This document shows positions 1 through 10,504 of a DNA stretch of 10,504 nucleotides, one piece after another. The notes below the pieces were generated by a model, which saw nothing but the letters and a program-made list of their open reading frames with translations, did not search any database and had not been told where the DNA came from. How positions within the stretch are numbered: position 1 is the stretch's first letter; each line of letters opens with the position of its first letter. The DNA comes from a virus. Lineage: Duplodnaviria; Heunggongvirae; Uroviricota; Caudoviricetes. Made by a program: the position numbers and the translations under genes. Where the stretch lies: the IMG/VR virus record IMGVR_UViG_2541047882_000009, positions 1-10,504 of that record; one strand, given 5' to 3'.

Positions 1-580
1 TTAATTTATTGAATTTAAACGATAAATATCGCCACAAATAACGTTAAAAATCGCAAATTGACTACACCATTAACTACACCGTTCGGTGCACTGTATGCAA
101 CAACGTGGAACAAATAGACACAAGCGATATACAGGAAGGGACGATTTTTCTATGCAGATTTGCATAGTTCTAAATGAAGCTGGTGGATGATCACGGATAA
201 CCCGTTATGGGGATCACCATATCGACATCACGCCCACCAGCGAGATTAGTTACCTGGTTGCTGATGGGGGGCTGACGAACCTCGATGTCAGGATGCACAA
301 AACTAGTGAGACCTTTTTTCTCTGCAACAGGCCCATAATTCGCGTTTTCTTTGTCTGCCGTAAGGTGGGGGATTTTGGGCGGATCCAGCAATGGCGCGGA
401 TTTTGTTATTTTTTATAGATAGACCTCACCTATCAATCACATGCACATCTTCCCAAAAAAAGTTTTCGAACTTGCGGCGATGTGAACAAGGGTAGGCGGG
501 CGGTCCCATAAGCAATGGGGCGTAGGGATTTCGATCCCCCCGGGGGTATTAAACACCCCCCTATTTAAATACCGTCTTTT

Positions 581-630
581 TTGTCACTGTGTGTCACTGG
601 TTGTCACTCTCCGTCACGGTATGTCACCAT
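581..630. repeat. Five tandem 10-bp direct repeats with GTCAC core (tTGTCACTnn)
   Basis: Seen in sequence: ttgtcactgt, gtgtcactgg, ttgtcactct, ccgtcacggt, atgtcaccat, contiguous at exact 10-bp phasing. One additional TTGTCACTCA copy lies at 1181-1190. Confidence 0.7.
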
Positions 631-633
631 AAG

Positions 634-918
634 TTAACGTCGTAACCGCTCCGGCTTCTTCCAGTGGTAAGTAATTTTTTCTTTCTCCTGGTACATCTGC
701 ACGCGGCGACGGTATGACAACATCTCCAGAACTCTGGTGCGTATATTGCGCATATCCACGCCGTTAAGCTCAATACCGTCACGGCGCATCACCTCAGCCA
801 CCACACGCGCGTAATTTTCGGCTATCACGCTGTCCGGCTGCGTGGCCTCCTGTTTGCCTGCTGCCTGGTTGGCTCCGGTAACGCGGCGAATCATTTTGAG
901 CATTTCGGCTTCGGTCAT
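634..918 (-). CDS. Hypothetical protein, 94 aa (six-frame ORF extends to 948)
   Basis: Seen in sequence: the preferred start is the ATG at 918, with a GGAGG SD 8 nt upstream; the earlier in-frame ATGs at 948 and 924 have no or poorly spaced SDs. No family recognised. An array of GTCAC repeats lies immediately 3-prime. Confidence 0.5.
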   Translation of the reverse strand: MTEAEMLKMIRRVTGANQAAGKQEATQPDSVIAENYARVVAEVMRRDGIELNGVDMRNIRTRVLEMLSYRRRVQMYQEKEKITYHWKKPERLRR

Positions 919-962
919 TGTCATGGCCTCCGTGATGATGGGAAACAATGCCGTAATTGTGG

Positions 963-1165
963 CGGGTCCTTCCTGGAAAATGAAACACCGGGGGTAGCCA
1001 TACGCGCAATTCTTAACTGTTTATGAAAATTTTTCGGGAAAAGTCAGATCCGTTCTTCTTCTCTGTAACTCATTGTTTAATGGTAAAATCATCAAAAAAA
1101 GAAAGGATCTGACAGTGGTCATTTTGGGCCAAAAATGACGTTATCAGATCCTTTCTCAGTTTTGT
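963..1165 (+). other. Second lambda-type cos region in inverted orientation, with different R-site motifs and no cognate terS downstream on its strand
   Basis: Seen in sequence: the plus-strand reading has TACGCGCAATTCTTAACTGTTTATGAAAATTTTTC (1001-1035, identical to the inverted copy at 1914-1948), then CAGATCCGTTCTTCTTC (lambda R3 GGCGTTTCCGTTCTTCTTCG), an AT-rich IHF-like segment, GAAAGGATCTGACAG (lambda R2 GAAAGGAAACGACAG) and TATCAGATCCTTTCTC (lambda R1 CTGTCGTTTCCTTTCTC). The R2/R1 dyad (1101-1112 and 1145-1156) with flanking A and T runs could also act as the terS terminator. Confidence 0.55.
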
Positions 1166-1183
1166 TCAATAATTGCGCGGTTG

Positions 1184-1768
1184 TCACTCACCTTTCTGTT
1201 GCCGTAATTTCTCCGGCACGTTTCCGGTTGTTTCCATCAGGTAGTCTTTCAGAATGCGGGGCAGGTTATCGGCAGTTTTAGCGCACGCATTACAGGCGCG
1301 TGCTGTTTCTTTCCTCAGGCCCTCGATCATTGCCGGAGTCATCGCGGGGAACTGCCTTTGCATTGTGAGCGGTAAACTATCCATGATCGAAGAAATCTGG
1401 CGCGCCAGACCACGAAGCGCATAGAGAACGAACTCAGTATCTGTAACTTCCCCCGCCTCTCTGGCGTTCTTCAGTTCCTGCCCGTCCGCCTGTGCTTTGG
1501 TGAGACGGTAGCGTTCGTACTCTGTTGTGCCTGGCTGTAAATCTGATTCACCAGCAGCACGTAAATCATCAAGCTCCCTGCGGAGTTTTTCGTTTTCGAT
1601 GTCCTTCTCCCTCTGTGCATACCATTCGATCACCTGTGCAGAGTCGAAAGTCACTTCCACACCTTTACCCCCACCAGATACATGGGGAAGCCCTTGCGTT
1701 TGCCATCGTTCAATCGTGCGCGGATCGACGCCAAAAATCTTCGCAAGATTATTTTTATTAACATTCAT
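1184..1768 (-). CDS. terS: Terminase small subunit, lambda Nu1 family, 194 aa
   Basis: Seen in sequence compared with recalled lambda Nu1: [103 protein letters not shown] aligns almost colinearly with [109 protein letters not shown] SD 10 nt upstream. The recognition-helix region differs from lambda. Confidence 0.9.
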   Translation of the reverse strand: [194 protein letters not shown]

Positions 1769-1985
1769 CTATCAATTCCTTATCAAAAACCAGTTCCGAC
1801 ATGAAACGCCAAAAAAACAGGATTTTTGGGCTTTATGATGTCGTATGTTTCTGGTGGTTGATTTTAATAAAAACAAACAGTTATGCGCGAGAAGTACCGA
1901 CATGCTTTTTCCTGAAAAATTTTCATAAACAGTTAAGAATTGCGCGTACACGTACCCCCCGTGTTTCAGATTCTGGAAAGGACCC
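1769..1985 (-). other. Lambda-type cos region (cosN-proximal segment plus cosB with R3-I1-R2-R1 layout) immediately upstream of terS
   Basis: Seen in sequence compared with the recalled lambda left end: the minus-strand reading contains CTGTTTATGAAAATTTTTCAGG (lambda CTATTTATGAAAATTTTCCGG), then CATAACTGTTTGTTTTTATTAAAATCAACC (lambda CATAACTTAATGTTTTTATTTAAAATACC, the IHF I1 region), flanked by three repeats: CATGTCGGTAC (about 1891-1905), inverted ATGTCGTATG (about 1836-1848) and CATGTCGGAAC (about 1790-1804). These occupy the positions of lambda R3, R2 (inverted) and R1, and the terS ATG follows as Nu1 does in lambda. The exact nick positions cannot be assigned. Confidence 0.6.
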
Positions 1986-2011
1986 GTGAAAATTGGGGTG
2001 ATCACCACCGT

Positions 2012-2042
2012 TCCGGACACAAAAAAATCGCGAGGCCTTGCC
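2012..2042 (-). terminator. Rho-independent terminator ending the head operon
   Basis: Seen in sequence: stem CGCGAGG / CCTCGCG (2020-2026 and 2036-2042) with a 9-nt loop; on the minus strand it is followed by a T run (complement of the A run at 2012-2018). It sits about 25 nt after the 141-aa gene stop. Confidence 0.55.
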
Positions 2043-2065
2043 AACCTCGCGAACGTTCATTTCAG

Positions 2066-2491
2066 TTACTTAACAGACAGCAACAGCTTTTCATCTTCGG
2101 TCAGTCCGGCGTTACCATCACCGGCTGCTGGCCCAACACATTTCGGGCTGTGCTTTTCCATGTACGCATCAAACAAAAAAGCCGTTTTCTTTTCCTGCAT
2201 CATTGCCTGGGCATCCACGGCAGCCAGTAACGTTTGTGCATAGGTTACTGTCATTACTTCAGAACCACACTCAATCAGCTTACTGGTGAATTCAGGGTAT
2301 TTTGATGCCAGCGGTAACGCCTTGATACCCTCTATGCGCTGTTTATCACTCTCAGCCTTTGCAGTAAGTACCGTTCGGGCTTCTGTCAGTGATGCGCCAT
2401 TATTTGCGAGATTTTCCGCAAGCGTCGGGTATTTCTGCGCCTCAGGCAGTGCCATGATCAATGCTCTGGTTGAATTTGCTTTCTCAGTCAT
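2066..2491 (-). CDS. Hypothetical protein, 141 aa, with an internal duplicated motif; last gene of the head operon
   Basis: Seen in sequence: GGTGA SD 4 nt upstream and a 14-nt gap after the gpD-like stop. An internal repeat is present: ALPEAQKYPTLAENL and ALPLASKYPEFTSKL. No family recognised; no convincing similarity to lambda FI, FII or W. Confidence 0.55.
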   Translation of the reverse strand: MTEKANSTRALIMALPEAQKYPTLAENLANNGASLTEARTVLTAKAESDKQRIEGIKALPLASKYPEFTSKLIECGSEVMTVTYAQTLLAAVDAQAMMQEKKTAFLFDAYMEKHSPKCVGPAAGDGNAGLTEDEKLLLSVK

Positions 2492-2505
2492 AAATCACCA
2501 CAAAA

Positions 2506-2835
2506 TTATTGCCCTAAAGGCTGCACGGAAATACCGGAACCAACAAAAGCCGACACTTTTTTCTCGAACGTGTCCGCTGTATCAGGCCAGTTAATTTCAT
2601 CGATATTAAAAACCCCGCACTTATAAACCTGTGCGCGGTTTTTTGTGGCCGTGTTAATGTCCGATATGGTCAGATACACCGCCTTACCGGGTGTACCGTC
2701 CCACTCAACCATCAGGCCCGCGCCGTTCTGCATCAGCGGAGTTCTCGCTTTAATTTCTCCGGCACTGGCAAAACAGGCCAGCGTGCTGACCAGTTCCTGC
2801 GTGCCGGAAAGGAATTGCGTGTAAGGTGTTGGCAT
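2506..2835 (-). CDS. Head decoration protein, lambda gpD family, 109 aa
   Basis: Seen in sequence compared with the recalled lambda gpD sequence: TPLM, WDGT, YKCGVF (lambda YKSGTF), WPD/WPE and AFVGSGISV (AFAGTAISIV), at the same length (109 versus 110 aa). It lies immediately downstream of the capsid gene with a good SD. Confidence 0.8.
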   Translation of the reverse strand: MPTPYTQFLSGTQELVSTLACFASAGEIKARTPLMQNGAGLMVEWDGTPGKAVYLTISDINTATKNRAQVYKCGVFNIDEINWPDTADTFEKKVSAFVGSGISVQPLGQ

Positions 2836-2845
2836 ACGATCCCCT

Positions 2846-3901
2846 TTATTTCACTTCGACGGTAACAAAGCGACCAATATCCACGGGTACTGGCTGCGGG
2901 GCGCTGTGCGTCTGCACGTATTCAATCGCCGGATCGCCAGGTACGATATAATTTTTCGGGTAGTACATCCCCTCAGAAAACCCCTCGCGTGCCGCGTCCT
3001 GATCCATGATGGCACCATAAGCAACAAGGCCTTTATTTTCGGTATTGCCGAAAACCATCATGTTTTGTTTCAGGAAATATTGCTGCTGCCCGCATTCGTC
3101 GTCATAACGACCGGAATAAACCACGAGCGCCACATCACCGAGATACCCCTTGAAGCTGACAACGCCGCCCAAATCTTTTAGCGCAAGTTCAAGTGACGAG
3201 TTTGAACCGCGACGCGTGTCCAGGAGTTCGCGGAATCGACGGAACGAGCGCAAAATACGCCAGGCTTCGCCACCCATGACGATAATATTTACCGTACCTT
3301 TGGAAAAATCAGCGTAAGCCTCAATGTCGCTTATCGGATCAAACGTCTCGGCATCCTGTTTTGACCATTCTTTCCCGCCAGCCTGTGTAATGTGATTGGT
3401 TGCGGGTAATCCCCAGTCAATTTCATAACGCTCAATGCCTTCGCCTTCGATAACGTTACGGCCTGTTGTGATGGCATTGACCGCCAGCCATTCAACACGC
3501 GCTTTGATGGCAGCAAGCTGTTTTTTCTGGCTGTCGTGAACCATTTTTACGCGGCGTAGTGCCGGGGAAGACTGACCATTGCCGATCTGTTCTCCAGCCA
3601 TGCGCATGATTGTTTTAGTGGGATCAATAACGTGTTTGGGCTTCATATAACCCGGCGTGAAAGTGTTCGTTGTAAAACCTTTGTCACGCATAACCTGACT
3701 GCCTGACATTGGTGAACAAAACGGACTCATGACCACGTTTTCAATATCCAGCGTATCAAGCGCAATATCTCGCGTACTGAACGTGGCGATATTCGGAAAA
3801 AACAGCGTCGTAAAGAGCGGATTAAATTTAAATTCCGGCACATCTTCTCGCCCGATATTTTTCAGTAGCGTTGGTGTGCTTACCAGTTGTGGCGCTGTCA
3901 T
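2846..3901 (-). CDS. Major capsid protein, lambda gpE family, 351 aa
   Basis: Seen in sequence compared with the recalled lambda gpE sequence: shared blocks FKFNPLF, FTPGYMKPKH (lambda FTPGYVKPKH), ITQAGGKEWSK (ITQSGGTEWSK), DPISDIEAYA (DPTDDIEAYA), VNIIV, DTRRGSNSSLE (DTRRGSNSELE), KGYLGDVALVVYSGRY (KGMYGDVAIVVYSGQY), YPKN, GDPA and SAP, at near-identical length (351 versus 341 aa). Confidence 0.9.
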   Translation of the reverse strand: MTAPQLVSTPTLLKNIGREDVPEFKFNPLFTTLFFPNIATFSTRDIALDTLDIENVVMSPFCSPMSGSQVMRDKGFTTNTFTPGYMKPKHVIDPTKTIMRMAGEQIGNGQSSPALRRVKMVHDSQKKQLAAIKARVEWLAVNAITTGRNVIEGEGIERYEIDWGLPATNHITQAGGKEWSKQDAETFDPISDIEAYADFSKGTVNIIVMGGEAWRILRSFRRFRELLDTRRGSNSSLELALKDLGGVVSFKGYLGDVALVVYSGRYDDECGQQQYFLKQNMMVFGNTENKGLVAYGAIMDQDAAREGFSEGMYYPKNYIVPGDPAIEYVQTHSAPQPVPVDIGRFVTVEVK

Positions 3902-4107
3902 TACTCACCCCCATGAGGCTGATTCATACCAAGCGCAGCGCGTAAATGGCTGCGTACCATCCAGCCGACTGACGGCTTCACCAGGCACAACGGATCAAGG
4001 CCGATTTTTTTTCCTGCCTCTGCGTTCTCCTCAAAGCGCGCATTAAGTGCGGCGATAATATCGGGGCTGATGTACACGGATACACCGCCCGGCTTCTGTG
4101 TTCCCAT
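3901..4107 (-). CDS. Hypothetical small protein, 68 aa, first gene of the head operon
   Basis: Seen in sequence: strong SD (AAGAGGAA) 9 nt upstream; the stop overlaps the capsid gene start (TAATG). No family recognised. Confidence 0.55.
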   Translation of the reverse strand: MGTQKPGGVSVYISPDIIAALNARFEENAEAGKKIGLDPLCLVKPSVGWMVRSHLRAALGMNQPHGGE

Positions 4108-4157
4108 AAATGAGATTCCTCTTTGACTAAAAAAATAAACATAACGAAAAGTCAGTC

Positions 4158-4223
4158 ATGATTTTAATCATCATTGCATTTTTTGCAATGCGATTGACTG
4201 TTGTTGCAAATCATGAAATGATT
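4158..4223 (-). promoter_or_regulatory. Candidate head-operon promoter overlapped by palindromic operator-like sites
   Basis: Seen in sequence: minus-strand sigma70-like promoter with -35 TTGCAA (4183-4188), 16-bp spacer and -10 TAAAAT (complement of 4161-4166). The palindrome ATGATT-TT-AATCAT (4158-4171) covers the -10 and CATTGCA-TTTTT-TGCAATG (4172-4190) covers the -35. A third palindrome AATCAT-GAA-ATGATT (4209-4223) shares the ATGATT half-site. Confidence 0.4.
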
Positions 4224-4284
4224 ATGCCGTGGTTTTAATCCTTGTACCACAGAGTCATTCAGCATTAATCACGTTAGCGGCGTG

Positions 4285-4320
4285 AAATCCCCCGGAACCT
4301 CATCCCGGGGGATTTTTTTT
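4285..4320 (+). terminator. Rho-independent terminator, plus-strand orientation, with no annotated plus-strand gene upstream
   Basis: Seen in sequence: perfect 11-bp stem AAATCCCCCGG / CCGGGGGATTT (4285-4295 and 4305-4315) with a 9-nt loop, followed by a T run to 4320. Confidence 0.55.
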
Positions 4321-4326
4321 ACGCAC

Positions 4327-4352
4327 AAAAAAGCCGGGAAAAATCCCGGCTT
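4327..4352 (-). terminator. Rho-independent terminator ending the replication/ssb operon
   Basis: Seen in sequence: stem AAGCCGGGA / TCCCGGCTT (about 4331-4339 and 4344-4352) with an AAAA loop; on the minus strand it is followed by a T run (complement of the A run at 4325-4332). It sits 15 nt after the ssb stop. Confidence 0.6.
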
Positions 4353-4366
4353 CTGTCACTCGTTGC

Positions 4367-4789
4367 TTAAAACGGTATGTTATCCCCGTACGGATCATCA
4401 TTTCCCGCCTGTTGTTTTGCCCTGTTCAGTGCGTCAGTAGCCTGGCCCTGCTGGCCTTTTTTGCCGCCCGGTCGCGCCGTCCGCGCACTGATTACGCTGT
4501 CTGCGATAACCTGCCAGCCCTGCCGCGTTTCGCCGTTCTGGCCTGTCCACTGGCTTACCTGCATGTTACCCGCCACGCTCACCAGTTCGCCTTTGTGGTG
4601 CTTTGCCAGTGCGTCGGCCTGTCTGCCAAACGCCATGACGGATAACCACATCGTCGCCGTTCCGTCATCTGCCTGGCTGCACGGCAGGGGAACCGCCATA
4701 CTCGCCATCGCCATTTGTGTCCCCTTGCTGGTGGTCTTTAACTGCGGGTCAGCCACCAGCCGCCCGTAAGCCGCTATCTGTGCTGTCAT
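4367..4789 (-). CDS. ssb: Single-stranded DNA-binding protein (short SSB), 140 aa
   Basis: Seen in sequence: OB-fold-like N-terminus (IAAYGRLVADPQLKTTSKG..., WLSVMAFGRQADALAKHHKGELVSVAGNMQVSQWTGQNGETRQ), a Gly/Gln-rich linker and an acidic tail ending DDPYGDNIPF. Established knowledge: this parallels E. coli SSB, including the C-terminal D-D-D-I-P-F protein-interaction tail. Confidence 0.85.
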   Translation of the reverse strand: MTAQIAAYGRLVADPQLKTTSKGTQMAMASMAVPLPCSQADDGTATMWLSVMAFGRQADALAKHHKGELVSVAGNMQVSQWTGQNGETRQGWQVIADSVISARTARPGGKKGQQGQATDALNRAKQQAGNDDPYGDNIPF

Positions 4790-5037
4790 GCTGTCTGTTC
4801 TCCGGTTTTAACGTTGATGGTTGTCACCTGTTCCGCTTCGGCAATCTCCCGCTCTGTCAGCGTGGCAAAGTTTGCCGCCGCCGTGGTCATGAATGCGCTT
4901 ATCAGTTCGGGATGTGCTTTCGCGTATCCTTCTCCGGCATGGCGGTCTATCGTTCTGATTGCCACCTTTAAGGCGTGCTCTGTCATGTCTAATGCGCGAT
5001 ATTTTGGTGCTGTCTTATCTCTGGTTTTTCTGGTCAT
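4786..5037 (-). CDS. Hypothetical protein, 83 aa (the six-frame ORF extends to 5169 but the upstream part is made of iterons)
   Basis: Seen in sequence: the internal Met at 5037 has an AGGTGG SD 4 nt upstream, and the 5-prime extension of the ORF overlaps the iteron array, so the shorter start is preferred. The stop overlaps the ssb start (ATGA). No family recognised. Confidence 0.5.
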   Translation of the reverse strand: MTRKTRDKTAPKYRALDMTEHALKVAIRTIDRHAGEGYAKAHPELISAFMTTAAANFATLTEREIAEAEQVTTINVKTGEQTA

Positions 5038-5040
5038 GCG

Positions 5041-5249
5041 CCCACCTGTGCCCACTTTTTCTACCCACTTTTCATGGTTTCCCACTTCGTCCCACCTGGG
5101 ATTTTGTGGTTTTATATCGTACTGTTTCATAAGAGTTTTTTTAGTGCCCACTTTTTGGGATGTATACACGTGGGAAAGTGGGCGATTTTGTTAAATTCCA
5201 GTTAAATTACCCACTATTCCCACTTTTAACGCCCACTTTTTACAGTGGG
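5041..5249. repeat. Iteron array, about 9 direct and 3 inverted copies of CCCACTTTT-like motif; candidate replication origin
   Basis: Seen in sequence: CCCAC(C/T)T copies starting at about 5041, 5051, 5064, 5081, 5091, 5147, 5210, 5219 and 5232, and inverted GTGGG copies at about 5170, 5178 and 5245. Inference: placement directly downstream of the rep gene stop matches the usual ori position in PICI/SaPI-type elements. Confidence 0.6.
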
Positions 5250-6646
5250 TGAACATCATCCCCATCGACGCAAATCACGCCGTCTTTTTCCAGTTTGGCT
5301 AACCATCGTTTAAGGTGTTTTGTGTCATATCCCAGCTTTTTCATGTCATCACGTAGCAGCGGGATCGTACATTTATCACCATGCTGTATACGCGACCGGA
5401 TACAACCCCATAAAGCCGTGTGATTTTCCGTCTTGTTCCCGGCCTCCTCTATGCGCTCCAGTTCAGCAGGGGCGCGGGGAACGTCAATCACCACCATGGA
5501 CACAATCTCTTCGCCATCTGTATCGGTGAACACCTCCACGCTTTTAAGATCGTATGCACTCTCTTTTGGCTCCTCTGCGTCCTTCATCTTCGTACACGCC
5601 GCCACCAGTGCTGTAACCTCTGAATTTTCCCGGCTGATTCGGTACTCTGCATCAAGCGCGGCACGGAATGCGCTGGAACCGCGCGCCCCCTTTGTTTCAT
5701 CCTTGCCGGAATGGTGAACCACCAGCACCGTGGCCCCTGTGGCCTGCTTTATCGCGTCACACCCCTGGATAAATGCGCCCATATCGCGGGAATCATTTTC
5801 ATCATTCCCACCAAAGCAACGGGCCAGCGTGTCGATCACAATCAGCCGCACATTTTCGCCCGTTCTGCTCTTAACAAGTCCGGCAGTCCTGATAACCTGC
5901 TCCACATAGTCAGGCGATGCGGGGAAGACAGGCGCGTTAACGATGCACAAATCTGTAACCACCTTGTCATGGGTTATCTCCCACGCCTTAACGCGGCGTT
6001 TTACGCCCATACTGCCTTCGCCAGCGATATAGATAACAGCGCCCTTACTTACCCTGCGGCCTCCCCATGCCATACCTGTGGCAACATGGCACGACCAGGA
6101 AATAGCCAGGAACGATTTATAAGAACCGCTGGCCCCGTAGGTGCTGCATAATGACTCAGCCGGAATAAGCCCCTTAATTACGTAGCTTTGCTGCGCGTCG
6201 AATCCCTCAGAACCCCATGAGATGGGAAGTGTGATTTTTCGCTTTCCACCATTCATGACCAGACTTTCCCCGCGTTCCCAGGTTTCTTTAAGCCGCGGTA
6301 GTTGCTCGCTCCAGTCCTCCAGCAGTTCGAAATTCTCTGAAAGTAACCGTGCTTCCTGGACACCTGCGATCGCCAGTTTGGTGGCAATGGTCAGCATCTG
6401 CATATCGTCCAGGTTTCCGGCGCGTATGACCTTTGCTCTGTATCGTCCTTCATCAACAATCTGTAAATTGTCCAGTTCGCTTAACTGATAACGGCCCAGG
6501 TAAACCGGAGGGATGGGATCGCCTGCTTTTTTGGCCTGTGCAATCATGTAATGTTCTGCAAAGGAGTGAGCATTATCACCCGCAAAAATAACCGCCTCAG
6601 TGTGTTTATCTTTCGGTAACAGTTTTACGTTCGGTGCCAGTTTCAT
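5240..6646 (-). CDS. Replication initiator/helicase-type ATPase, RepA-like (AAA_25 RecA-fold core), 468 aa, with a C-terminal winged-helix-like tail
   Basis: Seen in sequence: Walker A-like GASGSYKS, Walker B-like RLIVIDTL followed by VLVVHHSGKDETKG, in the arrangement LIPAESLCSTYGASGSYKSFLAISW...AVIYIAGEGS typical of AAA_25/RepA-like proteins. Established knowledge: such proteins act as replication initiators or helicases in PICIs, plasmids and integrative elements. The N-terminal 150 aa is unassigned and has no obvious primase motifs. An iteron array lies immediately 3-prime. Confidence 0.8.
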   Translation of the reverse strand: MKLAPNVKLLPKDKHTEAVIFAGDNAHSFAEHYMIAQAKKAGDPIPPVYLGRYQLSELDNLQIVDEGRYRAKVIRAGNLDDMQMLTIATKLAIAGVQEARLLSENFELLEDWSEQLPRLKETWERGESLVMNGGKRKITLPISWGSEGFDAQQSYVIKGLIPAESLCSTYGASGSYKSFLAISWSCHVATGMAWGGRRVSKGAVIYIAGEGSMGVKRRVKAWEITHDKVVTDLCIVNAPVFPASPDYVEQVIRTAGLVKSRTGENVRLIVIDTLARCFGGNDENDSRDMGAFIQGCDAIKQATGATVLVVHHSGKDETKGARGSSAFRAALDAEYRISRENSEVTALVAACTKMKDAEEPKESAYDLKSVEVFTDTDGEEIVSMVVIDVPRAPAELERIEEAGNKTENHTALWGCIRSRIQHGDKCTIPLLRDDMKKLGYDTKHLKRWLAKLEKDGVICVDGDDVHPL

Positions 6647-6942
6647 TTTTTACCTCTGGATGCGCTGAGCATGCTTTTTATTTTCTTAATATTTTCCCGT
6701 GCTTTTTCCCTGCTGGTGGGCTTACCGCGTGTTACGTTCTGTACCAGAGAAAAATCACGCCGGAACTGATAAACAGGCATCACGCAGTCATAGCCGTACC
6801 CATCACGGCGGTAAGTAACACACCGTCCCGCCACGCTTTTAATCGTTACAGTGCCGCCGTATTTATCTTTGAAAATATCGCCGGGGCGGATTTCAGGCCG
6901 AGCGGGGCCGCTGGCAGTAAAGCCAGAAATTTTCTGTTTCAT
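6643..6942 (-). CDS. Hypothetical basic protein, 99 aa (possibly DUF4222-like)
   Basis: Seen in sequence: ORF whose stop overlaps the rep start (ATGA). The motif GDIFKDKYGGTVTIKSVAGRCVTYRRDGYGYDCVMPVYQFRRDF is reminiscent of small prophage proteins found upstream of primase/rep genes; this is a recollection with low certainty. Confidence 0.5.
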   Translation of the reverse strand: MKQKISGFTASGPARPEIRPGDIFKDKYGGTVTIKSVAGRCVTYRRDGYGYDCVMPVYQFRRDFSLVQNVTRGKPTSREKARENIKKIKSMLSASRGKK

Positions 6943-6947
6943 GGTTT

Positions 6948-7181
6948 TTATTTCCCGGTGTGTTGTTCTTTATATCTGTCGTGCAAAAGGTCTATTTCTT
7001 GTAGTTCCATTATTACCGGCTCAAGAAGCGTTATTAACGCCGTCGCAATATTGCTGTTGCGTTTATTTCTTTCATTATCGCCAAGCGTTTCAAGCCATAA
7101 GCGCAATATTTCAAGCATGTTTTCACTGTAAGCAAGAGCACGGTATGCACGGTCTACTGTGTCATTGTAAATATCACACAT
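6948..7181 (-). CDS. Hypothetical helical protein, 77 aa
   Basis: Seen in sequence: start overlaps the stop of the 154-aa gene; the stop lies 5 nt before the next start. No family recognised. Confidence 0.5.
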   Translation of the reverse strand: MCDIYNDTVDRAYRALAYSENMLEILRLWLETLGDNERNKRNSNIATALITLLEPVIMELQEIDLLHDRYKEQHTGK

Positions 7182-7638
7182 GGCTTACATCCTCCGGGAA
7201 TTTTCTTCTGTAACGCGCCTCTGCCACATATTCCGCATAGTCCGACGCAATATTGAGAATATCGCTACCCGTTCCTGAATGTTTGGCGGTTTCCAGCAAA
7301 AAACATGCAGCTTTTACCATGTCAGCAACACATAACAGCGCAATATCTGTATCTTCCGGTGCGCCATCAAATTCCTGTTTCAGGGCATTAAAACGATCAT
7401 CACGCATAACCCCCCCATTTTCACAATCAGCAATCAGGATGGCTTTAGCCTCATTCAGTGCCATATCAGCGGTAAGCTGTGCGTAGGCCAGCGAATGGGG
7501 GATTATTTCCCCTGTATATTCCGTCTCTCTGGTAATGTGTTTTTCTGCGGTTGCTGCCGTGCATGAAATATCAATCAGCGCGTGCATCAGCGTTTTGATG
7601 GCTTCGGCGGCTGCGTCCGGACGGGTGTTATTGCACAT
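7174..7638 (-). CDS. Hypothetical acidic protein, 154 aa
   Basis: Seen in sequence: ORF with start overlapping the upstream stop and stop overlapping the downstream start, so it is translationally coupled within the operon. No family recognised. Confidence 0.6.
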   Translation of the reverse strand: MCNNTRPDAAAEAIKTLMHALIDISCTAATAEKHITRETEYTGEIIPHSLAYAQLTADMALNEAKAILIADCENGGVMRDDRFNALKQEFDGAPEDTDIALLCVADMVKAACFLLETAKHSGTGSDILNIASDYAEYVAEARYRRKFPEDVSHV

Positions 7639-7834
7639 GGCGCACCCCCTGACGAATACGGGCGGCGAATACCATCACACAGCCAGCCGGGGATTGCTGG
7701 CGTGCTTCCTGTTCGCTGGTGGCCTCAATGGTAATCACACGCGGTTGTGCCGTGCTCAGGGCGATAAAACGCCAGATGTATTTATTCAGGTTGTGCGAGT
7801 CCCGCCCTTGCGGGTGTGTGGTATGATTTCTCAT
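7628..7834 (-). CDS. Small protein, 68 aa, resembling Icd/Ash-like proteins of P4-like elements
   Basis: Seen in sequence: ATG at 7834 preceded by a GAGGT SD; the stop overlaps the start of the next gene (ATGTGCAATAA). It forms the in-frame C-terminal part of the spurious long ORF 7628..8680. Recalled, not searched: the motif ...RFIALSTAQPRVITIEATSEQEARQQSPAGCVMVFAARIRQ resembles Icd-like host cell division inhibitor family proteins. Confidence 0.5.
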   Translation of the reverse strand: MRNHTTHPQGRDSHNLNKYIWRFIALSTAQPRVITIEATSEQEARQQSPAGCVMVFAARIRQGVRHVQ

Positions 7835-8030
7835 AGCTACCTCGATACGCTTTCTATCGTTGGTGGTTAGACGCCCTGCATGTGTGCCACCACTGCGGGG
7901 CGTTGCTGTATATACACCACAATTATTGGTGTGCATACAGATTAAATTTAAGTGTGCTACAGTGTCAAGTGTTTTATTAACACACCTTTTGGTGTAATGT
8001 GTACACACCTCAAAATAACCGGACATCCTA
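7835..8030. promoter_or_regulatory. Divergent promoter/operator region between the small-regulator gene and the replication operon
   Basis: Seen in sequence: AT-rich gap containing several ACACC/GGTGT inverted repeats (ACACC-N9-GGTGT near 7914-7932, ACACC-TTTT-GGTGT near 7982-7995, GTGTACAC near 7999-8006). A minus-strand sigma70-like promoter is present: -35 TTGACA (complement of 7963-7968), 16-bp spacer, -10 TTTAAT (complement of 7941-7946). A leader hairpin lies near 7872-7900. Confidence 0.5.
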
Positions 8031-8330
8031 ATGGCAACAGGAAACATCAACAGCAGATCGCAAATGAAAAATATCCGCTTCCCCCATGATGTAATCGAGG
8101 AAATGGAAAATTCGAAAACGGAAGGGGAAACAATAGCCGCTTTCGTGATTACAGCTGTTCGCGGGGAGATCGCCCGCCGCCAAGCTGAAGGAAGCGGAGA
8201 AAATCCCCTGGTTTCTTCGCTCGATGCACTGGCGCAGGTGGAAAAAATTGGAGTCAAAGCTGCCGAGGAGATCGGGCAACTCGTCGCCGTCGCGCGTGAA
8301 GAACTCCAGCGCCGCAAGGCCAAAGAATAG
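8031..8330 (+). CDS. Small DNA-binding protein, ribbon-helix-helix-like; candidate repressor of the divergent replication operon
   Basis: Seen in sequence: 99-aa ORF and the only convincing plus-strand gene, divergent from the minus-strand operon. Inference: the N-terminal segment KNIRFPHDVIEEMENSKTEGETIAAFVITAVRGEIARR fits a beta-strand then two helices as in Arc/MetJ/CopG folds. The SD is weak (GGA only) and the true start could be the internal Met at codon 12. Confidence 0.5.
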   Translation: MATGNINSRSQMKNIRFPHDVIEEMENSKTEGETIAAFVITAVRGEIARRQAEGSGENPLVSSLDALAQVEKIGVKAAEEIGQLVAVAREELQRRKAKE

Positions 8331-8437
8331 GAATAGCCCACCAGCAAGCCAGCACACTGATCACATTGCCCACCAGCCGCAAATGTGGCATTGTTGGCTA
8401 TGCTCATGCGTTGGGGATAACGTGTAGCTTGTGTCGA

Positions 8438-8468
8438 GGGGCCACCGTAGCGGGTGGCCTTTGTTTTG
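8438..8468 (+). terminator. Rho-independent terminator downstream of the plus-strand regulator gene
   Basis: Seen in sequence: stem GGCCACC / GGTGGCC (8440-8446 and 8453-8459) with loop GTAGCG, followed by TTGTTTT. Confidence 0.55.
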
Positions 8469-8563
8469 CCTGTTATCCTGCAACTATGGTCATTTCGACC
8501 ACGGTTGATATAACCCCCCTGCACTGATCCAATTTTTTCGCAGCAGGTTAATTGTTCAGAAAG

Positions 8564-8591
8564 GCGGCTCCATTTCGGGGCCGCTTTTTTT
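8564..8591 (+). terminator. Second plus-strand rho-independent terminator
   Basis: Seen in sequence: stem GCGGCTCC / GGGGCCGC (one G-U pair) with loop ATTTC, followed by a run of seven T. Confidence 0.55.
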
Positions 8592-8732
8592 ATGCCTGAA
8601 AAACCACAATTTTGTTGTTTTCCAGTCTCACCAGGACGAGCGAAGCCCCGCCCCTGTTCGGGCGTATATCCAGTCTTCATGGTTAAATCTCTGTATTAGT
8701 GGATGGGAGGCGGCTGTGTGCCGCCAGCCTGA

Positions 8733-8936
8733 TTAGTGAACTGCCTCGCGGCTGTCCTTCCATGCCAGAACTTCGGATAAAGACCAGCCAACGGAACGAC
8801 CGCCGAGTTTACGCCGTGATGGGAATTGTCCGGTTTTTTCCAGGCGGTACCGACATGAGCGGCTCAGGCCTGTAAGTTGCTGACATTCTTTTTCACGTAT
8901 AAAGCGATCAGTGCTTAACACTATTGCCTCCGTCAT
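8733..8936 (-). CDS. alpA: AlpA-family (excisionase-like, MerR-type HTH) DNA-binding regulator, 67 aa
   Basis: Seen in sequence: 67-aa ORF downstream of int on the same strand. Established knowledge: the size and the motif ...QQLTGLSRSCRYRLEKTGQFPSRRKLGGRSVGWSLSEVLAWK... are typical of AlpA/Vis-like regulators of P4-like prophages and Gram-negative PICIs. An int then alpA order is the canonical layout. Confidence 0.8.
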   Translation of the reverse strand: MTEAIVLSTDRFIREKECQQLTGLSRSCRYRLEKTGQFPSRRKLGGRSVGWSLSEVLAWKDSREAVH

Positions 8937-9189
8937 TTCTCAAAGAGTCATTTGGTGTCTTATTGTGTCGTATTGTTCCCGCTGGAGTGATGAATGGCAA
9001 ATATTGGTGACGGCCATTTTACAGAAATGGGGTAATTAGAATAAAAATACTTTTAAATCATTGTGATAAAGTAGCGTAAAATTCTGTTTTTACGTCTTTT
9101 TTACATGTTTTTAAGAGTGATTCGCCAGTGTATAAAAAAACAGTATGCATATAAAAATCAAATGTTTATGGCGCTGTTTGATTTTTAAT

Positions 9190-9257
9190 CCGTTTGTTCC
9201 AGATTGTTCGCCGTTGTTCGTCGTGGTGTCTCGTTGTTTCACGTTGTGTCCGTTCTG
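9190..9257. repeat. Six to seven tandem 10-bp direct repeats (nCGTTGTKTC) downstream of int and upstream of the alpA promoter
   Basis: Seen in sequence: ccgtttgttc, cagattgttcg, ccgttgttcg, tcgtggtgtc, tcgttgtttc, acgttgtgtc at 10-bp phasing. A related trio (TTGGTGTC, TTGTGTCG, TTGTTCC) at 10-bp phasing lies at about 8944-8973, directly upstream of the alpA start. Confidence 0.65.
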
Positions 9258-9274
9258 AAAAATCGCGAAAAAAA

Positions 9275-10504
9275 TTATATTTCTCTGGCTATTGGCAGTG
9301 TGGTTACGTTTTCGTGAGCACCTGCCAGTATCTCTAATCGCTCTGTCCACATATCCAGCGCGTTACGTTTCGCATCAATATAGCGGGAGTGGTTATAGAC
9401 TCGTTGCATCCCTGGCATCTGGTGGGCGGTAAGTTGCTCGACAATATGCGGATCCACGCCTAAATCGTTCAGCATCGTGGTAAACGTGCGCCGTATATCG
9501 TGCAGGGACCAGTGAGGATGGTTTAATTTTTTGTGCGTAAATCTGCCGTATTGTGACACGCTGGCTTCCTGTTTCAGTTCTCCGAGTAATAACCCTGTGT
9601 GCCTGTTCTGCTCCACCAGCTGCGTGACGAACGGCAAAATGCTTTCCGGTATTGGCCTGAATATGGCGACCTTCGTTTTGCTGTGTTCTTTCGGTACCGT
9701 CCAGAGCATTTCCTTAAAATCCCACTCCCTGATCTCCGACAGCCTCAGTTCTCCGGTCCGGCAGCCGAACACAATCAGGAGGCGGATTAGTGCGCTGTAG
9801 TAGGGCGGGAATATTTTTTTATCCAGCGCCTGTAATAATTCGCCCAGTTCTTTGTTACTAAGCACGCGTTCGCTTATGCCCGGCTTTTTGCCAACGTCCA
9901 GCACGTTGAGATCATCCAGAACGTTACTGACTGCGTAGCGACGTTTACGGCAGAACTTAAGCGCCTGTTTGCACGCCTGCATCATGTGGCCAGATGTTAC
10001 GGGTGATTTTTTGCGTATCCGGTCAAAACAGGCCAGCCAGTGACGCAACTCGCATTTATCCAGCGGCATATTGCCAATATGCTGTATGACGTGATTATTC
10101 AGGCGGCTTTTCAGGGAGACGTAATCGACACGGTTTTCCTTTACGTGCATTTCCAGCCAGTAGCTGATCGCATCGCCTACCGTTACCGGCTTTAGTGCTT
10201 CCTGTATGGAGTAATTAAGCTCATGGCGTGGATTTTTTCCCTCTGCCAGCCATGCGCGACACTGTGCTGCTTTTTCCCTGGCTGCTTTCAGGCTCAGATC
10301 CGGATAATTTCCCAGCTTCAGGCGTTCCGGTGATACCTGGCGTCCTGTTCCTGCCCTGTAGGTGAAATACCAGGTTAACAGACCGCTGGTGGAGTGTCTG
10401 ATACTCAGATTTCCACCGTCATTAAGAAAGGTGGTTTTTTGGGCTGGTGTGCCGTTGATTTTTCTTAGCTGCGTGTCGCTCAGTTTGTTAAGTGCCCTGC
10501 TCAT
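9275..10504 (-). CDS. int: Tyrosine site-specific integrase, P4-type, 409 aa
   Basis: Seen in sequence: 409-aa ORF whose ATG is the last three bases of the window. Established knowledge: the N-terminal arm-binding-like segment (LSDTQLRK...FLNDGGNLSIR...WYFTYR...LKLGNYPDLSLKAAREKA) and the C-terminal catalytic region with HxxR and a terminal Tyr context (HDIRRTF...HQMPGMQRVYNHSRY) match the P4 integrase family layout. The promoter and any att site or tRNA would lie beyond the window. Confidence 0.9.
   Translation of the reverse strand: MSRALNKLSDTQLRKINGTPAQKTTFLNDGGNLSIRHSTSGLLTWYFTYRAGTGRQVSPERLKLGNYPDLSLKAAREKAAQCRAWLAEGKNPRHELNYSIQEALKPVTVGDAISYWLEMHVKENRVDYVSLKSRLNNHVIQHIGNMPLDKCELRHWLACFDRIRKKSPVTSGHMMQACKQALKFCRKRRYAVSNVLDDLNVLDVGKKPGISERVLSNKELGELLQALDKKIFPPYYSALIRLLIVFGCRTGELRLSEIREWDFKEMLWTVPKEHSKTKVAIFRPIPESILPFVTQLVEQNRHTGLLLGELKQEASVSQYGRFTHKKLNHPHWSLHDIRRTFTTMLNDLGVDPHIVEQLTAHQMPGMQRVYNHSRYIDAKRNALDMWTERLEILAGAHENVTTLPIAREI

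What the first reader, a model, noticed from the sequence alone, without database searches (positions are those of the whole stretch)
963..1985. Two lambda-type cos regions in inverted orientation bracket the terS gene and carry different cosB repeat motifs
The two copies share a 35-bp identical core (1001-1035 and 1914-1948, inverted) inside an inverted repeat of about 80 bp, and each is followed by a lambda-like R3-I1-R2-R1 arrangement. The copy adjacent to terS uses (C)ATGTCGGnAC repeats, while the opposite copy uses CAGATCC(G/T)TTCT repeats, which are closer to lambda CGTTTCC(G/T)TTCT. The second copy points away from any terS. One reading is that the element keeps one cos for its own TerS and a second for direct recognition by a helper Nu1-type TerS, which would give two packaging directions or broaden helper range. 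Alternatively the second copy is a decoy that titrates helper terminase, or the inverted repeats support inversion or exchange of the terS-cosB cassette. I know of no described satellite or phage with this dual-cos layout.
Basis: partly seen in the sequence, partly recalled or inferred. Interest (0 to 1): 0.9.

Follow-up and report, generated by a model that had tools for sequence, protein, structure and literature searches.

The report
Phage satellite's invertible dual-cos packaging cassette
This is the DNA-packaging module of an E. coli phage satellite: a small-terminase gene flanked by two complete cos sites that face each other, one matching the satellite's own protein and one copied from a different class of phages. 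The layout was already published for a sister satellite, but its purpose was left unexplained.

Summary
Positions 964-1985 hold two convergent, complete lambda-type cos sites (cosQ, cosN, I2 core, R3-I1-R2-R1) around a Nu1-family terS gene.

The layout is not new. The window is a PICI of the EcCICFT073 family. That family's cos1 and cos2 sites are published and shown to be functional, and I found them in the same convergent arrangement around rppA.

Three things are new here:
- **Both cosB regions belong to real phage specificity classes.** The terS-proximal cosB is phage-21 class (ATGTCGG) and matches the satellite TerS recognition helix. The distal cosB is Gifsy-1 class (CAGATCC). It matches E. 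coli prophages whose TerS carries a different helix on a 98% identical TerL.
- **The cosB-terS-cosB cassette is inverted in nature.** The crossover lies in the 35-bp identical core. Strain U90 carries two copies that are 100% identical over the three regions compared (3.1 kb) but lie in opposite orientations.
- **The cassette is exchangeable.** Near-identical flanks hold an rppC-like gene instead of terS.

Best reading: one cos serves the satellite's own TerS and the other serves helper TerS. The convergent orientation stops packaging from terminating at the wrong site. Function is inferred, not tested.

Verdict: a new variant of a known kind, of moderate interest.

The parts
634..918 (-). Conserved 94-aa gene of unknown function (phrog_1561), the outer left neighbour of the module. 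Its EcCICFT073 counterpart follows cos2.
964..970 (+). cosQ of the left (distal) cos, GGGTCCT
   Evidence: alignment with lambda and 21 cos
991..1004 (+). cosN of the left cos. The predicted 12-nt overhang is GGTAGCCATACG, placed by homology and spacing only (about ±2 nt). It stays with the flank when the cassette inverts.
1001..1035 (+). Left copy of the 35-bp identical core (right half of cosN, the I2 position and the TTTATGAAAATTTT block). This is the crossover zone of the natural inversions.
1045..1056 (+). R3 of the left cosB, Gifsy-1 class (CAGATCCGTTCT)
1066..1078 (-). I1, an IHF-consensus match (1 mismatch) between R3 and R2 of the left cos
1100..1111 (-). R2 of the left cosB, inverted (CAGATCCTTTCT)
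1145..1156 (+). R1 of the left cosB (CAGATCCTTTCT), 28 nt from the terS stop codon
1184..1768 (-). terS, a 194-aa Nu1/gp1-family small terminase. It has a 21-class recognition helix ([11 protein letters not shown]) and a divergent C-terminal half with a 12-aa tail.
   Evidence: Pfam PF07471 at 4e-68; PDB 6hn7_B; alignment
1770..1782 (+). Perfect IHF-consensus match at the terS start, in the position of phage 21's I0 site
1793..1803 (-). R1 of the right cosB, phage-21 class (CATGTCGGAAC)
1837..1847 (+). R2 of the right cosB, inverted and degenerate (GATGTCGTATG)
1871..1883 (+). I1, an IHF-consensus match (1 mismatch), in the right cos
1894..1904 (-). R3 of the right cosB (CATGTCGGTAC)
1914..1948 (-). 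Right copy of the 35-bp identical core
1945..1958 (-). cosN of the right cos. The predicted overhang is GGTACGTGTACG, with the same centre as the cosN of phage contig L020.
1979..1985 (-). cosQ of the right cos (GGGTCCT on the minus strand)
2028..2052 (-). Terminator-like hairpin plus T-run between the scaffold-like gene and the right cos. It lies outside the invertible unit.
   Evidence: a consensus match only
2066..3901 (-). Upstream neighbours on the minus strand: a scaffold-like 141-aa gene, a gpD-like decoration gene and a gpE-like major capsid gene, as in EcCICFT073 c1499 and c1500.

Best explanation
Positions 964-1985 are the packaging module of an EcCICFT073-family PICI in which a full-length TerS takes the place of Rpp. 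Two complete cos sites face each other across terS.

**Shown by sequence comparison**
- The terS-proximal cos (right) carries phage-21-class R boxes, which match the DNA-recognition helix of the satellite's own TerS.
- The distal cos (left) carries Gifsy-1-class R boxes. These are identical to those of E. coli lambdoid prophages whose TerS has the other helix (ECDVRTITGWQ).
- The cosQ and cosN of those prophages are of the same family as the satellite's.
- Their TerL is 98% identical to the TerL of sister phages that use 21-class boxes.

**Inferred mechanism**
- Satellite TerS plus helper TerL starts packaging at the right cos, going leftward.
- Helper TerS of the Gifsy-1 class plus the same TerL starts packaging at the left cos, going rightward.
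- The element can therefore be packaged by helpers of either specificity class.
- Termination needs cosQ upstream of cosN. A packaging run therefore ignores the oppositely oriented site and ends only at the next copy of the site it started from, giving full-length genomes with matching ends.
- In direct orientation the two sites would yield terS-deleted genomes or genomes with mismatched ends.

**Side effect: inversion**
The two sites share a 35-bp identical core, and recombination within it inverts the cosB-terS-cosB cassette while cosQ and cosN stay with the flanks. Both complete cos sites are regenerated. I judge the inversion tolerated or neutral rather than programmed.
For: - **Anatomy.**
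- **Covariation of R box and TerS helix.** It holds across lambda, 21, Gifsy-1, eight IMG/VR phage contigs and the PICI. R boxes are invariant while spacers diverge.
- **The Gifsy-1-class cosB is a real phage site.** It occurs in 59 IMG/VR contigs. The phage contigs examined have it directly upstream of terS.
- **Shared TerL.** L016 (21 class) and L020/L026 (Gifsy-1 class) have 98% identical TerL.
- **The layout is conserved.** Every one of 26 related satellites has it. The left-junction arrangement is found in 135 of 5,426 complete E. coli genomes.
- **Published experiments on EcCICFT073.** Both cos sites mobilise plasmids. Only the double deletion abolishes transfer. cos1 is the Rpp-dependent site.
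- **The cos2 sites of sister PICIs also copy real phage cosB classes.** One class uses ATGTCCGGTT boxes and the other GGTTGTTGT boxes. Both lie upstream of terS and terL in phage contigs.
- **Co-residence.** IMG genome 2802429224 holds both a PICI of this type (L009) and a Gifsy-1-class phage contig (L024/L087).
- **Inversion.**
Against: - No experiment exists for this element. Binding, cutting and packaging direction are all inferred.
- In EcCICFT073, deleting cos2 increased transfer by lambda and phi80. A second cos therefore has a cost with non-cognate helpers, and its benefit has never been shown.
- If both sites in one unit are cut, a run from one site would stop after about 1 kb.
- R2 of the right cos is degenerate.
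- The C-terminal (TerL-binding) half of the satellite TerS differs from that of the 21-class and Gifsy-1-class phages found here, so its partner TerL is unknown.
- How terS is transcribed in the inverted state is unresolved. There is a terminator-like hairpin upstream, and the scan found no convincing promoter.
- The idea that orientation insulates the two sites rests on lambda knowledge (the cosQ requirement and polar packaging), not on a test here.
Confidence: 0.6

Rival explanations
1. The distal cos is mainly an interference device. It acts as a decoy that binds and consumes helper TerS and TerL (or provokes abortive cuts), lowering helper packaging rather than serving satellite transfer.
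For: - Its cosB is an exact copy of the helper-class R boxes.
- PICIs of this family do interfere with helper packaging.
- Deleting cos2 in EcCICFT073 raised rather than lowered transfer with lambda and phi80.
Against: - It is a complete cos with cosQ and cosN, not just R boxes, so binding should lead to cutting and packaging.
- Cloned EcCICFT073 cos2 mobilises a plasmid, and residual transfer after the cos1 deletion disappears only when cos2 is also deleted.
- One or a few extra sites per satellite copy is a weak sink.
Confidence: 0.12
2. The cassette is a programmed genetic switch. Inversion toggles terS expression and re-pairs each cosB with the other cosQ/cosN half and its different cohesive end. 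This switches the satellite between packaging with its own TerS and packaging with helper TerS.
For: - Both orientations are common: about 10 versus 15 among the listed E. coli genomes.
- At least two independent events occurred. The U90 state-B copy is identical to state-A copies, while the TUM1881 copy differs by 8 substitutions.
- U90 holds both states with no substitutions over the three regions compared, about 3.1 kb.
- The two arms share a satellite-specific core variant (AATTCTTAAC) that the phages lack, which suggests ongoing exchange between the arms.
- A terminator-like hairpin isolates the cassette from the capsid operon.
Against: - No invertase gene is present. The only recombinase is the integrase.
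- The crossover lies in a block that is conserved for packaging reasons in all lambdoid cos sites.
- The L048-type satellites sampled, 11 of 11, are in a single orientation.
- Both states retain two complete cos sites, so nothing obvious is switched.
- Promoter evidence is absent.
Confidence: 0.1
3. The second cos has no packaging role today. It is kept because paired cos-homology arms act as landing pads for swapping the packaging-specificity cassette (terS or rpp with its cosB) among satellites and phages, or it is simply a remnant of such swaps.
For: - ETEC1732 has flanks about 99.5% identical to the window but carries an rppC-like gene in place of terS.
- The cosQ/cosN halves are mosaic among relatives.
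- Derivatives with terS deleted keep both sites.
Against: - The three R boxes and the I1 site of the distal cos are invariant between the satellite and distant phages, while the spacers have diverged. That pattern indicates selection on TerS and IHF binding.
- Homology arms would not need cosB at all.
- The layout is conserved in all 26 satellites checked.
- EcCICFT073 cos2 works as a cos site.
Confidence: 0.1

Closest known systems
EcCICFT073 cos1-rppA-cos2 module (Fillol-Salom et al. 2018, PMC6092414; 2019, PMC6739421)
   Same: - It belongs to the same PICI family: int, alpA, replication genes, SSB, gpE-like capsid, gpD-like decoration, the packaging module and the 94-aa gene.
- It has the same convergent pair of cos sites around the specificity gene, as verified in the CFT073 genome.
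- Both of its sites were experimentally shown to function.
   Different: - The specificity gene here is a full-length Nu1-family TerS, not Rpp.
- The proximal cos has a classical 21-class R3-I1-R2-R1, whereas EcCICFT073 cos1 has no R repeats.
- cosN is of the ACGCGC family with a variable centre, not lambda's GGGCGGCGACCT.
- The papers left the purpose of two sites open, and their main texts hold no match for 'inverted' or 'orientation' and none for 'opposite' about cos. A text search for 'inversion' found no occurrence in the PICI packaging papers.
cos sites of lambda, phage 21 and Gifsy-1 (Becker and Murialdo; Feiss; reviewed in PMC9026076)
   Same: The order cosQ-cosN-I2-R3-I1-R2-R1 and its spacing are the same, R2 is inverted, and the R boxes covary with the TerS recognition helix.
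   Different: - Phages carry one cos, followed by terS and terL.
- Here there are two in opposite orientation, only one is followed by terS, and no terL is encoded.
cos-type SaPIs (SaPIbov5; SaPIbov4 with two putative cos sites) and P4
   Same: These satellites are packaged because they carry a helper-type cos. SaPIbov4 is cited as also having two putative cos sites.
   Different: - They have unrelated sequences and unrelated helpers.
- They have no cognate satellite TerS next to one of the sites.
- I did not examine the arrangement in SaPIbov4.
Invertible DNA switches (Hin/Gin/Cin segments, fim switch, shufflons)
   Same: A segment bounded by inverted repeats is found in both orientations in natural isolates.
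   Different: - No dedicated invertase is present here.
- The repeats are functional cos sequences.
- The crossover lies in a 35-bp homology block, which fits general or phage-encoded homologous recombination.

Membership tests
Gram-negative cos PICI of the EcCICFT073 type | Integrase at one end, an AlpA regulator, and a replication module, with genes mostly unidirectional in an element of about 10-15 kb | tested here: met
   - Integrase (PF00589 plus an arm-binding domain) at 9275-10504.
- AlpA (PF05930, 3e-18) at 8733-8936.
- RepA-type AAA_25 helicase at 5240-6646.
- SSB at 4367-4789.
- All lie on the minus strand.
Gram-negative cos PICI of the EcCICFT073 type | gpE-like capsid and gpD-like decoration genes followed by a packaging-specificity gene flanked by cos1 and cos2 | tested here: met
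   Phage_cap_E at 2e-46 and HDPD at 9e-8. The gene order and the convergent cos pair match the CFT073 locus L094.
Gram-negative cos PICI of the EcCICFT073 type | Rpp protein that redirects helper TerS | tested here: not met
   The gene is a 194-aa Nu1-family TerS (PF07471), not Rpp. A sibling element (L033) with about 99.5% identical flanks does carry an RppC homologue (PDB 6hlk, 1.5e-33). Fillol-Salom 2018 notes that some PICIs carry terS instead.
Gram-negative cos PICI of the EcCICFT073 type | Induction, packaging and transfer by a helper phage, and interference with that helper | not testable with these tools
   Needs experiments.
Lambda-type cos site (each of the two copies) | cosQ about 30 bp upstream of cosN, a conserved I2/TTTATGAAAATTTT block, then R3-I1-R2(inverted)-R1 in register with lambda and 21 | tested here: met
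   Alignments without gaps through R3. R boxes occur 3 times versus 0.00 expected. IHF matches lie at the I1 positions. R2 of the right copy is degenerate.
Lambda-type cos site (each of the two copies) | Staggered nicking 12 nt apart by TerL, giving cohesive ends | not testable with these tools
   Nick positions are placed by homology only.
Lambda-type cos site (each of the two copies) | A cognate TerS whose recognition helix matches the R-box class | tested here: met
   - Right copy: the satellite TerS helix [10 protein letters not shown] is the same as in 21-class phages.
- Left copy: no cognate TerS is encoded in the window, but phages with the ECDVRTITGWQ or GCDVRTVTAWQ helix carry the same boxes.
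Site-specific invertible switch | A dedicated invertase (serine or tyrosine recombinase) adjacent to or within the segment | tested here: not met
   The cassette encodes only terS. The only recombinase in the window is the integrase, 7.5 kb away.
Site-specific invertible switch | Both orientations present in nature, with breakpoints inside the inverted repeats | tested here: met
   - The TUM1881 and U90-2 copies are inverted, with the crossover in the 35-bp core.
- Four of 12 sampled satellites are inverted.
- The two U90 copies are 100% identical apart from orientation.
Site-specific invertible switch | Mixed orientations within a clonal population, and a phenotype that differs between states | not testable with these tools
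   Needs long reads and locked mutants.

The most novel reading that the evidence does not exclude
- cos2 is always a faithful copy of the cos of a second helper specificity class. The classes seen are Gifsy-1, ATGTCCGGTT and GGTTGTTGT.
- It is placed in inverted orientation so that the two sites cannot cross-terminate.
- Recombination at the shared core, possibly stimulated by the cos cut and helper Red-type functions, actively flips and exchanges the cosB-terS/rpp cassette.
- Satellites would thereby re-tool their helper range quickly.
Probability: 0.3. Interest if true: 0.7.

Novelty: new variant of a known kind. Interest (0 to 1): 0.55.

Why it matters
Packaging specificity decides which phages can spread a satellite, and with it virulence and defence genes.

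The published EcCICFT073 work showed two working cos sites and explicitly left their purpose open. The comparison here turns that question into specific, cheap experiments. It shows that the second site copies the cos of a defined phage class with a matching TerS helix. It also suggests that convergent orientation insulates the two sites from each other.

The analysis also reveals a natural set of at least five R-box/TerS-helix classes on closely related terminases. That set is useful for studying DNA recognition and for engineering the packaging specificity of cosmid-like or PICI-based delivery particles.

The naturally invertible and swappable cassette shows how fast that specificity can be reshuffled.

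Tried and rejected
- **Inversion by terminase cutting both sites and re-annealing the flipped fragment: rejected as the simple explanation.** The two predicted overhangs differ at 4 of their 6 central bases. In the inverted relatives the cosN centre stays with the flank, so the crossover lies inside the core.
- **'Inversion occurs only where the arms share a long identical core': not strictly true.** State-B elements L003 and L010 now share only 16 identical bases between their arms. The L048-type satellites sampled, 11 of 11, were in one orientation.
- **Promoter scan for an orientation-independent terS promoter: inconclusive.** It found two weak consensus matches, no more than in shuffles, and one of them overlaps the start codon.
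- **Literature search for 'two cos sites', 'inverted cos' and 'dual cos': almost all noise.** The relevant papers came from the PICI/cosB search.
- **Full-length match of the whole window in complete E. coli genomes: none at 80% coverage or more.** The element is a mosaic.
- **tRNA scan of the window: nothing.**
- **An extra exact 21-class R box at 8847-8857.** It lies inside the alpA reading frame, so I treat it as coincidence.
- **No phage in the GenBank phage collection matched the left cos closely by BLAST.** The best hit was the SerU-LTIIb prophage fragment at 75%. The cognate phages were found only with an R-box pattern search of IMG/VR.
Full report

Yes. The repeat finder reports an inverted repeat with arms 955-1078 and 1871-1994, 124 nt long and 77% complementary.

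CAGATCCKTTCT occurs at 1045-1056(+), 1100-1111(-) and 1145-1156(+), against 0.00 expected in 200 shuffles. CATGTCGGWAC occurs exactly at 1894-1904(-) and 1793-1803(-). The middle box of that copy (1837-1847) is degenerate.

IHF-consensus matches sit between R3 and R2 of both copies, at 1066-1078 and 1871-1883. A perfect match sits at 1770-1782 next to the terS start, where phage 21 has its I0 site.

A four-way alignment with lambda cos and phage 21 cos shows all the elements in register in both copies: cosQ (GGGTCCT), a cosN-position segment, the I2/TTTATGAAAATTTT block and R3-I1-R2-R1.

The two sites are convergent. Each would package first through terS and then through the other site.

**2. 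What the element is**

All the genes lie on the minus strand:

| Gene | Coordinates | Evidence |
|---|---|---|
| Integrase | 9275-10504 | PF00589 |
| AlpA | 8733-8936 | PF05930 |
| RepA-type helicase | 5240-6646 | AAA_25 |
| SSB | 4367-4789 | PF00436 |
| gpE-like major capsid | 2846-3901 | Phage_cap_E |
| gpD-like decoration | 2506-2835 | HDPD |
| Scaffold-like 141-aa protein | 2066-2491 | phrog_53, C-terminal part |
| Nu1-family TerS | 1184-1768 | PF07471, 4e-68 |
| Conserved 94-aa protein | 634-918 | phrog_1561 |

This is the gene set and order of the PICI EcCICFT073. Its capsid (c1499) and decoration (c1500) genes and rppA (c1503) are described in Fillol-Salom et al. 2018 and 2019.

**3. 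The dual-cos layout is already described**

[quoted passage not shown] Each one mobilises a plasmid. cos1 is needed for lambda- and phi80-mediated transfer and is the RppA-dependent site. Deleting cos2 increases transfer, and only the double deletion abolishes it. [quoted passage not shown]'.

I fetched the CFT073 locus (L094). It has cos1 (+) upstream of rppA and cos2 in inverted orientation downstream of it, followed by the 94-aa gene. That is exactly the layout of the window.

All 26 related satellites I examined have a convergent cosQ pair 523-1023 bp apart. The left-junction arrangement (94-aa gene, inverted Gifsy-class cos, 3' end of a terS) covers at least 80% of the query in 135 of 5,426 complete E. 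coli genomes.

**4. What the two cosB regions are**

A pattern search of IMG/VR for the left R3...R2 arrangement found 59 contigs. Besides satellites these include contigs of 15-56 kb. The phage contigs examined have this cosB directly upstream of terS and terL. Gifsy-1 has the same boxes.

Aligning the TerS proteins shows strict covariation of R box and recognition helix:

| R box | TerS recognition helix | Found in |
|---|---|---|
| ATGTCGG | (N/G)[10 protein letters not shown] | phage 21, L015-L017, the satellite TerS |
| CAGATCC | ECDVRTITGWQ or GCDVRTVTAWQ | L018, L020, L022, L026, L029; Gifsy-1 |
| CGTTTCC | [11 protein letters not shown] | lambda |

L016/L017 and L018/L020 TerS are otherwise nearly identical, and their TerL proteins are 98% identical. 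The two classes are therefore alternative specificities on one terminase backbone.

Between the satellite and these phages the R boxes and I1 are invariant, while the spacers have diverged. That pattern argues for selection on binding.

The satellite's cosQ and cosN also belong to this phage family rather than to lambda's. The pattern is CCGGGGGT-NNNNNN-ACGCGC, and the right cosN centre equals that of L020.

The C-terminal half of the satellite TerS, which is the TerL-binding part in lambda, differs from both phage groups. It resembles that of L015 and of the ATGTCCGGTT-class phages. Its partner TerL is therefore uncertain.

**5. The same rule holds in sister PICIs**

EcCICFT073 cos2 has ATGTCCGGTT/AACCGGACAT repeats. 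The same arrangement occurs in at least 120 IMG/VR contigs. In three phage contigs I inspected (40-48 kb) it lies directly upstream of a GTG-start terS and a gpA-like terL.

The Rpp-type sibling ETEC1732 (L033) has GGTTGTTGT/ACAACAACC repeats in its cos2. Those lie upstream of a Nu1-family terS in many phage contigs.

In each case examined, cos2 is thus a copy of a genuine phage cos of a class other than cos1's. The 2019 paper reported that no phage cosB could be identified in EcCICFT073.

**6. Inversion and exchange**

In TUM1881 (L002) the cassette is inverted relative to all flanking genes. Diagnostic positions show that the flank, cosQ and cosN centre of one arm are now joined to the cosB of the other, so the crossover lies inside the identical core.

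Of 12 satellites with this terS, 8 are co-oriented and 4 are inverted. Among the listed E. coli genomes the ratio is about 10 to 15. The exact junction queries give 8 and 2 for the capsid-bearing lineage.

Strain U90 holds two copies, one at tRNA-Pro and one inside rclA. They have identical protein accessions. They are 100% identical over the cassette interior (878 bp), the right flank (1,908 bp) and the left flank (321 bp), yet they lie in opposite orientations.

The TUM1881 state-B cassette differs from the U90 cassette by 8 substitutions, while the U90 state-B copy is identical to state-A copies. At least two independent inversions therefore occurred. One caveat: an assembly error in U90 cannot be excluded from the sequence alone.

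There is no invertase. Homologous recombination at the core is the simplest mechanism. I suggest, without evidence, that the nearby cos cut and helper Red-type functions would favour it.

Exchange is also seen. ETEC1732 has flanks about 99.5% identical to the window but carries an rppC-like gene (PDB 6hlk, 1.5e-33) with its own pair of cos sites. L041 and L054 have lost terS but keep both sites.

**7. How it most likely works**

Shown by sequence comparison: there are two complete cos sites of different, real specificity classes, and one matches the satellite's own TerS.

Inferred:
- The satellite TerS with helper TerL uses the right cos.
- A Gifsy-1-class helper TerS uses the left cos.
- The element can therefore be packaged by helpers of either class.
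- Termination needs cosQ and cosN. Assuming from lambda biology that cosQ must be met before cosN, a run cannot terminate at the oppositely oriented site.
- It therefore ends at the next copy of its own site, giving full-length genomes with matching ends.
- Direct orientation would yield deleted genomes or genomes with mismatched ends.

The cost seen when cos2 is present with non-cognate helpers fits a bet-hedging design. A pure decoy, a programmed switch and a functionless recombination scaffold remain possible but are less well supported (see the rival explanations).

**8. Verdict**

It is a new variant of a known kind. The dual-cos module is known. The new points are:
- the TerS version with 21-class and Gifsy-1-class cosB;
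- the match of cos2 to phage classes;
- the natural inversion and exchange of the cassette.

Interest is moderate. It gives a concrete, testable answer to a question the field left open.

Noticed in passing
window 991-1004 and 1945-1958; loci L016-L034: In this phage and PICI family the cosN position reads GG(T/G/A)-NNNNNN-ACGCGC, and the central 6 bases are hypervariable. About 50 distinct cos sites gave 19 different versions. Lambda-type sites are almost all GGGCGGCGACCT (92 cases). Phages with 98% identical TerL carry different centres, so cohesive ends differ between close relatives and between the two cos sites of one satellite.
   Followed up: partly
L016/L017 versus L018/L020/L026 (IMG/VR phage contigs): This is a natural specificity swap. 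The TerS proteins are nearly identical except for the recognition helix ([11 protein letters not shown] versus ECDVRTITGWQ). The cosB boxes change in step (ATGTCGG versus CAGATCC), and TerL is 98% identical. At least five R-box classes exist among E. coli lambdoid phages: lambda, 21, Gifsy-1, ATGTCCGGTT and GGTTGTTGT.
   Followed up: partly
L094 (CFT073) 3100-3340, minus strand: EcCICFT073 cos2 has R-like repeats (ATGTCCGGTT, then AACCGGACAT twice). They are identical to the cosB of at least 120 IMG/VR contigs, including phage contigs of 40-48 kb with terS and terL downstream, although the 2019 paper reported finding no phage cosB in the element.
   Followed up: partly
L033 (ETEC1732) 9300-10200: This sibling satellite has flanks about 99.5% identical to the window. 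It carries a 146-aa RppC homologue in place of terS, with its own convergent pair of cos sites. The packaging cassette is therefore modular.
   Followed up: yes
L041 2427-2950; L054: In these derivatives terS is deleted, with its start fused to its last codons. Both cos sites are retained only about 520 bp apart.
   Followed up: partly
L048, L049, L084 and eight more IMG/VR loci; 127 E. coli genomes at 73-81% identity: This is a second satellite subgroup with a 175-aa TerS variant about 50% identical to the window's. In L048 and L084 the proximal cos has exact lambda cosQ/cosN and a different cosB, and L048's distal inverted cos is almost identical to the window's left copy. All 11 sampled are in one orientation.
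   Followed up: partly
L001 (SA53-3) 10600-21400: This copy of the satellite sits inside a prophage, between tail/baseplate genes and head genes. It resembles the 'helper-embedded satellites' described in bioRxiv 10.1101/2022.07.18.500453.
   Followed up: no
L096 (U90) 8650-19700: The second U90 copy is inserted in rclA, which is annotated as truncated. This is a different site from the tRNA-Pro site used by the first copy, although both copies have the same integrase protein accession.
   Followed up: no
window 575-630: A run of five (T)GTCAC(T/C) direct repeats spaced about 9-11 bp apart lies just beyond the 94-aa gene, near the presumed end of the element. They may be protein-binding sites, such as integrase arm sites or a replication or regulatory element.
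   Followed up: no
window 8847-8857 (-): An exact 21-class R box (CATGTCGGTAC) lies inside the alpA reading frame. About 0.01 would be expected by chance. It is probably coincidence, but a TerS-binding site there is not excluded.
   Followed up: partly
window 2066-2491 (-): The 141-aa protein after the decoration gene matches the C-terminal end of head maturation protease profiles (phrog_53, positions 500-577 of 583). That is the region corresponding to lambda's nested scaffold Nu3. The satellite thus encodes capsid, decoration and scaffold-like proteins but no portal, protease or TerL.
   Followed up: no
window 2028-2052 (-): A strong terminator-like hairpin (10 pairs, 6 of them GC, followed by a T-run) lies between the capsid operon and the right cos. 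How terS and the 94-aa gene are transcribed is therefore unclear.
   Followed up: no

Follow-up and report, generated by a model that had tools for sequence, protein, structure and literature searches.

The window analysed here, a stretch of 10,504 nucleotides, very probably represents one complete and apparently intact phage-inducible chromosomal island (PICI) of about 10.5 kb, which belongs to the EcCICFT073 family and, within it, to the TerS subtype. This family is a classical Gram-negative PICI family, designated 'Type A' in SatelliteFinder terms. The family was already known, and the possession of lambda-like genes for coat, decoration and small terminase has been published as one of its traits. 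New here are a free-standing homolog of the Nu3-type scaffold, two inverted cos sites with a non-lambda cosN, the sharing of cosQ and cosB with prophages, a satellite coat clade under purifying selection, and a cos-ended contig of unit length from a relative.

The bounds of the 10.5-kb element are set by core-gene flanks and att repeats. The att core forms the direct repeat at the left end of the island (AATTGACTACACCATTAACTACACCG, 56..81, plus strand), with one mismatch to the 26-nt core of E. coli E110019, a match for which the chance expectation is zero. In E110019, this core is repeated 10,536 bp apart around a collinear island that lies directly between smrA and abgR. The left-end core of the window, together with its flank, matches this chromosomal site of E110019, the closest full-length relative, while the CEA224S island lies between yejO and tRNA-Pro. 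The first-pass annotation had interpreted the region as a satellite rather than a truncated prophage, provided that the DNA on its left did not continue into a full head-tail module. The att core and the relatives' islands, flanked directly by core genes, bear this out.

The gene content leads to the same assignment. The integrase and AlpA lie at one end of the window, every major gene is read from the minus strand, and the window has each of the five core components of the SatelliteFinder PICI model, as judged with Pfam profiles rather than SatelliteFinder's own, the capsid-morphogenesis marker being a Phage_cap_E match (2e-46). The packaging module is of the PICI kind, i.e., a Nu1-type TerS between two cos sites, and the island falls into the size class of about 10-15 kb devoid of a full head module. 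Portal, protease, TerL, tail and lysis families gave zero matches among window ORFs of at least 50 aa (Pfam, PHROG), in agreement with the earlier statement that portal, protease and large terminase are missing. The 10-11 kb architecture recurs among relatives with different integrases and integration sites. In E. coli, there are clusters with hundreds to thousands of members, and SatelliteFinder PICI Type A elements are reported to be 97% E. coli.

Integration and replication functions, which had been recognised at first reading, are all confirmed. The tyrosine integrase (409 aa; 9275..10504, minus strand; Pfam Arm-DNA-bind_3 and Phage_integrase) carries a P4-type arm-binding domain, and the AlpA-family regulator/excisionase is encoded at 8733..8936 (minus strand; Phage_AlpA, 3e-18). 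A RepA/AAA_25 replicative helicase of 468 aa (5240..6646, minus strand; AAA_25, 4e-43; phrog_2850, 3e-186) is accompanied by a single-strand DNA-binding protein (4367..4789, minus strand; Pfam SSB, 2e-16). A predicted iteron-type origin (5040..5250), in which (G/T)CCCACTTT occurs at least 8 times, in direct and inverted orientation, lies 3' of rep, which is the ori position described for Gram-negative PICIs. The opposite end of the gene array is occupied by a terminal ORF (634..948, minus strand; phrog_1561, 3e-49) listed at 104 aa, of which about 94 aa are conserved, and showing 74% identity to the last ORF of EcCICFT073.

Between these functions and the packaging genes lies the conserved four-gene 'capsid morphogenesis' module of the EcCICFT073 family, composed of p68, a coat protein (E'), a decoration protein (D') and a Nu3-like scaffold homolog. 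p68 is a 68-aa ORF (3901..4107, minus strand; phrog_3255, 2e-24) that is 63% identical to the ORF upstream of c1499, 65% identical to its counterpart in the relative L013 and 100% conserved among close relatives; its ATGA overlap with the coat gene indicates translational coupling. E' (351 aa; 2846..3901, minus strand) is a lambda-E-type major capsid protein, matched by the Phage_cap_E profile cited above and by lambda gpE (7VI9, 2e-86). It also matches PDB 3BQW, which is c1499 of EcCICFT073 (AAN79968), at 1e-151 with 64.5% identity, and its AlphaFold model aligns with a TM-score of 0.82-0.86 to gpE and 0.91 to 3BQW. Its identity is 45% to lambda E and reaches at most 48% to any phage in a collection of 50,697 records. 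Indeed, the satellite coat proteins form one clade of their own, at most 50% identical to phage E, and the tree suggests that this clade is old, monophyletic and does not track individual helpers. D' (109 aa; 2506..2835, minus strand) is a gpD-like head decoration protein (Pfam HDPD, 9e-8; phrog_49, 1e-18; lambda gpD structures, ~5e-9) with 34-37% identity to phage D proteins, 49% to EcCICFT073 c1500 and 56% to the D protein of the E110019 island. The profile and structure searches thus confirm the gpE and gpD types first assigned to the 351-aa and 109-aa proteins. Across Enterobacterales, E', D' and p68 occur as a set, within a clade found only in satellites.

The fourth gene encodes a free-standing protein of 141 aa (2066..2491, minus strand), homologous to the Nu3/gpC C-terminal-type scaffold. 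It shares 36% identity over 131 aa with residues 416-537 of the 538-aa S49 protease-scaffold of an Stx2e prophage (E 2e-8) and matches the C-terminus of phrog_53, a head maturation protease family (1.6e-8). It contains two 'ALPEA...LA..L...T...A.T.L.A' repeats and a conserved C-terminal tail, its AlphaFold model is all-helical (pLDDT 75), and it is 29% identical to the 137-aa ORF of EcCICFT073, which some sources name 'head-tail preconnector'. The homologs of lambda E, D and Nu1 reported at 1184-4107 are all there, on the minus strand (Pfam, PHROG, structures); the accompanying statement that these are the sole morphogenetic homologs is right for those types but overlooked the 141-aa scaffold homolog, as well as the two cos sites flanking terS. 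D' and the scaffold homolog co-diverge with E'. Across TerS, E', D' and the scaffold homolog, dN/dS ranges from 0.04 to 0.22 (0.04-0.20 for TerS, 0.08-0.22 for E', 0.07-0.15 for the 141-aa protein), values that point to purifying selection on these genes. Terminators bound the module. An intrinsic terminator (2028..2052, minus strand; 10-bp stem containing 6 GC pairs, then a run of seven T) closes it, at a position where EcCICFT073 also has a hairpin. Downstream of the ssb terminator, a promoter-like site, TTGCAA-16-TAAAAT (4161..4192, minus strand; a consensus match only), overlaps the palindrome CATTGCAAAAAATGCAATG and is the putative start of the module's transcription unit.

TerS, a Nu1-type small terminase of 194 aa (1184..1768, minus strand; Phage_Nu1, 4e-68), is 70% identical to the Nu1 of phage PhiR5_1, 61% to that of the Stx2e prophage and 52% to that of lambda. 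Its residues 1-98 match PDB 6HN7_B, the TerS chain of an Rpp complex (1.5e-38). The recognition-helix region is nearly that of the Stx2e-prophage Nu1, and the cosB of that prophage has the same CATGTCGG sites; the C-terminal region, expected to bind TerL, is only 20-48% identical to any phage Nu1 compared.

The gene is flanked by two predicted cos sites. cos1 (1769..1990, minus strand), delineated by alignment with the cos of lambda, PhiR5_1 and the Stx2e prophage, comprises a cosQ identical to that of lambda (GGGTCCTTTCC, 1985-1975), a variant cosN with the predicted 12-nt cohesive end GGTACGTGTACG (1956-1945), then TTTATGAAAA and an IHF-like A/T block, and, directly upstream of terS, cosB R-like sites CATGTCGG(T/A)AC at 1904-1894, 1843-1837 (inverted) and 1803-1793. 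cos2 (963..1165, plus strand), inverted relative to cos1 and aligned with the cos of lambda, A19 and EcCICFT073, comprises the cosQ-like GGGTCCTTCC, the predicted 12-nt end GGTAGCCATACG at 993-1004, TTTATGAAAA, and three R-like sites CAGATCC(G/T)TTCT at 1045-1056, 1100-1111 (inverted) and 1145-1156. EcCICFT073 has also been reported to carry two cos sites. Both window sites have a cosN of the non-lambda form GGT-N6-ACG. The layout and spacing are those of lambda, but in the alignment cosN differs from lambda at 8 of the 12 overhang positions; the window does not contain the lambda cosN GGGCGGCGACCT, and a search of IMG/VR gave no exact match to the window cosN. The cosQ and cosB of cos1 are shared by prophages that combine lambda-type heads with contractile tails.

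The cut register of cos1 is supported by the physical ends of the relative L013, which lie in the same register. In a public run, L013 appears as a 10.56-kb linear monomer contig, of unit length and ending exactly at cos, its ends being the filled-in 12-nt cos overhang abutting the Illumina adapter; this is a single contig, of unspecified sample type, from a relative rather than from the window island.

EcCICFT073, the model Gram-negative PICI (Fillol-Salom 2018, 2019), is of the same size class as the window island, and the two share the order p68-MCP-Dec-137/141 aa-cos-[Rpp or TerS]-cos-p93/104, the int-alpA-...-DUF4222-rep-ori-ssb arrangement, the terminator, cosQ/cosN and the two inverted cos. 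Protein identity is 29-74% across p68, MCP, Dec, the scaffold-like ORF, SSB, DUF4222 and the terminal ORF. The two differ in what lies between the cos sites, Rpp in EcCICFT073 and, in the window, a Nu1-type TerS to which the cosB R-sites correspond; in cosN, which is of the lambda type (GGGCGGCGACCT) in EcCICFT073 and of the variant form GGT-N6-ACG in the window; and in replication, with a primase-type Rep in the former and a RepA/AAA_25 helicase in the latter. EcCICFT073 also has a PerC gene. In the sister island of ETEC1732, the capsid module is 99% identical to that of the window but an RppC homolog (6HLK, 1.5e-33) takes the place of TerS; in other sister islands that share this TerS, the capsid module is replaced by PerC/ProQ genes. 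By description, the TerS-encoding islands of IHE3034 and 18098 (Fillol-Salom 2018) resemble the window in having int, AlpA, rep, a capsid-morphogenesis gene and terS; these islands were not mobilised in published tests (PMC6092414).

The first-pass annotation had set the element apart from 'classical PICIs, which have no capsid gene', a distinction that does not hold: the window is collinear, gene by gene, with EcCICFT073, and of 29 reference Gram-negative PICIs, 21 are reported to possess capsid genes. The novelty claimed on this ground fails because c1499 and c1500 of EcCICFT073 were published in 2018 and capsid is one of the five core PICI markers in SatelliteFinder. Capsid-forming PICIs (EcCIEDL933; Alqurainy 2023) likewise encode an HK97-fold coat and a small terminase and use helper tails, but they also encode portal, protease, head-tail connectors, HNH and TerL, all of which the window lacks, and capsid and TerS trees separate PICI from cfPICI. 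P4 is likewise a cos satellite of the 11-kb class with a P4-type integrase and AlpA, and is packaged by the helper terminase, but P4 relies on the coat protein of its helper plus an external scaffold; Int and AlpA are the sole shared parts, with zero PHROG or Pfam matches in the window to Sid, Psu, Delta, Ash/epsilon or the alpha primase-helicase. E' and the Nu3-like protein are candidate counterparts of SaPIbov5 Ccm, a satellite homolog of the helper coat, and of SaPI1 CpmB, a satellite scaffold competing with the helper scaffold, respectively; the sequences are unrelated and the window adds its own decoration protein. Gene organisation, including a lambda-E-family capsid gene, is also similar in helper-embedded satellites (11capE; Tommasini, Mageeney and Williams 2022); the window island has a chromosomal smrA/abgR-type att instead, embedding being found in the relatives L014, L018 and L017.

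Induction, packaging and high-frequency transfer that depend on a helper phage, as expected of Gram-negative PICIs, are known for EcCICFT073 (PMC6092414). By analogy with such characterised relatives, a helper phage would activate alpA, the island would excise via Int/AlpA at the att core and replicate from the iteron origin with its own RepA helicase and SSB, and the helper cos machinery would package it. The anatomy of the packaging region suggests that the island TerS would bind the cosB R-sites adjoining its own gene and recruit a helper gpA-type large terminase to cut at the island GGT-N6-ACG cosN, a step that Rpp would perform in sister islands. The helpers are likely to be lambdoid phages with lambda-type heads and the same cos family, including contractile-tailed Stx2e-type prophages and PhiR5_1-like phages. 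The low identity of the TerS C-terminal region to phage Nu1 and the lack of an exact cosN match in IMG/VR count against this reading.

The only direct tests of what the capsid module does were made on EcCICFT073 and gave negative results. A 2018 study described c1499 (capsid) and c1500 (decoration) and also mutated them; with lambda, packaged DNA was of phage size only, and deletion of c1499 or c1500 left both transfer and interference unchanged (PMC6092414). Transfer was also kept when c1498-c1501 were exchanged for cas9, c1498 being equated with p68 and c1501 with the scaffold-like ORF from locus-tag order, and c1499 alone from its accession. Capsid-size redirection by a satellite coat, put forward at first reading, had already been proposed for this family by analogy with SaPIbov5 Ccm, and PmCI172, which encodes an MCP homolog, makes small capsids (PMC6092414). 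All the tested marked derivatives of EcCICFT073 (c1501::tetA, c1499::cat and c1498-c1501::cas9) disrupt the capsid module, so that small capsids would have escaped notice. We tentatively prefer, at somewhat less than even probability, the reading in which the module assembles a satellite-specified shell on a helper portal, with helper protease, terminase, connectors and tail, a shell that may fit a monomer. Points counted for it are the co-travelling E'/D'/p68 clade, the co-divergence of D' and scaffold, the bounding terminators, the L013 monomer and PmCI172; those counted against are the phage-sized DNA of EcCICFT073, the null c1499 and c1500 deletions, the cas9 replacement, the PerC/ProQ swap and the fact that the L013 monomer is one contig of a relative. 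It is rather doubtful that p68, E', D' and the Nu3-like protein constitute a self-sufficient kit making small capsids with those same helper parts and packaging cos-cut 10.5-kb monomers. Extrapolated empirically from P2/P4 and 80alpha/SaPI1, the capacity of a lambda-type T=3 shell would be about 11 kb. If true, such a kit would represent a 'half-way' state between classical and capsid-forming PICIs.

The same tests can be turned towards an accessory role, which we consider possible but unlikely: E', D' and the short scaffold would poison or divert the capsid assembly of a helper or competitor lambdoid phage (dominant-negative, Ccm-like or by titration), and the island would travel as concatemers of about four units in helper-made, phage-sized heads. 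The phage-sized EcCICFT073 DNA and the dispensability of the module for transfer fit this, as do the authors' statement that the length of a cos island has to divide exactly into that of the helper genome (4 x 10.5 kb = 42 kb, or 87% of lambda) and the exchange of the module, termed 'adaptable module', for unrelated genes in sister islands. Yet interference with lambda persisted when c1499 or c1500 was deleted, it is not obvious why a poison should require a co-evolving decoration protein and scaffold of its own, the coat clade appears old and monophyletic and does not track individual helpers, and the cos-ended L013 monomer misfits concatemer-only packaging. It is improbable that the coat and decoration genes are spare helper late genes, complementing a helper in which E or a nearby gene is interrupted or under-expressed. 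This backup idea was proposed by Tommasini et al. for helper-embedded satellites, and relatives do lie inside prophage late genes (L014 in E, L018 in the portal gene) or beside tail genes (L017, L011); however, the window island and its E110019 relative occupy a chromosomal site rather than a prophage, identity between E' and helper-type E is only some 45% even in nested satellite/helper pairs, the satellite E' proteins group in a single clade, unlike what repeated captures would give, and L018 has E'/D' although it interrupts the portal gene rather than E. That the region is a decayed lambdoid prophage remnant with leftover head genes is barely credible, even though its head genes are of the lambda family and regions of this kind count as prophage-like in both NCBI annotation and IMG/VR. 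Against this stand the precise att repeats and core-gene flanks, the recurrence of one 10-11 kb architecture with different integrases and sites, a gene order of E-D-scaffold-cos-terS as opposed to Nu1-A-W-B-C-D-E in lambda, the purifying selection suggested by dN/dS, and the experimental mobilisation of relatives (PMC6092414).

In the window, the ORF listing and profile searches reveal a single element with nearly all of its genes on the minus strand. Along that strand lie genes for an integrase (9275-10504), AlpA (8733-8936), several small ORFs including a DUF4222 gene (6643-6942), a RepA/AAA_25 helicase (5240-6646), an SSB (4367-4789), the 68-aa protein p68 (3901-4107), a lambda-E-type coat protein (2846-3901), a gpD-type decoration protein (2506-2835), a 141-aa protein (2066-2491), a Nu1-type TerS (1184-1768) and a conserved terminal ORF (634-948). 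A divergent YlcI/YnfO-type gene is found at 8031-8330 (+), an iteron field with at least eight copies of CCCACTTT at 5040-5250, and a 297-bp non-coding stretch between TerS and the 141-aa ORF. In the profile searches, no window ORF matches a portal, protease, TerL, connector, tail or lysis protein, which bears out the first-pass annotation's description of E-, D- and Nu1-type genes unaccompanied by portal, protease or TerL. The NCBIfam search of the window proteins gave no informative names, the 104-aa terminal ORF had no significant match in the PDB, and a megablast search with the complete window as query returned zero matches among 50,697 phage records. A 350-aa ORF at 7628-8680 (-), which is without a family match and overlaps the YlcI/YnfO gene of the plus strand as well as the divergent regulatory region, is probably not a real gene; in relatives, the annotation at this place shows small Icd-like and hypothetical genes instead.

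The element was originally read as a satellite rather than as the end of a prophage, and comparison with its relatives confirms this. Parts of the window are matched by 1,986 of 5,426 complete E. coli genomes, and collinear islands lie between smrA and abgR in E110019 and between yejO and tRNA-Pro in CEA224S, so that core genes stand where a prophage would continue leftwards into a head-tail module. A 26-nt core occurs twice in E110019, the copies being 10,536 bp apart, and is also present at window 56-81. The att repeats, the core-gene flanks, the non-lambda gene order and purifying selection rule out a defective prophage, while cf-PICI and P4-like membership are ruled out by the absence from the window of the genes that define these groups. 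The window is instead collinear with the EcCICFT073 locus of CFT073, with counterparts that are 63% identical for p68, 64.5% for the coat protein (c1499, AAN79968), 49% for the decoration protein (c1500), 71% for SSB, 63% for DUF4222 and 74% for the terminal ORF; the 141-aa ORF matches a 137-aa ORF at 29% (E 2e-7). The structure search suggested for the coat protein retrieves PDB 3BQW ("putative capsid protein of prophage, E. coli CFT073") at 1e-151, and its AlphaFold model superimposes on 3BQW with a TM-score of 0.91 and on lambda gpE with 0.82-0.86.

The window is thus an ordinary further PICI of the EcCICFT073 family, which occurs in a large fraction of the genomes of E. coli. Its architecture, initially taken for a new kind, has already been described for EcCICFT073 and other Gram-negative PICIs, and the absence of a capsid gene, stated for classical PICIs in general, is true of the staphylococcal SaPIs but not of this family, whose capsid is published. 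Fillol-Salom et al. 2018 (PMC6092414) explicitly described c1499 and c1500 and pointed out that TerS is encoded by other PICIs of E. coli. In SatelliteFinder, "capsid morphogenesis" and terS are two of the five PICI core components, and "Type A" elements, which carry the full component set, are 97% from E. coli; of 29 Gram-negative reference PICIs, 21 contain a capsid gene by the count of Tommasini et al. A Ccm-like role for the capsid homologs of the family was discussed by Dokland 2019, and the capsid-redirection mechanism put forward in the first-pass annotation is a hypothesis that already existed in the literature. What is added here is a scaffold homolog, a lead to helpers, a qualification of the published negative results and a single suggestive observation from public data. 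The role of the commonest late gene in Gram-negative PICIs, which specifies a lambda-E-type coat protein paired with a decoration protein of its own, is an acknowledged gap seven years after its first deletion. The question is made sharper and testable by the presence of a scaffold homolog in the module, by a bounded transcription unit under purifying selection, by the published negatives having come from module-broken islands and by the cos-cut monomer of a relative in public reads.

In a pairwise alignment spanning 131 residues (36% identity, E 2e-8), the 141-aa protein matches the C-terminal 120 residues of a Stx2e prophage's S49 protease-scaffold, a 538-aa protein of gpC/Nu3 type. It contains two copies of a repeat of which the phage protein holds at least four, the C-terminal tail is conserved, and its model is all-helical. 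The CFT073 137-aa counterpart is called "head-tail preconnector" in some databases, an old name of gpC/Nu3, and in L014, a helper-embedded relative, a full-length S49 protease-scaffold follows the decoration gene at the position of the 141-aa protein. A phmmer search against 1.8 billion representatives retrieved only the protein itself, so the assignment rests on the pairwise alignment, the PHROG profiles, which agree with it, and the repeat architecture; Foldseek gave zero matches to the model. Taken together, the 141-aa protein is likely, though not proven, to be a scaffold homolog.

A homolog search and distance tree separate a satellite coat clade, whose members are 50-99% identical to the window's protein, from a phage clade at no more than 48%. 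The hosts of the satellite clade are E. coli, Salmonella, Edwardsiella, Lelliottia, Serratia, Cedecea and Scandinavium, and its coat proteins share a 3-4-residue N-arm insertion around residue 20. Every satellite-clade context opened contains int, rep and the coat-decoration pair, all but one contain AlpA, most have a small p68-like ORF preceding the pair, and none has a full head module of its own. Several of these contexts are nested in prophage late genes, with insertions inside E (L014, 3220-7129), inside the portal gene (L018, 765-12681) or beside P2-type tail genes (L017; L011, 1-1900). Values of dN/dS are 0.08-0.22 for the coat gene and 0.07-0.15 for the scaffold-like gene, and are low for the decoration gene and TerS. 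The positions of the coat protein that discriminate the clades cluster at residues 126-150, in the predicted long spine helix, and at residues 326-340, near the C-terminus; no conclusion on T number is drawn from them.

The window represents the TerS subtype carrying the capsid module. In the ETEC1732 island (L010), the capsid module is 99% identical to that of the window, and the terS position is taken by a 146-aa protein matching RppC (PDB 6HLK, 1.5e-33). The A19 and C5 islands (L007 and L008), located at the yejO site, have a window-like backbone and a TerS with 94-98% identity to that of the window (a figure computed for A19), with PerC and ProQ/FinO genes at the position of the capsid module. 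The occurrence of the capsid module with Rpp in ETEC1732 and of TerS without it in A19 and C5 indicates that modules reassort. The ETEC1732 island also carries an internal stop within its RepA helicase gene (L010 6799-8214), so some copies of the family are decaying, and a PAAR/S-type pyocin/immunity cassette lies downstream of terS in the C5 island. The last 54 residues of TerS (141-194; window 1184-1345), which include a 13-residue tail conserved with the TerS of the E110019 island, are 61% identical to that otherwise very different protein but only 20-48% identical to phage Nu1 proteins. This points to the C-terminal third as a putative satellite-specific surface for TerL docking or another interaction.

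The non-coding stretch upstream of terS (predicted cos1, 1769-1990, minus strand) aligns with lambda cos. Its cosQ is identical (GGGTCCTTTCC), and it also contains TTTATGAAAA, an A/T-rich IHF-like block and three R-like repeats, CATGTCGG(T/A)AC, arranged as lambda R3-R2-R1. The lambda cohesive-end sequence GGGCGGCGACCT is absent from the window, and the predicted 12-nt core, read in lambda's register, is GGTACGTGTACG (1945-1956). This core follows a GGT-N6-ACG pattern found in islands and prophages (L006 at ~6010-6030, the A19 and C5 islands at ~6020, L014 at 6270-6290), in which the flanks are constant and the central six bases free, differing between nearly every island or prophage examined; lambda, phi80 and the CFT073 elements, in contrast, share the invariant lambda sequence. 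An inverted second predicted site, cos2, is located on the opposite side of terS (963-1165), with core GGTAGCCATACG and R-sites, CAGATCC(G/T)TTCT, of a different and more lambda-like family. EcCICFT073 likewise has two cos sites, which flank Rpp. Two inverted sites with differing cores and R-site families may allow two helper types to be used. An exact search of IMG/VR for the window cosN gave zero matches. In the Stx2e prophage, carried by RM10740 and many porcine ETEC, cosQ, spacer and cosB are nearly identical to those of cos1 and cosN is related; this prophage combines a contractile tail with a head module of lambda type (Nu1, A, W, B, C, D, E, FI, FII). The island TerS shares 61% identity and almost the same recognition-helix region with the Nu1 of this prophage, and 70% identity with the Nu1 of PhiR5_1. 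From these sequence similarities, we infer that the Stx2e prophage and PhiR5_1 are the best helper candidates.

The published direct tests indicate that the module of EcCICFT073 is not needed for transfer. Deletion of c1499 and c1500 left both lambda interference and transfer unchanged, and only DNA of phage size had been packaged (Fillol-Salom et al. 2018, PMC6092414), while Ibarra-Chavez et al. put cas9 in place of c1498-c1501. The islands in the EcCICFT073 tests were all marked in c1501 or c1499; if the four genes work as one unit, none of these experiments examined an intact module, on the assumption, implied by the order of locus tags, that c1498 is p68 and c1501 the scaffold-like ORF. 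A further observation comes from L013, a 10,599-bp Logan contig (ERR3179760_2320) holding an Rpp-type island with a coat protein 70% identical to the window's, in excised form running through attP. The contig starts with an Illumina PE adapter tail followed by GGTTTTCGGAGG-TGCGG...TTTATGAAAATTTT, and ends with ...GGGTCCTTTCT-18 nt-GGTTTTCGGAGG and the first adapter bases, as expected of end-repaired DNA cut at cos in exactly lambda's register; this implies linear molecules of unit length in that sample. Were only concatemers of four units packaged, uncut junctions would outnumber ends and the contig would close; L013, one contig from one relative, looks cos-cut instead. A literature search on run ERR3179760 found no match and did not recover the sample type, and an exact search of IMG/VR for the L013 cos junction gave zero matches. 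Five other island-sized public contigs checked for cos ends (L019, L020, L016, L014 and L101) are integrated or chimeric copies that do not terminate at cos, and contig names suggest that the IMG/VR viral calls L021 and L022 are regions cut from isolate genomes.

Against this background, we tentatively consider it possible that the module contributes the shell of satellite particles, and regard as doubtful the narrower proposal that it specifically gives small, monomer-sized capsids. An interference or accessory role is equally doubtful. If satellite-specific shells are indeed formed, these elements would be a bridge between classical and capsid-forming PICIs, and the module would offer a minimal means, of three proteins, to make small lambda-type capsids, of use for engineered delivery particles.

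Control of the module may be internal, as p68 might autoregulate it. On inspection, the start of p68 resembles a ribbon-helix-helix motif (VSVYISPDIIAALNARFEE), for which the profile search gave no match. Just upstream of p68 lies a promoter-like site (4161-4192), overlapped by the perfectly palindromic sequence CATTGCAAAAAATGCAATG.

Follow-up and report, generated by a model that had tools for sequence, protein, structure and literature searches.

The DNA analysed here encodes a small terminase (TerS) next to a cos site in what looks like a phage satellite. Two questions arise from this arrangement: whether the protein recognizes DNA with a specificity of its own, as had been proposed in a sequence-only reading of the locus, and how such a protein might serve the packaging of satellite DNA.

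The terS-containing island and its cos sites

Judged by its genes, the window (the whole analysed stretch of 10,504 nucleotides) is a 10-kb E. coli phage satellite, a PICI of the EcCICFT073 family. The features by which PICIs are recognized were present: int, alpA, genes for a RepA-type helicase and for an SSB, gpE-like and gpD-like capsid genes, and a size of ~10 kb. No terL, portal, tail or lysis genes and no tRNA gene were found in the window. The island was compared with EcCICFT073 gene for gene, and the gene order was the same. The slot occupied by terS corresponds to the rppA slot of EcCICFT073, flanked by two inverted cos sites. EcCICFT073 adjoins phoQ in strain CFT073; the icd prophage of this strain is presumably phage 4. 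The features of the segment are the following (window coordinates, strand):

955-1180, plus: another cos site, in the orientation opposite to the one preceding terS and beyond the terS 3' end
964-970, plus: cosQ of this left site
988-1007, plus: cosN-like sequence of the left site, CCGGGGGT-AGCCAT-ACGCGC
1044-1051, 1105-1112 (inverted) and 1144-1151: R boxes of the left site, TCAGATCC
1066-1078: IHF-like site of the left site
1184-1768, minus: terS, Nu1-family small terminase of 194 aa; aa 1 to ~100 phage 21/PhiR5_1-like (winged-HTH DNA-binding domain and linker helix), aa ~101-194 PICI-specific
1770-1782, plus: match to the IHF consensus between R1 and the start codon, at the I0 position of phage 21, TATCAATTCCTTA, no mismatches
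1791-1806, minus: R1 box of the 21 type, TTTCATGTCGGAACTG
1835-1850, plus: R2 box, in the orientation opposite to R3 and R1, with a core, ATGTCGT, that departs from ATGTCGG at one base
1871-1883, plus: I1, match to the IHF consensus between R3 and R2, AAACAAACAGTTA, one mismatch; sequence type and position as in I1 of phage 21
1892-1907, minus: R3 box of the 21 type, AAGCATGTCGGTACTT
1914-1929, minus: I2-like element, TTTATGAAAATTTTTC, common to all lambda-like cos sites compared
1942-1960, minus: non-canonical cosN, GGGGGGT-ACGTGT-ACGCGC (GGGGC-GGCGAC-CTCGCG in lambda and 21)
1979-1985, minus: cosQ, GGGTCCT
2028-2052, minus: terminator-like hairpin and T run, forming a boundary between the cos-terS module and the block of capsid genes

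The terS gene is thus located directly downstream of a cosQ-cosN-cosB array (R3-I1-R2-R1), and its own cos spans 1769-1985. The segment delimited in the sequence-only reading ended exactly at the first base of this cosQ (1985).

The terS gene product

The protein matched the Pfam profile PF07471 (Phage_Nu1, cut-off 30 bits) with 228.6 bits and E=4e-68 over profile positions 1-162 of 164. It could be aligned without gaps with Nu1 of lambda (52% identity over 180 aa, E=6e-72) and was 60% identical to gp1 of phage 21 (E=1e-80). The claim that this is a Nu1-type TerS, colinear with the lambda protein and different in the recognition helix, was therefore correct, and both peptides quoted for it were exact (aa 13-30 in the island protein). 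Matches to solved structures were obtained with 6HN7_B (lambda TerS 1-98 of an RppC-TerS entry; 1.5e-38), 1J9I (5.3e-23) and 7LWR (the DNA-binding domain of phage 21 TerS; 1.6e-19). Because of this identity to the solved Nu1 and gp1 domains, the assignment of the N-terminal part to the winged-HTH fold can be regarded as settled at the sequence level.

The reading frame is intact and is preceded by an RBS. The dN/dS values calculated against relatives (0.12-0.19) show that terS is maintained by purifying selection in most copies. The gene is frameshifted in the relative A36, has lost its start ATG in SA53-3, and is deleted in at least eight relative genomes that retain both cos sites. There is no overlapping large-terminase gene after terS, as would be seen in a terminase operon. 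Since terL is absent from the window, TerL must be provided in trans.

Recognition helix and R boxes of the phage 21 class

All elements of the cos annotated in phage 21 occur in the same order in the island's own cos (cosQ, cosN, I2, R3, I1, R2, R1 and I0). The R boxes were read at fixed offsets from the start codon (-137, -76 for the inverted box, and -36), which are the same in lambda and phage 21; a search for exact 7-mers in direct-inverted-direct arrangement missed most of them. The repeat matches are CATGTCGGTAC at 1894-1904 and CATGTCGGAAC at 1793-1803, both on the minus strand, and the inverted copy, ATGTCGT, is one base off at 1838-1844 on the plus strand. The TGTCGG core characteristic of the 21 class was found exactly in R3 and R1 and with one change in R2, which is inverted, all at the positions used by phage 21. 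R3 reads AATCGTGTCGGTACTTCTCG in phage 21 and AAGCATGTCGGTACTTCTCG here. As the earlier reading had it, these repeats are ATGTCGG and not the CGTTTCC of lambda, whose boxes were confirmed as such. ATGTCGG occurs three times in the window, where 1.22 occurrences are expected, and 30 of 200 shuffled sequences reached this number, so the 7-mer count by itself is no evidence; weight comes only from position and conservation. We consider the R boxes significant because they lie at the positions known from lambda and 21 and because 14 related islands have kept them. The same applies to the IHF sites: the number of consensus matches in the window was not above chance, and only position and conservation carry weight.

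The recognition helix differs from that of phage 21 at a single position, residue 24, which is T in the island protein, S in 21 and E in lambda. Residue 20 is E here and in 21. Residues 20 and 24 are known determinants of specificity, and in the DNA it is base pair 56 of R3, GC versus TA, that distinguishes 21 from lambda (PMC4669245). Helices and boxes covaried when ~30 elements were compared: the helices fell into four classes, and to these corresponded four classes of R boxes, read at fixed positions. Boxes of the 21 type were retained in 14 of the 14 PICIs with this helix, so that the repeats are indeed conserved among relatives, and they were absent from islands with RppA in the slot and from those whose TerS has a different DNA-binding domain. 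By these comparisons the helix/R-box pair is of the classical phage 21 class and does not represent a new specificity. The R-site motif can hardly be called distinct when the helix is one residue away from that of 21, R3 is nearly identical and the 21 domain has been solved (7LWR). As first stated, the finding is an ordinary one, the recognition pair belonging to phage 21.

The canonical cosN common to lambda and 21, GGGCGGCGACCT, was not found at either cos site of the island; both have GGGGGT-N6-ACGCGC. From the spacing, the 12-nt end generated at the right cosN is predicted to be GGTACGTGTACG. From cosQ to I1 the right cos hardly differs from its counterpart in the RM10740 Stx2e prophage, and over the part from I2 up to and including R3 there is no difference. 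The TerS of this prophage has the same recognition helix as the island TerS.

A satellite-specific C-terminal half

The distinctive part of the protein is its C-terminal half, which is the most diverged and carries a PICI-specific signature. DNA similarity to phage 21 ends around codon 102 of terS. Residues 56-100 share 84-89% identity with phage TerS proteins (89% with that of phage 21). Over aa 101-194 identity is 29-31% to the TerS of lambda, 21 and the Stx2e phage and 48% to that of PhiR5_1, and it rises to 69-70% with the TerS proteins of the Nissle and AVS0542 PICIs, whose N-termini are only 25-27% identical. The description of the C-terminal segment as moderately conserved does not agree with these values. 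This pattern suggests that the island TerS is a natural chimera of a phage-derived N-terminal part of 100 aa and a satellite-specific C-terminal part of 94 aa. In an exhaustive HMMER search of 1.84 billion representatives the C-terminal tail was found in only 3-4 clusters, and a 95-aa C-terminal fragment compared with an index of 5.8 billion proteins matched only partial E. coli proteins. The idea that the tail is an in-frame fossil of the terL start region was rejected by junction comparison: no DNA or protein similarity was detected to the terS-terL junctions of lambda, 21, PhiR5_1 and the Stx2e phage.

In TerS, the C-terminal half is the TerL-binding module (PMC9026076). The observation that in phages the C-terminal types of TerS covary with the N-terminal types of TerL agrees with this role. 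The PICI-type C-terminus gave no good match to any of the three phage TerL-binding types, and no covariation of it with the cosN class was detected.

The second cos site and the cos-terS-cos cassette

Downstream of terS there are an inverted cos and a 104-aa ORF. The cosB of this left site is of the type of the E41 and SerU-LTIIb prophages and does not match the class of the island TerS. By offering a TCAGATCC-class cosB, the left cos may allow helper terminases of other specificity to start packaging also without the island TerS. The cos-terS-cos cassette was found repeatedly, in several island backbones. In some islands it is adjoined by a DUF1441 protein, which was considered as a possible RppC and rejected, as it gave no match to 6HLK.

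These observations allow a wider reading, which we put forward tentatively and consider possible when all its parts are taken jointly. E. coli cos-type satellites would carry a swappable cos-terS-cos cassette, in which a satellite-specific C-terminal module is joined, at a conserved place (AQELKNAR, ~aa 91-102), to DNA-binding domains of phages that can be exchanged for one another and that each fit the cosB upstream of them. The inverted cos on the other side of terS would mimic the cosB of a different helper class, and the inverted cos repeats might let the cassette move between backbones and possibly invert. If this were true, one island could be packaged by helpers of several specificities and could compete with the helper TerS for TerL, and the Rpp proteins would represent a truncated end-point of the same evolutionary line.

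Candidate helpers and the probable role of TerS in packaging

Prophages with exactly these 21-type boxes and the same unusual cosN co-reside with relatives of the island. A prophage of the Stx2e type (at least 98.6% identity) was present in 6 of 24 genomes carrying the module, compared with ~50 of 5426 genomes overall. The candidate helpers sharing the unusual cosN have a TerL N-terminus of the 21 type, whereas the C-terminus of the island TerS is more lambda/PhiR5_1-like. Since such helpers have the same boxes and cosN, the boxes cannot discriminate the island from them, and since they already recognize 21-type boxes, they can do without the island TerS. Redirection away from the likely helpers is therefore doubtful. 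The proposal that this TerS redirects the helper's large terminase to the element cos could apply to helpers of other specificity, and fails for the co-resident prophages.

We favour, with a probability of about 0.6, the interpretation that the segment is the packaging module of an EcCICFT073-family PICI, consisting of a 21-class terS directly behind its cognate 21-type cos. The most likely function of TerS would then be binding to its own cosB and recruitment of helper TerL. A lambda-like helper would induce and replicate the island. TerS dimers would bind R3 and the inverted R2 across the bend that IHF induces at I1, with R1 bound too; this arrangement is well supported by the close match to phage 21. 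With its C-terminal half, TerS may subsequently bring helper TerL to the adjacent cosN. TerL would nick cosN, and translocation would proceed from cosB through terS and the rest of the island to the next cosQ-cosN on the concatemer. Against this explanation counts that the terS-encoding PICIs of IHE3034 and 18098, when tested, were not mobilised by their resident prophages (PMC6092414). The C-terminus also fits no phage TerL type well, and terS is lost or damaged in some relatives.

Packaging might instead take place by cos mimicry, the helper TerS binding the island cosB directly (21-type TerS at the right cos, E41-type at the left), with the island terS accessory or decaying and adding little or nothing. 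Several observations are in line with this: between cosQ and I1 the right cos is nearly the same as in the RM10740 prophage, whose TerS has the same helix, the left cosB is of the E41/SerU-LTIIb type, and Stx2e-type prophages accompany the module in 6/24 genomes, against ~50/5426 overall. Moreover, the terS-deleted derivatives retain both cos sites, in one of them with exactly the cosN of the RM10740-type Stx2e prophage, and cloned cos sites of EcCICFT073 move plasmids without any island protein (PMC6092414). However, co-occurrence with the prophage may reflect clonal kinship of pig and ruminant isolates, selection on terS in most copies (see the dN/dS values above) argues against a dispensable gene, and 70% conservation of a C-terminal module across islands with different DNA-binding domains would be unexpected for a passenger. 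On balance mimicry as the real packaging route seems rather unlikely. We regard as improbable the alternative that the protein is an Rpp-like interference factor, whose mixed oligomers with helper TerS, formed through the dimerising DNA-binding domain and the central helices, would poison or retarget helper packaging while the helper TerS supplies TerL. The gene does occupy the exact rppA slot beside the cos1 equivalent, Rpp heterodimerises with helper TerS (PMC6739421), the high identity of aa 56-100 to phage TerS makes mixed assemblies plausible, and the C-terminus fits every known TerL-binding type poorly. On the other hand, BLASTP gave no alignment with RppA, and the match to RppC (E=0.02) was confined to the HTH. 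The Rpps have 139-154 aa and are without a TerL-binding C-terminus (PMC9026076), whereas the island protein has a full-length, Nu1-homologous C-terminal half; furthermore, a mixed complex with a 21-type helper TerS would keep its specificity unchanged. It is very improbable that the locus belongs to no working satellite and is just what a decayed lambdoid prophage has left behind without function: although the head genes are represented by fragments of E, D and Nu1 alone, and some relatives have frameshifted or deleted copies, the genes are arranged as in EcCICFT073, for which mobilisation was shown by experiment, the frame, RBS and purifying selection are in place, and the cos-terS-cos cassette recurs across several backbones.

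Comparison with known systems

The island module resembles gp1 and cosB of phage 21 in the (C/A)TGTCGG core, the R3-I1-R2(inverted)-R1-I0 order and the distances from the start codon. It differs from phage 21 in the C-terminal 94 aa, which are only 30% identical and 12-13 aa longer, in the lambda-like wing (SGGGKG, as opposed to SKGSKG in 21), in the absence of terL after terS, in the non-canonical cosN and in the location of the gene in a satellite. With gpNu1 of lambda it shares colinearity, 52% identity, the protein family and the cos architecture, whereas the helix IRTIQNWQE and the CGTTTCC boxes are lambda's. Packaging of lambda DNA by 21, or of 21 DNA by lambda, is more than 1000-fold less efficient (PMC4669245).

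The similarity to RppA/B/C lies in the island family, in the slot downstream of cos between two inverted cos sites, in a winged-HTH N-terminus matched to the own cosB, and in the presumed effect of the protein, which is to favour island packaging; unlike the Rpps, which need the helper TerS, the island protein is a full-length 194-aa homologue of Nu1. In S. aureus, SaPIs encode a TerS that pairs with helper TerL to package satellite DNA. The logic of a satellite-encoded small terminase is the same here, but SaPI TerS belongs to an unrelated family and serves pac-type, headful packaging, whereas the island is of the cos type with R boxes and IHF sites. The TerS proteins of the PICIs of Nissle 1917, AVS0542 and RM10466 share the C-terminal module, the tail, the slot and the double cos. 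Those of Nissle and AVS0542 differ from the island protein in their N-terminal domain, which is unrelated and belongs to a type known from Kosakonia and Shewanella; in the cosB upstream of them, GGTGGTGG repeats take the place of the ATGTCGG boxes. The possibility that the Nissle-type N-terminus is Rpp-like was rejected, as BLASTP revealed no similarity.

To our knowledge, Rpp, which borrows the helper TerS, is the only worked-out packaging mechanism of Gram-negative cos-type PICIs. The island family described here appears to show a second solution in the rpp slot, a complete TerS. The presence of two differently specific cos sites, and of a cosN whose central hexamer is free, is relevant to the range of helpers and to the strictness with which cosN is read by TerL. 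The joint of the chimera marks the boundary between DNA recognition and presumed TerL binding, and lies at the same place as in the classical lambda-21 laboratory hybrids. The PICI TerS chimeras may thus serve as ready-made domain swaps for asking how TerS picks TerL (PMC9026076). A terS gene was noted also in EcCIIHE3034 and EcCI18098.

The small terminase gene and its cos site

The ORF scan of the window revealed a single long open reading frame within 1184-1985, running on the minus strand from 1768 to 1184 and coding for 194 amino acids.

Minus strand, 9 nt upstream of the ATG, terS ribosome-binding site (AAGGA)
1769-1985, minus strand, full lambda-like cos site 5' of terS

The product (TerS) matched the Pfam family Phage_Nu1 (E=4e-68, profile positions 1-162 of 164) and could be aligned without gaps with lambda Nu1 (52% identity). 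Position 1985, given as the end of the feature in an earlier sequence-only reading, is the first base of cosQ (GGGTCCT). That reading had described a Nu1-like small terminase beside cosB repeats different from those of lambda. Because the ORF, the Phage_Nu1 and lambda Nu1 matches, a complete cos and both cited peptides (exact in the sequence) were all present, the observation was confirmed. Short contigs in assemblies of unrelated genomes (Kitasatospora, Paenibacillus, Bradyrhizobium, Oceanobacillus and others; loci L023-L030, L035, L048-L055) also carried lambda Nu1 sequences. They were 52% identical to the window TerS, exactly like lambda itself, and look like contamination with lambda control DNA.

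The island

All genes of the window but one were on the minus strand.

9275-10504, minus strand, integrase
8733-8936, minus strand, AlpA
Minus strand, DUF4222 protein
5240-6646, minus strand, RepA/AAA_25 helicase
Minus strand, SSB
2846-3901, minus strand, gpE-like major capsid protein
2506-2835, minus strand, gpD-like decoration protein
Minus strand, 141-aa ORF with no family match, in the 2066-3901 block with the capsid and decoration genes
Minus strand, terS, then a 104-aa ORF

No terL, portal, protease, tail or lysis genes were found in the window. The island is a satellite of the EcCICFT073 family. Its gene order was the same as in EcCICFT073, a phage satellite (PICI) found adjoining phoQ in E. 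coli CFT073, which has two functional cos sites (PMC6092414). Some E. coli PICIs (IHE3034, 18098) carry terS; they were not mobilised and not studied further in that 2018 paper (PMC6092414), and no later literature on these two was found. The terS form of the island is rare: when 5426 complete E. coli genomes were compared, the module from cosQ to cosQ (961-1992) was found in 24, while other island regions had matches in about 1986 genomes.

The EcCICFT073 homologues of the capsid and decoration genes (c1499, c1500) are dispensable for transfer and interference. Possible integrase arm-type sites or iterons are five GTCAC-containing repeats with 10-bp spacing (TTGTCACTGTGTGTCACTGGTTGTCACTCTCCGTCACGGTATGTCACC) at 581-628, which follow the last ORF closely and lie near the end of the island. 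The sole notable plus-strand ORF (8031-8330), which separates alpA from the replication genes and codes for 99 aa, had weak ribbon-helix-helix/antitoxin-like Pfam matches (PSK_trans_fac, 0.0022) and may encode an island regulator.

Recognition helix and R boxes

Judged by sequence, the recognition region of TerS, previously regarded as altered, is of the phage 21 type. In a DNA search of a phage collection, window positions 1463-1939, spanning cos and the first ~100 codons of terS, were ~73% identical to phage 21 and its relatives. TerS was 60% identical to 21 gp1 (E=1e-80) and matched 7LWR, the solved structure of the 21 TerS DNA-binding domain, at 1.6e-19. Residue 20 is E as in 21 and residue 24 is T (S in 21, E in lambda); mapping by the Feiss laboratory identified these two residues as those by which lambda and 21 are discriminated (PMC4669245). 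In the GenBank record of phage 21, cosN, I2, R3, I1, R2, R1 and I0 are annotated, and each of them could be aligned to the window. R3 is AAGCATGTCGGTACTTCTCG in the window and AATCGTGTCGGTACTTCTCG in 21, R1 is TTTCATGTCGGAAC and TTTCATGTCGGGCC, respectively, and R2 of the own cosB is inverted with the core ATGTCGT.

1871-1883, IHF-consensus match at the I1 position
1770-1782, IHF-consensus match at the I0 position

The ATGTCGG 7-mer by itself was not in excess over chance in the window, and the case for the R boxes rests on their position and conservation, not on the 7-mer count. The R3 core (CATGTCGGTAC) occurs exactly a third time at 8847-8857 on the minus strand, within the alpA coding sequence, which may be due to chance.

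Relative to the start codon of TerS, the three boxes of lambda-like elements lie at about -137, -76 (inverted) and -36. The sequences read there in phages, in related islands and in prophages of other genera fell into four classes of box, one for each of four classes of helix.

Recognition helices and the R cores read at these offsets
IRTIQNWQ[ED]QGMP; CGTTTCC-like; lambda and four other enterobacterial taxa
PRTIERWQ[STM]QGL; [AG]TGTCGG; 21, Stx2e prophage, every island with this helix
Third helix class (13 letters); ATGTC[AG]; PhiR5_1
VRTITGWQSQGLR; [CG]AGATCC; E41 prophage

The covariation between TerS recognition residues and R sites, suggested earlier as a check, was thus found, and the repeats were conserved among relatives: 21-type boxes were retained in 14 islands, namely the window, seven islands in complete E. 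coli genomes (one of them, RM10466, with weaker boxes) and six IMG/VR proviruses contributing new islands (TerS identity 89-100%). Such boxes were absent from islands in which the slot is taken by RppA or by a TerS whose DNA-binding domain is of another kind.

The C-terminal module of TerS

Identities were computed separately for three segments of TerS.

Identity of the window TerS to other TerS proteins (aa 1-55; aa 56-100; aa 101-194)
Phage 21: 67%; 89%; 30%
Lambda: 60%; 76%; 29%
Stx2e prophage: 71%; 87%; 31%
PhiR5_1: 78%; 84%; 48%
Nissle 1917 PICI: 27%; 31%; 70%

These values point to a chimera whose C-terminal half is its unusual part. The C-terminal segment had been called moderately conserved; this was an understatement of its divergence, as it is the most diverged part (29-31% identity to lambda, 21 and Stx2e) and the most satellite-specific. 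The PICI TerS proteins of Nissle 1917 and AVS0542 (180 aa) have an unrelated N-terminal domain, of a type found also in Kosakonia and Shewanella, but share the C-terminal module and the tail ETTG[ND]VPEKL[LR]Q[KQ]KGE with the window TerS. Their upstream cosB contains GGTGGTGGTGG repeats, similar to the CCACCACCAC run in cos1 of EcCICFT073. An exhaustive HMMER search with aa 100-194 yielded only 91 hits among 1.84 billion representatives. Only three or four clusters exceeded 60% identity, all other hits ending near query position 80 without reaching the tail, and the named carriers of the module were E. coli only. The joint between the halves lies at about aa 91-102, within the conserved AQELKNAR stretch; a lambda-21 hybrid made in the laboratory has the boundary between its DNA-binding and TerL-binding parts at the same place (PMC9026076). 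In phages the C-terminal type of TerS covaries with the first ~50 aa of TerL, three types (lambda, 21, PhiR5_1) being distinguishable.

Paired inverted cos sites

A 124-nt inverted repeat (955-1078 versus 1871-1994, 77% complementary) flanks terS, and its left copy belongs to a second complete cos.

955-1180, plus strand, second cos, inverted relative to that upstream of terS
1044, 1105 (inverted) and 1144, R boxes TCAGATCC of the left cos
1066-1078, IHF-like site of the left cos

The left box motif occurred four times in the window, where 0.18 occurrences were expected. The left cosB matches the lambdoid prophages E41 and SerU-LTIIb (TerS helix CDVRTITGWQSQGLR), not the island's own TerS. The plan of two inverted cos sites was present in every relative, with a variable far cosB: TCAGATCC in the window lineage, 21 type in Nissle, ATGTCCGG type in CFT073.

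Both cosN copies (988-1007 and 1942-1960) read GGGGGT-N6-ACGCGC, unlike the GGGCGGCGACCT of lambda and 21; the central hexamer is AGCCAT in the left copy and ACGTGT in the right, and varies among close relatives, too. This frame is shared by the RM10740 Stx2e prophage (CATAGC) and E41/SerU (CTGGGG). TerL of the RM10740 prophage is 99% identical to that of E41/SerU; in these proteins the N-terminal TerS-binding region is 21-like, and the C-terminal half is only 58-84% identical to TerL of 21 and phage 4. We infer that a distinct TerL nuclease would read this type of cosN.

The cos-terS-cos cassette (961-1992) was also found, at 91-93% identity, in another backbone (DUF927 primase, ProQ, PerC, DUF1441; loci L012, L014, L016, L018, L019). 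As it recurs there in both orientations relative to neighbouring genes, exchange or inversion via the inverted cos repeats is suggested.

Role of TerS in packaging

We favour, with a probability of about 0.6, a scheme in which the satellite has a functional TerS with the specificity of 21, a helper TerL recruited to the island cosN and a second cos for another helper class. TerS would assemble together with IHF on R3, R2 and R1 of its own cosB and would bring helper TerL to the island cosN, while the second cos would serve helpers of a different class. The DNA-recognition part of this scheme is well supported by the comparisons of helices and boxes. The dN/dS of terS was 0.12-0.19 in both gene halves among relatives diverged by 6-10%, which indicates purifying selection, and it is very improbable that terS is an inert remnant. 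Decayed copies do occur: that of A36 has a frameshift, SA53-3 has ACG instead of ATG, and in at least eight genomes terS is deleted except for approximately the first 8 and last 20 codons, both cos sites being intact. Since purifying selection coexists with such copies, terS is useful but dispensable.

That cos mimicry does the packaging, with terS as an accessory, is somewhat unlikely. Apart from the cosN centre, the right cos hardly differs between cosQ and I1 from the cos of the RM10740 prophage, and in the deletion derivative inspected (NZ_LR882057.1, 2440-3100) the right cosN exactly matches the one in this Stx2e prophage; the purifying selection concerns terS itself. An Rpp-like role of TerS via mixed oligomers with helper TerS is less likely still. 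In EcCICFT073, rppA (144 aa), coding for a packaging-redirecting protein, occupies the exact terS slot, and packaging needs Rpp and helper TerS (PMC6092414, PMC6739421, PMC9026076).

The sequence facts of the sequence-only reading stood, and its interpretation was half right: the pair of recognition helix and R boxes represents a class that has been known for decades, and a TerS encoded by a satellite is not a new concept either. Tentatively, cos, terS and cos may form a modular cassette, which would combine a C-terminal module peculiar to satellites with specificity for two kinds of helper. An RM10740-type helper owns a 21-type TerS, therefore the island boxes cannot distinguish island from helper. 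The proposed redirection of helper TerL to the element cos does not hold with 21-type helpers, which share the boxes, and would operate only with helpers of other specificity. Six of the 24 module-bearing genomes (cq9, U90, HNSQ2209, STEC313, A36 and CFIAFB20180511) also have an RM10740-type prophage cos-terS at 98.6% identity or more, compared with ~50 of 5426 overall; this co-occurrence may be inflated by clonal relatedness, but is still the best lead to a helper.

What the first reader, a model, noticed from the sequence alone, without database searches (positions are those of the whole stretch)
4158..4223. Head-operon promoter embedded in three palindromes sharing an ATGATT half-site
A near-consensus sigma70 promoter for the head operon has its -10 and -35 elements each covered by a perfect palindrome, with a third palindrome of the same half-site 40 bp upstream. 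This looks like tight repressor control of capsid expression, possibly relieved by a helper-encoded or induction-specific factor. I found no LexA-box-like CTGT-N8-ACAG here, so the controlling protein is not obviously LexA.
Basis: seen in the sequence. Interest (0 to 1): 0.55.

Follow-up and report, generated by a model that had tools for sequence, protein, structure and literature searches.

The report
Satellite capsid-operon promoter, LexA box lost
The three palindromes are real and sit on the conserved promoter of the capsid/packaging genes of an E. coli phage satellite (an EcCICFT073-type PICI), but only two are conserved family features, and what stands out is that this lineage has lost the LexA (SOS) operator that most relatives carry just downstream.

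Summary
There are perfect palindromes at 4158-4171 (P1), 4172-4190 (P2) and 4209-4223 (P3). P1 covers the -10 (TAAAAT) and P2 the -35 (TTGCAA) of a minus-strand sigma70-type promoter. That promoter lies 47 nt upstream of the first gene of the capsid/packaging operon of a PICI satellite.

Across 76 unique related promoters, including EcCICFT073 and O157:H7 islands, the P1 and P2 cores are almost invariant. These cores are TGATTAnAATCA and TTGC-N7-GCAA. The 67-nt core is 84-85% identical where third codon positions of the next gene are 45-60% identical. Some protein probably reads them; I could not identify it.

P3's perfect symmetry is private to this window. Even a relative identical in the flanks breaks it. 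P3 also has the opposite half-site polarity to P1. The conserved letters under P3 fit the TG-extended -10 of a back-to-back plus-strand promoter for a roughly 90-nt RNA.

In 61 of 76 variants a LexA-type box (CTGGAT-N4-ATCCAG, as at ruvA) follows the -10. The 15 variants lacking it, this window included, are exactly those with the weaker TAAAAT -10. This is an ordinary regulated promoter in an interesting local variant, and the three-operator, one-repressor reading is not supported.

The parts
4158..4171 (.). P1: perfect palindrome ATGATT-TT-AATCAT, enclosing the -10 hexamer
   Evidence: The core TGATTAnAATCA is nearly invariant in 75 variants. The outer pair is A-T in 40, C-G in 12, U-G in 1 and unpaired in 22.
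4161..4166 (-). -10 hexamer TAAAAT of the head-operon promoter
   Evidence: It is TATAAT in 61 of 76 unique variants and TAAAAT in 15.
4172..4190 (.). P2: perfect palindrome CATTGCA-N5-TGCAATG, spanning the -35 and the upstream half of the spacer
   Evidence: The core TTGC-N7-GCAA is conserved in all 12 most divergent sequences. The outermost C-G pair is present in only 12 of 75 variants.
4183..4188 (-). -35 hexamer TTGCAA, with a 16-nt spacer to the -10
   Evidence: TTGC is invariant in the family.
4209..4223 (.). P3: perfect palindrome AATCAT-GAA-ATGATT, centred near -62 of the head promoter and overlapping the -10 of the candidate + strand promoter
   Evidence: The perfect symmetry is seen only in this window among unique variants. 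The family norm is AATCATTTCATAATT.
4153..4156 (-). Inferred transcription start of the head operon, 5-8 nt after the -10
   Evidence: Inferred from hexamer positions. Not mapped experimentally.
4138..4157 (-). Position homologous to the relatives' LexA-type box; degenerate here (GACTGACTTTTCGTTATGTT)
   Evidence: It scores -5.3 bits, against 17-23 bits for relatives. The leader RNA is unstructured here, whereas CFT073 forms a 14-bp hairpin followed by a U run.
4116..4124 (-). Ribosome-binding site AAAGAGGAA of the first gene
   Evidence: Read from the sequence. Conserved in the alignment.
3901..4107 (-). First gene of the operon: 68-aa orphan protein, homologue of the gene preceding the capsid gene in EcCICFT073
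   Evidence: It matches phrog_3255 of unknown function. Only 13 relatives were found among 1.84 billion representatives.
2846..3901 (-). Lambda gpE-like major capsid protein gene
   Evidence: Pfam Phage_cap_E, E = 2e-46.
1184..2835 (-). Rest of the operon: gpD-like decoration protein (2506-2835), Nu3/scaffold-like 141 aa (2066-2491), 90-aa ORF (1772-2044), Nu1-like small terminase (1184-1768)
4194..4222 (+). Candidate back-to-back promoter: -35 TTGACT (4194-4199), 17-nt spacer, TG (4214-4215), -10 AATGAT (4217-4222)
   Evidence: In 75 variants TG is invariant and positions A2 and T6 of this -10 are at least 90% conserved. The variable column is hexamer position 4, which is the column that breaks P3.
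4229..4320 (+). Candidate ~90-nt RNA ending in a + strand terminator (stem 4285-4315, T run 4313-4320)
   Evidence: Fold -30.8 kcal/mol, z = -4.15. A terminator at a similar distance occurs in CFT073-type and L008-type relatives although the body differs. No Rfam family matches. Not shown to be transcribed.
4326..4350 (-). Terminator of the upstream alpA-to-ssb operon: GCCGGG-ATTTTT-CCCGGC followed by TTTTTTG
   Evidence: Read from the sequence and found as a palindrome. ssb ends at 4367.

Best explanation
The interval is the core of the sigma70-type promoter of the capsid/packaging operon of an EcCICFT073-type phage-inducible chromosomal island (PICI), read on the - strand. Its elements are -35 TTGCAA, a 16-nt spacer, -10 TAAAAT, a start near 4153-4156, and a roughly 47-nt leader before the 68-aa ORF and the gpE-like capsid gene.

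P1 and P2 are this lineage's versions of two blocks conserved through the whole family. One is TGATTAnAATCA around the -10. The other is TTGC-N7-GCAA, joining the -35 to a conserved AATGCAA in the spacer. They are kept far more strictly than neighbouring DNA or synonymous sites, so I infer that a protein reads them. The most likely role is a repressor or modulator acting directly on RNA polymerase binding. Its identity is unknown.

P3 is not a third copy of the same operator. Its perfect symmetry is private to this window. The conserved letters beneath it are best explained as the TG-extended -10 of a back-to-back + strand promoter, which would make a short RNA ending at the + strand terminator 4285-4320.

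The family's recognisable repressor site is a LexA-type box immediately after the -10, which would give SOS control like SaPI operon I. The window's clade has lost that box and at the same time has a weaker -10 (TATAAT to TAAAAT). I therefore predict that in this element the head operon is not LexA-controlled and is driven by a weaker promoter. Any remaining control would act through P1/P2.

Shown: the sequence features, their conservation, and the co-variation of box loss with the -10 change. Inferred: promoter activity, the start site, LexA binding in relatives, protein binding at P1/P2, and the + strand RNA.
For: Element identity:
- The window carries int, alpA, a DUF4222 protein, an AAA_25 replication protein and ssb, then the 68-aa ORF, gpE-like, gpD-like, Nu3-like and Nu1-like genes, all on the - strand.
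- CFT073 and O157:H7 islands have the same order.

Promoter:
- Hexamers were found.
- A terminator of the upstream operon lies at 4326-4350.
- TTGC and TA(T/A)AAT are invariant across 75-76 unique variants drawn from 132 loci.

Selection on the core:
- The 67-nt core is 84-85% identical to CFT073/O157-type relatives. Third codon positions of the adjacent gene are 45-60% identical, and the next 100 nt upstream are about 61% identical.
- AA-TGCAA in the spacer and TTA-AATCA at the -10 are invariant in the 12 most divergent sequences.

P3:
- The C-G pair is present in 2 of 70 variants and mismatched in 64.
- L001 is identical in the flanks but carries 2 substitutions in P3.
- TG, A2 and T6 of the + strand -10 are conserved, and the + strand promoter was called.

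LexA box:
- CTGGAT-N4-ATCCAG (or CTGTAT..ATTCAG) occurs in 61 of 76 variants.
- These score 17-23 bits on a matrix of E. coli LexA boxes, whose own scores range from 13 to 27 bits.
- The ruvA and cho boxes with the same CTGGAT..CCAG arms are listed in PMC3009722, Table 4.
- The 15 variants without the box are exactly the 15 with TAAAAT.
Against: - There are no transcript or binding data. Promoter activity and the start site are predictions from consensus and conservation.
- P1 and P2 cores hardly vary, so pair counts cannot distinguish a dyad-reading protein from plain sequence conservation. The outer pairs are often uncompensated: 22 of 75 for P1 and 58 of 75 for P2.
- No candidate regulator emerged. 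The alpA upstream region shares no motif with the promoter. No second P2-like site exists in the window. The 68-aa protein gave no fold or family match.
- The + strand terminator could simply be part of a bidirectional terminator for the upstream operon, as it is in L008-type loci.
- My LexA matrix was built from boxes recalled from memory, and only 18 of them were checked against a paper.
Confidence: 0.6

Rival explanations
1. First reader's model. P1, P2 and P3 are three operators for one dedicated repressor with an ATGATT half-site. It shuts the head operon tightly and is displaced by a helper-phage or induction-specific factor.
For: - The three perfect palindromes are denser than chance, at 1.2% of shuffles.
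- P1 and P3 centres are about 51.5 bp apart, roughly five helical turns.
- P1 and P2 cores are conserved.
Against: - P2 has a different half-site.
- P1 and P3 have opposite polarity and different spacing.
- P3's symmetry is not conserved, even in a near-identical relative.
- No such motif occurs in lambda and no similar promoter occurs in 50,697 phage records.
- No repressor-like gene is linked to the module.
Confidence: 0.1
2. No dedicated regulator. The palindromes are by-products of two overlapping back-to-back sigma70 promoters in AT-rich DNA. Conservation reflects promoter strength and geometry only, and expression in this clade is constitutive.
For: - Both strands carry promoter-like hexamers.
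- TTATAA inside a TATAAT -10 is itself palindromic.
- A 22-nt inverted repeat (4167-4188 with 4204-4225, 82% complementary) matches two promoter cores facing away from each other.
- The outer palindrome pairs are often uncompensated.
Against: Sigma70 does not need a fixed spacer sequence. Yet AATGCAA in the head-promoter spacer and TTGCAAAT in the + strand spacer are at least 90% conserved, in lineages whose adjacent gene is only 65-75% identical.
Confidence: 0.2
3. The 68-aa product of the first gene autoregulates the operon by binding P1/P2, in the manner of a ribbon-helix-helix protein.
For: - The gene is always linked to this promoter.
- The sequence and model show an extended N-terminal segment followed by two helices.
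Against: - There is no Pfam hit even at E = 10.
- Profile searches find only 13 relatives, none informative.
- The 12-residue loop between the helices is atypical for ribbon-helix-helix proteins.
- In EcCICFT073, c1498-c1501 can be replaced without loss of transfer (PMC10460865).
Confidence: 0.06
4. P1 (and weakly P3) are Fur boxes, so the host iron regulator represses the operon.
For: - The Fur 19-mer consensus matches 13 of 19 positions at P1 in the window and 14 of 19 in most relatives. Only 0.9% of shuffles reach 14.
- The site reads as three NATNAT hexamers.
Against: - This was one of 12 consensus sequences tried, so it is not significant after correction.
- The symmetry centre differs from a Fur box.
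- The match is largely driven by TATAAT itself.
- There is no biological rationale.
Confidence: 0.04
5. The promoter is a loading site for a Q-like antiterminator, as at lambda pR' or at P. aeruginosa AlpA target promoters. The conserved spacer element would be the binding element, and the hairpin plus U run seen in relatives would be the terminator to be overridden.
For: - The binding elements of lambda Q and P. aeruginosa AlpA lie between -35 and -10, with a terminator just downstream (PMC7969949, PMC9371919).
- Relatives have a 14-bp hairpin plus U run right after the -10, with compensatory flank changes.
Against: - The hairpin's 5' arm starts inside the -10, so most of it is not transcribed from this promoter.
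- The -10-like pause element is not conserved (TATGAT becomes TGTGAT).
- The window has no hairpin at all.
- The island's 67-aa AlpA found no P. aeruginosa AlpA chain in a PDB search that returned a single AlpA-family hit. The P. aeruginosa protein is much longer, with DNA-contact residues up to 142, and has a 21Q-like fold.
- There is no similarity to lambda pR'.
Confidence: 0.04

Closest known systems
EcCICFT073 and the O157:H7 island (E. coli PICIs): the region upstream of the small ORF preceding capsid gene c1499
   Same: It is a homologous promoter. The 67-nt core is 84-85% identical, with the same -35, spacer block, -10 context and RBS. The downstream genes are the same: 68-aa ORF, gpE-like, gpD-like.
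   Different: Those islands have TATAAT, a LexA-type box with a long hairpin right after it, and usually a perC-family gene just upstream. The window has TAAAAT, no box, no hairpin and no perC. I found no published description of this promoter.
SaPI operon I promoter of S. aureus, LexA-controlled (Ubeda et al. 2007; seen here only as an entry in reference lists, whose title states LexA control)
   Same: It is a separate promoter in front of the packaging/capsid module of a phage satellite, downstream of the replication module. The window's relatives carry a LexA-type box there.
   Different: There is no sequence relationship. In the window the box is absent, so the defining LexA control is not met here.
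E. coli SOS boxes of ruvA and cho (PMC3009722, Table 4)
   Same: Relatives carry CTGGAT-N4-ATCCAG, identical arms to ruvA's GCTGGATATCTATCCAGC, and score within the range of known boxes.
   Different: The window's homologous 20-mer keeps only the left CTG (GACTGACTTTTCGTTATGTT) and scores -5.3 bits.
Lambda pR'/Q-binding element and the P. aeruginosa AlpA-binding element
   Same: A conserved, non-sigma element sits between -35 and -10 of a late-type promoter.
   Different: There is no conserved pause element, no usable terminator in the window, no Q-like protein in the island, and no sequence similarity.
P4 late promoters (Psid, PLL) activated by P2 Ogr / P4 Delta (from my own knowledge)
   Same: These are satellite late-gene promoters that depend on dyad-symmetric sites for a helper- or satellite-encoded factor.
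   Different: Those sites are TGT-N12-ACA centred near -55 on promoters with poor -35 elements. Here the promoter has good hexamers, the dyads overlap them, and the upstream palindrome is not conserved.

Membership tests
Sigma70-type promoter | -35 and -10 hexamers with 16-18 nt spacing, placed upstream of a gene with an RBS | tested here: met
   TTGCAA-16-TAAAAT matches 9 of 12 positions. It lies 47 nt upstream of AAAGAGGAA-N-ATG. The hexamers are invariant or nearly so in 75-76 variants.
Sigma70-type promoter | Transcription demonstrably starts there | not testable with these tools
   No transcript data were available. 5'RACE or dRNA-seq is needed.
LexA (SOS) operator | A 20-bp box with CTG-N10-CAG that scores like known E. 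coli boxes | tested here: not met
   The window's homologous site scores -5.3 bits and there is no hit of 8 bits or more in 4100-4400. Relatives score 17-23 bits and known boxes 13-27 bits. Reference boxes were checked in PMC3009722.
SaPI-operon-I-like LexA-controlled satellite packaging promoter | A separate promoter in front of the satellite's packaging/capsid module | tested here: met
   A terminator of the upstream operon lies at 4326-4350.
SaPI-operon-I-like LexA-controlled satellite packaging promoter | A LexA box overlapping the promoter or start site | tested here: not met
   It is absent in the window and in 14 other unique variants, and present in 61 of 76.
   P2 has a different half-site. 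P1 and P3 have opposite polarity and N2 versus N3 spacing. The P3 pair 25-33 is mismatched in 64 of 70 variants.
Q-type / P. aeruginosa AlpA-type antitermination promoter | A binding element between -35 and -10 | tested here: inconclusive
   A conserved AATGCAA block is present in the spacer, but nothing links it to an antiterminator.
Q-type / P. aeruginosa AlpA-type antitermination promoter | A -10-like pause element in the initial transcribed region, an intrinsic terminator downstream, and a cognate Q-like protein | tested here: not met
   TATGAT is not conserved. There is no hairpin in the window's leader. The window's 67-aa AlpA hits only an AlpA-family (PF05930-type) chain and not P. aeruginosa AlpA.
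Fur box | A match to GATAATGATAATCATTATC at the level of real sites and above chance | tested here: inconclusive
   The match is 13 of 19 in the window (6% of shuffles reach this) and 14 of 19 in relatives (0.9%). Twelve consensus sequences were tried.
Ribbon-helix-helix autorepressor (68-aa first gene) | A strand-helix-helix fold with detectable similarity to RHH proteins | tested here: not met
Gram-negative PICI (EcCICFT073 type), for the whole window | int, alpA, a primase/helicase replication module, and a small size with phage-like capsid/packaging genes but no tail or lysis genes | tested here: met
   The layout is the same as the CFT073 and O157 islands. A 99.7% identical copy lies between clpS and cspD in an E. 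coli chromosome.

The most novel reading that the evidence does not exclude
P1/P2, together with the conserved TGCAA block that sits 7 nt upstream of the -10 in both back-to-back promoters, form the operator of a bidirectional switch. The switch would lie between the capsid operon and a divergent ~90-nt RNA, and would be read by a still unidentified PICI-, helper- or host-encoded protein. In the window's clade this control would have replaced the ancestral LexA/SOS control.
Probability: 0.15. Interest if true: 0.55.

Novelty: new member of a known kind. Interest (0 to 1): 0.3.

Why it matters
How Gram-negative PICIs time their capsid and packaging genes has not been described in the papers I could search. 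Only AlpA autoactivation is documented. The comparison made here gives two testable statements. First, the EcCICFT073-type capsid operon has its own conserved promoter carrying a ruvA-like LexA box, which parallels SaPI operon I. Second, one natural lineage, this window's, has lost that box together with a -10 down-change. That provides a ready-made pair of alleles for asking whether SOS control of satellite capsid genes matters. The palindromes themselves are an ordinary feature of a regulated promoter.

Tried and rejected
- Rfam: no family matched in the window region or in the CFT073/O157 loci.
- Similarity to phage DNA: none for the 153-bp region. Lambda has no ATGATT-N2/3-AATCAT site and one chance-level TTGC-N7-GCAA. 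Lambda pR' is not similar.
- Consensus matching from memory for Fur, FNR, CRP, IHF, LexA, the CytR octamer, ArgR, Fis, ArcA, lambda CII, NsrR and PurR. Only Fur at P1 (13-14 of 19), lambda CII (7 of 8; 4.6% of shuffles) and the CytR octamer (7 of 8 at ATTGCATT) came near. None is significant after 12 trials.
- AlpA as regulator: the alpA upstream region shares no motif with the promoter. P. aeruginosa 'AlpA' (a Q-like antiterminator) is a different and much larger protein.
- The 68-aa protein as a ribbon-helix-helix repressor: no support.
- PerC as the necessary regulator: the gene is absent from the window, L006, L007, L008 and L013, yet the conserved blocks persist.
- Two genome-contig scans found nothing. 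The family is absent from species-representative genomes.
- Target search for the candidate RNA: only chance-level 9-10-mers.
- Literature string searches for the motifs: nothing relevant. No paper was found for PDB entry 8c3t.
- Sigma54, MerR-type (19-bp spacer) and alternative hexamer readings were considered by eye and rejected on spacing.

Full report
**What the window is.** All large ORFs lie on the - strand. By Pfam and PHROG matches they encode, in order:
- a tyrosine integrase (9275-10504);
- AlpA (8733-8936);
- a DUF4222 protein (6643-6942);
- an AAA_25 replication protein (5240-6646);
- SSB (4367-4789).

After a 259-bp gap come the remaining genes:
- a 68-aa orphan ORF (3901-4107);
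- a lambda gpE-like major capsid protein (2846-3901);
- a gpD-like decoration protein (2506-2835);
- a 141-aa protein resembling the scaffold end of the head protease (2066-2491);
- a 90-aa ORF (1772-2044);
- a Nu1-like small terminase (1184-1768).

A 99.7% identical copy sits between clpS and cspD in an E. coli chromosome. The islands of CFT073 (EcCICFT073) and O157:H7 have the same module order. The window is therefore a Gram-negative PICI of the EcCICFT073 type, and the finding lies in the gap between its replication module and its capsid/packaging module.

**The observation.** Three perfect palindromes are present:
- P1 at 4158-4171, ATGATT-TT-AATCAT;
- P2 at 4172-4190, CATTGCA-TTTTT-TGCAATG;
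- P3 at 4209-4223, AATCAT-GAA-ATGATT.

On the - strand the consensus scan finds TTGCAA (4188-4183), 16 nt, then TAAAAT (4166-4161). The -35 therefore lies in P2 and the -10 in P1. The inferred start is near 4153-4156, 47 nt upstream of the ATG at 4107, with AAAGAGGAA as the RBS. A terminator for the upstream operon (GCCGGG-ATTTTT-CCCGGC-TTTTTTG, 4350-4326) precedes it.

Three or more such palindromes arise in 1.2% of dinucleotide-preserving shuffles of the local 100 bp. Four of the window's 12 ATGATT/AATCAT hexamers and both of its TTGCAA hexamers lie here.

P2 has its own half-site. P1 and P3 have opposite polarity and different spacing, so they cannot be equivalent sites for one symmetric dimer.

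**Relatives.**
- Distant BLAST finds the region in 615 of 5426 complete E. coli genomes.
- The 68-aa protein family is tiny. There are 19 clusters at 90% identity, from E. coli and Salmonella, and 13 hits among 1.84 billion representatives.
- Using it as an unbiased handle, I collected 132 loci from genomes, metagenomes and IMG/VR. These gave 76 unique promoter variants.

**What is conserved.**
- TTGC of the -35 is invariant. The -10 is TATAAT in 61 variants and TAAAAT in 15.
- Beyond the hexamers, AATGCAA in the spacer and the TGAT/ATCA flanks of the -10 are invariant or at least 90% conserved. This holds even in the 12 most divergent sequences.
- Against CFT073/O157-type relatives the 67-nt core is 84-85% identical. 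Third codon positions of the adjacent gene are 45-60% identical, and the next 100 nt upstream are about 61% identical.

The P1 and P2 cores (TGATTAnAATCA and TTGC-N7-GCAA) are therefore under selection that sigma70 alone does not explain. Because they barely vary, pair counting cannot prove that the dyad as such is read. The outer pairs show some compensated changes (C-G in 12 variants for P1) but more uncompensated ones.

**P3.**
- The family norm is AATCATTTCATAATT. The window's C-G pair occurs in 2 of 70 variants and is mismatched in 64.
- L001 is 100% identical to the window in the flanking 100 nt and in the gene, yet has two substitutions, both in P3's left arm. P3's perfect symmetry is thus not a selected feature.
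- The letters that are conserved there fit another reading. On the + strand the scan calls TTGACT (4194-4199), 17 nt, then TG-n-AATGAT (4214-4222).
- Across the family TG is invariant, and positions 2 and 6 of that hexamer are at least 90% conserved. The variable column is hexamer position 4, which is the one that breaks P3.
- Such a promoter would start near 4229. It would run into a terminator that works only on the + strand (stem 4285-4315, T run to 4320). The predicted ~90-nt RNA folds at -30.8 kcal/mol, z = -4.15.
- CFT073-type and L008-type loci have the same layout with a different RNA body.
- No Rfam family matches, and I found no convincing target.

This part is a hypothesis, not a result. 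In some relatives the terminator is simply bidirectional and also ends the upstream operon.

**The LexA box.**
- Immediately after the -10, 61 of 76 variants carry CTGGAT-N4-ATCCAG, or CTGTAT-N4-ATTCAG in L008/L009.
- On a matrix built from E. coli LexA boxes these score 17-23 bits, against 13-27 bits for the known boxes. The window's homologous 20-mer scores -5.3 bits.
- The boxes of ruvA (GCTGGATATCTATCCAGC) and cho have the same arms (PMC3009722, Table 4).
- In relatives the box sits inside a longer palindrome, TCATAACTGGATG-AA-CATCCAGTTATGA, followed by TTTTTT. As RNA this folds at -18.7 kcal/mol, z = -4.0. Its flanks show compensated changes: CACAA/TTGTG, TATAA/TTATA, CAGGA/TCCTG. That suggests a hairpin constraint in addition to LexA.
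- Most of the 5' arm lies upstream of the predicted start. It would therefore act on read-through from the upstream operon rather than on transcripts from this promoter.
- The window's leader is unstructured.
- The 15 variants without the box are exactly the 15 with TAAAAT. They comprise the window's clade plus L115. Five rows were mis-anchored and were corrected from the alignment.
- Divergent outgroups (Salmonella L004, L006, L007, and L008/L009) have the box. Loss in the window's clade is therefore the parsimonious reading.

**Who reads P1/P2?** I could not tell.
- The alpA upstream region has GAACAAC-type repeats and a LexA-like 20-mer, but nothing resembling P1/P2.
- The window holds no second P2-like site.
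- A perC-family gene lies directly upstream of the promoter in many relatives. It is absent from the window and several others that keep the blocks.
- The Q/AlpA-type antitermination architecture (PMC7969949, PMC9371919) resembles the layout in relatives. It fails on the pause element, on the position of the hairpin relative to the start, and on the absence of a Q-like protein. The island's 67-aa AlpA is a PF05930-type protein.
- Of 12 remembered host-factor consensus sequences, Fur comes closest at P1: 13 of 19 here and 14 of 19 in relatives, with 0.9% of shuffles reaching 14. This is not significant after multiple trials.
- Lambda carries no related motif or promoter.

**Literature.** The papers on EcCICFT073, EcCIMP1, helper-embedded PICIs and PICI engineering that I could read describe AlpA autoactivation, Rpp and the capsid homologues. 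They do not describe this promoter or a LexA box. Motif strings are not found in the library. In EcCICFT073, c1498-c1501 can be replaced without loss of transfer, so the operon's first genes are accessory for mobilisation.

**Verdict.** P1 and P2 are conserved promoter-embedded dyads of unknown reader. P3 as a third operator is not supported. The most informative result is comparative: the family promoter carries a ruvA-like LexA box, and this window's lineage has lost it together with a -10 down-change. This is a new, undescribed member of a familiar kind, namely a separately regulated packaging-operon promoter of a phage satellite. Interest is modest.

Noticed in passing
window 4194-4320 (+ strand): Candidate divergent transcription unit. 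It has -35 TTGACT, a TG-extended -10 AATGAT and a ~90-nt RNA ending in a + strand-only terminator. The layout is conserved in distant relatives although the RNA body differs. There is no Rfam match and no clear target.
   Followed up: partly
L002 6157-6215 (- strand) and most related loci; homologous to window 4138-4166: Relatives carry a LexA-type box (CTGGAT-N4-ATCCAG) inside a 13-14-bp-arm palindrome followed by a T run. The flanks show compensatory changes, so the element is hairpin- or terminator-like as well as operator-like. It is missing in the window's clade.
   Followed up: yes
window 9126-9145 (- strand TACTGTTTTTTTATACACTG), between int and alpA: A LexA-box-like 20-mer scoring 16.5 bits on my matrix, but with CAC instead of CAG in the right arm. 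Published work reports that alpA induction is SOS-independent.
   Followed up: no
window 9190-9250 (- strand): A run of GAACAAC / ACAACG-type short repeats just downstream of the int stop codon. They could be recombinase or AlpA (directionality-factor) binding sites.
   Followed up: no
window 4088-4099 and 4345-4356: An exact 12-nt direct repeat, CCCGGCTTCTGT, brackets the whole intergenic region. One copy lies in codons 3-6 of the 68-aa gene and the other in the ssb terminator stem. It could be chance or a recombination scar.
   Followed up: no
L002 6411-6659, L003 6652-6924, L004 2482-2760; absent from window 4108-4366: A perC-family regulator gene lies between ssb and the head promoter in many relatives. 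This is the position Q occupies before pR' in lambda. It is absent from the window's clade.
   Followed up: partly
window 2066-2491 (- strand): The 141-aa ORF matches only the C-terminal (Nu3/scaffold-like) part of head maturation protease phrog_53. The island therefore seems to carry capsid, decoration and scaffold homologues but no portal or protease.
   Followed up: no
window 4150-4157 with 4192-4199: A further inverted repeat, AGTCAGTC / GATTGACT, brackets P1 and P2. It is specific to the window's clade and is seen in the DNA fold.
   Followed up: no
window 4209-4214 and the same columns in L001, L010, L011, L014-L019, L054-L058: P3's left arm is the most variable stretch of the promoter core among near-identical elements: ATAATC, ATGATA, ATGATG, ATGATC, ATCATG. 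In L001 it holds the only two differences from the window between the ~100 nt further upstream and the first 180 nt of the gene compared here.
   Followed up: partly
L134 (phage lambda) 44712-44722: The 11-mer AAAATGCAATC of the relatives' promoter spacer also occurs inside lambda's 6S RNA leader, downstream of pR'. This is probably chance.
   Followed up: no

What the first reader, a model, noticed from the sequence alone, without database searches (positions are those of the whole stretch)
5041..5249. CCCACTTTT iteron array between rep and the next gene marks a probable origin
About a dozen copies of a 9-bp motif in both orientations sit directly after the rep stop codon. The rep C-terminal 70 aa looks like a winged helix that could bind them. 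The array overlaps the 5-prime part of the next six-frame ORF, so the true start of that gene is probably the internal Met at 5037.
Basis: partly seen in the sequence, partly recalled or inferred. Interest (0 to 1): 0.45.

Follow-up and report, generated by a model that had tools for sequence, protein, structure and literature searches.

The report
Replication origin of a phage satellite island
The repeat array is real and is very probably the replication origin of a small E. coli phage-satellite island (a PICI), bound by the winged-helix tail of the helicase encoded just upstream; this kind of origin has already been described, so it is a well-supported but ordinary finding.

Summary
Twelve copies of the core CCCAC (consensus CCCACTTTT; AAAAGTGGG on the gene strand) lie in 5041-5249. 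The other 10.3 kb holds 12 more, and 500 simulated sequences gave at most 6 per 215 bp.

The window is an EcCICFT073/EcCIO42-type Gram-negative phage-inducible chromosomal island. For these islands, an origin made of two iteron sets around an AT-rich stretch, just 3' of the rep gene, is already published.

The layout is three direct copies plus one inverted copy over the rep stop, an AT spacer, a 38-bp dyad (5146-5183) centred on TGTATACA, a 47-bp AT-rich tract, then five direct copies ending at the next gene's ATG.

Rep is an RSF1010-RepA-like RecA-fold helicase with a confidently modelled C-terminal winged helix. Across 72 related loci, the residue after invariant K443 predicts the fourth base of GTGNG without exception (H or K gives G, N gives A, S or G gives C). 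This includes two pairs whose C-terminal domains differ by only one or two residues, including H to N, while nearly all copies change.

The iterons travel with rep, not with terS or int. The next gene starts at ATG 5037.

Replication itself is untested. Verdict: new member of a known kind, low to moderate interest.

The parts
5240..6646 (-). rep: 468-aa initiator-helicase. It has an N-terminal alpha/beta domain (aa 1-125), a RecA-fold AAA_25 helicase core (aa ~146-390) and a C-terminal winged helix (aa ~397-468).
5243..5458 (-). Coding region of the Rep C-terminal winged-helix domain (aa 397-468), the proposed iteron reader.
5315..5317 (-). Codon of His444, the residue after invariant Lys443 at the N-cap of helix 3. 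It is the proposed specificity residue for the fourth base of GTGNG.
   Evidence: H->G 14/14, K->G 27/27, N->A 22/22, S->C 8/8, G->C 1/1 loci. Two near-identical-domain H/N pairs switch GTGGG to GTGAG.
5210..5249 (.). Rep-proximal iteron cluster: three direct copies (5210-5218, 5219-5227, 5232-5240; motif CCCACTTTT on +) and one inverted copy (5241-5249) that overlaps the last three rep codons and the stop.
   Evidence: The positions are conserved in E. coli variants.
5183..5209 (.). First AT-rich spacer (22% GC).
5146..5183 (.). 38-bp dyad-symmetric core: iteron 5147-5155, palindrome TGTATACA at 5161-5168, and two opposite-strand iterons at 5166-5174 and 5174-5182. It is the proposed site where two Rep assemblies meet and melting starts.
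   Evidence: Inverted repeats I1 and I8 (GCCCACTTT / AAAGTGGGC, 100% complementary, 20 nt apart). The pattern inverted iteron - TATA(T/C)A - direct iteron is found 58-86 nt after the rep stop in 69 of 84 related loci, against 4% of background windows.
5100..5146 (.). Main AT-rich tract (47 bp, 28% GC; A-rich on the gene strand), the proposed unwinding region.
   Evidence: An A-rich stretch is present at this position in all aligned variants, although its sequence varies.
5041..5099 (.). Distal iteron cluster: five direct copies (starts 5041, 5051, 5064, 5081, 5091; spacing 10, 13, 17, 10 bp).
4786..5037 (-). Next gene, an 83-aa protein of unknown function (phrog_1231). The true start is ATG 5035-5037, and the last iteron (5041-5048, CAGGTGGG on the gene strand) doubles as a Shine-Dalgarno-like sequence.
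4367..4789 (-). Single-stranded DNA-binding protein gene, part of the same replication module.
   Evidence: Pfam SSB E=2e-16. The synteny is conserved in EcCICFT073, EcCIO42 and the O157 island.

Best explanation
The 5041-5249 array is the replication origin of a roughly 10-kb phage-inducible chromosomal island (PICI) of the EcCICFT073/EcCIO42 type.

Shown here:
- The island's Rep is a single polypeptide that joins a RecA-fold hexameric-helicase core, related to RSF1010 RepA, T7 gp4 and DnaB, to a C-terminal winged-helix domain.
- The iteron sequence tracks one residue of that winged helix across the family.
- The array has a fixed architecture directly after the rep stop.

Inferred:
- The winged helix reads the 9-bp iterons (AAAAGTGGG on the gene strand), with invariant K443/R447/W448/K451 on the constant AAGTG part and residue 444 (His here) on the fourth base of GTGGG.
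- Rep molecules collected on the two direct-repeat arrays (3 proximal, 5 distal) and on the oppositely oriented copies of the 38-bp dyad (5146-5183, centred on TGTATACA) assemble on either side of the AT-rich DNA.
- They melt it and load themselves as helicase rings without a separate loader, as shown for SaPI Reps.
- The island's own SSB then coats the strands.
- Priming is supplied either by the host or helper primase or by the uncharacterised N-terminal domain, because this 468-aa Rep lacks the Zn-ribbon/Toprim primase that longer relatives carry.
- Firing is expected after helper-phage induction and excision, giving concatemers for packaging.
For: - Enrichment: 12 cores in 215 bp against 0.25 expected, with a simulated maximum of 6.
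- Island identity: int, AlpA (PF05930, E=3e-18), Icd-like, DUF4222, rep, hyp83, SSB, lambda-E-type capsid, decoration protein and Nu1-type TerS, all on one strand. The gene order matches the published PICIs EcCICFT073 and EcCIO42.
[quoted passage not shown] EcCICFT073 rep-ori drives plasmid maintenance, and this is lost with delta-rep and reduced with delta-ori (PMC6092414). SaPI Reps are self-loading helicases whose C-terminal WH domain binds 6-12 iterons just downstream of rep around an AT-rich centre (PMC9371898).
- EcCIO42's published 'Pri-Rep' is this same RepA-family protein (63% identical), with GTGAG iterons in the same layout.
- The non-homologous SF3-type Pri-Rep of EcCICFT073 is followed, at the same map position, by 11 copies of a different repeat, TCTACC.
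- Rep fold. WH fold.
- Covariation: 72 of 72 informative loci fit the rule.
- Checks on six further loci looked up afterwards: five fit the rule (P0118, P0035, P0085, P0098 cleanly; P0106 mostly). The sixth (P0117) carried a residue with no prior prediction and defined a new class, KG with GTGCGCG.
- The C-terminal domain of P0035 differs from that of L086 only by H to N, yet its origin has GTGAG x8 and GTGGG x0, against GTGGG x10 in L086.
- The window and L001 share 100% identical Rep and 211/215 identical origin bases, but only 45% identical TerS and different capsid and int modules.
- The dyad core is conserved in 69 of 84 loci against 4% of background windows.
Against: - No experiment exists on this Rep type or on this array. 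The only functional test in Gram-negative PICIs used a Rep of a different helicase superfamily.
- The figure of PMC6092414 that lists the iterons of other E. coli PICIs could not be seen.
- The helicase core was poorly modelled (pLDDT below 50 over much of aa 130-396), so hexamer formation and polarity rest on homology alone.
- The AT-rich tracts are not the least stable DNA in the window; several intergenic stretches elsewhere are weaker.
- The covariation proves coupling between the Rep tail and the repeats, not that the coupling serves initiation rather than regulation.
- The counts are not phylogenetically independent.
- No primase is identifiable in the island.
Confidence: 0.85

Rival explanations
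1. The repeats are Rep-binding operators whose main job is regulation, not initiation. Possible roles are autoregulation, a roadblock to read-through from rep into the downstream SSB/capsid genes, or copy control by handcuffing.
For: The array lies between rep and the next gene of a co-directional gene string, with no terminator and no sigma-70-like promoter between them. The last copy overlaps the ribosome-binding site of the next gene. Iterons of plasmids are known to serve both initiation and control (established knowledge). The covariation supports binding, not a particular outcome of binding.
Against: The binding protein is a helicase. The array encloses AT-rich tracts and a conserved dyad core typical of origins. 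The homologous position in EcCICFT073 and in SaPIs is a tested origin. An operator would not need 12 copies spread over 210 bp. This reading is more likely an additional role than an alternative.
Confidence: 0.08
2. The array is a packaging signal (pac/cos-type) recognised by the island's small terminase, or a set of arm-type sites for the integrase.
For: The island encodes its own Nu1-type TerS (PF07471, E=4e-68) and an integrase with an arm-binding domain. Both protein types bind short repeated sites (established knowledge).
Against: The window and L001 have identical Rep and 98% identical arrays, but TerS only 45% identical and different int and capsid modules. The repeat sequence follows one residue of Rep across 72 loci. 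The array always abuts the rep stop, more than 3 kb from terS and int.
Confidence: 0.02
3. The repeats have no function of their own. They are either the coding sequence of the 127-aa ORF 4786-5169 or a chance or slippage product.
For: A six-frame ORF does run through half of the array.
Against: The extension has in-frame stops in all five E. coli relatives examined that carry the orthologous 83-aa gene. Enrichment far exceeds simulation. The positions of the copies are conserved while their sequence changes in concert.
Confidence: 0.01

Closest known systems
Replication origins of Gram-negative PICIs (EcCICFT073, EcCIO42; Fillol-Salom et al. 2018, PMC6092414)
   Same: Same island family and gene order. 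The origin lies immediately 3' of rep, with two iteron sets around AT-rich DNA. EcCIO42 carries the same RepA-family Rep (63% identical) and the same array layout.
   Different: The iteron here is AAAAGTGGG with His444, whereas EcCIO42 and the O157 island use AAAGTGAGG with Asn. The experimentally tested EcCICFT073 uses a non-homologous D5/P4-alpha-type (SF3) Pri-Rep and TCTACC repeats. No member with the RepA-type Rep has been tested for replication, as far as the searched literature shows.
SaPI Rep/ori of Staphylococcus aureus (Ubeda 2007, 2012; Qiao et al. 2022, PMC9371898)
   Same: One protein is both initiator and helicase. A C-terminal winged helix reads 6-12 short iterons placed just after the rep stop. 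There is a central AT-rich region and oppositely oriented copies on either side. Loading is thought to need no separate loader.
   Different: SaPI Reps have SF3 or MCM-like AAA+ motors that move 3' to 5'. This Rep has a RecA-fold motor of the RepA/gp4/DnaB kind, for which 5' to 3' movement is expected from family knowledge. There is no sequence similarity.
RSF1010 (IncQ) RepA helicase
   Different: In RSF1010 the helicase has no DNA-reading domain. A separate initiator, RepC, binds 20-bp iterons, and RepB' primes at the ssi sites (established knowledge).
Satellite phage P4 alpha protein with ori and crr
   Same: It is an E. coli phage satellite with a multifunctional initiator whose C-terminal winged-helix domain binds short repeats (from my own knowledge of Ziegelin et al. 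and Yeo et al. 2002, plus the mention). Icd-like and Ash-like genes are shared by the island.
   Different: P4 alpha is a primase plus an SF3 helicase and needs a second repeat cluster (crr) kilobases away. Here every CCCACTT copy is in one cluster and the motor is RecA-fold.
T7 gp4-type primase-helicases
   Same: Longer relatives of this Rep (689-699 aa; Xenorhabdus, Serratia) have Zn_Ribbon_Prim + Toprim_3 + AAA_25, which is the gp4 layout. T7 gp4 and Twinkle appear among the fold matches.
   Different: gp4 has no origin-reading winged helix. The window's Rep lacks a detectable Zn ribbon or Toprim.

Membership tests
PICI-type replication origin (SaPI / Gram-negative PICI) | Lies immediately 3' of the replication initiator gene | tested here: met
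   The array begins inside the last three rep codons and runs 209 bp downstream. The same holds in more than 70 relatives.
PICI-type replication origin (SaPI / Gram-negative PICI) | [quoted passage not shown] | tested here: met
   Clusters lie at 5041-5099 and 5147-5249 around a 47-bp tract of 28% GC. Nine copies are on one strand and three on the other. There is a dyad core at 5146-5183.
PICI-type replication origin (SaPI / Gram-negative PICI) | The cognate initiator is a helicase with a C-terminal winged-helix origin-binding domain | tested here: met
   AAA_25 / RepA-like core. A confidently modelled WH domain. This is prediction only.
PICI-type replication origin (SaPI / Gram-negative PICI) | Rep-ori pairs are specific: each Rep has its own iteron | tested here: met
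   Indirect evidence only: residue 444 against the iteron base fits in 72/72 loci; five further loci looked up afterwards fit (one only mostly) and a sixth defined a new class; and two near-identical-domain H/N pairs switch iteron. Binding itself was not measured.
PICI-type replication origin (SaPI / Gram-negative PICI) | The rep-ori segment drives Rep-dependent replication | not testable with these tools
   Shown only for EcCICFT073 and SaPIs in the literature.
Gram-negative PICI (host element) | About 10-15 kb island with int, alpA and rep, unidirectional genes, and no lysis or tail genes | tested here: met
   int (PF00589), AlpA (PF05930) and rep are all on the - strand, with capsid, decoration and TerS genes but no portal, TerL, tail or lysis genes. 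It is syntenic with EcCICFT073 and EcCIO42. Induction by a helper phage is not testable here.
P4-alpha / D5-type (SF3) Pri-Rep | D5_N / Pox_D5 / DUF5906 helicase-primase domains | tested here: not met
   These domains are present in EcCICFT073 Pri-Rep but absent from the window's Rep, which has only AAA_25.
IncQ (RSF1010) replicon | Separate RepC initiator with 20-bp iterons, RepB' primase and ssi sites alongside the RepA helicase | tested here: not met
   Only the RepA-like core is shared. There are no RepC or RepB hits among the island ORFs scanned against Pfam, NCBIfam and PHROGs. The iterons are 9 bp.
Iteron-plasmid initiators (Rep_3 type: F RepE, pPS10 RepA, R6K pi) | Tandem winged-helix initiator without a motor domain; 17-22-bp iterons; host DnaA/DnaB-DnaC required | tested here: not met
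   There is no Rep_3 hit. Rep here carries its own helicase. By eye, no conserved DnaA-box-like sequence was seen in the aligned arrays; the best candidate, AAAACCACA, matches 6 of 9 positions and is not conserved. This was read from the sequence, not searched systematically.

The most novel reading that the evidence does not exclude
A single residue at the N-cap of the winged-helix recognition helix (position 444: His/Lys, Asn, Ser/Gly) sets which base (G, A, C) occupies the fourth position of the GTGNG iteron. On this reading, natural one-residue swaps have re-targeted the whole array of about 10-12 copies in concert. This would split this RecA-fold class of satellite initiator-helicases, untested so far, into predictable replicon-specificity groups. 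It would give a simple readable protein-DNA code for satellite origins, and would be the first self-loading, origin-reading helicase of the RepA/gp4 (SF4-like) kind. Evidence against a role in keeping co-resident islands apart: several genomes carry two islands of the same class (for example Xenorhabdus pairs L006/L009, L004/L013 and L016/L017).
Probability: 0.5. Interest if true: 0.45.

Novelty: new member of a known kind. Interest (0 to 1): 0.3.

Why it matters
It fixes the origin, the initiator and the true start of the neighbouring gene in a widespread family of E. coli and Enterobacterales phage satellites. About 30% of complete E. coli genomes have a match to this module.

It also shows that the same map position holds interchangeable, non-homologous initiator-origin cassettes.

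The residue-to-base rule lets the replicon specificity of such islands be read from sequence. It also offers a compact natural system (one residue, one base) for studying how an initiator and its multi-copy origin change specificity together.

For genome annotation, it explains a recurrent 200-bp 'intergenic' repeat block and stops the next gene from being over-extended.

Tried and rejected
- Megablast of rep plus the array against the phage collection gave no match. tblastn found no true phage with the C-terminal winged helix; phage hits cover the helicase core only, at 43% identity or less. The module therefore looks satellite-borne, not phage-borne.
- Rfam at gathering threshold over the whole window gave nothing, so the array is not a known RNA.
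- The promoter and terminator scan of 4700-5500 found no promoter and one terminator-like hairpin on the non-coding strand, which is no more than in shuffles.
- Coding reading of ORF 4786-5169: rejected because of stops in relatives.
- TerS or Int site reading: rejected because modules have been shuffled around an unchanged rep-ori.
- Second, distant iteron cluster (P4 crr-like): none found. The only other near-match is a single CCCAATTTT at 1989.
- The full-length AF2 model was poor in the helicase core and was used only for the two end domains.
- Least-stable-DNA ranking: the AT tracts of the array are well below the window mean but are not the minimum, so this gives no independent support.
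- Idea that different iteron classes exist to keep co-resident islands from cross-talk: weakened, because co-resident islands of the same class exist.

Full report
**Observation.**
All genes of the window run on the - strand. rep occupies 5240-6646, with its TAA stop at 5240-5242. The next annotated gene starts at ATG 5035-5037. Between them lie 12 copies of the core CCCAC/GTGGG. Nine have CCCAC on the + strand (starts 5041, 5051, 5064, 5081, 5091, 5147, 5210, 5219, 5232). Three are on the other strand (9-mers 5166-5174, 5174-5182, 5241-5249). The rest of the 10.5-kb window holds 12 cores, about 0.25 per 215 bp. The maximum in 500 Markov simulations was 6. Every CCCACTT, CCCACTTT and CCCACTTTT in the window is inside the array. 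The consensus is CCCACTTTT, or AAAAGTGGG on the gene strand: 5 exact copies, 2 with one mismatch, and 5 with a degenerate T tail.

**What the window is.**
The region matches chromosomal islands in about 1,600 of 5,426 complete E. coli genomes and no phage record at the DNA level. In strain RM11911 the 99%-identical module sits in a roughly 10-kb island next to tRNA-Pro. That island carries integrase, an AlpA-type regulator, Ash/Icd-like genes, DUF4222, 'helicase RepA family protein', an 83-aa hypothetical, SSB, capsid and small terminase. The window has the same set: AlpA PF05930, integrase, lambda-E-type capsid, D-type decoration protein and Nu1-type TerS. The gene order is that of the published Gram-negative PICIs EcCICFT073 and EcCIO42, and of the O157:H7 island next to phoQ.

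The literature states the following for these islands. [quoted passage not shown] Four 'Pri-Rep' alleles exist in E. coli PICIs. The EcCICFT073 rep-ori segment maintains a plasmid in a rep- and ori-dependent way (PMC6092414; also PMC10111431). EcCIO42's Pri-Rep turns out to be the same RepA-family protein as here (63% identity), followed by the same kind of array. EcCICFT073 has instead a D5_N/DUF5906/Pox_D5 protein, followed at the same map position by 11 copies of TCTACC. The finding is therefore a member of a described class.

**Anatomy.**
Read in the direction of rep, the layout is as follows.
- One inverted copy over the last codons and the stop, then three direct copies (5249-5210).
- A 27-bp spacer of 22% GC (5209-5183).
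- A 38-bp dyad (5183-5146) made of two inverted copies, the palindrome TGTATACA (5161-5168) and one direct copy. Its outer arms, GCCCACTTT and AAAGTGGGC, are perfectly complementary.
- A 47-bp tract of 28% GC (5146-5100).
- Five direct copies at 10-17-bp spacing (5099-5041).
- Three bases later, the ATG of the next gene.

Seven E. coli variants align over the whole roughly 213 bp with the copies in the same places. The motif 'inverted iteron - TATA(T/C)A - direct iteron' recurs 58-86 nt after the rep stop in 69 of 84 related loci from many Enterobacterales. Only 4% of random 90-nt windows contain such a TATA element. This dyad is the most conserved part of the origin.

**The protein.**

Longer relatives (689-699 aa) carry a Zn-ribbon and a Toprim primase in front of the same core. 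The window's 468-aa form has instead a confidently folded alpha/beta domain (aa 1-125) with no recognisable family.

**Link between protein and repeats.**
Eighty loci fetched through the Rep protein, eight E. coli variants and six loci found through individual proteins were examined.

- In 72 loci there are at least 4 copies of GTGNG within 250 nt after the rep stop. In these, N is fully predicted by the residue after the invariant Lys of the K-x-[FLM]-x-R-W motif at the start of helix 3: His gives G (14/14), Lys gives G (27/27), Asn gives A (22/22), Ser gives C (8/8) and Gly gives C (1/1). Twelve loci were uninformative.
- These counts are inflated by shared ancestry. However, Asn with A occurs on at least four different helix backgrounds: Xenorhabdus NVKNFSRWLTKL, and E. 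coli EMKNFRRWLYKL, DVKNMRRWLAKL and EMKNFSRWLHKL.
- Two natural pairs have almost identical C-terminal domains. P0035's 66-aa domain equals that of L086 except His to Asn, and its origin has GTGAG x8 and GTGGG x0, against GTGGG x10 in L086. P0085 differs from L088 by His to Asn and Asp to Tyr, and has GTGAG x9 against GTGGG x10.
- Of the six loci looked up afterwards, four fit the rule cleanly (P0118, P0035, P0085, P0098) and P0106 fits mostly, with a mixed array. P0117 carried Gly, for which there was no prior prediction, and revealed a new GTGCGCG class.
- Asn pairing with adenine and His/Lys with guanine fit the usual amino-acid-base preferences (established knowledge). The direct contact is inferred, not shown.

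**Rivals.**
The repeats follow rep and not other DNA-binding proteins of the island. The window and RM11911 share 100% identical Rep and 211/215 origin bases, yet differ in TerS (45% identity), capsid module and integrase. This excludes pac/cos and arm-site readings.

The ORF running into the array is not coding: its extension has stops in every relative carrying the gene, and the 83-aa product matches phrog_1231 end to end. There is no Rfam family, no promoter and no credible terminator.

A regulatory role for Rep bound at the array cannot be excluded and may coexist with initiation. The last copy also provides the Shine-Dalgarno-like AGGTGGG of the next gene, and the array is transcribed with the gene string.

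**Mechanism proposed.**
- *Shown:* a fixed repeat architecture directly after rep; a helicase-plus-winged-helix initiator; coupling between one residue and one iteron base; membership of a tested origin class.
- *Inferred:* the winged helix docks Rep on the iterons. The opposed copies of the dyad and the flanking arrays bring Rep assemblies to both sides of the AT-rich DNA, which melts. Rep rings load themselves, as for SaPI Reps (PMC9371898), but with a RecA-fold motor, for which 5' to 3' polarity is expected. The island SSB covers the strands. Priming comes from the host, the helper or the unknown N-domain.

**Comparison and novelty.**
The origin works like SaPI and Gram-negative PICI origins and passes every membership feature that can be tested in silico. 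It is not a P4-alpha/SF3 initiator, not an IncQ replicon and not a Rep_3 iteron plasmid.

The kind is known, and the RepA-type allele is already listed as an E. coli PICI 'Pri-Rep'. New here are this specificity variant (His444 with AAAAGTGGG), the family-wide dyad core and the residue-to-base rule. I found none of these in the papers read, although the key figure of PMC6092414 could not be seen.

Interest is low to moderate. The finding is solid and tidy, but a specialist would expect it.

Noticed in passing
[not shown]
   Followed up: partly
window 1-10504 as a whole; L001; L082: The island is a mosaic. Its rep-ori is identical to that of the RM11911 island at tRNA-Pro, its integrase is 87% identical to that of the O157 island at the roxA/phoQ site, and its TerS is a 194-aa Nu1 type only 45-50% identical to either. 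No complete E. coli genome covers more than 69% of the window in one place.
   Followed up: partly
L094 2917-3327 (contig carrying P0106): This origin mixes GTGAG, CTGAGG and two GTGGGG copies behind a Rep with Asn at the specificity position. It also has a second iteron-TATATA-iteron unit further downstream. It could be an intermediate or recombinant in a specificity switch.
   Followed up: no
L092 and L093 (contigs carrying P0118, P0117): Rep homologues with the same DUF4222-rep-iteron module are followed here by tail-assembly-chaperone and tape-measure genes instead of SSB and capsid genes, after a 430-460-nt gap. The replication cassette therefore also occurs in elements with tail genes (prophages or another satellite type).
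   Followed up: no
window 7628-8680 (-): This is a 350-aa open frame with no family hit. Its last approximately 64 codons correspond to the annotated 'Icd-like cell division inhibitor' of relatives. The upstream part overlaps the Ash-family pseudogene region of RM11911. It is probably not one real gene.
   Followed up: no
window 5038-5048 (-): The iteron nearest the next gene (CAGGTGGG on the gene strand) doubles as its Shine-Dalgarno-like sequence 3-4 nt before ATG 5037. In the relatives examined that carry this gene, the last iteron copy (GGAG/GAGG/GGGG-containing) occupies the same place, so origin and translation signals overlap.
   Followed up: partly
L089 3997-4284 (EcCICFT073): The published EcCICFT073 origin region holds 11 copies of TCTACC/GGTAGA in both orientations behind a D5/Pox_D5-type Pri-Rep. 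Two non-homologous initiator-origin cassettes therefore occupy the same slot of one island family, between DUF4222 and the 83-85-aa gene plus ssb.
   Followed up: partly
L006/L009, L004/L013, L016/L017, L038/L039: Several genomes (Xenorhabdus, Pectobacterium) carry two islands with the same Rep specificity class and the same iteron. Sharing an origin type evidently does not prevent co-residence in the integrated state.
   Followed up: no

What the first reader, a model, noticed from the sequence alone, without database searches (positions are those of the whole stretch)
7835..8591. Divergent genetic switch with GGTGT/ACACC operators, a small RHH-like regulator and two tandem terminators guarding alpA
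The 99-aa plus-strand gene is divergent from the replication operon across a region dense with ACACC/GGTGT dyads and a near-consensus minus-strand promoter, an arrangement like the Stl/Str switch of SaPIs. Its transcript is stopped by two strong plus-strand terminators before reaching the convergent alpA gene. Similar GTGTC-type motifs recur in the 10-bp phased repeats around the alpA promoter, so one regulator may coordinate both regions. Having both an AlpA activator and a separate divergent repressor would be unusual for a Gram-negative satellite.
Basis: partly seen in the sequence, partly recalled or inferred. Interest (0 to 1): 0.55.

Follow-up and report, generated by a model that had tools for sequence, protein, structure and literature searches.

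The report
Overlooked repressor switch in phage satellite
Between alpA and the replication genes, this E. coli phage satellite carries a small, self-contained gene for a probable DNA-binding repressor, written backwards inside a long reading frame that relatives in many genera keep open; this layout resembles satellite phage P4 and offers a testable candidate for the repressor that Gram-negative satellites were thought to lack.

Summary
The 99-aa plus-strand gene (8031-8330) is real: it belongs to the YlcI/YnfO family and has an Arc-like N-terminus plus a long C-terminal helix. Five GGTGTG-type sites (7906-8012) cover two back-to-back promoters. Two intrinsic terminators (8437-8472, 8560-8597) follow the gene.

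Comparison of 24+ loci from more than 10 genera gives the key evidence:
- The repeats sit at fixed positions, about 22-23 bp apart.
- Their sequence changes with residues 11-15 of the protein (the predicted DNA-reading strand), not with Rep or AlpA. They are therefore most likely operators of this protein.

- The whole cassette lies antisense inside a 350-codon minus-strand ORF (7628-8680). It starts 53 nt after alpA and ends in the Icd-like domain. It stays stop-free in about 20 of 24 loci.
- This is the architecture of P4's vis-eta/kil region, with a protein repressor where P4 has its CI RNA.

The proposed link to the alpA-promoter repeats is not supported. The arrangement is also not rare: the prototypes EcCICFT073 and an O157:H7 cf-PICI have it. 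I found no paper describing it. I rate it a new variant of a known kind, of moderately high interest.

The parts
8031..8330 (+). 99-aa regulator gene. The N-terminal domain is RHH-like (YlcI/YnfO_N, residues about 9-54). The C-terminal part is a long helix (59-98), probably for oligomerisation.
7906..7920 (-). Operator-like site O0 (GTGGTGTATATACAG on the minus strand). Together with O1 it forms a 35-bp palindrome.
   Evidence: Inverted repeat I6. Site alignment. A site at about -120 from the ATG is also seen in L015 and L020.
7926..7940 (+). Operator-like site O1 (TTGGTGTGCATACAG). It overlaps the -10 and start region of the minus promoter.
   Evidence: The site position, about -98 from the ATG, is conserved in all loci, with a type-specific sequence.
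7949..7962 (+). Operator-like site O2 (TAAGTGTGCTACAG). It lies in the spacer of the minus promoter.
   Evidence: position about -76.
7973..7988 (-). Operator-like site O3 (AAGGTGTGTTAATAAA on the minus strand). It lies between the two -35 regions, in the spacer of the plus promoter.
   Evidence: D3; position about -53.
7997..8012 (-). Operator-like site O4 (TGAGGTGTGTACACAT on the minus strand). It overlaps the -10 and start of the regulator's own promoter, which suggests autoregulation.
   Evidence: D3; position about -31.
7939..7968 (-). Predicted internal promoter of the Icd-like/replication operon. The -35 is TTGACA (7968..7963). The -10 is TAATCT (7944..7939, 18-bp spacer) or TTTAAT (7946..7941, 16-bp spacer).
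   Evidence: Sequence. GTCAA is conserved in about 19 of 21 aligned loci, with a TAnnnT 17-18 bp downstream. The consensus scan did not report it. No transcript data are available.
7972..8000 (+). Predicted promoter of the regulator gene. The -10 is TAATGT (7995-8000) and the -35 is weak (TTTTAT, 7972-7977).
   Evidence: The aligned position is TATAAT in Xenorhabdus and Photorhabdus loci and TAnnnT in all loci. This is inferred.
8437..8472 (+). Intrinsic terminator T1 of the regulator transcript.
   Evidence: Scan hit. The fold is -20.9 kcal/mol. It is conserved in E. coli relatives.
8560..8597 (+). Intrinsic terminator T2 (13-14-bp stem plus U7).
   Evidence: The fold is -21.8 kcal/mol with z -3.64. 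It is conserved, with compensatory stem changes, in L001, L022 and L024. At least one strong plus-strand terminator follows the gene in nearly all loci.
7628..7834 (-). Icd-like (P4 Kil-like) 68-aa gene with its own SD. It is nested as the C-terminal end of the long ORF.
   Evidence: NF033153 with E 1.5e-19. P4 eta carries the same domain at its C-terminus.
7628..8680 (-). Long eta-like ORF of 350 aa. Its ATG is 53 nt after the alpA stop. It runs antisense through T2, T1, the regulator gene, the operators and both promoters, and it ends as the Icd-like domain.
   Evidence: The stop-free in-phase frame is kept across genera. Indels between relatives net to multiples of 3. The N-terminus is a remnant of a Bro-N protein.
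7844..7905 (-). Two conserved hairpins in the leader of the internal-promoter transcript (A 7869-7905, B 7844-7864 next to the SD).
   Evidence: The fold is -39.6 kcal/mol with z -3.6. RNAalifold on 18 loci finds compensatory changes in 7 of 12 pairs. Their role is unknown.
8733..8936 (-). alpA (activator/excisionase family). It lies upstream of the long ORF.
   Evidence: PF05930 with E 3.4e-18.
8703..8735 (-). Conserved GC hairpin between the alpA stop and the long-ORF start.
   Evidence: The fold is -16.1 kcal/mol with z -4.06. It is conserved in E. coli relatives. There is no U tract on the minus strand.
8955..9254 (.). alpA promoter region. It holds a candidate promoter (TTGCCA-17-AACAAT, 9000..8972) and 10-bp phased TTGT repeats (8955-8976, 9204-9254). 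It is not part of the RHH operator set.
   Evidence: The repeats are conserved regardless of RHH type.

Best explanation
The region is the immunity/control module of an E. coli-type PICI satellite. It is built like the vis-eta/kil region of satellite phage P4, but with a protein repressor where P4 has its CI RNA.

Quiescent state. The 99-aa protein binds five GGTGTG(Y)ATAC sites spaced about two helical turns apart (7906-8012). It is an Arc/Mnt-like ribbon-helix-helix DNA binder with a C-terminal helix for oligomerisation. Binding shuts the internal minus-strand promoter (-35 at 7968..7963), which would otherwise express the toxic Icd/Kil-like peptide and the replication operon. It also limits the protein's own promoter. 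Terminators T1 and T2 end its mRNA before it runs antisense into alpA and int.

Induction. A helper phage triggers AlpA. Transcription from the alpA promoter then reads through alpA into the 350-codon ORF (8680..7628). Translation of that ORF keeps the transcript safe from Rho-dependent polarity, as shown for P4 eta. The polymerase crosses the repressor cassette from behind. This expresses the Icd-like end and the downstream operon whatever the repressor does. It also interferes with repressor synthesis by promoter occlusion and by pairing with the complementary mRNA.

Status of each step.
- Shown by sequence comparison: the gene; the sites and their covariation with the protein; the terminators; the conserved open frame; the P4-like layout.
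- Inferred: DNA binding itself; which promoter is repressed; read-through and anti-polarity; interference with repressor synthesis.
For: The gene is real. It has family and PHROG matches, 138 homologues, strong SDs and TATAAT in distant relatives, and its own terminators.

RHH-like character:
- The secondary-structure order is coil, helix, helix.
- The Arc-like motif N-x-R-x-P-x-D-V aligns with hhalign E 0.0015.
- 23 of 30 family members give sub-threshold hits to the RHH family PF07704.

Operators. Four or five repeats lie at fixed positions, about -120, -98, -76, -53 and -31 from the ATG, in every locus. Their sequence tracks residues 11-15 of the protein:
- QLTTV goes with TGTGTTTCA in E. 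coli and Xenorhabdus/Photorhabdus; the Serratia locus, with the near-identical strand QLFTV, has the same motif.
- QSLTA goes with CTTACAC in Enterobacter and Klebsiella.
- QQ(L/I)NA goes with TGGTATTCA.
- Q(M/L/I/V)KN(I/V) goes with GGTGTG.

The motif follows the RHH, not Rep or AlpA. L020 has a 97.6% identical Rep N-terminus and a 90.6% identical AlpA but a different RHH type and motif. L001 has the same RHH type and motif with a 52% identical Rep.

Many E. coli hits align only from codon 17 onward. So the operators plus the beta-strand behave as one exchangeable specificity cassette.

Long ORF:
- In the 200 nt upstream of the regulator's ATG, the in-phase minus frame has 0 stops in 12 of 17 loci. 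The totals are 16, against 88 and 95 in the other two minus frames.
- In the 300 nt downstream of its stop, the totals are 20, against 136 and 84.
- The frame starts at or near the alpA stop. It ends in, or directly abuts, the first operon gene.
- Indels between relatives are in-frame.

P4. The eta ORF (214 aa) overlaps the end of vis/ORF88 and ends in the same NF033153 Icd-like domain. The C4 and isrK RNA elements lie inside it. PMC10111431 section 20 summarises that eta translation prevents termination.

Experiment. In EcCICFT073, which has the same design, AlpA over-expression alone induced the element without a helper (PMC6092414). A bypass model predicts exactly this.
Against: - No transcript, binding or genetic data exist for this protein.
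- Fold evidence for RHH is only suggestive. No Pfam RHH model reaches its cut-off. Foldseek against PDB and BFVD gave nothing significant. hmmsearch against PDB found no RHH. The monomer model cannot show the beta-ribbon.
- The window copy has a weak SD (GGA) and weak -10 elements.
- The N-terminal two thirds of the long ORF look like junk protein. They are not conserved in sequence between genera, so any product-level function there is doubtful.
- The frame is broken in 3 loci (L003, L004, L014).
- Inside the regulator gene, the open antisense frame could partly follow from sharing codon position 3.
- Rho dependence and read-through are extrapolated from P4.
Confidence: 0.6

Rival explanations
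1. This is a plain Stl-like master-repressor switch. The 99-aa protein holds the whole element silent and must be inactivated by a helper-phage anti-repressor that binds its conserved C-terminal helix. The long antisense ORF would be an evolutionary leftover of a Bro-N/Icd gene with no present role.
For: - Divergent promoters are covered by type-specific operators.
- The C-terminal half of the protein is conserved across specificity types (82-84% nt identity; alignment). A shared sensor surface would look like this.
- The window's long ORF has lost its Bro-N block, and its N-terminal sequence is not conserved between genera.
Against: - The open frame is kept, with in-frame indels, across many genera and across unrelated operator and terminator sequences. 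A decaying relic would not show this.
- Short 57-65-aa versions lack the C-terminal helix but occupy the same position.
- AlpA over-expression alone induces EcCICFT073 without any helper protein (PMC6092414).
Confidence: 0.2
2. The cassette is an addiction or toxin-control module. The RHH-like protein is mainly an antitoxin-type regulator of the Icd/Kil-like cell-division inhibitor. It stabilises the island rather than controlling its life cycle.
For: - The best structural and profile resemblances are to RHH antitoxins: TacA, MazE and Rv0298 and PF07704.
- The first gene under the operators is Icd/Kil-like.
- P4 kil over-expression kills cells (own knowledge, Forti et al. 1999, cited in PMC10111431).
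Against: - The two genes are divergent, not co-transcribed.
- The same promoter also heads the whole replication operon.
- Operators sit over promoter elements, so the control is transcriptional. The rival therefore differs from the best explanation mainly in emphasis.
Confidence: 0.1
3. The repeated GGTGTG-type sites are replication iterons or AlpA/integrase arm sites rather than operators of the 99-aa protein.
For: - They are multiple phased repeats in a satellite near int and alpA.
- P4 has origin repeats upstream of its alpA homologue.
Against: - The motif changes with the RHH beta-strand type while Rep is 97.6% identical and AlpA 90.6% identical. The motif stays the same when Rep is only 52% identical.
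- The sites overlap the -35, -10 and start positions of both promoters.
Confidence: 0.05
4. Only the long minus-strand ORF is a real gene. The 99-aa plus-strand ORF would then be an annotation artefact of an open antisense frame.
For: - PGAP calls a 470-aa 'Icd-like protein' across this region in the closest relative.
- The two frames share codon position 3, so either frame can be open because the other is coding.
Against: - The N-domain family (NF041551) is defined from the prophage genes ylcI and ynfO.
- There are invariant Arc-like residues.
- The gene has its own strong SDs, a TATAAT, and terminators in distant loci.
- Its residues covary with nearby DNA repeats.
- The antisense translation of this stretch has no family match beyond the Icd-like end.
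Confidence: 0.03

Closest known systems
Satellite phage P4 left-operon control region (vis/ORF88, nested eta and kil genes, promoters PLL and PLE, CI immunity RNA)
   Same: - An AlpA-family gene is followed at once by a long ORF that ends in an Icd/Kil-like domain.
- A short nested gene with its own start forms the ORF's 3' end.
- The immunity determinant and an internal promoter lie inside the long ORF.
- A replication operon lies downstream.
- The frame stays open, consistent with the published role of eta translation in preventing termination (PMC10111431 section 20).
   Different: - There is no C4/CI or isrK/seqA RNA element here or in the related loci scanned (those named).
- Instead, a complete protein-coding cassette (promoter, operators, gene, terminators) lies on the opposite strand.
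- The long ORF is 350 aa here against 214 aa in P4.
- The replication protein is a RepA-type helicase, not P4 alpha.
Phage P22 immI region (Mnt and Arc ribbon-helix-helix repressors controlling the divergent Pant/Pmnt promoters of the antirepressor operon). The description of P22 is from my own knowledge.
   Same: - A small RHH repressor with a C-terminal oligomerisation helix (as in Mnt) is transcribed divergently from an operon whose long ORF carries Bro-N/Ant-like remnants.
- Operators overlap back-to-back promoters.
- There is an Arc-like N-x-R-x-P-x-(D/E)-V strand motif.
   Different: - Sequence similarity to Arc and Mnt is marginal (E 0.0015 and 0.026 in single comparisons).
- There are four or five sites spread over about 105 bp rather than one operator.
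- The gene is embedded antisense in a translated ORF.
- The context is a satellite, not a phage.
Phage P1/P7 immI (C4 antisense RNA, icd, ant). The description is from my own knowledge.
   Same: An Icd-family gene heads the controlled operon, and its expression is the regulated step. The name of NF033153 comes from this family.
   Different: Control in P1/P7 is by a processed antisense RNA, and no such RNA is detected here.
SaPI / Gram-positive PICI Stl-Str (Rpr) divergent switch
   Same: A repressor is divergent from the replication operon and transcribed towards the integrase side. Operators lie in the intergenic region. It is part of a satellite that waits for a helper phage.
   Different: - The repressor has a different fold (Stl is an HTH protein).
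- There is no Str/Cro-like partner.
- An AlpA activator is also present.
- An overlapping long ORF and probable read-through bypass are present.
- Fillol-Salom et al. 2018 state that a global repressor in Gram-negative PICIs is unclear.
YlcI (DLP12) and YnfO (Qin) prophage proteins of E. coli K-12 (DUF3950)
   Same: They share the 42-residue N-terminal domain (NF041551).
   Different: - The K-12 proteins are shorter.
- They lie next to the nohD/nohA terminase genes of lambdoid prophages (own knowledge).
- They have no known function (no relevant paper found).
- The satellite proteins add a C-terminal helix and sit in the alpA-icd gap.

Membership tests
YlcI/YnfO family (NCBIfam NF041551) | Profile match above the curated cut-off | tested here: met
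   64.3 bits against a cut-off of 30, covering residues 9-50 and profile positions 1-42 of 42.
Ribbon-helix-helix (Arc/MetJ/CopG) DNA-binding superfamily | An N-terminal beta-strand followed by two helices | tested here: inconclusive
Ribbon-helix-helix (Arc/MetJ/CopG) DNA-binding superfamily | Sequence or profile match to a curated RHH family | tested here: not met
   PF07704 scores 19.3 bits against a cut-off of 28.3. 23 of 30 family members give sub-threshold hits. hhalign to Arc gives E 0.0015 in a single comparison. hmmsearch against PDB finds no RHH chain.
Ribbon-helix-helix (Arc/MetJ/CopG) DNA-binding superfamily | Strand residues read repeated DNA sites as a dimer or tetramer | not testable with these tools
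   There is indirect support only. Residues 11-15 covary with the repeat motif across genera.
P4-type nested eta/kil control region | An AlpA/Vis-family gene directly upstream of a long ORF | tested here: met
   The alpA stop is at 8733 and the long-ORF ATG at 8680. Spacing is the same, or the two overlap, in relatives. The P4 eta ATG at 8812 lies inside ORF88 (8764-9030).
P4-type nested eta/kil control region | The long ORF ends in an Icd/Kil-like domain that also has its own start | tested here: met
   NF033153 is found at the C-terminus of the window ORF, of P4 eta, and of the long frames in L005, L013 and L015. L010 gives only a sub-threshold hit (17.1 bits against a cut-off of 25). SD GAGG plus an ATG are at 7834.
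P4-type nested eta/kil control region | An internal promoter inside the long ORF | tested here: inconclusive
   There is a conserved TTGAC(A) -35 with TAnnnT 17-18 bp downstream. The consensus scan did not call it. There is no transcript evidence.
P4-type nested eta/kil control region | A CI/C4 immunity RNA and seqA/isrK target inside the long ORF | tested here: not met
   Rfam finds both in P4. It finds none in the window at E up to 1 and none in 17 related loci at gathering score.
P4-type nested eta/kil control region | Translation of the long ORF prevents Rho-dependent termination | not testable with these tools
   Strong stop-codon depletion and in-frame indels are consistent with it.
SaPI-type Stl/Str switch | An Stl-family repressor and a divergent Str/Cro-like first gene | tested here: not met
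   The regulator is in the YlcI/YnfO family. The first divergent gene is Icd-like.
Gram-negative PICI / capsid-carrying satellite | int, alpA, a replication module and captured late genes in one orientation, with no tail or lysis genes | tested here: met
   Pfam, PHROG and NCBIfam calls identify int, AlpA, an AAA_25 helicase, SSB, a lambda-E-like capsid and a Nu1-like TerS; the decoration protein is assigned only by position and by RefSeq annotation of the relative. Relatives are inserted at several chromosomal sites.
Type II toxin-antitoxin module | Antitoxin and toxin co-transcribed as one operon | tested here: not met
   The genes are divergent, with separate promoters and terminators.

The most novel reading that the evidence does not exclude
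Enterobacterial PICIs, including the laboratory prototypes, have a protein-based immunity system that has gone unnoticed. It is an exchangeable specificity cassette made of the operators plus the first 16 codons of an RHH repressor. The cassette is written antisense inside a translated spacer ORF, and the ORF's main selected property is that it stays open. AlpA-driven transcripts are translated across the cassette to escape Rho. They bypass the repressed internal promoter, and they silence the repressor by transcriptional interference and mRNA pairing. In this reading the repressor mRNA doubles as an antisense RNA, taking the role of P4's CI RNA. The many specificity types set up immunity groups among competing satellites.
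Probability: 0.35. Interest if true: 0.8.

Novelty: new variant of a known kind. Interest (0 to 1): 0.68.

Why it matters
The founding paper on Gram-negative PICIs says it is unclear whether these elements have a global repressor. Induction has since been explained only through the activator AlpA. This analysis gives a concrete, widespread candidate, with predicted operators and predicted specificity residues. The candidate is present in EcCICFT073 and in an O157:H7 capsid-forming PICI, so the question can be tested directly in established systems.

It also links PICIs to P4 mechanistically through the same vis-eta/kil scaffold, with RNA immunity exchanged for protein immunity. It provides an unusually clean natural case of a complete transcription unit embedded antisense in an ORF that selection keeps open across genera.

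There are practical consequences as well:
- Genome annotation currently calls either the long 'Icd-like' ORF or the YlcI/YnfO gene, inconsistently.
- Satellite-typing schemes could use the specificity cassette as an immunity marker.

Tried and rejected
- I searched Rfam for a P4/P1-type C4 or IsrK immunity RNA in the window (E up to 1) and in 17 related loci. There were none, while P4 itself gave both.
- I looked for a lambda-type cosN (GGGCGGCGACCT, up to 2 mismatches), because YlcI/YnfO genes sit next to cos in prophages. There were no matches.
- Foldseek against PDB and BFVD, and a profile search of PDB sequences, gave nothing usable for the small N-domain. The AFDB library was unavailable.
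- hhalign to Mnt was marginal.
- I tested whether the alpA-flanking repeats share the regulator and rejected the idea.
- I tested whether the repeats follow Rep or AlpA, as iterons or AlpA sites would, and rejected the idea.
- At first I treated the 350-aa ORF as a chance or annotation artefact. I rejected that after the stop-codon counts and indel phases.
- I considered that the 99-aa ORF is spurious and rejected it.
- Codon-position substitution analysis cannot separate the two overlapping frames, because they share position 3. I did not pursue it.
- The P4 eta/kil paper (PMC94026) is not held. P4 mechanism statements therefore rest on the summary in PMC10111431 and on my own knowledge.
- Literature searches for YlcI, YnfO, DUF3950, or an RHH repressor in PICIs found nothing relevant.
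Full report
CONTEXT
The window is a Gram-negative phage-inducible chromosomal island (PICI) read on the minus strand. Its genes, in order:
- integrase, 9275-10504;
- AlpA, 8733-8936;
- Icd-like protein, 7628-7834;
- three small ORFs, one of them DUF4222;
- a RepA/AAA_25 helicase, 5240-6646;
- SSB;
- a lambda-E-like major capsid protein, a decoration protein and a Nu1-like small terminase.
Near relatives sit at several E. coli chromosomal sites. The finding concerns the gap between alpA and the Icd-like gene.

CHECK OF THE OBSERVATION
Gene. The 99-aa plus-strand ORF (8031-8330) is a real gene. It matches NCBIfam NF041551 (YlcI/YnfO N-domain, 64.3 bits, cut-off 30). It matches phrog_6522 over its full length. 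It has 138 homologues in Escherichia, Salmonella, Citrobacter, Klebsiella, Enterobacter, Yersinia, Erwinia, Serratia and Cronobacter.

Dyads. GGTGT/ACACC occurs five times within 108 nt (7914-8009). That is the only such cluster in the window, and it was never reached in 500 shuffles. Aligned, the copies form five sites of about 14 nt, O0-O4, with consensus GGTGTG(Y)ATAC.

Minus promoter. The -35 is a perfect TTGACA (7968..7963). It is followed by TTTAAT at 16 bp or TAATCT at 18 bp. The consensus scan did not list it because of its -10 rule.

Terminators. Both plus-strand terminators fold well. T1 is 8437-8462 at -20.9 kcal/mol. T2 is 8562-8588 plus U7 at -21.8 kcal/mol, z -3.6.

WHAT THE PROTEIN IS
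The family alignment has invariant R16, P18, F38, R44, E46, I47, R49 and R50. Residues 11-15 just before R16 are hypervariable.

The AlphaFold model (pLDDT 78.6) has extended coil at 12-18, helices at 19-28 and 35-54, and one long helix at 59-98. This order is the one expected for a ribbon-helix-helix (RHH) monomer with a C-terminal oligomerisation helix.

Supporting evidence:
- hhalign to Arc gives E 0.0015, aligning NIRFPHDV with NLRWPREV.
- 23 of 30 family members give sub-threshold hits to the RHH family PF07704.

Evidence that falls short:
- No curated RHH model reaches its cut-off.
- Foldseek against PDB and BFVD gave nothing significant.
- hmmsearch against PDB sequences found no RHH chain.

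'RHH-like' is therefore probable but not proven by fold.

OPERATORS: COMPARATIVE EVIDENCE
I collected 14 loci from other genera, E. coli and Klebsiella loci for other protein types, and annotated E. coli relatives.

In every locus the stretch upstream of the gene holds four or five copies of a 9-11-nt motif. They lie at the same distances from the ATG: about -120, -98, -76, -53 and -31, roughly two helical turns apart. The motif itself differs between loci and tracks residues 11-15 of the protein:
- QLTTV goes with TGTGTTTCA in E. coli and Xenorhabdus/Photorhabdus; the Serratia locus, with the near-identical strand QLFTV, has the same motif.
- QSLTA goes with CTTACAC in Enterobacter and Klebsiella.
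- QQ(L/I)NA goes with TGGTATTCA.
- TQISI goes with TGTGATTYA.
- Q(M/L/I/V)KN(I/V), the type in this window, goes with GGTGTG.
- The short 65-aa and 59-aa versions go with TGTGCGCAC and TGTTRAACA.

The motif does not follow Rep or AlpA. L020 has a 97.6% identical Rep N-terminus and a 90.6% identical AlpA but a different motif. L001 has the same motif with a 52% identical Rep.

Many E. coli matches align only from window position 8080, which is codon 17. So the operators and the first 16 codons behave as one exchangeable specificity cassette.

The stacked alignment shows three further conserved features:
- a conserved GTCAA, the minus-strand -35;
- TAnnnT 17-18 bp downstream of it;
- a plus-strand TAnnnT (TATAAT in Xenorhabdus and Photorhabdus) at the position of 7995-8000.
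O1 and O2 therefore cover the -10/start and the spacer of the minus promoter. O3 and O4 cover the spacer and the -10/start of the regulator's own promoter. This geometry points to repression of the operon and to autoregulation.

TERMINATORS
At least one strong plus-strand intrinsic terminator follows the regulator gene in nearly all loci. In E. coli relatives the T1 and T2 pair is conserved, with compensatory changes in the T2 stem.

THE MISSED LAYER: A CONSERVED LONG ANTISENSE ORF
On the minus strand an ORF of 350 codons (8680..7628) starts 53 nt after the alpA stop. It runs through T2, T1, the whole regulator gene, the operators and both promoters. It ends as the Icd-like protein.

I first took this for chance, for two reasons. 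Within the regulator gene the two frames share codon position 3, which removes most antisense stops. PGAP also annotates the region inconsistently: it calls a 470-aa 'Icd-like protein' in L001 and YlcI/YnfO plus a pseudogene elsewhere.

The flanks decide the question:
- In the 200 nt upstream of the regulator's ATG, the in-phase minus frame has no stop in 12 of 17 loci. Its total is 16, against 88 and 95 in the other two minus frames.
- In the 300 nt after the regulator's stop, the totals are 20 against 136 and 84.

Across 24 loci the open frame begins within about 40 nt of the alpA stop, or overlaps it. It then either fuses to the first operon gene or stops a few nucleotides before that gene's start. 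Indels between E. coli relatives net to multiples of three. One of them is the loss of a Bro-N block in this window. The frame is broken only in L003, L004 and L014. The encoded sequence outside the Icd-like end is not conserved between genera. What seems to be selected is an uninterrupted translation path.

COMPARISON WITH P4
In P4 (NC_001609) the AlpA homologue ORF88/vis (8764-9030) is followed by a 214-aa ORF (8812..8168). This ORF overlaps the end of vis, and its C-terminus is the same NF033153 Icd-like domain (E 1.4e-20). The CI (C4) RNA and the isrK-type element lie inside it.

PMC10111431, citing Forti et al. 1999, summarises the mechanism in three points:
- kil is the end of the longer gene eta;
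- eta is translated only from the upstream late promoter;
- its translation prevents termination, so late transcripts ignore immunity.

The window has the same scaffold but no C4 or isrK element. In its place is the antisense protein cassette.

P22 immI offers a functional parallel for the protein itself. There the RHH repressor Mnt, with a C-terminal coiled coil, controls the divergent antirepressor promoter (own knowledge).

MODEL
In the resting state, the regulator represses the internal promoter and itself, and T1 and T2 confine its transcript.

On helper infection, AlpA-driven transcription reads through alpA. The transcript is translated across the cassette and so escapes polarity. It expresses the Icd-like end and the replication operon whatever the repressor does. 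It also interferes with repressor synthesis.

This fits the published finding that AlpA over-expression alone induces EcCICFT073. EcCICFT073 has the same design:
- alpA;
- a 428-aa ORF with a Bro-N-like start and an Icd-like end;
- an antisense 59-aa YlcI/YnfO gene.
An O157:H7 capsid-forming PICI has it too.

DNA binding, promoter use, Rho dependence and interference are all inferred.

CLAIMS NOT SUPPORTED
- The 10-bp phased repeats around the alpA promoter (8955-8976 and 9204-9254) are TTGT-type. They are conserved in elements with entirely different regulator types. They are more likely AlpA or integrase sites, and the GTGTC resemblance is superficial.
- The arrangement is not rare. About 1,000 of 5,426 complete E. 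coli genomes match at least part of the cassette query, 316 of them over 80% or more of it.

NOVELTY
I found no paper that assigns a function to YlcI/YnfO proteins. I found none that describes a divergent or antisense repressor in Gram-negative PICIs. [quoted passage not shown]

The components have precedents: RHH repressors, the nested eta/kil genes, and AlpA activation. The new elements are their combination and the antisense embedding in a frame that selection keeps open. I rate this a new variant of a known kind. Confidence is about 0.75 for the repressor and operator part and about 0.45 for the read-through part.

Noticed in passing
window 7844-7905 (minus strand): Two conserved hairpins lie in the leader between the internal promoter and the Icd-like start codon. 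Hairpin A (7869-7905) has GCCC...GGGC arms followed by the conserved sequence TCTAACCA. Hairpin B (7844-7864) abuts the SD. In 18 loci, 7 of 12 consensus pairs show compensatory changes. Their function is unknown; they may control translation or act as a processing element.
   Followed up: partly
window 8955-8976 and 9204-9254: Ten-bp phased TTGT-type repeats flank the alpA promoter (candidate TTGCCA-17-AACAAT, 9000..8972). They are conserved regardless of the regulator type, so they are probably AlpA or integrase arm-type sites.
   Followed up: partly
window 8703-8735: A stable GC hairpin (-16.1 kcal/mol, z -4.1) lies between the alpA stop and the long-ORF ATG, and it is conserved in E. coli relatives. 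On the minus strand it has no U tract. In L020 the same hairpin carries a T run on the plus strand, so there it would act as a third terminator before alpA.
   Followed up: partly
L029 8526-10053 (E. coli CFT073, EcCICFT073): The prototype PICI has the same design. A 428-aa ORF follows alpA, with a Bro-N-like N-terminus and an Icd-like C-terminus. An antisense 59-aa YlcI/YnfO gene lies at 9474-9653. Published maps describe the element's genes as unidirectional.
   Followed up: partly
L017 2026-2199 (+), inside ORF 1698-2642 (-): An unannotated 57-aa ORF with a textbook RHH-like N-terminus (YQMRLPEDFRAQLEEAA...) occupies the same antisense position in an O145 element that has no YlcI/YnfO annotation. 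Several unrelated-looking small RHH genes therefore fill this slot.
   Followed up: no
window 8340-8680 compared with L001, L024 and L029: The window's long ORF lacks a Bro-N-like block (…NIVNARALQMFDDKKGVNLTYTPDGNQNMSIISESGFYKLI…) that relatives have. The difference is a net 156 nt, so it is in-frame.
   Followed up: partly
L001 8987-10399; L002 9634-10177; L018 3110-3557; L019 8168-8584: Annotation is inconsistent. PGAP calls either one long 'Icd-like protein', or YlcI/YnfO plus a 'partial' pseudogene. The PHROG label 'transcriptional repressor' for the Icd-like families probably derives from the old P4 'cI' ORF annotation.
   Followed up: no
window 4281-4352 (minus strand): Two tandem terminator-like hairpins lie after the SSB gene. 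They produced weak, below-threshold Rfam hits (ncr1175 and SorY). These are most likely just terminators separating the replication and capsid modules.
   Followed up: no
window 1184-3901: The late module is lambda-like: an E-type capsid protein, a D-type decoration protein and a Nu1-type small terminase, without portal, protease or large terminase. No lambda cosN-like sequence was found within 2 mismatches.
   Followed up: partly

What the first reader, a model, noticed from the sequence alone, without database searches (positions are those of the whole stretch)
8944..9257. Two sets of 10-bp phased CGTTGTKTC-type repeats flank the alpA promoter region
Six to seven tandem copies lie at 9190-9257 just after the int stop, and three related copies lie at 8944-8973 directly upstream of the alpA start, with an AT-rich promoter-like stretch between them. 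Repeats on one helical face on both sides of a promoter suggest cooperative binding or DNA looping by a regulator, which could be AlpA itself, the RHH-like protein, or Int.
Basis: seen in the sequence. Interest (0 to 1): 0.45.

Follow-up and report, generated by a model that had tools for sequence, protein, structure and literature searches.

The report
Predicted AlpA operator arrays in a PICI

Summary
On the minus (coding) strand, six units with core GRMACAA lie at exact 10-bp spacing at 9252-9193, just 3' of int. Three more lie at 8981-8952, just 5' of alpA. No shuffle of the window gives such a chain.

The window is an almost complete EcCICFT073-type PICI. The arrays are kept in eight diverged relatives, CFT073 included. 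So are a TTGCCA-17-(A/C)ACAAT promoter whose -10 is the first proximal repeat, an IHF consensus next to the distal array, and a 220-223 bp array-to-array distance.

The same phased motif lies in both att arms, between a 12-bp tandem doublet (the counterpart of the P4 attP arm repeats) and the core. This is the layout of P4 Vis and KplE1 TorI sites.

Published primers place the AlpA-activated PalpA reporter of EcCICFT073 exactly on this intergenic region, tested without Int. The arrays travel with the int-alpA module, not with the replication or DUF4222 genes.

Best reading: cooperative AlpA (Vis-like excisionase/regulator) operators that serve both excision and autoregulation. Binding itself is untested, and Int arm-type binding remains a rival.

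This is a new member of a known kind (Apl, Cox, Vis, TorI, RdfS). It is useful because AlpA's sites and the PICI induction mechanism are unmapped.

The parts
9193..9252 (-). Distal array: six 10-bp units (core GRMACAA), head to tail, starting 22 bp after the int stop codon
   Evidence: Sequence. TRF period 10. Chain of 6 versus at most 3 in 500 shuffles. Kept as 4-6 units in L001-L005, L008, CFT073 and L013.
9156..9168 (+). IHF consensus AATCAAATGTTTA (WATCARNNNNTTR), 24 bp promoter-side of the distal array
   Evidence: This is the only match in the spacer. A match lies at the same position (-168/-169 from the -35 hexamer) in all 8 variants, with the four N positions varying. The chance of at least one match in spacer shuffles is 0.05.
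8982..9155 (-). AT-rich spacer (25-30% GC over most of it) that contains the predicted -35 hexamer TTGCCA (9000-8995) and an invariant block at about 9140-9105
   Evidence: Composition, alignment A1 and promoter scan.
8972..9000 (-). Predicted sigma-70 promoter of alpA: TTGCCA, 17 bp, AACAAT. The -10 hexamer is the core of the first proximal repeat
   Evidence: This is the only promoter-like hit in 8600-9400. TTGCCA-17-(A/C)ACAAT is kept in all 8 variants, including those with a 10-11-bp insertion downstream. No transcription-start data are available.
8952..8981 (-). Proximal array: three 10-bp units that overlap the -10 hexamer, the predicted start site and the early leader
   Evidence: Relatives have 2-4 units here, and the length differences are whole units.
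8733..8921 (-). alpA, 62 aa from GTG 8921, with RBS GGAGG at 8931-8927. The ATG at 8936 gives 67 aa
   Evidence: Pfam Phage_AlpA E=3.4e-18. RefSeq homologues are annotated at 189 bp. 46% identical to P4 Vis. Matches PDB 8c3t, an AlpA-family protein.
9275..10504 (-). int, a tyrosine integrase with an N-terminal arm-type DNA-binding domain
   Evidence: Pfam Arm-DNA-bind_3 and Phage_integrase.
85..124 (+). Far att arm: four phased units of the same motif (GGTGCACTGT ATGCAACAAC GTGGAACAAA TAGACACAAG)
   Evidence: Sequence and matrix hits at 95 and 105. Homologous arrays lie in both arms of L005 and CFT073 and in the int-side arm of L001.
57..80 (+). 12-bp tandem doublet ATTGACTACACC ATTAACTACACC, the probable Int arm-type sites
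   Evidence: TRF. The same doublet lies in both arms of L005 and CFT073. It is absent from the int-alpA region. It is the counterpart of the annotated 12-bp tandem 'attP arm sequence repeats' of P4 and of the HE-PICI doubled motif (PMC10111431).

Best explanation
The 10-bp phased GRMACAA repeats are most likely operator arrays for the island's own AlpA protein. AlpA is a 62-aa winged-helix protein of the Vis/excisionase kind.

**Role at the att arms.** The arrays lie between the probable Int arm-type doublet and the core. There AlpA would bend DNA to build the excisive complex.

**Role between int and alpA.** A six-site array, an IHF site, an AT-rich spacer and a three-site array on the weak promoter TTGCCA-17-AACAAT together form an att-arm-like regulatory module. 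Once helper-phage infection raises AlpA, filaments on the two arrays are held in phase about 21 turns apart and folded by IHF. They remodel the promoter region and give the positive autoregulation measured in EcCICFT073. At high AlpA, occupancy of the promoter-overlapping array may cap expression.

**Shown here:** the repeats, their phasing and conservation; the same motif at the att arms; linkage to the int-alpA module; and the fact that the published AlpA-responsive fragment is exactly this region.

**Inferred:** that AlpA is the binder, that IHF binds, where transcription starts, and how binding turns into activation.
For: 1. The arrays are non-random and exactly phased.
2. Across 41 distinct units from eight variants and the att arms, information sits in a 7-bp core. 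Positions 6-9 (ACAA) carry 1.4-2.0 bits; linker positions 1, 2 and 10 carry 0.13-0.17 bits. In alignment A1 the AACAA cores of units 4-6 are invariant while the linkers vary. Copy number changes by whole 9-11-bp units.
3. The same motif, phased the same way, lies in both att arms. On the int side it forms two blocks between a 12-bp tandem doublet and the core.
   - This order (core, RDF block, RDF block, arm-type sites, int ATG) is the mapped order for TorI in KplE1: five sites in two blocks, one of them three sites separated by 2 nt, with cores GTTCG/GATCG/GTCCG (PMC2951348; sequence).
   - It also fits P4, where the 12-bp tandem pairs are annotated as attP arm repeats. In P4, phased GGACAAC/GGAAGAC/GGACGAA units lie between those pairs and the core.
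4. AlpA is 46% identical to P4 Vis. RDFs as a class bind tandem repeats one turn apart, and several also regulate promoters away from att through sites of the same sequence (PMC7498355; PMC3936717; PMC11963761).
5. The primers of Fillol-Salom 2018 map the PalpA-lacZ fragment pJP2038 to CFT073 L012 2628-3083, equivalent to window 8864-9306. That fragment is the int-alpA region with both arrays. It is activated by pBAD-alpA in DH5alpha, which carries no island and hence no Int (PMC6092414).
6. The doublet motif has no copy in that fragment. If the alternative assignment were true (doublet = AlpA sites), the AlpA-responsive fragment would lack AlpA sites.
7. Modularity.
   - Relatives H21-H30 share window 174/632-8594 at 95-98% but carry another int-alpA module and another left end. 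L006 has no such arrays.
   - L001 and CFT073 carry a primase instead of the RepA helicase but have the same arrays.
Against: - No binding data exist for AlpA of this family.
- Int and AlpA always travel together in the loci I could fetch, so covariation cannot separate them. L013 is 87%/87% identical for Int/AlpA; L114 is 54%/67%.
- RDF sites are usually on one att arm only, but here the motif is on both arms, as Int arm-type sites are.
- Lambda P'1-P'3 show that Int arm sites can also be three contiguous 10-bp repeats.
- An array over the -10 and +1 is the position of a repressor, not an activator. The distal array, about 200-260 bp upstream, is far for direct activation.
- In EcCICFT073 AlpA had no effect on a Pint reporter (PMC6092414), unlike Vis and TorI. 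I could not find the Pint primers in the 1.4 kb upstream of int, so that fragment may not contain the arm arrays.
- The promoter is predicted, not mapped.
Confidence: 0.6

Rival explanations
1. The GRMACAA arrays are Int arm-type sites, bound by the N-terminal Arm-DNA-bind_3 domain. The copies between int and alpA would let Int control alpA, or would hold Int near its gene.
For: - The motif is on both att arms in the same orientation, as expected for arm-type sites.
- Lambda P'1-P'3 are three contiguous 10-bp direct repeats.
- Int has an arm-binding domain.
- Int and the arrays always co-occur.
Against: - A better arm-site candidate exists: the 12-bp tandem doublet next to the int start on one arm and at a matching place on the other. 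P4 annotates the equivalent pairs as attP arm repeats. The HE-PICI doubled motif has the same layout, and CP4-57 has a similar doublet upstream of intA.
- On the int side the arrays lie between that doublet and the core, which is where RDF sites lie in KplE1.
- AlpA activates the array-containing fragment without Int, and that fragment has no doublet copy.
- Runs of six exactly phased units fit an RDF filament better than arm sites.
Confidence: 0.15
2. The arrays, or at least the distal one, are the target of a helper-phage protein such as the helper's own excisionase. That protein would switch on alpA, as P2 Cox switches on P4 PLL through phased cox-boxes upstream of vis.
For: - Helper phages induce alpA transcription by an unknown factor (PMC6092414).
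- In EcCIMP1 induction persists in a delta-alpA mutant, and PICI AlpA-type proteins cross-talk with the helper Xis (PMC11773190).
- P2 Cox binds at least six 10-11-bp spaced boxes upstream of P4 PLL and derepresses P4 (PMC3936717). These boxes are visible as three 10-bp repeats at P4 9176-9205.
- Lambda X1 (TATGTTGTGTTTT) shares GTTGTGT with the unit CGTTGTGTC, and X2 (TATGTAGTCTGTT) resembles the doublet GGTGTAGTCA.
Against: - The motif also sits in the island's own att arms, which argues for an island-encoded binder.
- The resemblance to the lambda sites is a 7-mer and could be chance.
- AlpA and lambda Xis show no sequence similarity.
- Helpers as different as lambda and phi80 both induce.
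- AlpA alone activates the fragment.
Confidence: 0.1
3. The two repeat sets flanking an AT-rich stretch are replication-origin iterons, as in SaPI and P4 origins.
For: Iterons on both sides of an AT-rich region are the classic origin layout. The units loosely recall the P4 type 1 iteron TGTTCACC.
Against: - The arrays do not track the initiator. The window has a RepA/AAA_25 helicase, whereas L001 and CFT073 have a primase but the same arrays.
- L006 has the same helicase block at 97.6% identity but no arrays.
- L001 carries TGTTCACC-type 10-bp repeats just downstream of its primase gene (4896-4927), where PICI origins are reported (PMC10111431).
- The motif recurs in the att arms.
Confidence: 0.03
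4. The intergenic arrays are an inactive relic of a duplicated att arm, or they bind a host nucleoid protein and have no specific role.
For: - The module resembles an att arm (array, bend site, array).
- L114 lacks the distal array and has a cargo gene between int and alpA, so the intergenic arrays are not universal among AlpA/Int relatives.
Against: - Cores are conserved against variable linkers.
- Indels come in whole units.
- The IHF consensus is conserved while its N positions vary.
- The 220-223 bp spacing is fixed across variants that differ by about 20% in sequence.
Confidence: 0.07

Closest known systems
Satellite phage P4: Vis (AlpA family), its boxes between int and the attP core, and its control of PLL, the promoter of vis itself
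   Same: - The protein is a homologue (46% identity).
- 12-bp tandem arm repeats lie on both arms.
- Phased GGA-type units lie between those repeats and the core.
- One small RDF serves both excision and control of the promoter that drives its own gene (PMC7498355; details of Vis Box I/II are from my memory of Cali et al. 2004).
   Different: - In P4 vis is 5 kb from int. Vis is reported to repress int and PLL, whereas PICI AlpA activates PalpA and did not affect Pint.
- P4 PLL has two GAACAAA copies 34 bp apart rather than long phased arrays.
- The 10-bp repeats upstream of PLL belong to the helper's Cox.
Coliphage 186 Apl (and P2 Cox): an RDF with operator arrays at attP and at a promoter region
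   Same: Direct repeats at 10-11-bp spacing: 7 at pR-pL and 5 at attP. Binding is head to tail and cooperative, with low specificity per site, and bends the DNA (PMC7498355; PMC3936717). The array sizes compare with 6+3 at PalpA and 4+3 / 4 at the att arms here.
   Different: Apl and Cox are not AlpA-family proteins. They repress their switch promoters. Their sites lie on one att arm.
KplE1/CPS-53 TorI sites in attL
   Same: Five cooperative sites lie in two blocks between the core and the int promoter. One block is three 8-bp sites separated by 2 nt, with core GTTCG, which resembles TTGTTCG here. Arm-type sites lie next to the int ATG (PMC2951348).
   Different: TorI is only 26% identical over 42 aa. 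No promoter array at torI is described. TorI represses intS.
EcCICFT073 alpA regulatory region (Fillol-Salom et al. 2018)
   Same: This is the homologous region (about 88% identity over the L002/CFT073-type module) with the same arrays, promoter and IHF consensus. It shows AlpA-dependent autoactivation and helper-dependent induction.
   Different: That paper mapped no binding site and did not describe the repeats. The window is another allele (AlpA about 90% identical) joined to a RepA-helicase replication module.
HE-PICI doubled att motif tgTGTATTGCantgTGTATTGCa (Williams lab, PMC10111431)
   Same: A tandem 12-bp doublet, one co-oriented copy on each att arm at a fixed distance from the crossover. 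This is the counterpart of ATTAACTACACC x2 here.
   Different: The authors state that the motif was not found in other PICIs and leave the binder open (Int arms, AlpA or unknown). They do not describe the 10-bp arrays. In HE-PICIs alpA abuts int with no spacer.

Membership tests
RDF (excisionase-type) operator arrays, as for lambda Xis, 186 Apl, P2 Cox, KplE1 TorI and P4 Vis | Direct repeats spaced one helical turn (10-11 bp) apart, all in one orientation, three or more adjacent | tested here: met
   6 + 3 units at exact 10-bp spacing on the minus strand.
RDF (excisionase-type) operator arrays, as for lambda Xis, 186 Apl, P2 Cox, KplE1 TorI and P4 Vis | The same motif occurs in the att region, between the Int arm-type sites and the core | tested here: met
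   Seen in L001, L005, CFT073 and L013 on the int side, in two blocks. Also present in the far arm, including window 85-124.
RDF (excisionase-type) operator arrays, as for lambda Xis, 186 Apl, P2 Cox, KplE1 TorI and P4 Vis | A small winged-helix RDF-family protein is encoded by the element | tested here: met
   alpA: Pfam PF05930 E=3.4e-18, 46% identical to P4 Vis, PDB 8c3t match.
RDF (excisionase-type) operator arrays, as for lambda Xis, 186 Apl, P2 Cox, KplE1 TorI and P4 Vis | The protein binds the repeats cooperatively and bends the DNA | not testable with these tools
   Needs EMSA or footprinting. Indirect support only: the homologous 456-bp CFT073 fragment responds to AlpA in trans without Int.
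RDF (excisionase-type) operator arrays, as for lambda Xis, 186 Apl, P2 Cox, KplE1 TorI and P4 Vis | Sites confined to one att arm (usual for RDFs, though not strictly defining) | tested here: not met
   The motif is present on both arms.
Integrase arm-type sites | Located in the att arms, outside the RDF/IHF sites relative to the core, and limited to the att region | tested here: not met
   On the int side the arrays lie core-side of the 12-bp doublet. Two further arrays lie 1.3-1.5 kb from the core, between int and alpA. The doublet fits this definition better.
Integrase arm-type sites | Bound by the Int N-terminal domain | not testable with these tools
   Int has the Arm-DNA-bind_3 domain.
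Replication-origin iterons (SaPI/PICI ori, P4 ori/crr) | Repeats co-vary with, and lie next to, the initiator gene | tested here: not met
   The same arrays occur with a RepA helicase (window) or a primase (L001, CFT073). The same helicase block occurs without arrays (L006). L001 has TGTTCACC-type repeats downstream of its primase.
Gram-negative PICI of the EcCICFT073 type (identity of the element) | int and alpA at one end, co-oriented with replication genes and a few lambdoid head/packaging genes; about 10-11 kb; flanked by att repeats | tested here: met
   Pfam and PHROGs hits for int, alpA, the DUF4222 protein, RepA helicase, SSB, major capsid protein (lambda E type), head decoration protein and terS. 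Same gene order as CFT073 and E110019.
Pseudomonas AlpA-type (Q-like) antitermination element | A single binding element between -35 and -10 plus a -10-like pause site; the protein has eight helices (DNA-contact residues numbered up to 142) | tested here: not met
   The protein here has 62 aa, and the sites are multi-copy arrays outside the -35/-10 spacer.

The most novel reading that the evidence does not exclude
The distal six-unit array may be the entry point for the long-sought helper-phage inducer of Gram-negative PICIs. A helper-encoded excisionase-like protein would bind the island's phased repeats and start alpA transcription, after which AlpA takes over on the same sites. This would be the PICI counterpart of P2 Cox activating P4 PLL. 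It would mean that satellites sense helper induction by eavesdropping on the helper's own excision factor.
Probability: 0.1. Interest if true: 0.8.

Novelty: new member of a known kind. Interest (0 to 1): 0.42.

Why it matters
AlpA is the master switch of Gram-negative PICIs and cf-PICIs. Without it there is no induction, excision or transfer. Yet none of the PICI papers I could search maps its DNA sites, and the way helper phages turn alpA on is still listed as unknown.

These arrays give concrete, conserved candidate sites in the model island EcCICFT073 itself:
- a promoter-overlapping array,
- a distal array with an adjacent IHF site,
- matching arrays in both att arms.

They link excision and autoregulation to one protein and one motif. 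They also turn the induction question into simple footprint, phase-shift and reporter experiments.

The general principle, an excision factor binding phased repeats at att and at a promoter, is already established in 186, P2, P4, KplE1 and ICEMlSym.

Tried and rejected
1. **Covariation to separate AlpA from Int.**
Two of them (Geobacter, an alphaproteobacterium) have no comparable repeats.
   - Relatives found through the protein search keep both motifs: L114 (AlpA 67%, Int 54%) has the same doublet and TTGTTCG-type arm arrays. L116 is too distant.
   - HE-PICIs, fetched through their doubled motif, have alpA abutting int with no spacer, so they give no test.
2. **Other int-alpA modules.** L006 has different elements: a 20-bp direct repeat upstream of alpA and TAGCTA repeats in the att arm. 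The architecture is therefore specific to this module family.
3. **Pseudomonas AlpA antiterminator model.** Rejected because the protein and the site layout are different.
4. **Origin iterons.** Rejected on modularity (see the rivals).
5. **Intrinsic terminator after int.** None found on the coding strand.
6. **Known RNA families.** None found in the window.
7. **AA/TT helical periodicity in the spacer as a sign of intrinsic curvature.** Power is raised at 9.5 and 11 bp but not at 10 bp, and the shuffle control is weak. Inconclusive.
8. **The published Pint reporter primers.** They are not in the 1.4 kb upstream of CFT073 int, so I cannot say whether that construct held the arm arrays.
9. **A publication for PDB 8c3t.** None found in the library.
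10. **Resemblance to the lambda Xis sites.** Checked against the lambda sequence. It is only a 7-mer, and the proteins are unrelated by BLAST.

Full report
**1. The observation**

All genes in the window run on the minus strand. The int gene is 10504-9275. The alpA gene starts at GTG 8921 (RBS GGAGG 8931-8927) or at ATG 8936, and ends at 8733.

- Distal array, coding strand: 9252-9193 = CGGACACAAC GTGAAACAAC GAGACACCAC GACGAACAAC GGCGAACAAT CTGGAACAAA.
- Proximal array, coding strand: 8981-8952 = CGGGAACAAT ACGACACAAT AAGACACCAA.
- Tandem Repeats Finder gives period 10 in both places.
- The core [AC]AC[AC]A forms a chain of six at exact 10-bp spacing. The best of 500 dinucleotide-preserving shuffles is three.
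- A matrix-based chain scan finds only these two arrays in the window, against 0.015 arrays per shuffled window.
- The stretch between the arrays has 25-30% GC.

The coordinates are a few bases off, and the 'seventh' copy is degenerate.

**2. What the element is**

- Gene order and size match EcCICFT073, the model Gram-negative PICI, which I fetched from the CFT073 genome. They also match an 11-kb island between smrA and abgR in strain E110019.
- The window runs from the far att junction (position 1) to the int start codon. It therefore holds one att arm (1 to about 130) but not the arm upstream of int.

**3. Conservation**

- The int-alpA region has homologues at 77-94% identity in 821 of 5426 complete E. 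coli genomes.
- I compared eight variants: the window, L001-L004, L008 (Shigella), CFT073 and L013. All keep a distal array of 4-6 units and a proximal array of 2-4 units.
- In 41 distinct units, information sits in a 7-bp core GRMACAA. Positions 6-9 carry 1.4-2.0 bits, and the three linker positions carry 0.13-0.17 bits.
- Length differences inside the arrays are whole units of 9-11 bp.
- The only sigma-70-like match in 8600-9400 is TTGCCA (9000-8995), 17 bp, AACAAT (8977-8972). TTGCCA-17-(A/C)ACAAT is kept in all eight variants, including those with a unit inserted just downstream. The first proximal repeat is therefore also the -10 hexamer, and the other proximal units cover the predicted start and early leader.
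- The distance from the last distal core to the -10 core is 220-223 bp in every variant, about 21 helical turns.
- One IHF consensus (WATCARNNNNTTR) lies at window 9156-9168, 24 bp from the distal array. It is at the same position in all eight variants, and its four N positions vary. This is the pattern expected of a real site.

**4. The same motif in the att arms**

*Int-side arm.* In L001, L005, CFT073 and L013, the region between the chromosomal junction and the int start codon reads, from the int end:
- a 12-bp tandem doublet (ATTAACTACACC x2, or GGTGTAGTTAAT x2 on the other strand),
- 4 nt,
- four phased units (for example ATTGCACAAG GGGGTACAAC GTGGAACAAG TTGGAACAAG),
- an AT-rich 36 bp,
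- three more units (AATGAACAAC GTGGCACATT ATGAAACAGC),
- the core.

*Far arm.* It carries the same doublet plus four units, co-oriented. In the window these are 57-80 and 85-124.

The doublet motif occurs nowhere else in the window or in the CFT073 int-alpA region.

*Comparison with P4, HE-PICIs and CP4-57.*
- P4 has 12-bp tandem pairs on both arms, annotated as 'attP arm sequence repeats'.
- A published HE-PICI 'doubled motif' has the same layout.
- CP4-57 has a similar doublet upstream of intA.
- In P4, phased GGACAAC/GGAAGAC/GGACGAA and GGACTTT/GGATGGT/GGAAGTA units lie between the doublet and the core. From memory, this is where Vis boxes I and II were footprinted.

*Comparison with KplE1.* The mapped order is core, two TorI sites, three TorI sites separated by 2 nt (core GTTCG), arm-type sites, int ATG. 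The layout here is the same.

**5. Link to experiments**

- The supplementary primers of Fillol-Salom et al. 2018 map exactly onto CFT073. The PalpA-lacZ fragment (pJP2038) is L012 2628-3083, equivalent to window 8864-9306. It is the int-alpA intergenic region with both arrays and the first codons of alpA.
- That fragment is activated by arabinose-induced AlpA in DH5alpha, which carries neither the island nor Int. The longer pJP1290 fragment is induced by helper phages.
- An AlpA-responsive element therefore lies inside this fragment.
- None of the PICI papers I could search (PMC6092414, the cf-PICI preprints, the PICMI paper, the EcCIMP1 paper, the HE-PICI paper) maps AlpA sites or mentions these repeats.

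**6. Who binds**

The arrays travel with the int-alpA module.
- Relatives H21-H30 share window 174/632-8594 at 95-98% but have another int-alpA module and another left end. One of them, L006, has no such arrays. This removes the DUF4222 protein, the helicase and the packaging proteins as candidates.
- L001 and CFT073 have a primase instead of the helicase but the same arrays. L001 has P4-type TGTTCACC repeats downstream of its primase. The arrays are therefore not iterons.

Between AlpA and Int, I favour AlpA for five reasons:
- Long, exactly phased runs fit an RDF filament.
- The arrays lie core-side of the doublet.
- The AlpA response needs no Int.
- The responsive fragment has no doublet copy.
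- AlpA is 46% identical to P4 Vis.

RDFs as a class bind tandem repeats one turn apart and often regulate promoters through att-like sites.

Against AlpA: the motif is on both arms, and Int arm sites can also be contiguous 10-bp repeats (lambda P'1-3). I also found no natural recombinant that separates the two genes.

**7. Mechanism**

The int-alpA region looks like an att arm turned into a switch: array, IHF bend, AT-rich DNA, array on a weak promoter.

I propose that cooperative AlpA filaments on the two in-phase arrays, folded by IHF, remodel this region and produce the measured positive feedback. This could work by contacting RNA polymerase from a loop or by relieving silencing of the AT-rich DNA. 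The promoter-overlapping array may limit expression at high AlpA. The distal array could also block read-through from int.

These steps are inference. Only the anatomy, its conservation and the mapping of the responsive fragment are shown.

The first trigger from the helper phage remains unknown. The invariant block at about 9140-9105 and the arrays themselves are candidate targets. The P2 Cox / P4 PLL precedent keeps a helper-excisionase model open at low probability.

**8. Verdict**

The feature is real, conserved and very probably functional. It is a new, unmapped instance of a well-known kind: RDF operator arrays shared between att and a promoter. It sits in an actively studied satellite family.

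Noticed in passing
window 581-627: Five GTCAC units at exact 10-bp spacing (TTGTCACTGT GTGTCACTGG TTGTCACTCT CCGTCACGGT ATGTCACCAT). They lie just 3' of the last small ORF and beside a G/C palindrome at 533-548. This is a second, unrelated phased array. It is absent at the matching place of CFT073.
   Followed up: partly
window 9156-9168 (+): An IHF consensus, AATCAAATGTTTA, lies at the same position in eight variants while its N positions vary. It is one arm of the perfect 11-bp inverted repeat 9152-9162 / 9177-9187.
   Followed up: yes
window ~9105-9140 (-): The most conserved non-repeat block of the int-alpA spacer is TTTTTTTATACACTGGCGAATCACTCTTAAAAAC. It contains ACACT/TCACT 11 bp apart and has no promoter match. 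It is a possible site for the unknown helper-phage inducer or a host factor.
   Followed up: no
window 57-80 (+): The 12-bp tandem doublet ATTGACTACACC ATTAACTACACC is present on both att arms in relatives. It is the counterpart of the annotated P4 attP arm repeats and of the HE-PICI doubled motif, which its authors reported as absent from other PICIs.
   Followed up: yes
window ~1017-1165: The region upstream of the Nu1-like small terminase gene (1184-1768, minus strand) matches lambdoid phages such as Gifsy-1 and SerU-LTIIb next to nu1. It is probably the island's cos region.
   Followed up: partly
window 7628-8680 (-): Only the last ~85 residues of this 350-aa ORF match anything (Icd-like / PHROG 'transcriptional repressor'). 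Relatives annotate a 68-aa Icd-like gene here plus opposite-strand YlcI/YnfO genes, so the long ORF is probably not a real gene.
   Followed up: partly
L001 3226-3255 (+): Three phased units of the same GRMACAA motif (ACCGAACAAC CTGGAACAAC CACGAACAAA) lie in the intergenic region upstream of the capsid genes of a relative. No equivalent array was found in the window.
   Followed up: no
L001 4896-4927 and 5032-5056: 10-bp repeats containing the P4 type 1 iteron TGTTCACC lie just downstream of the primase gene of a relative. This is the likely origin of that replication module.
   Followed up: partly
L006 12891-12930 and 14610-14690: A different int-alpA module, attached to the same island backbone, has a 20-bp direct repeat (AAAACAGTGGGTACCGTTTT x2) upstream of alpA. 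Its att arm has TAGCTA-type repeats, so the cis elements are specific to each module.
   Followed up: partly
L015 3410-3445 (CP4-57, E. coli K-12): Two 10-bp phased units, GCAACCAAAG TGAACCAATG, lie directly upstream of the K-12 alpA start. A 12-bp tandem doublet, TTAGGCCCATTG ATAGGCCCAACG, lies upstream of intA. The layout may extend to the founding AlpA system.
   Followed up: no
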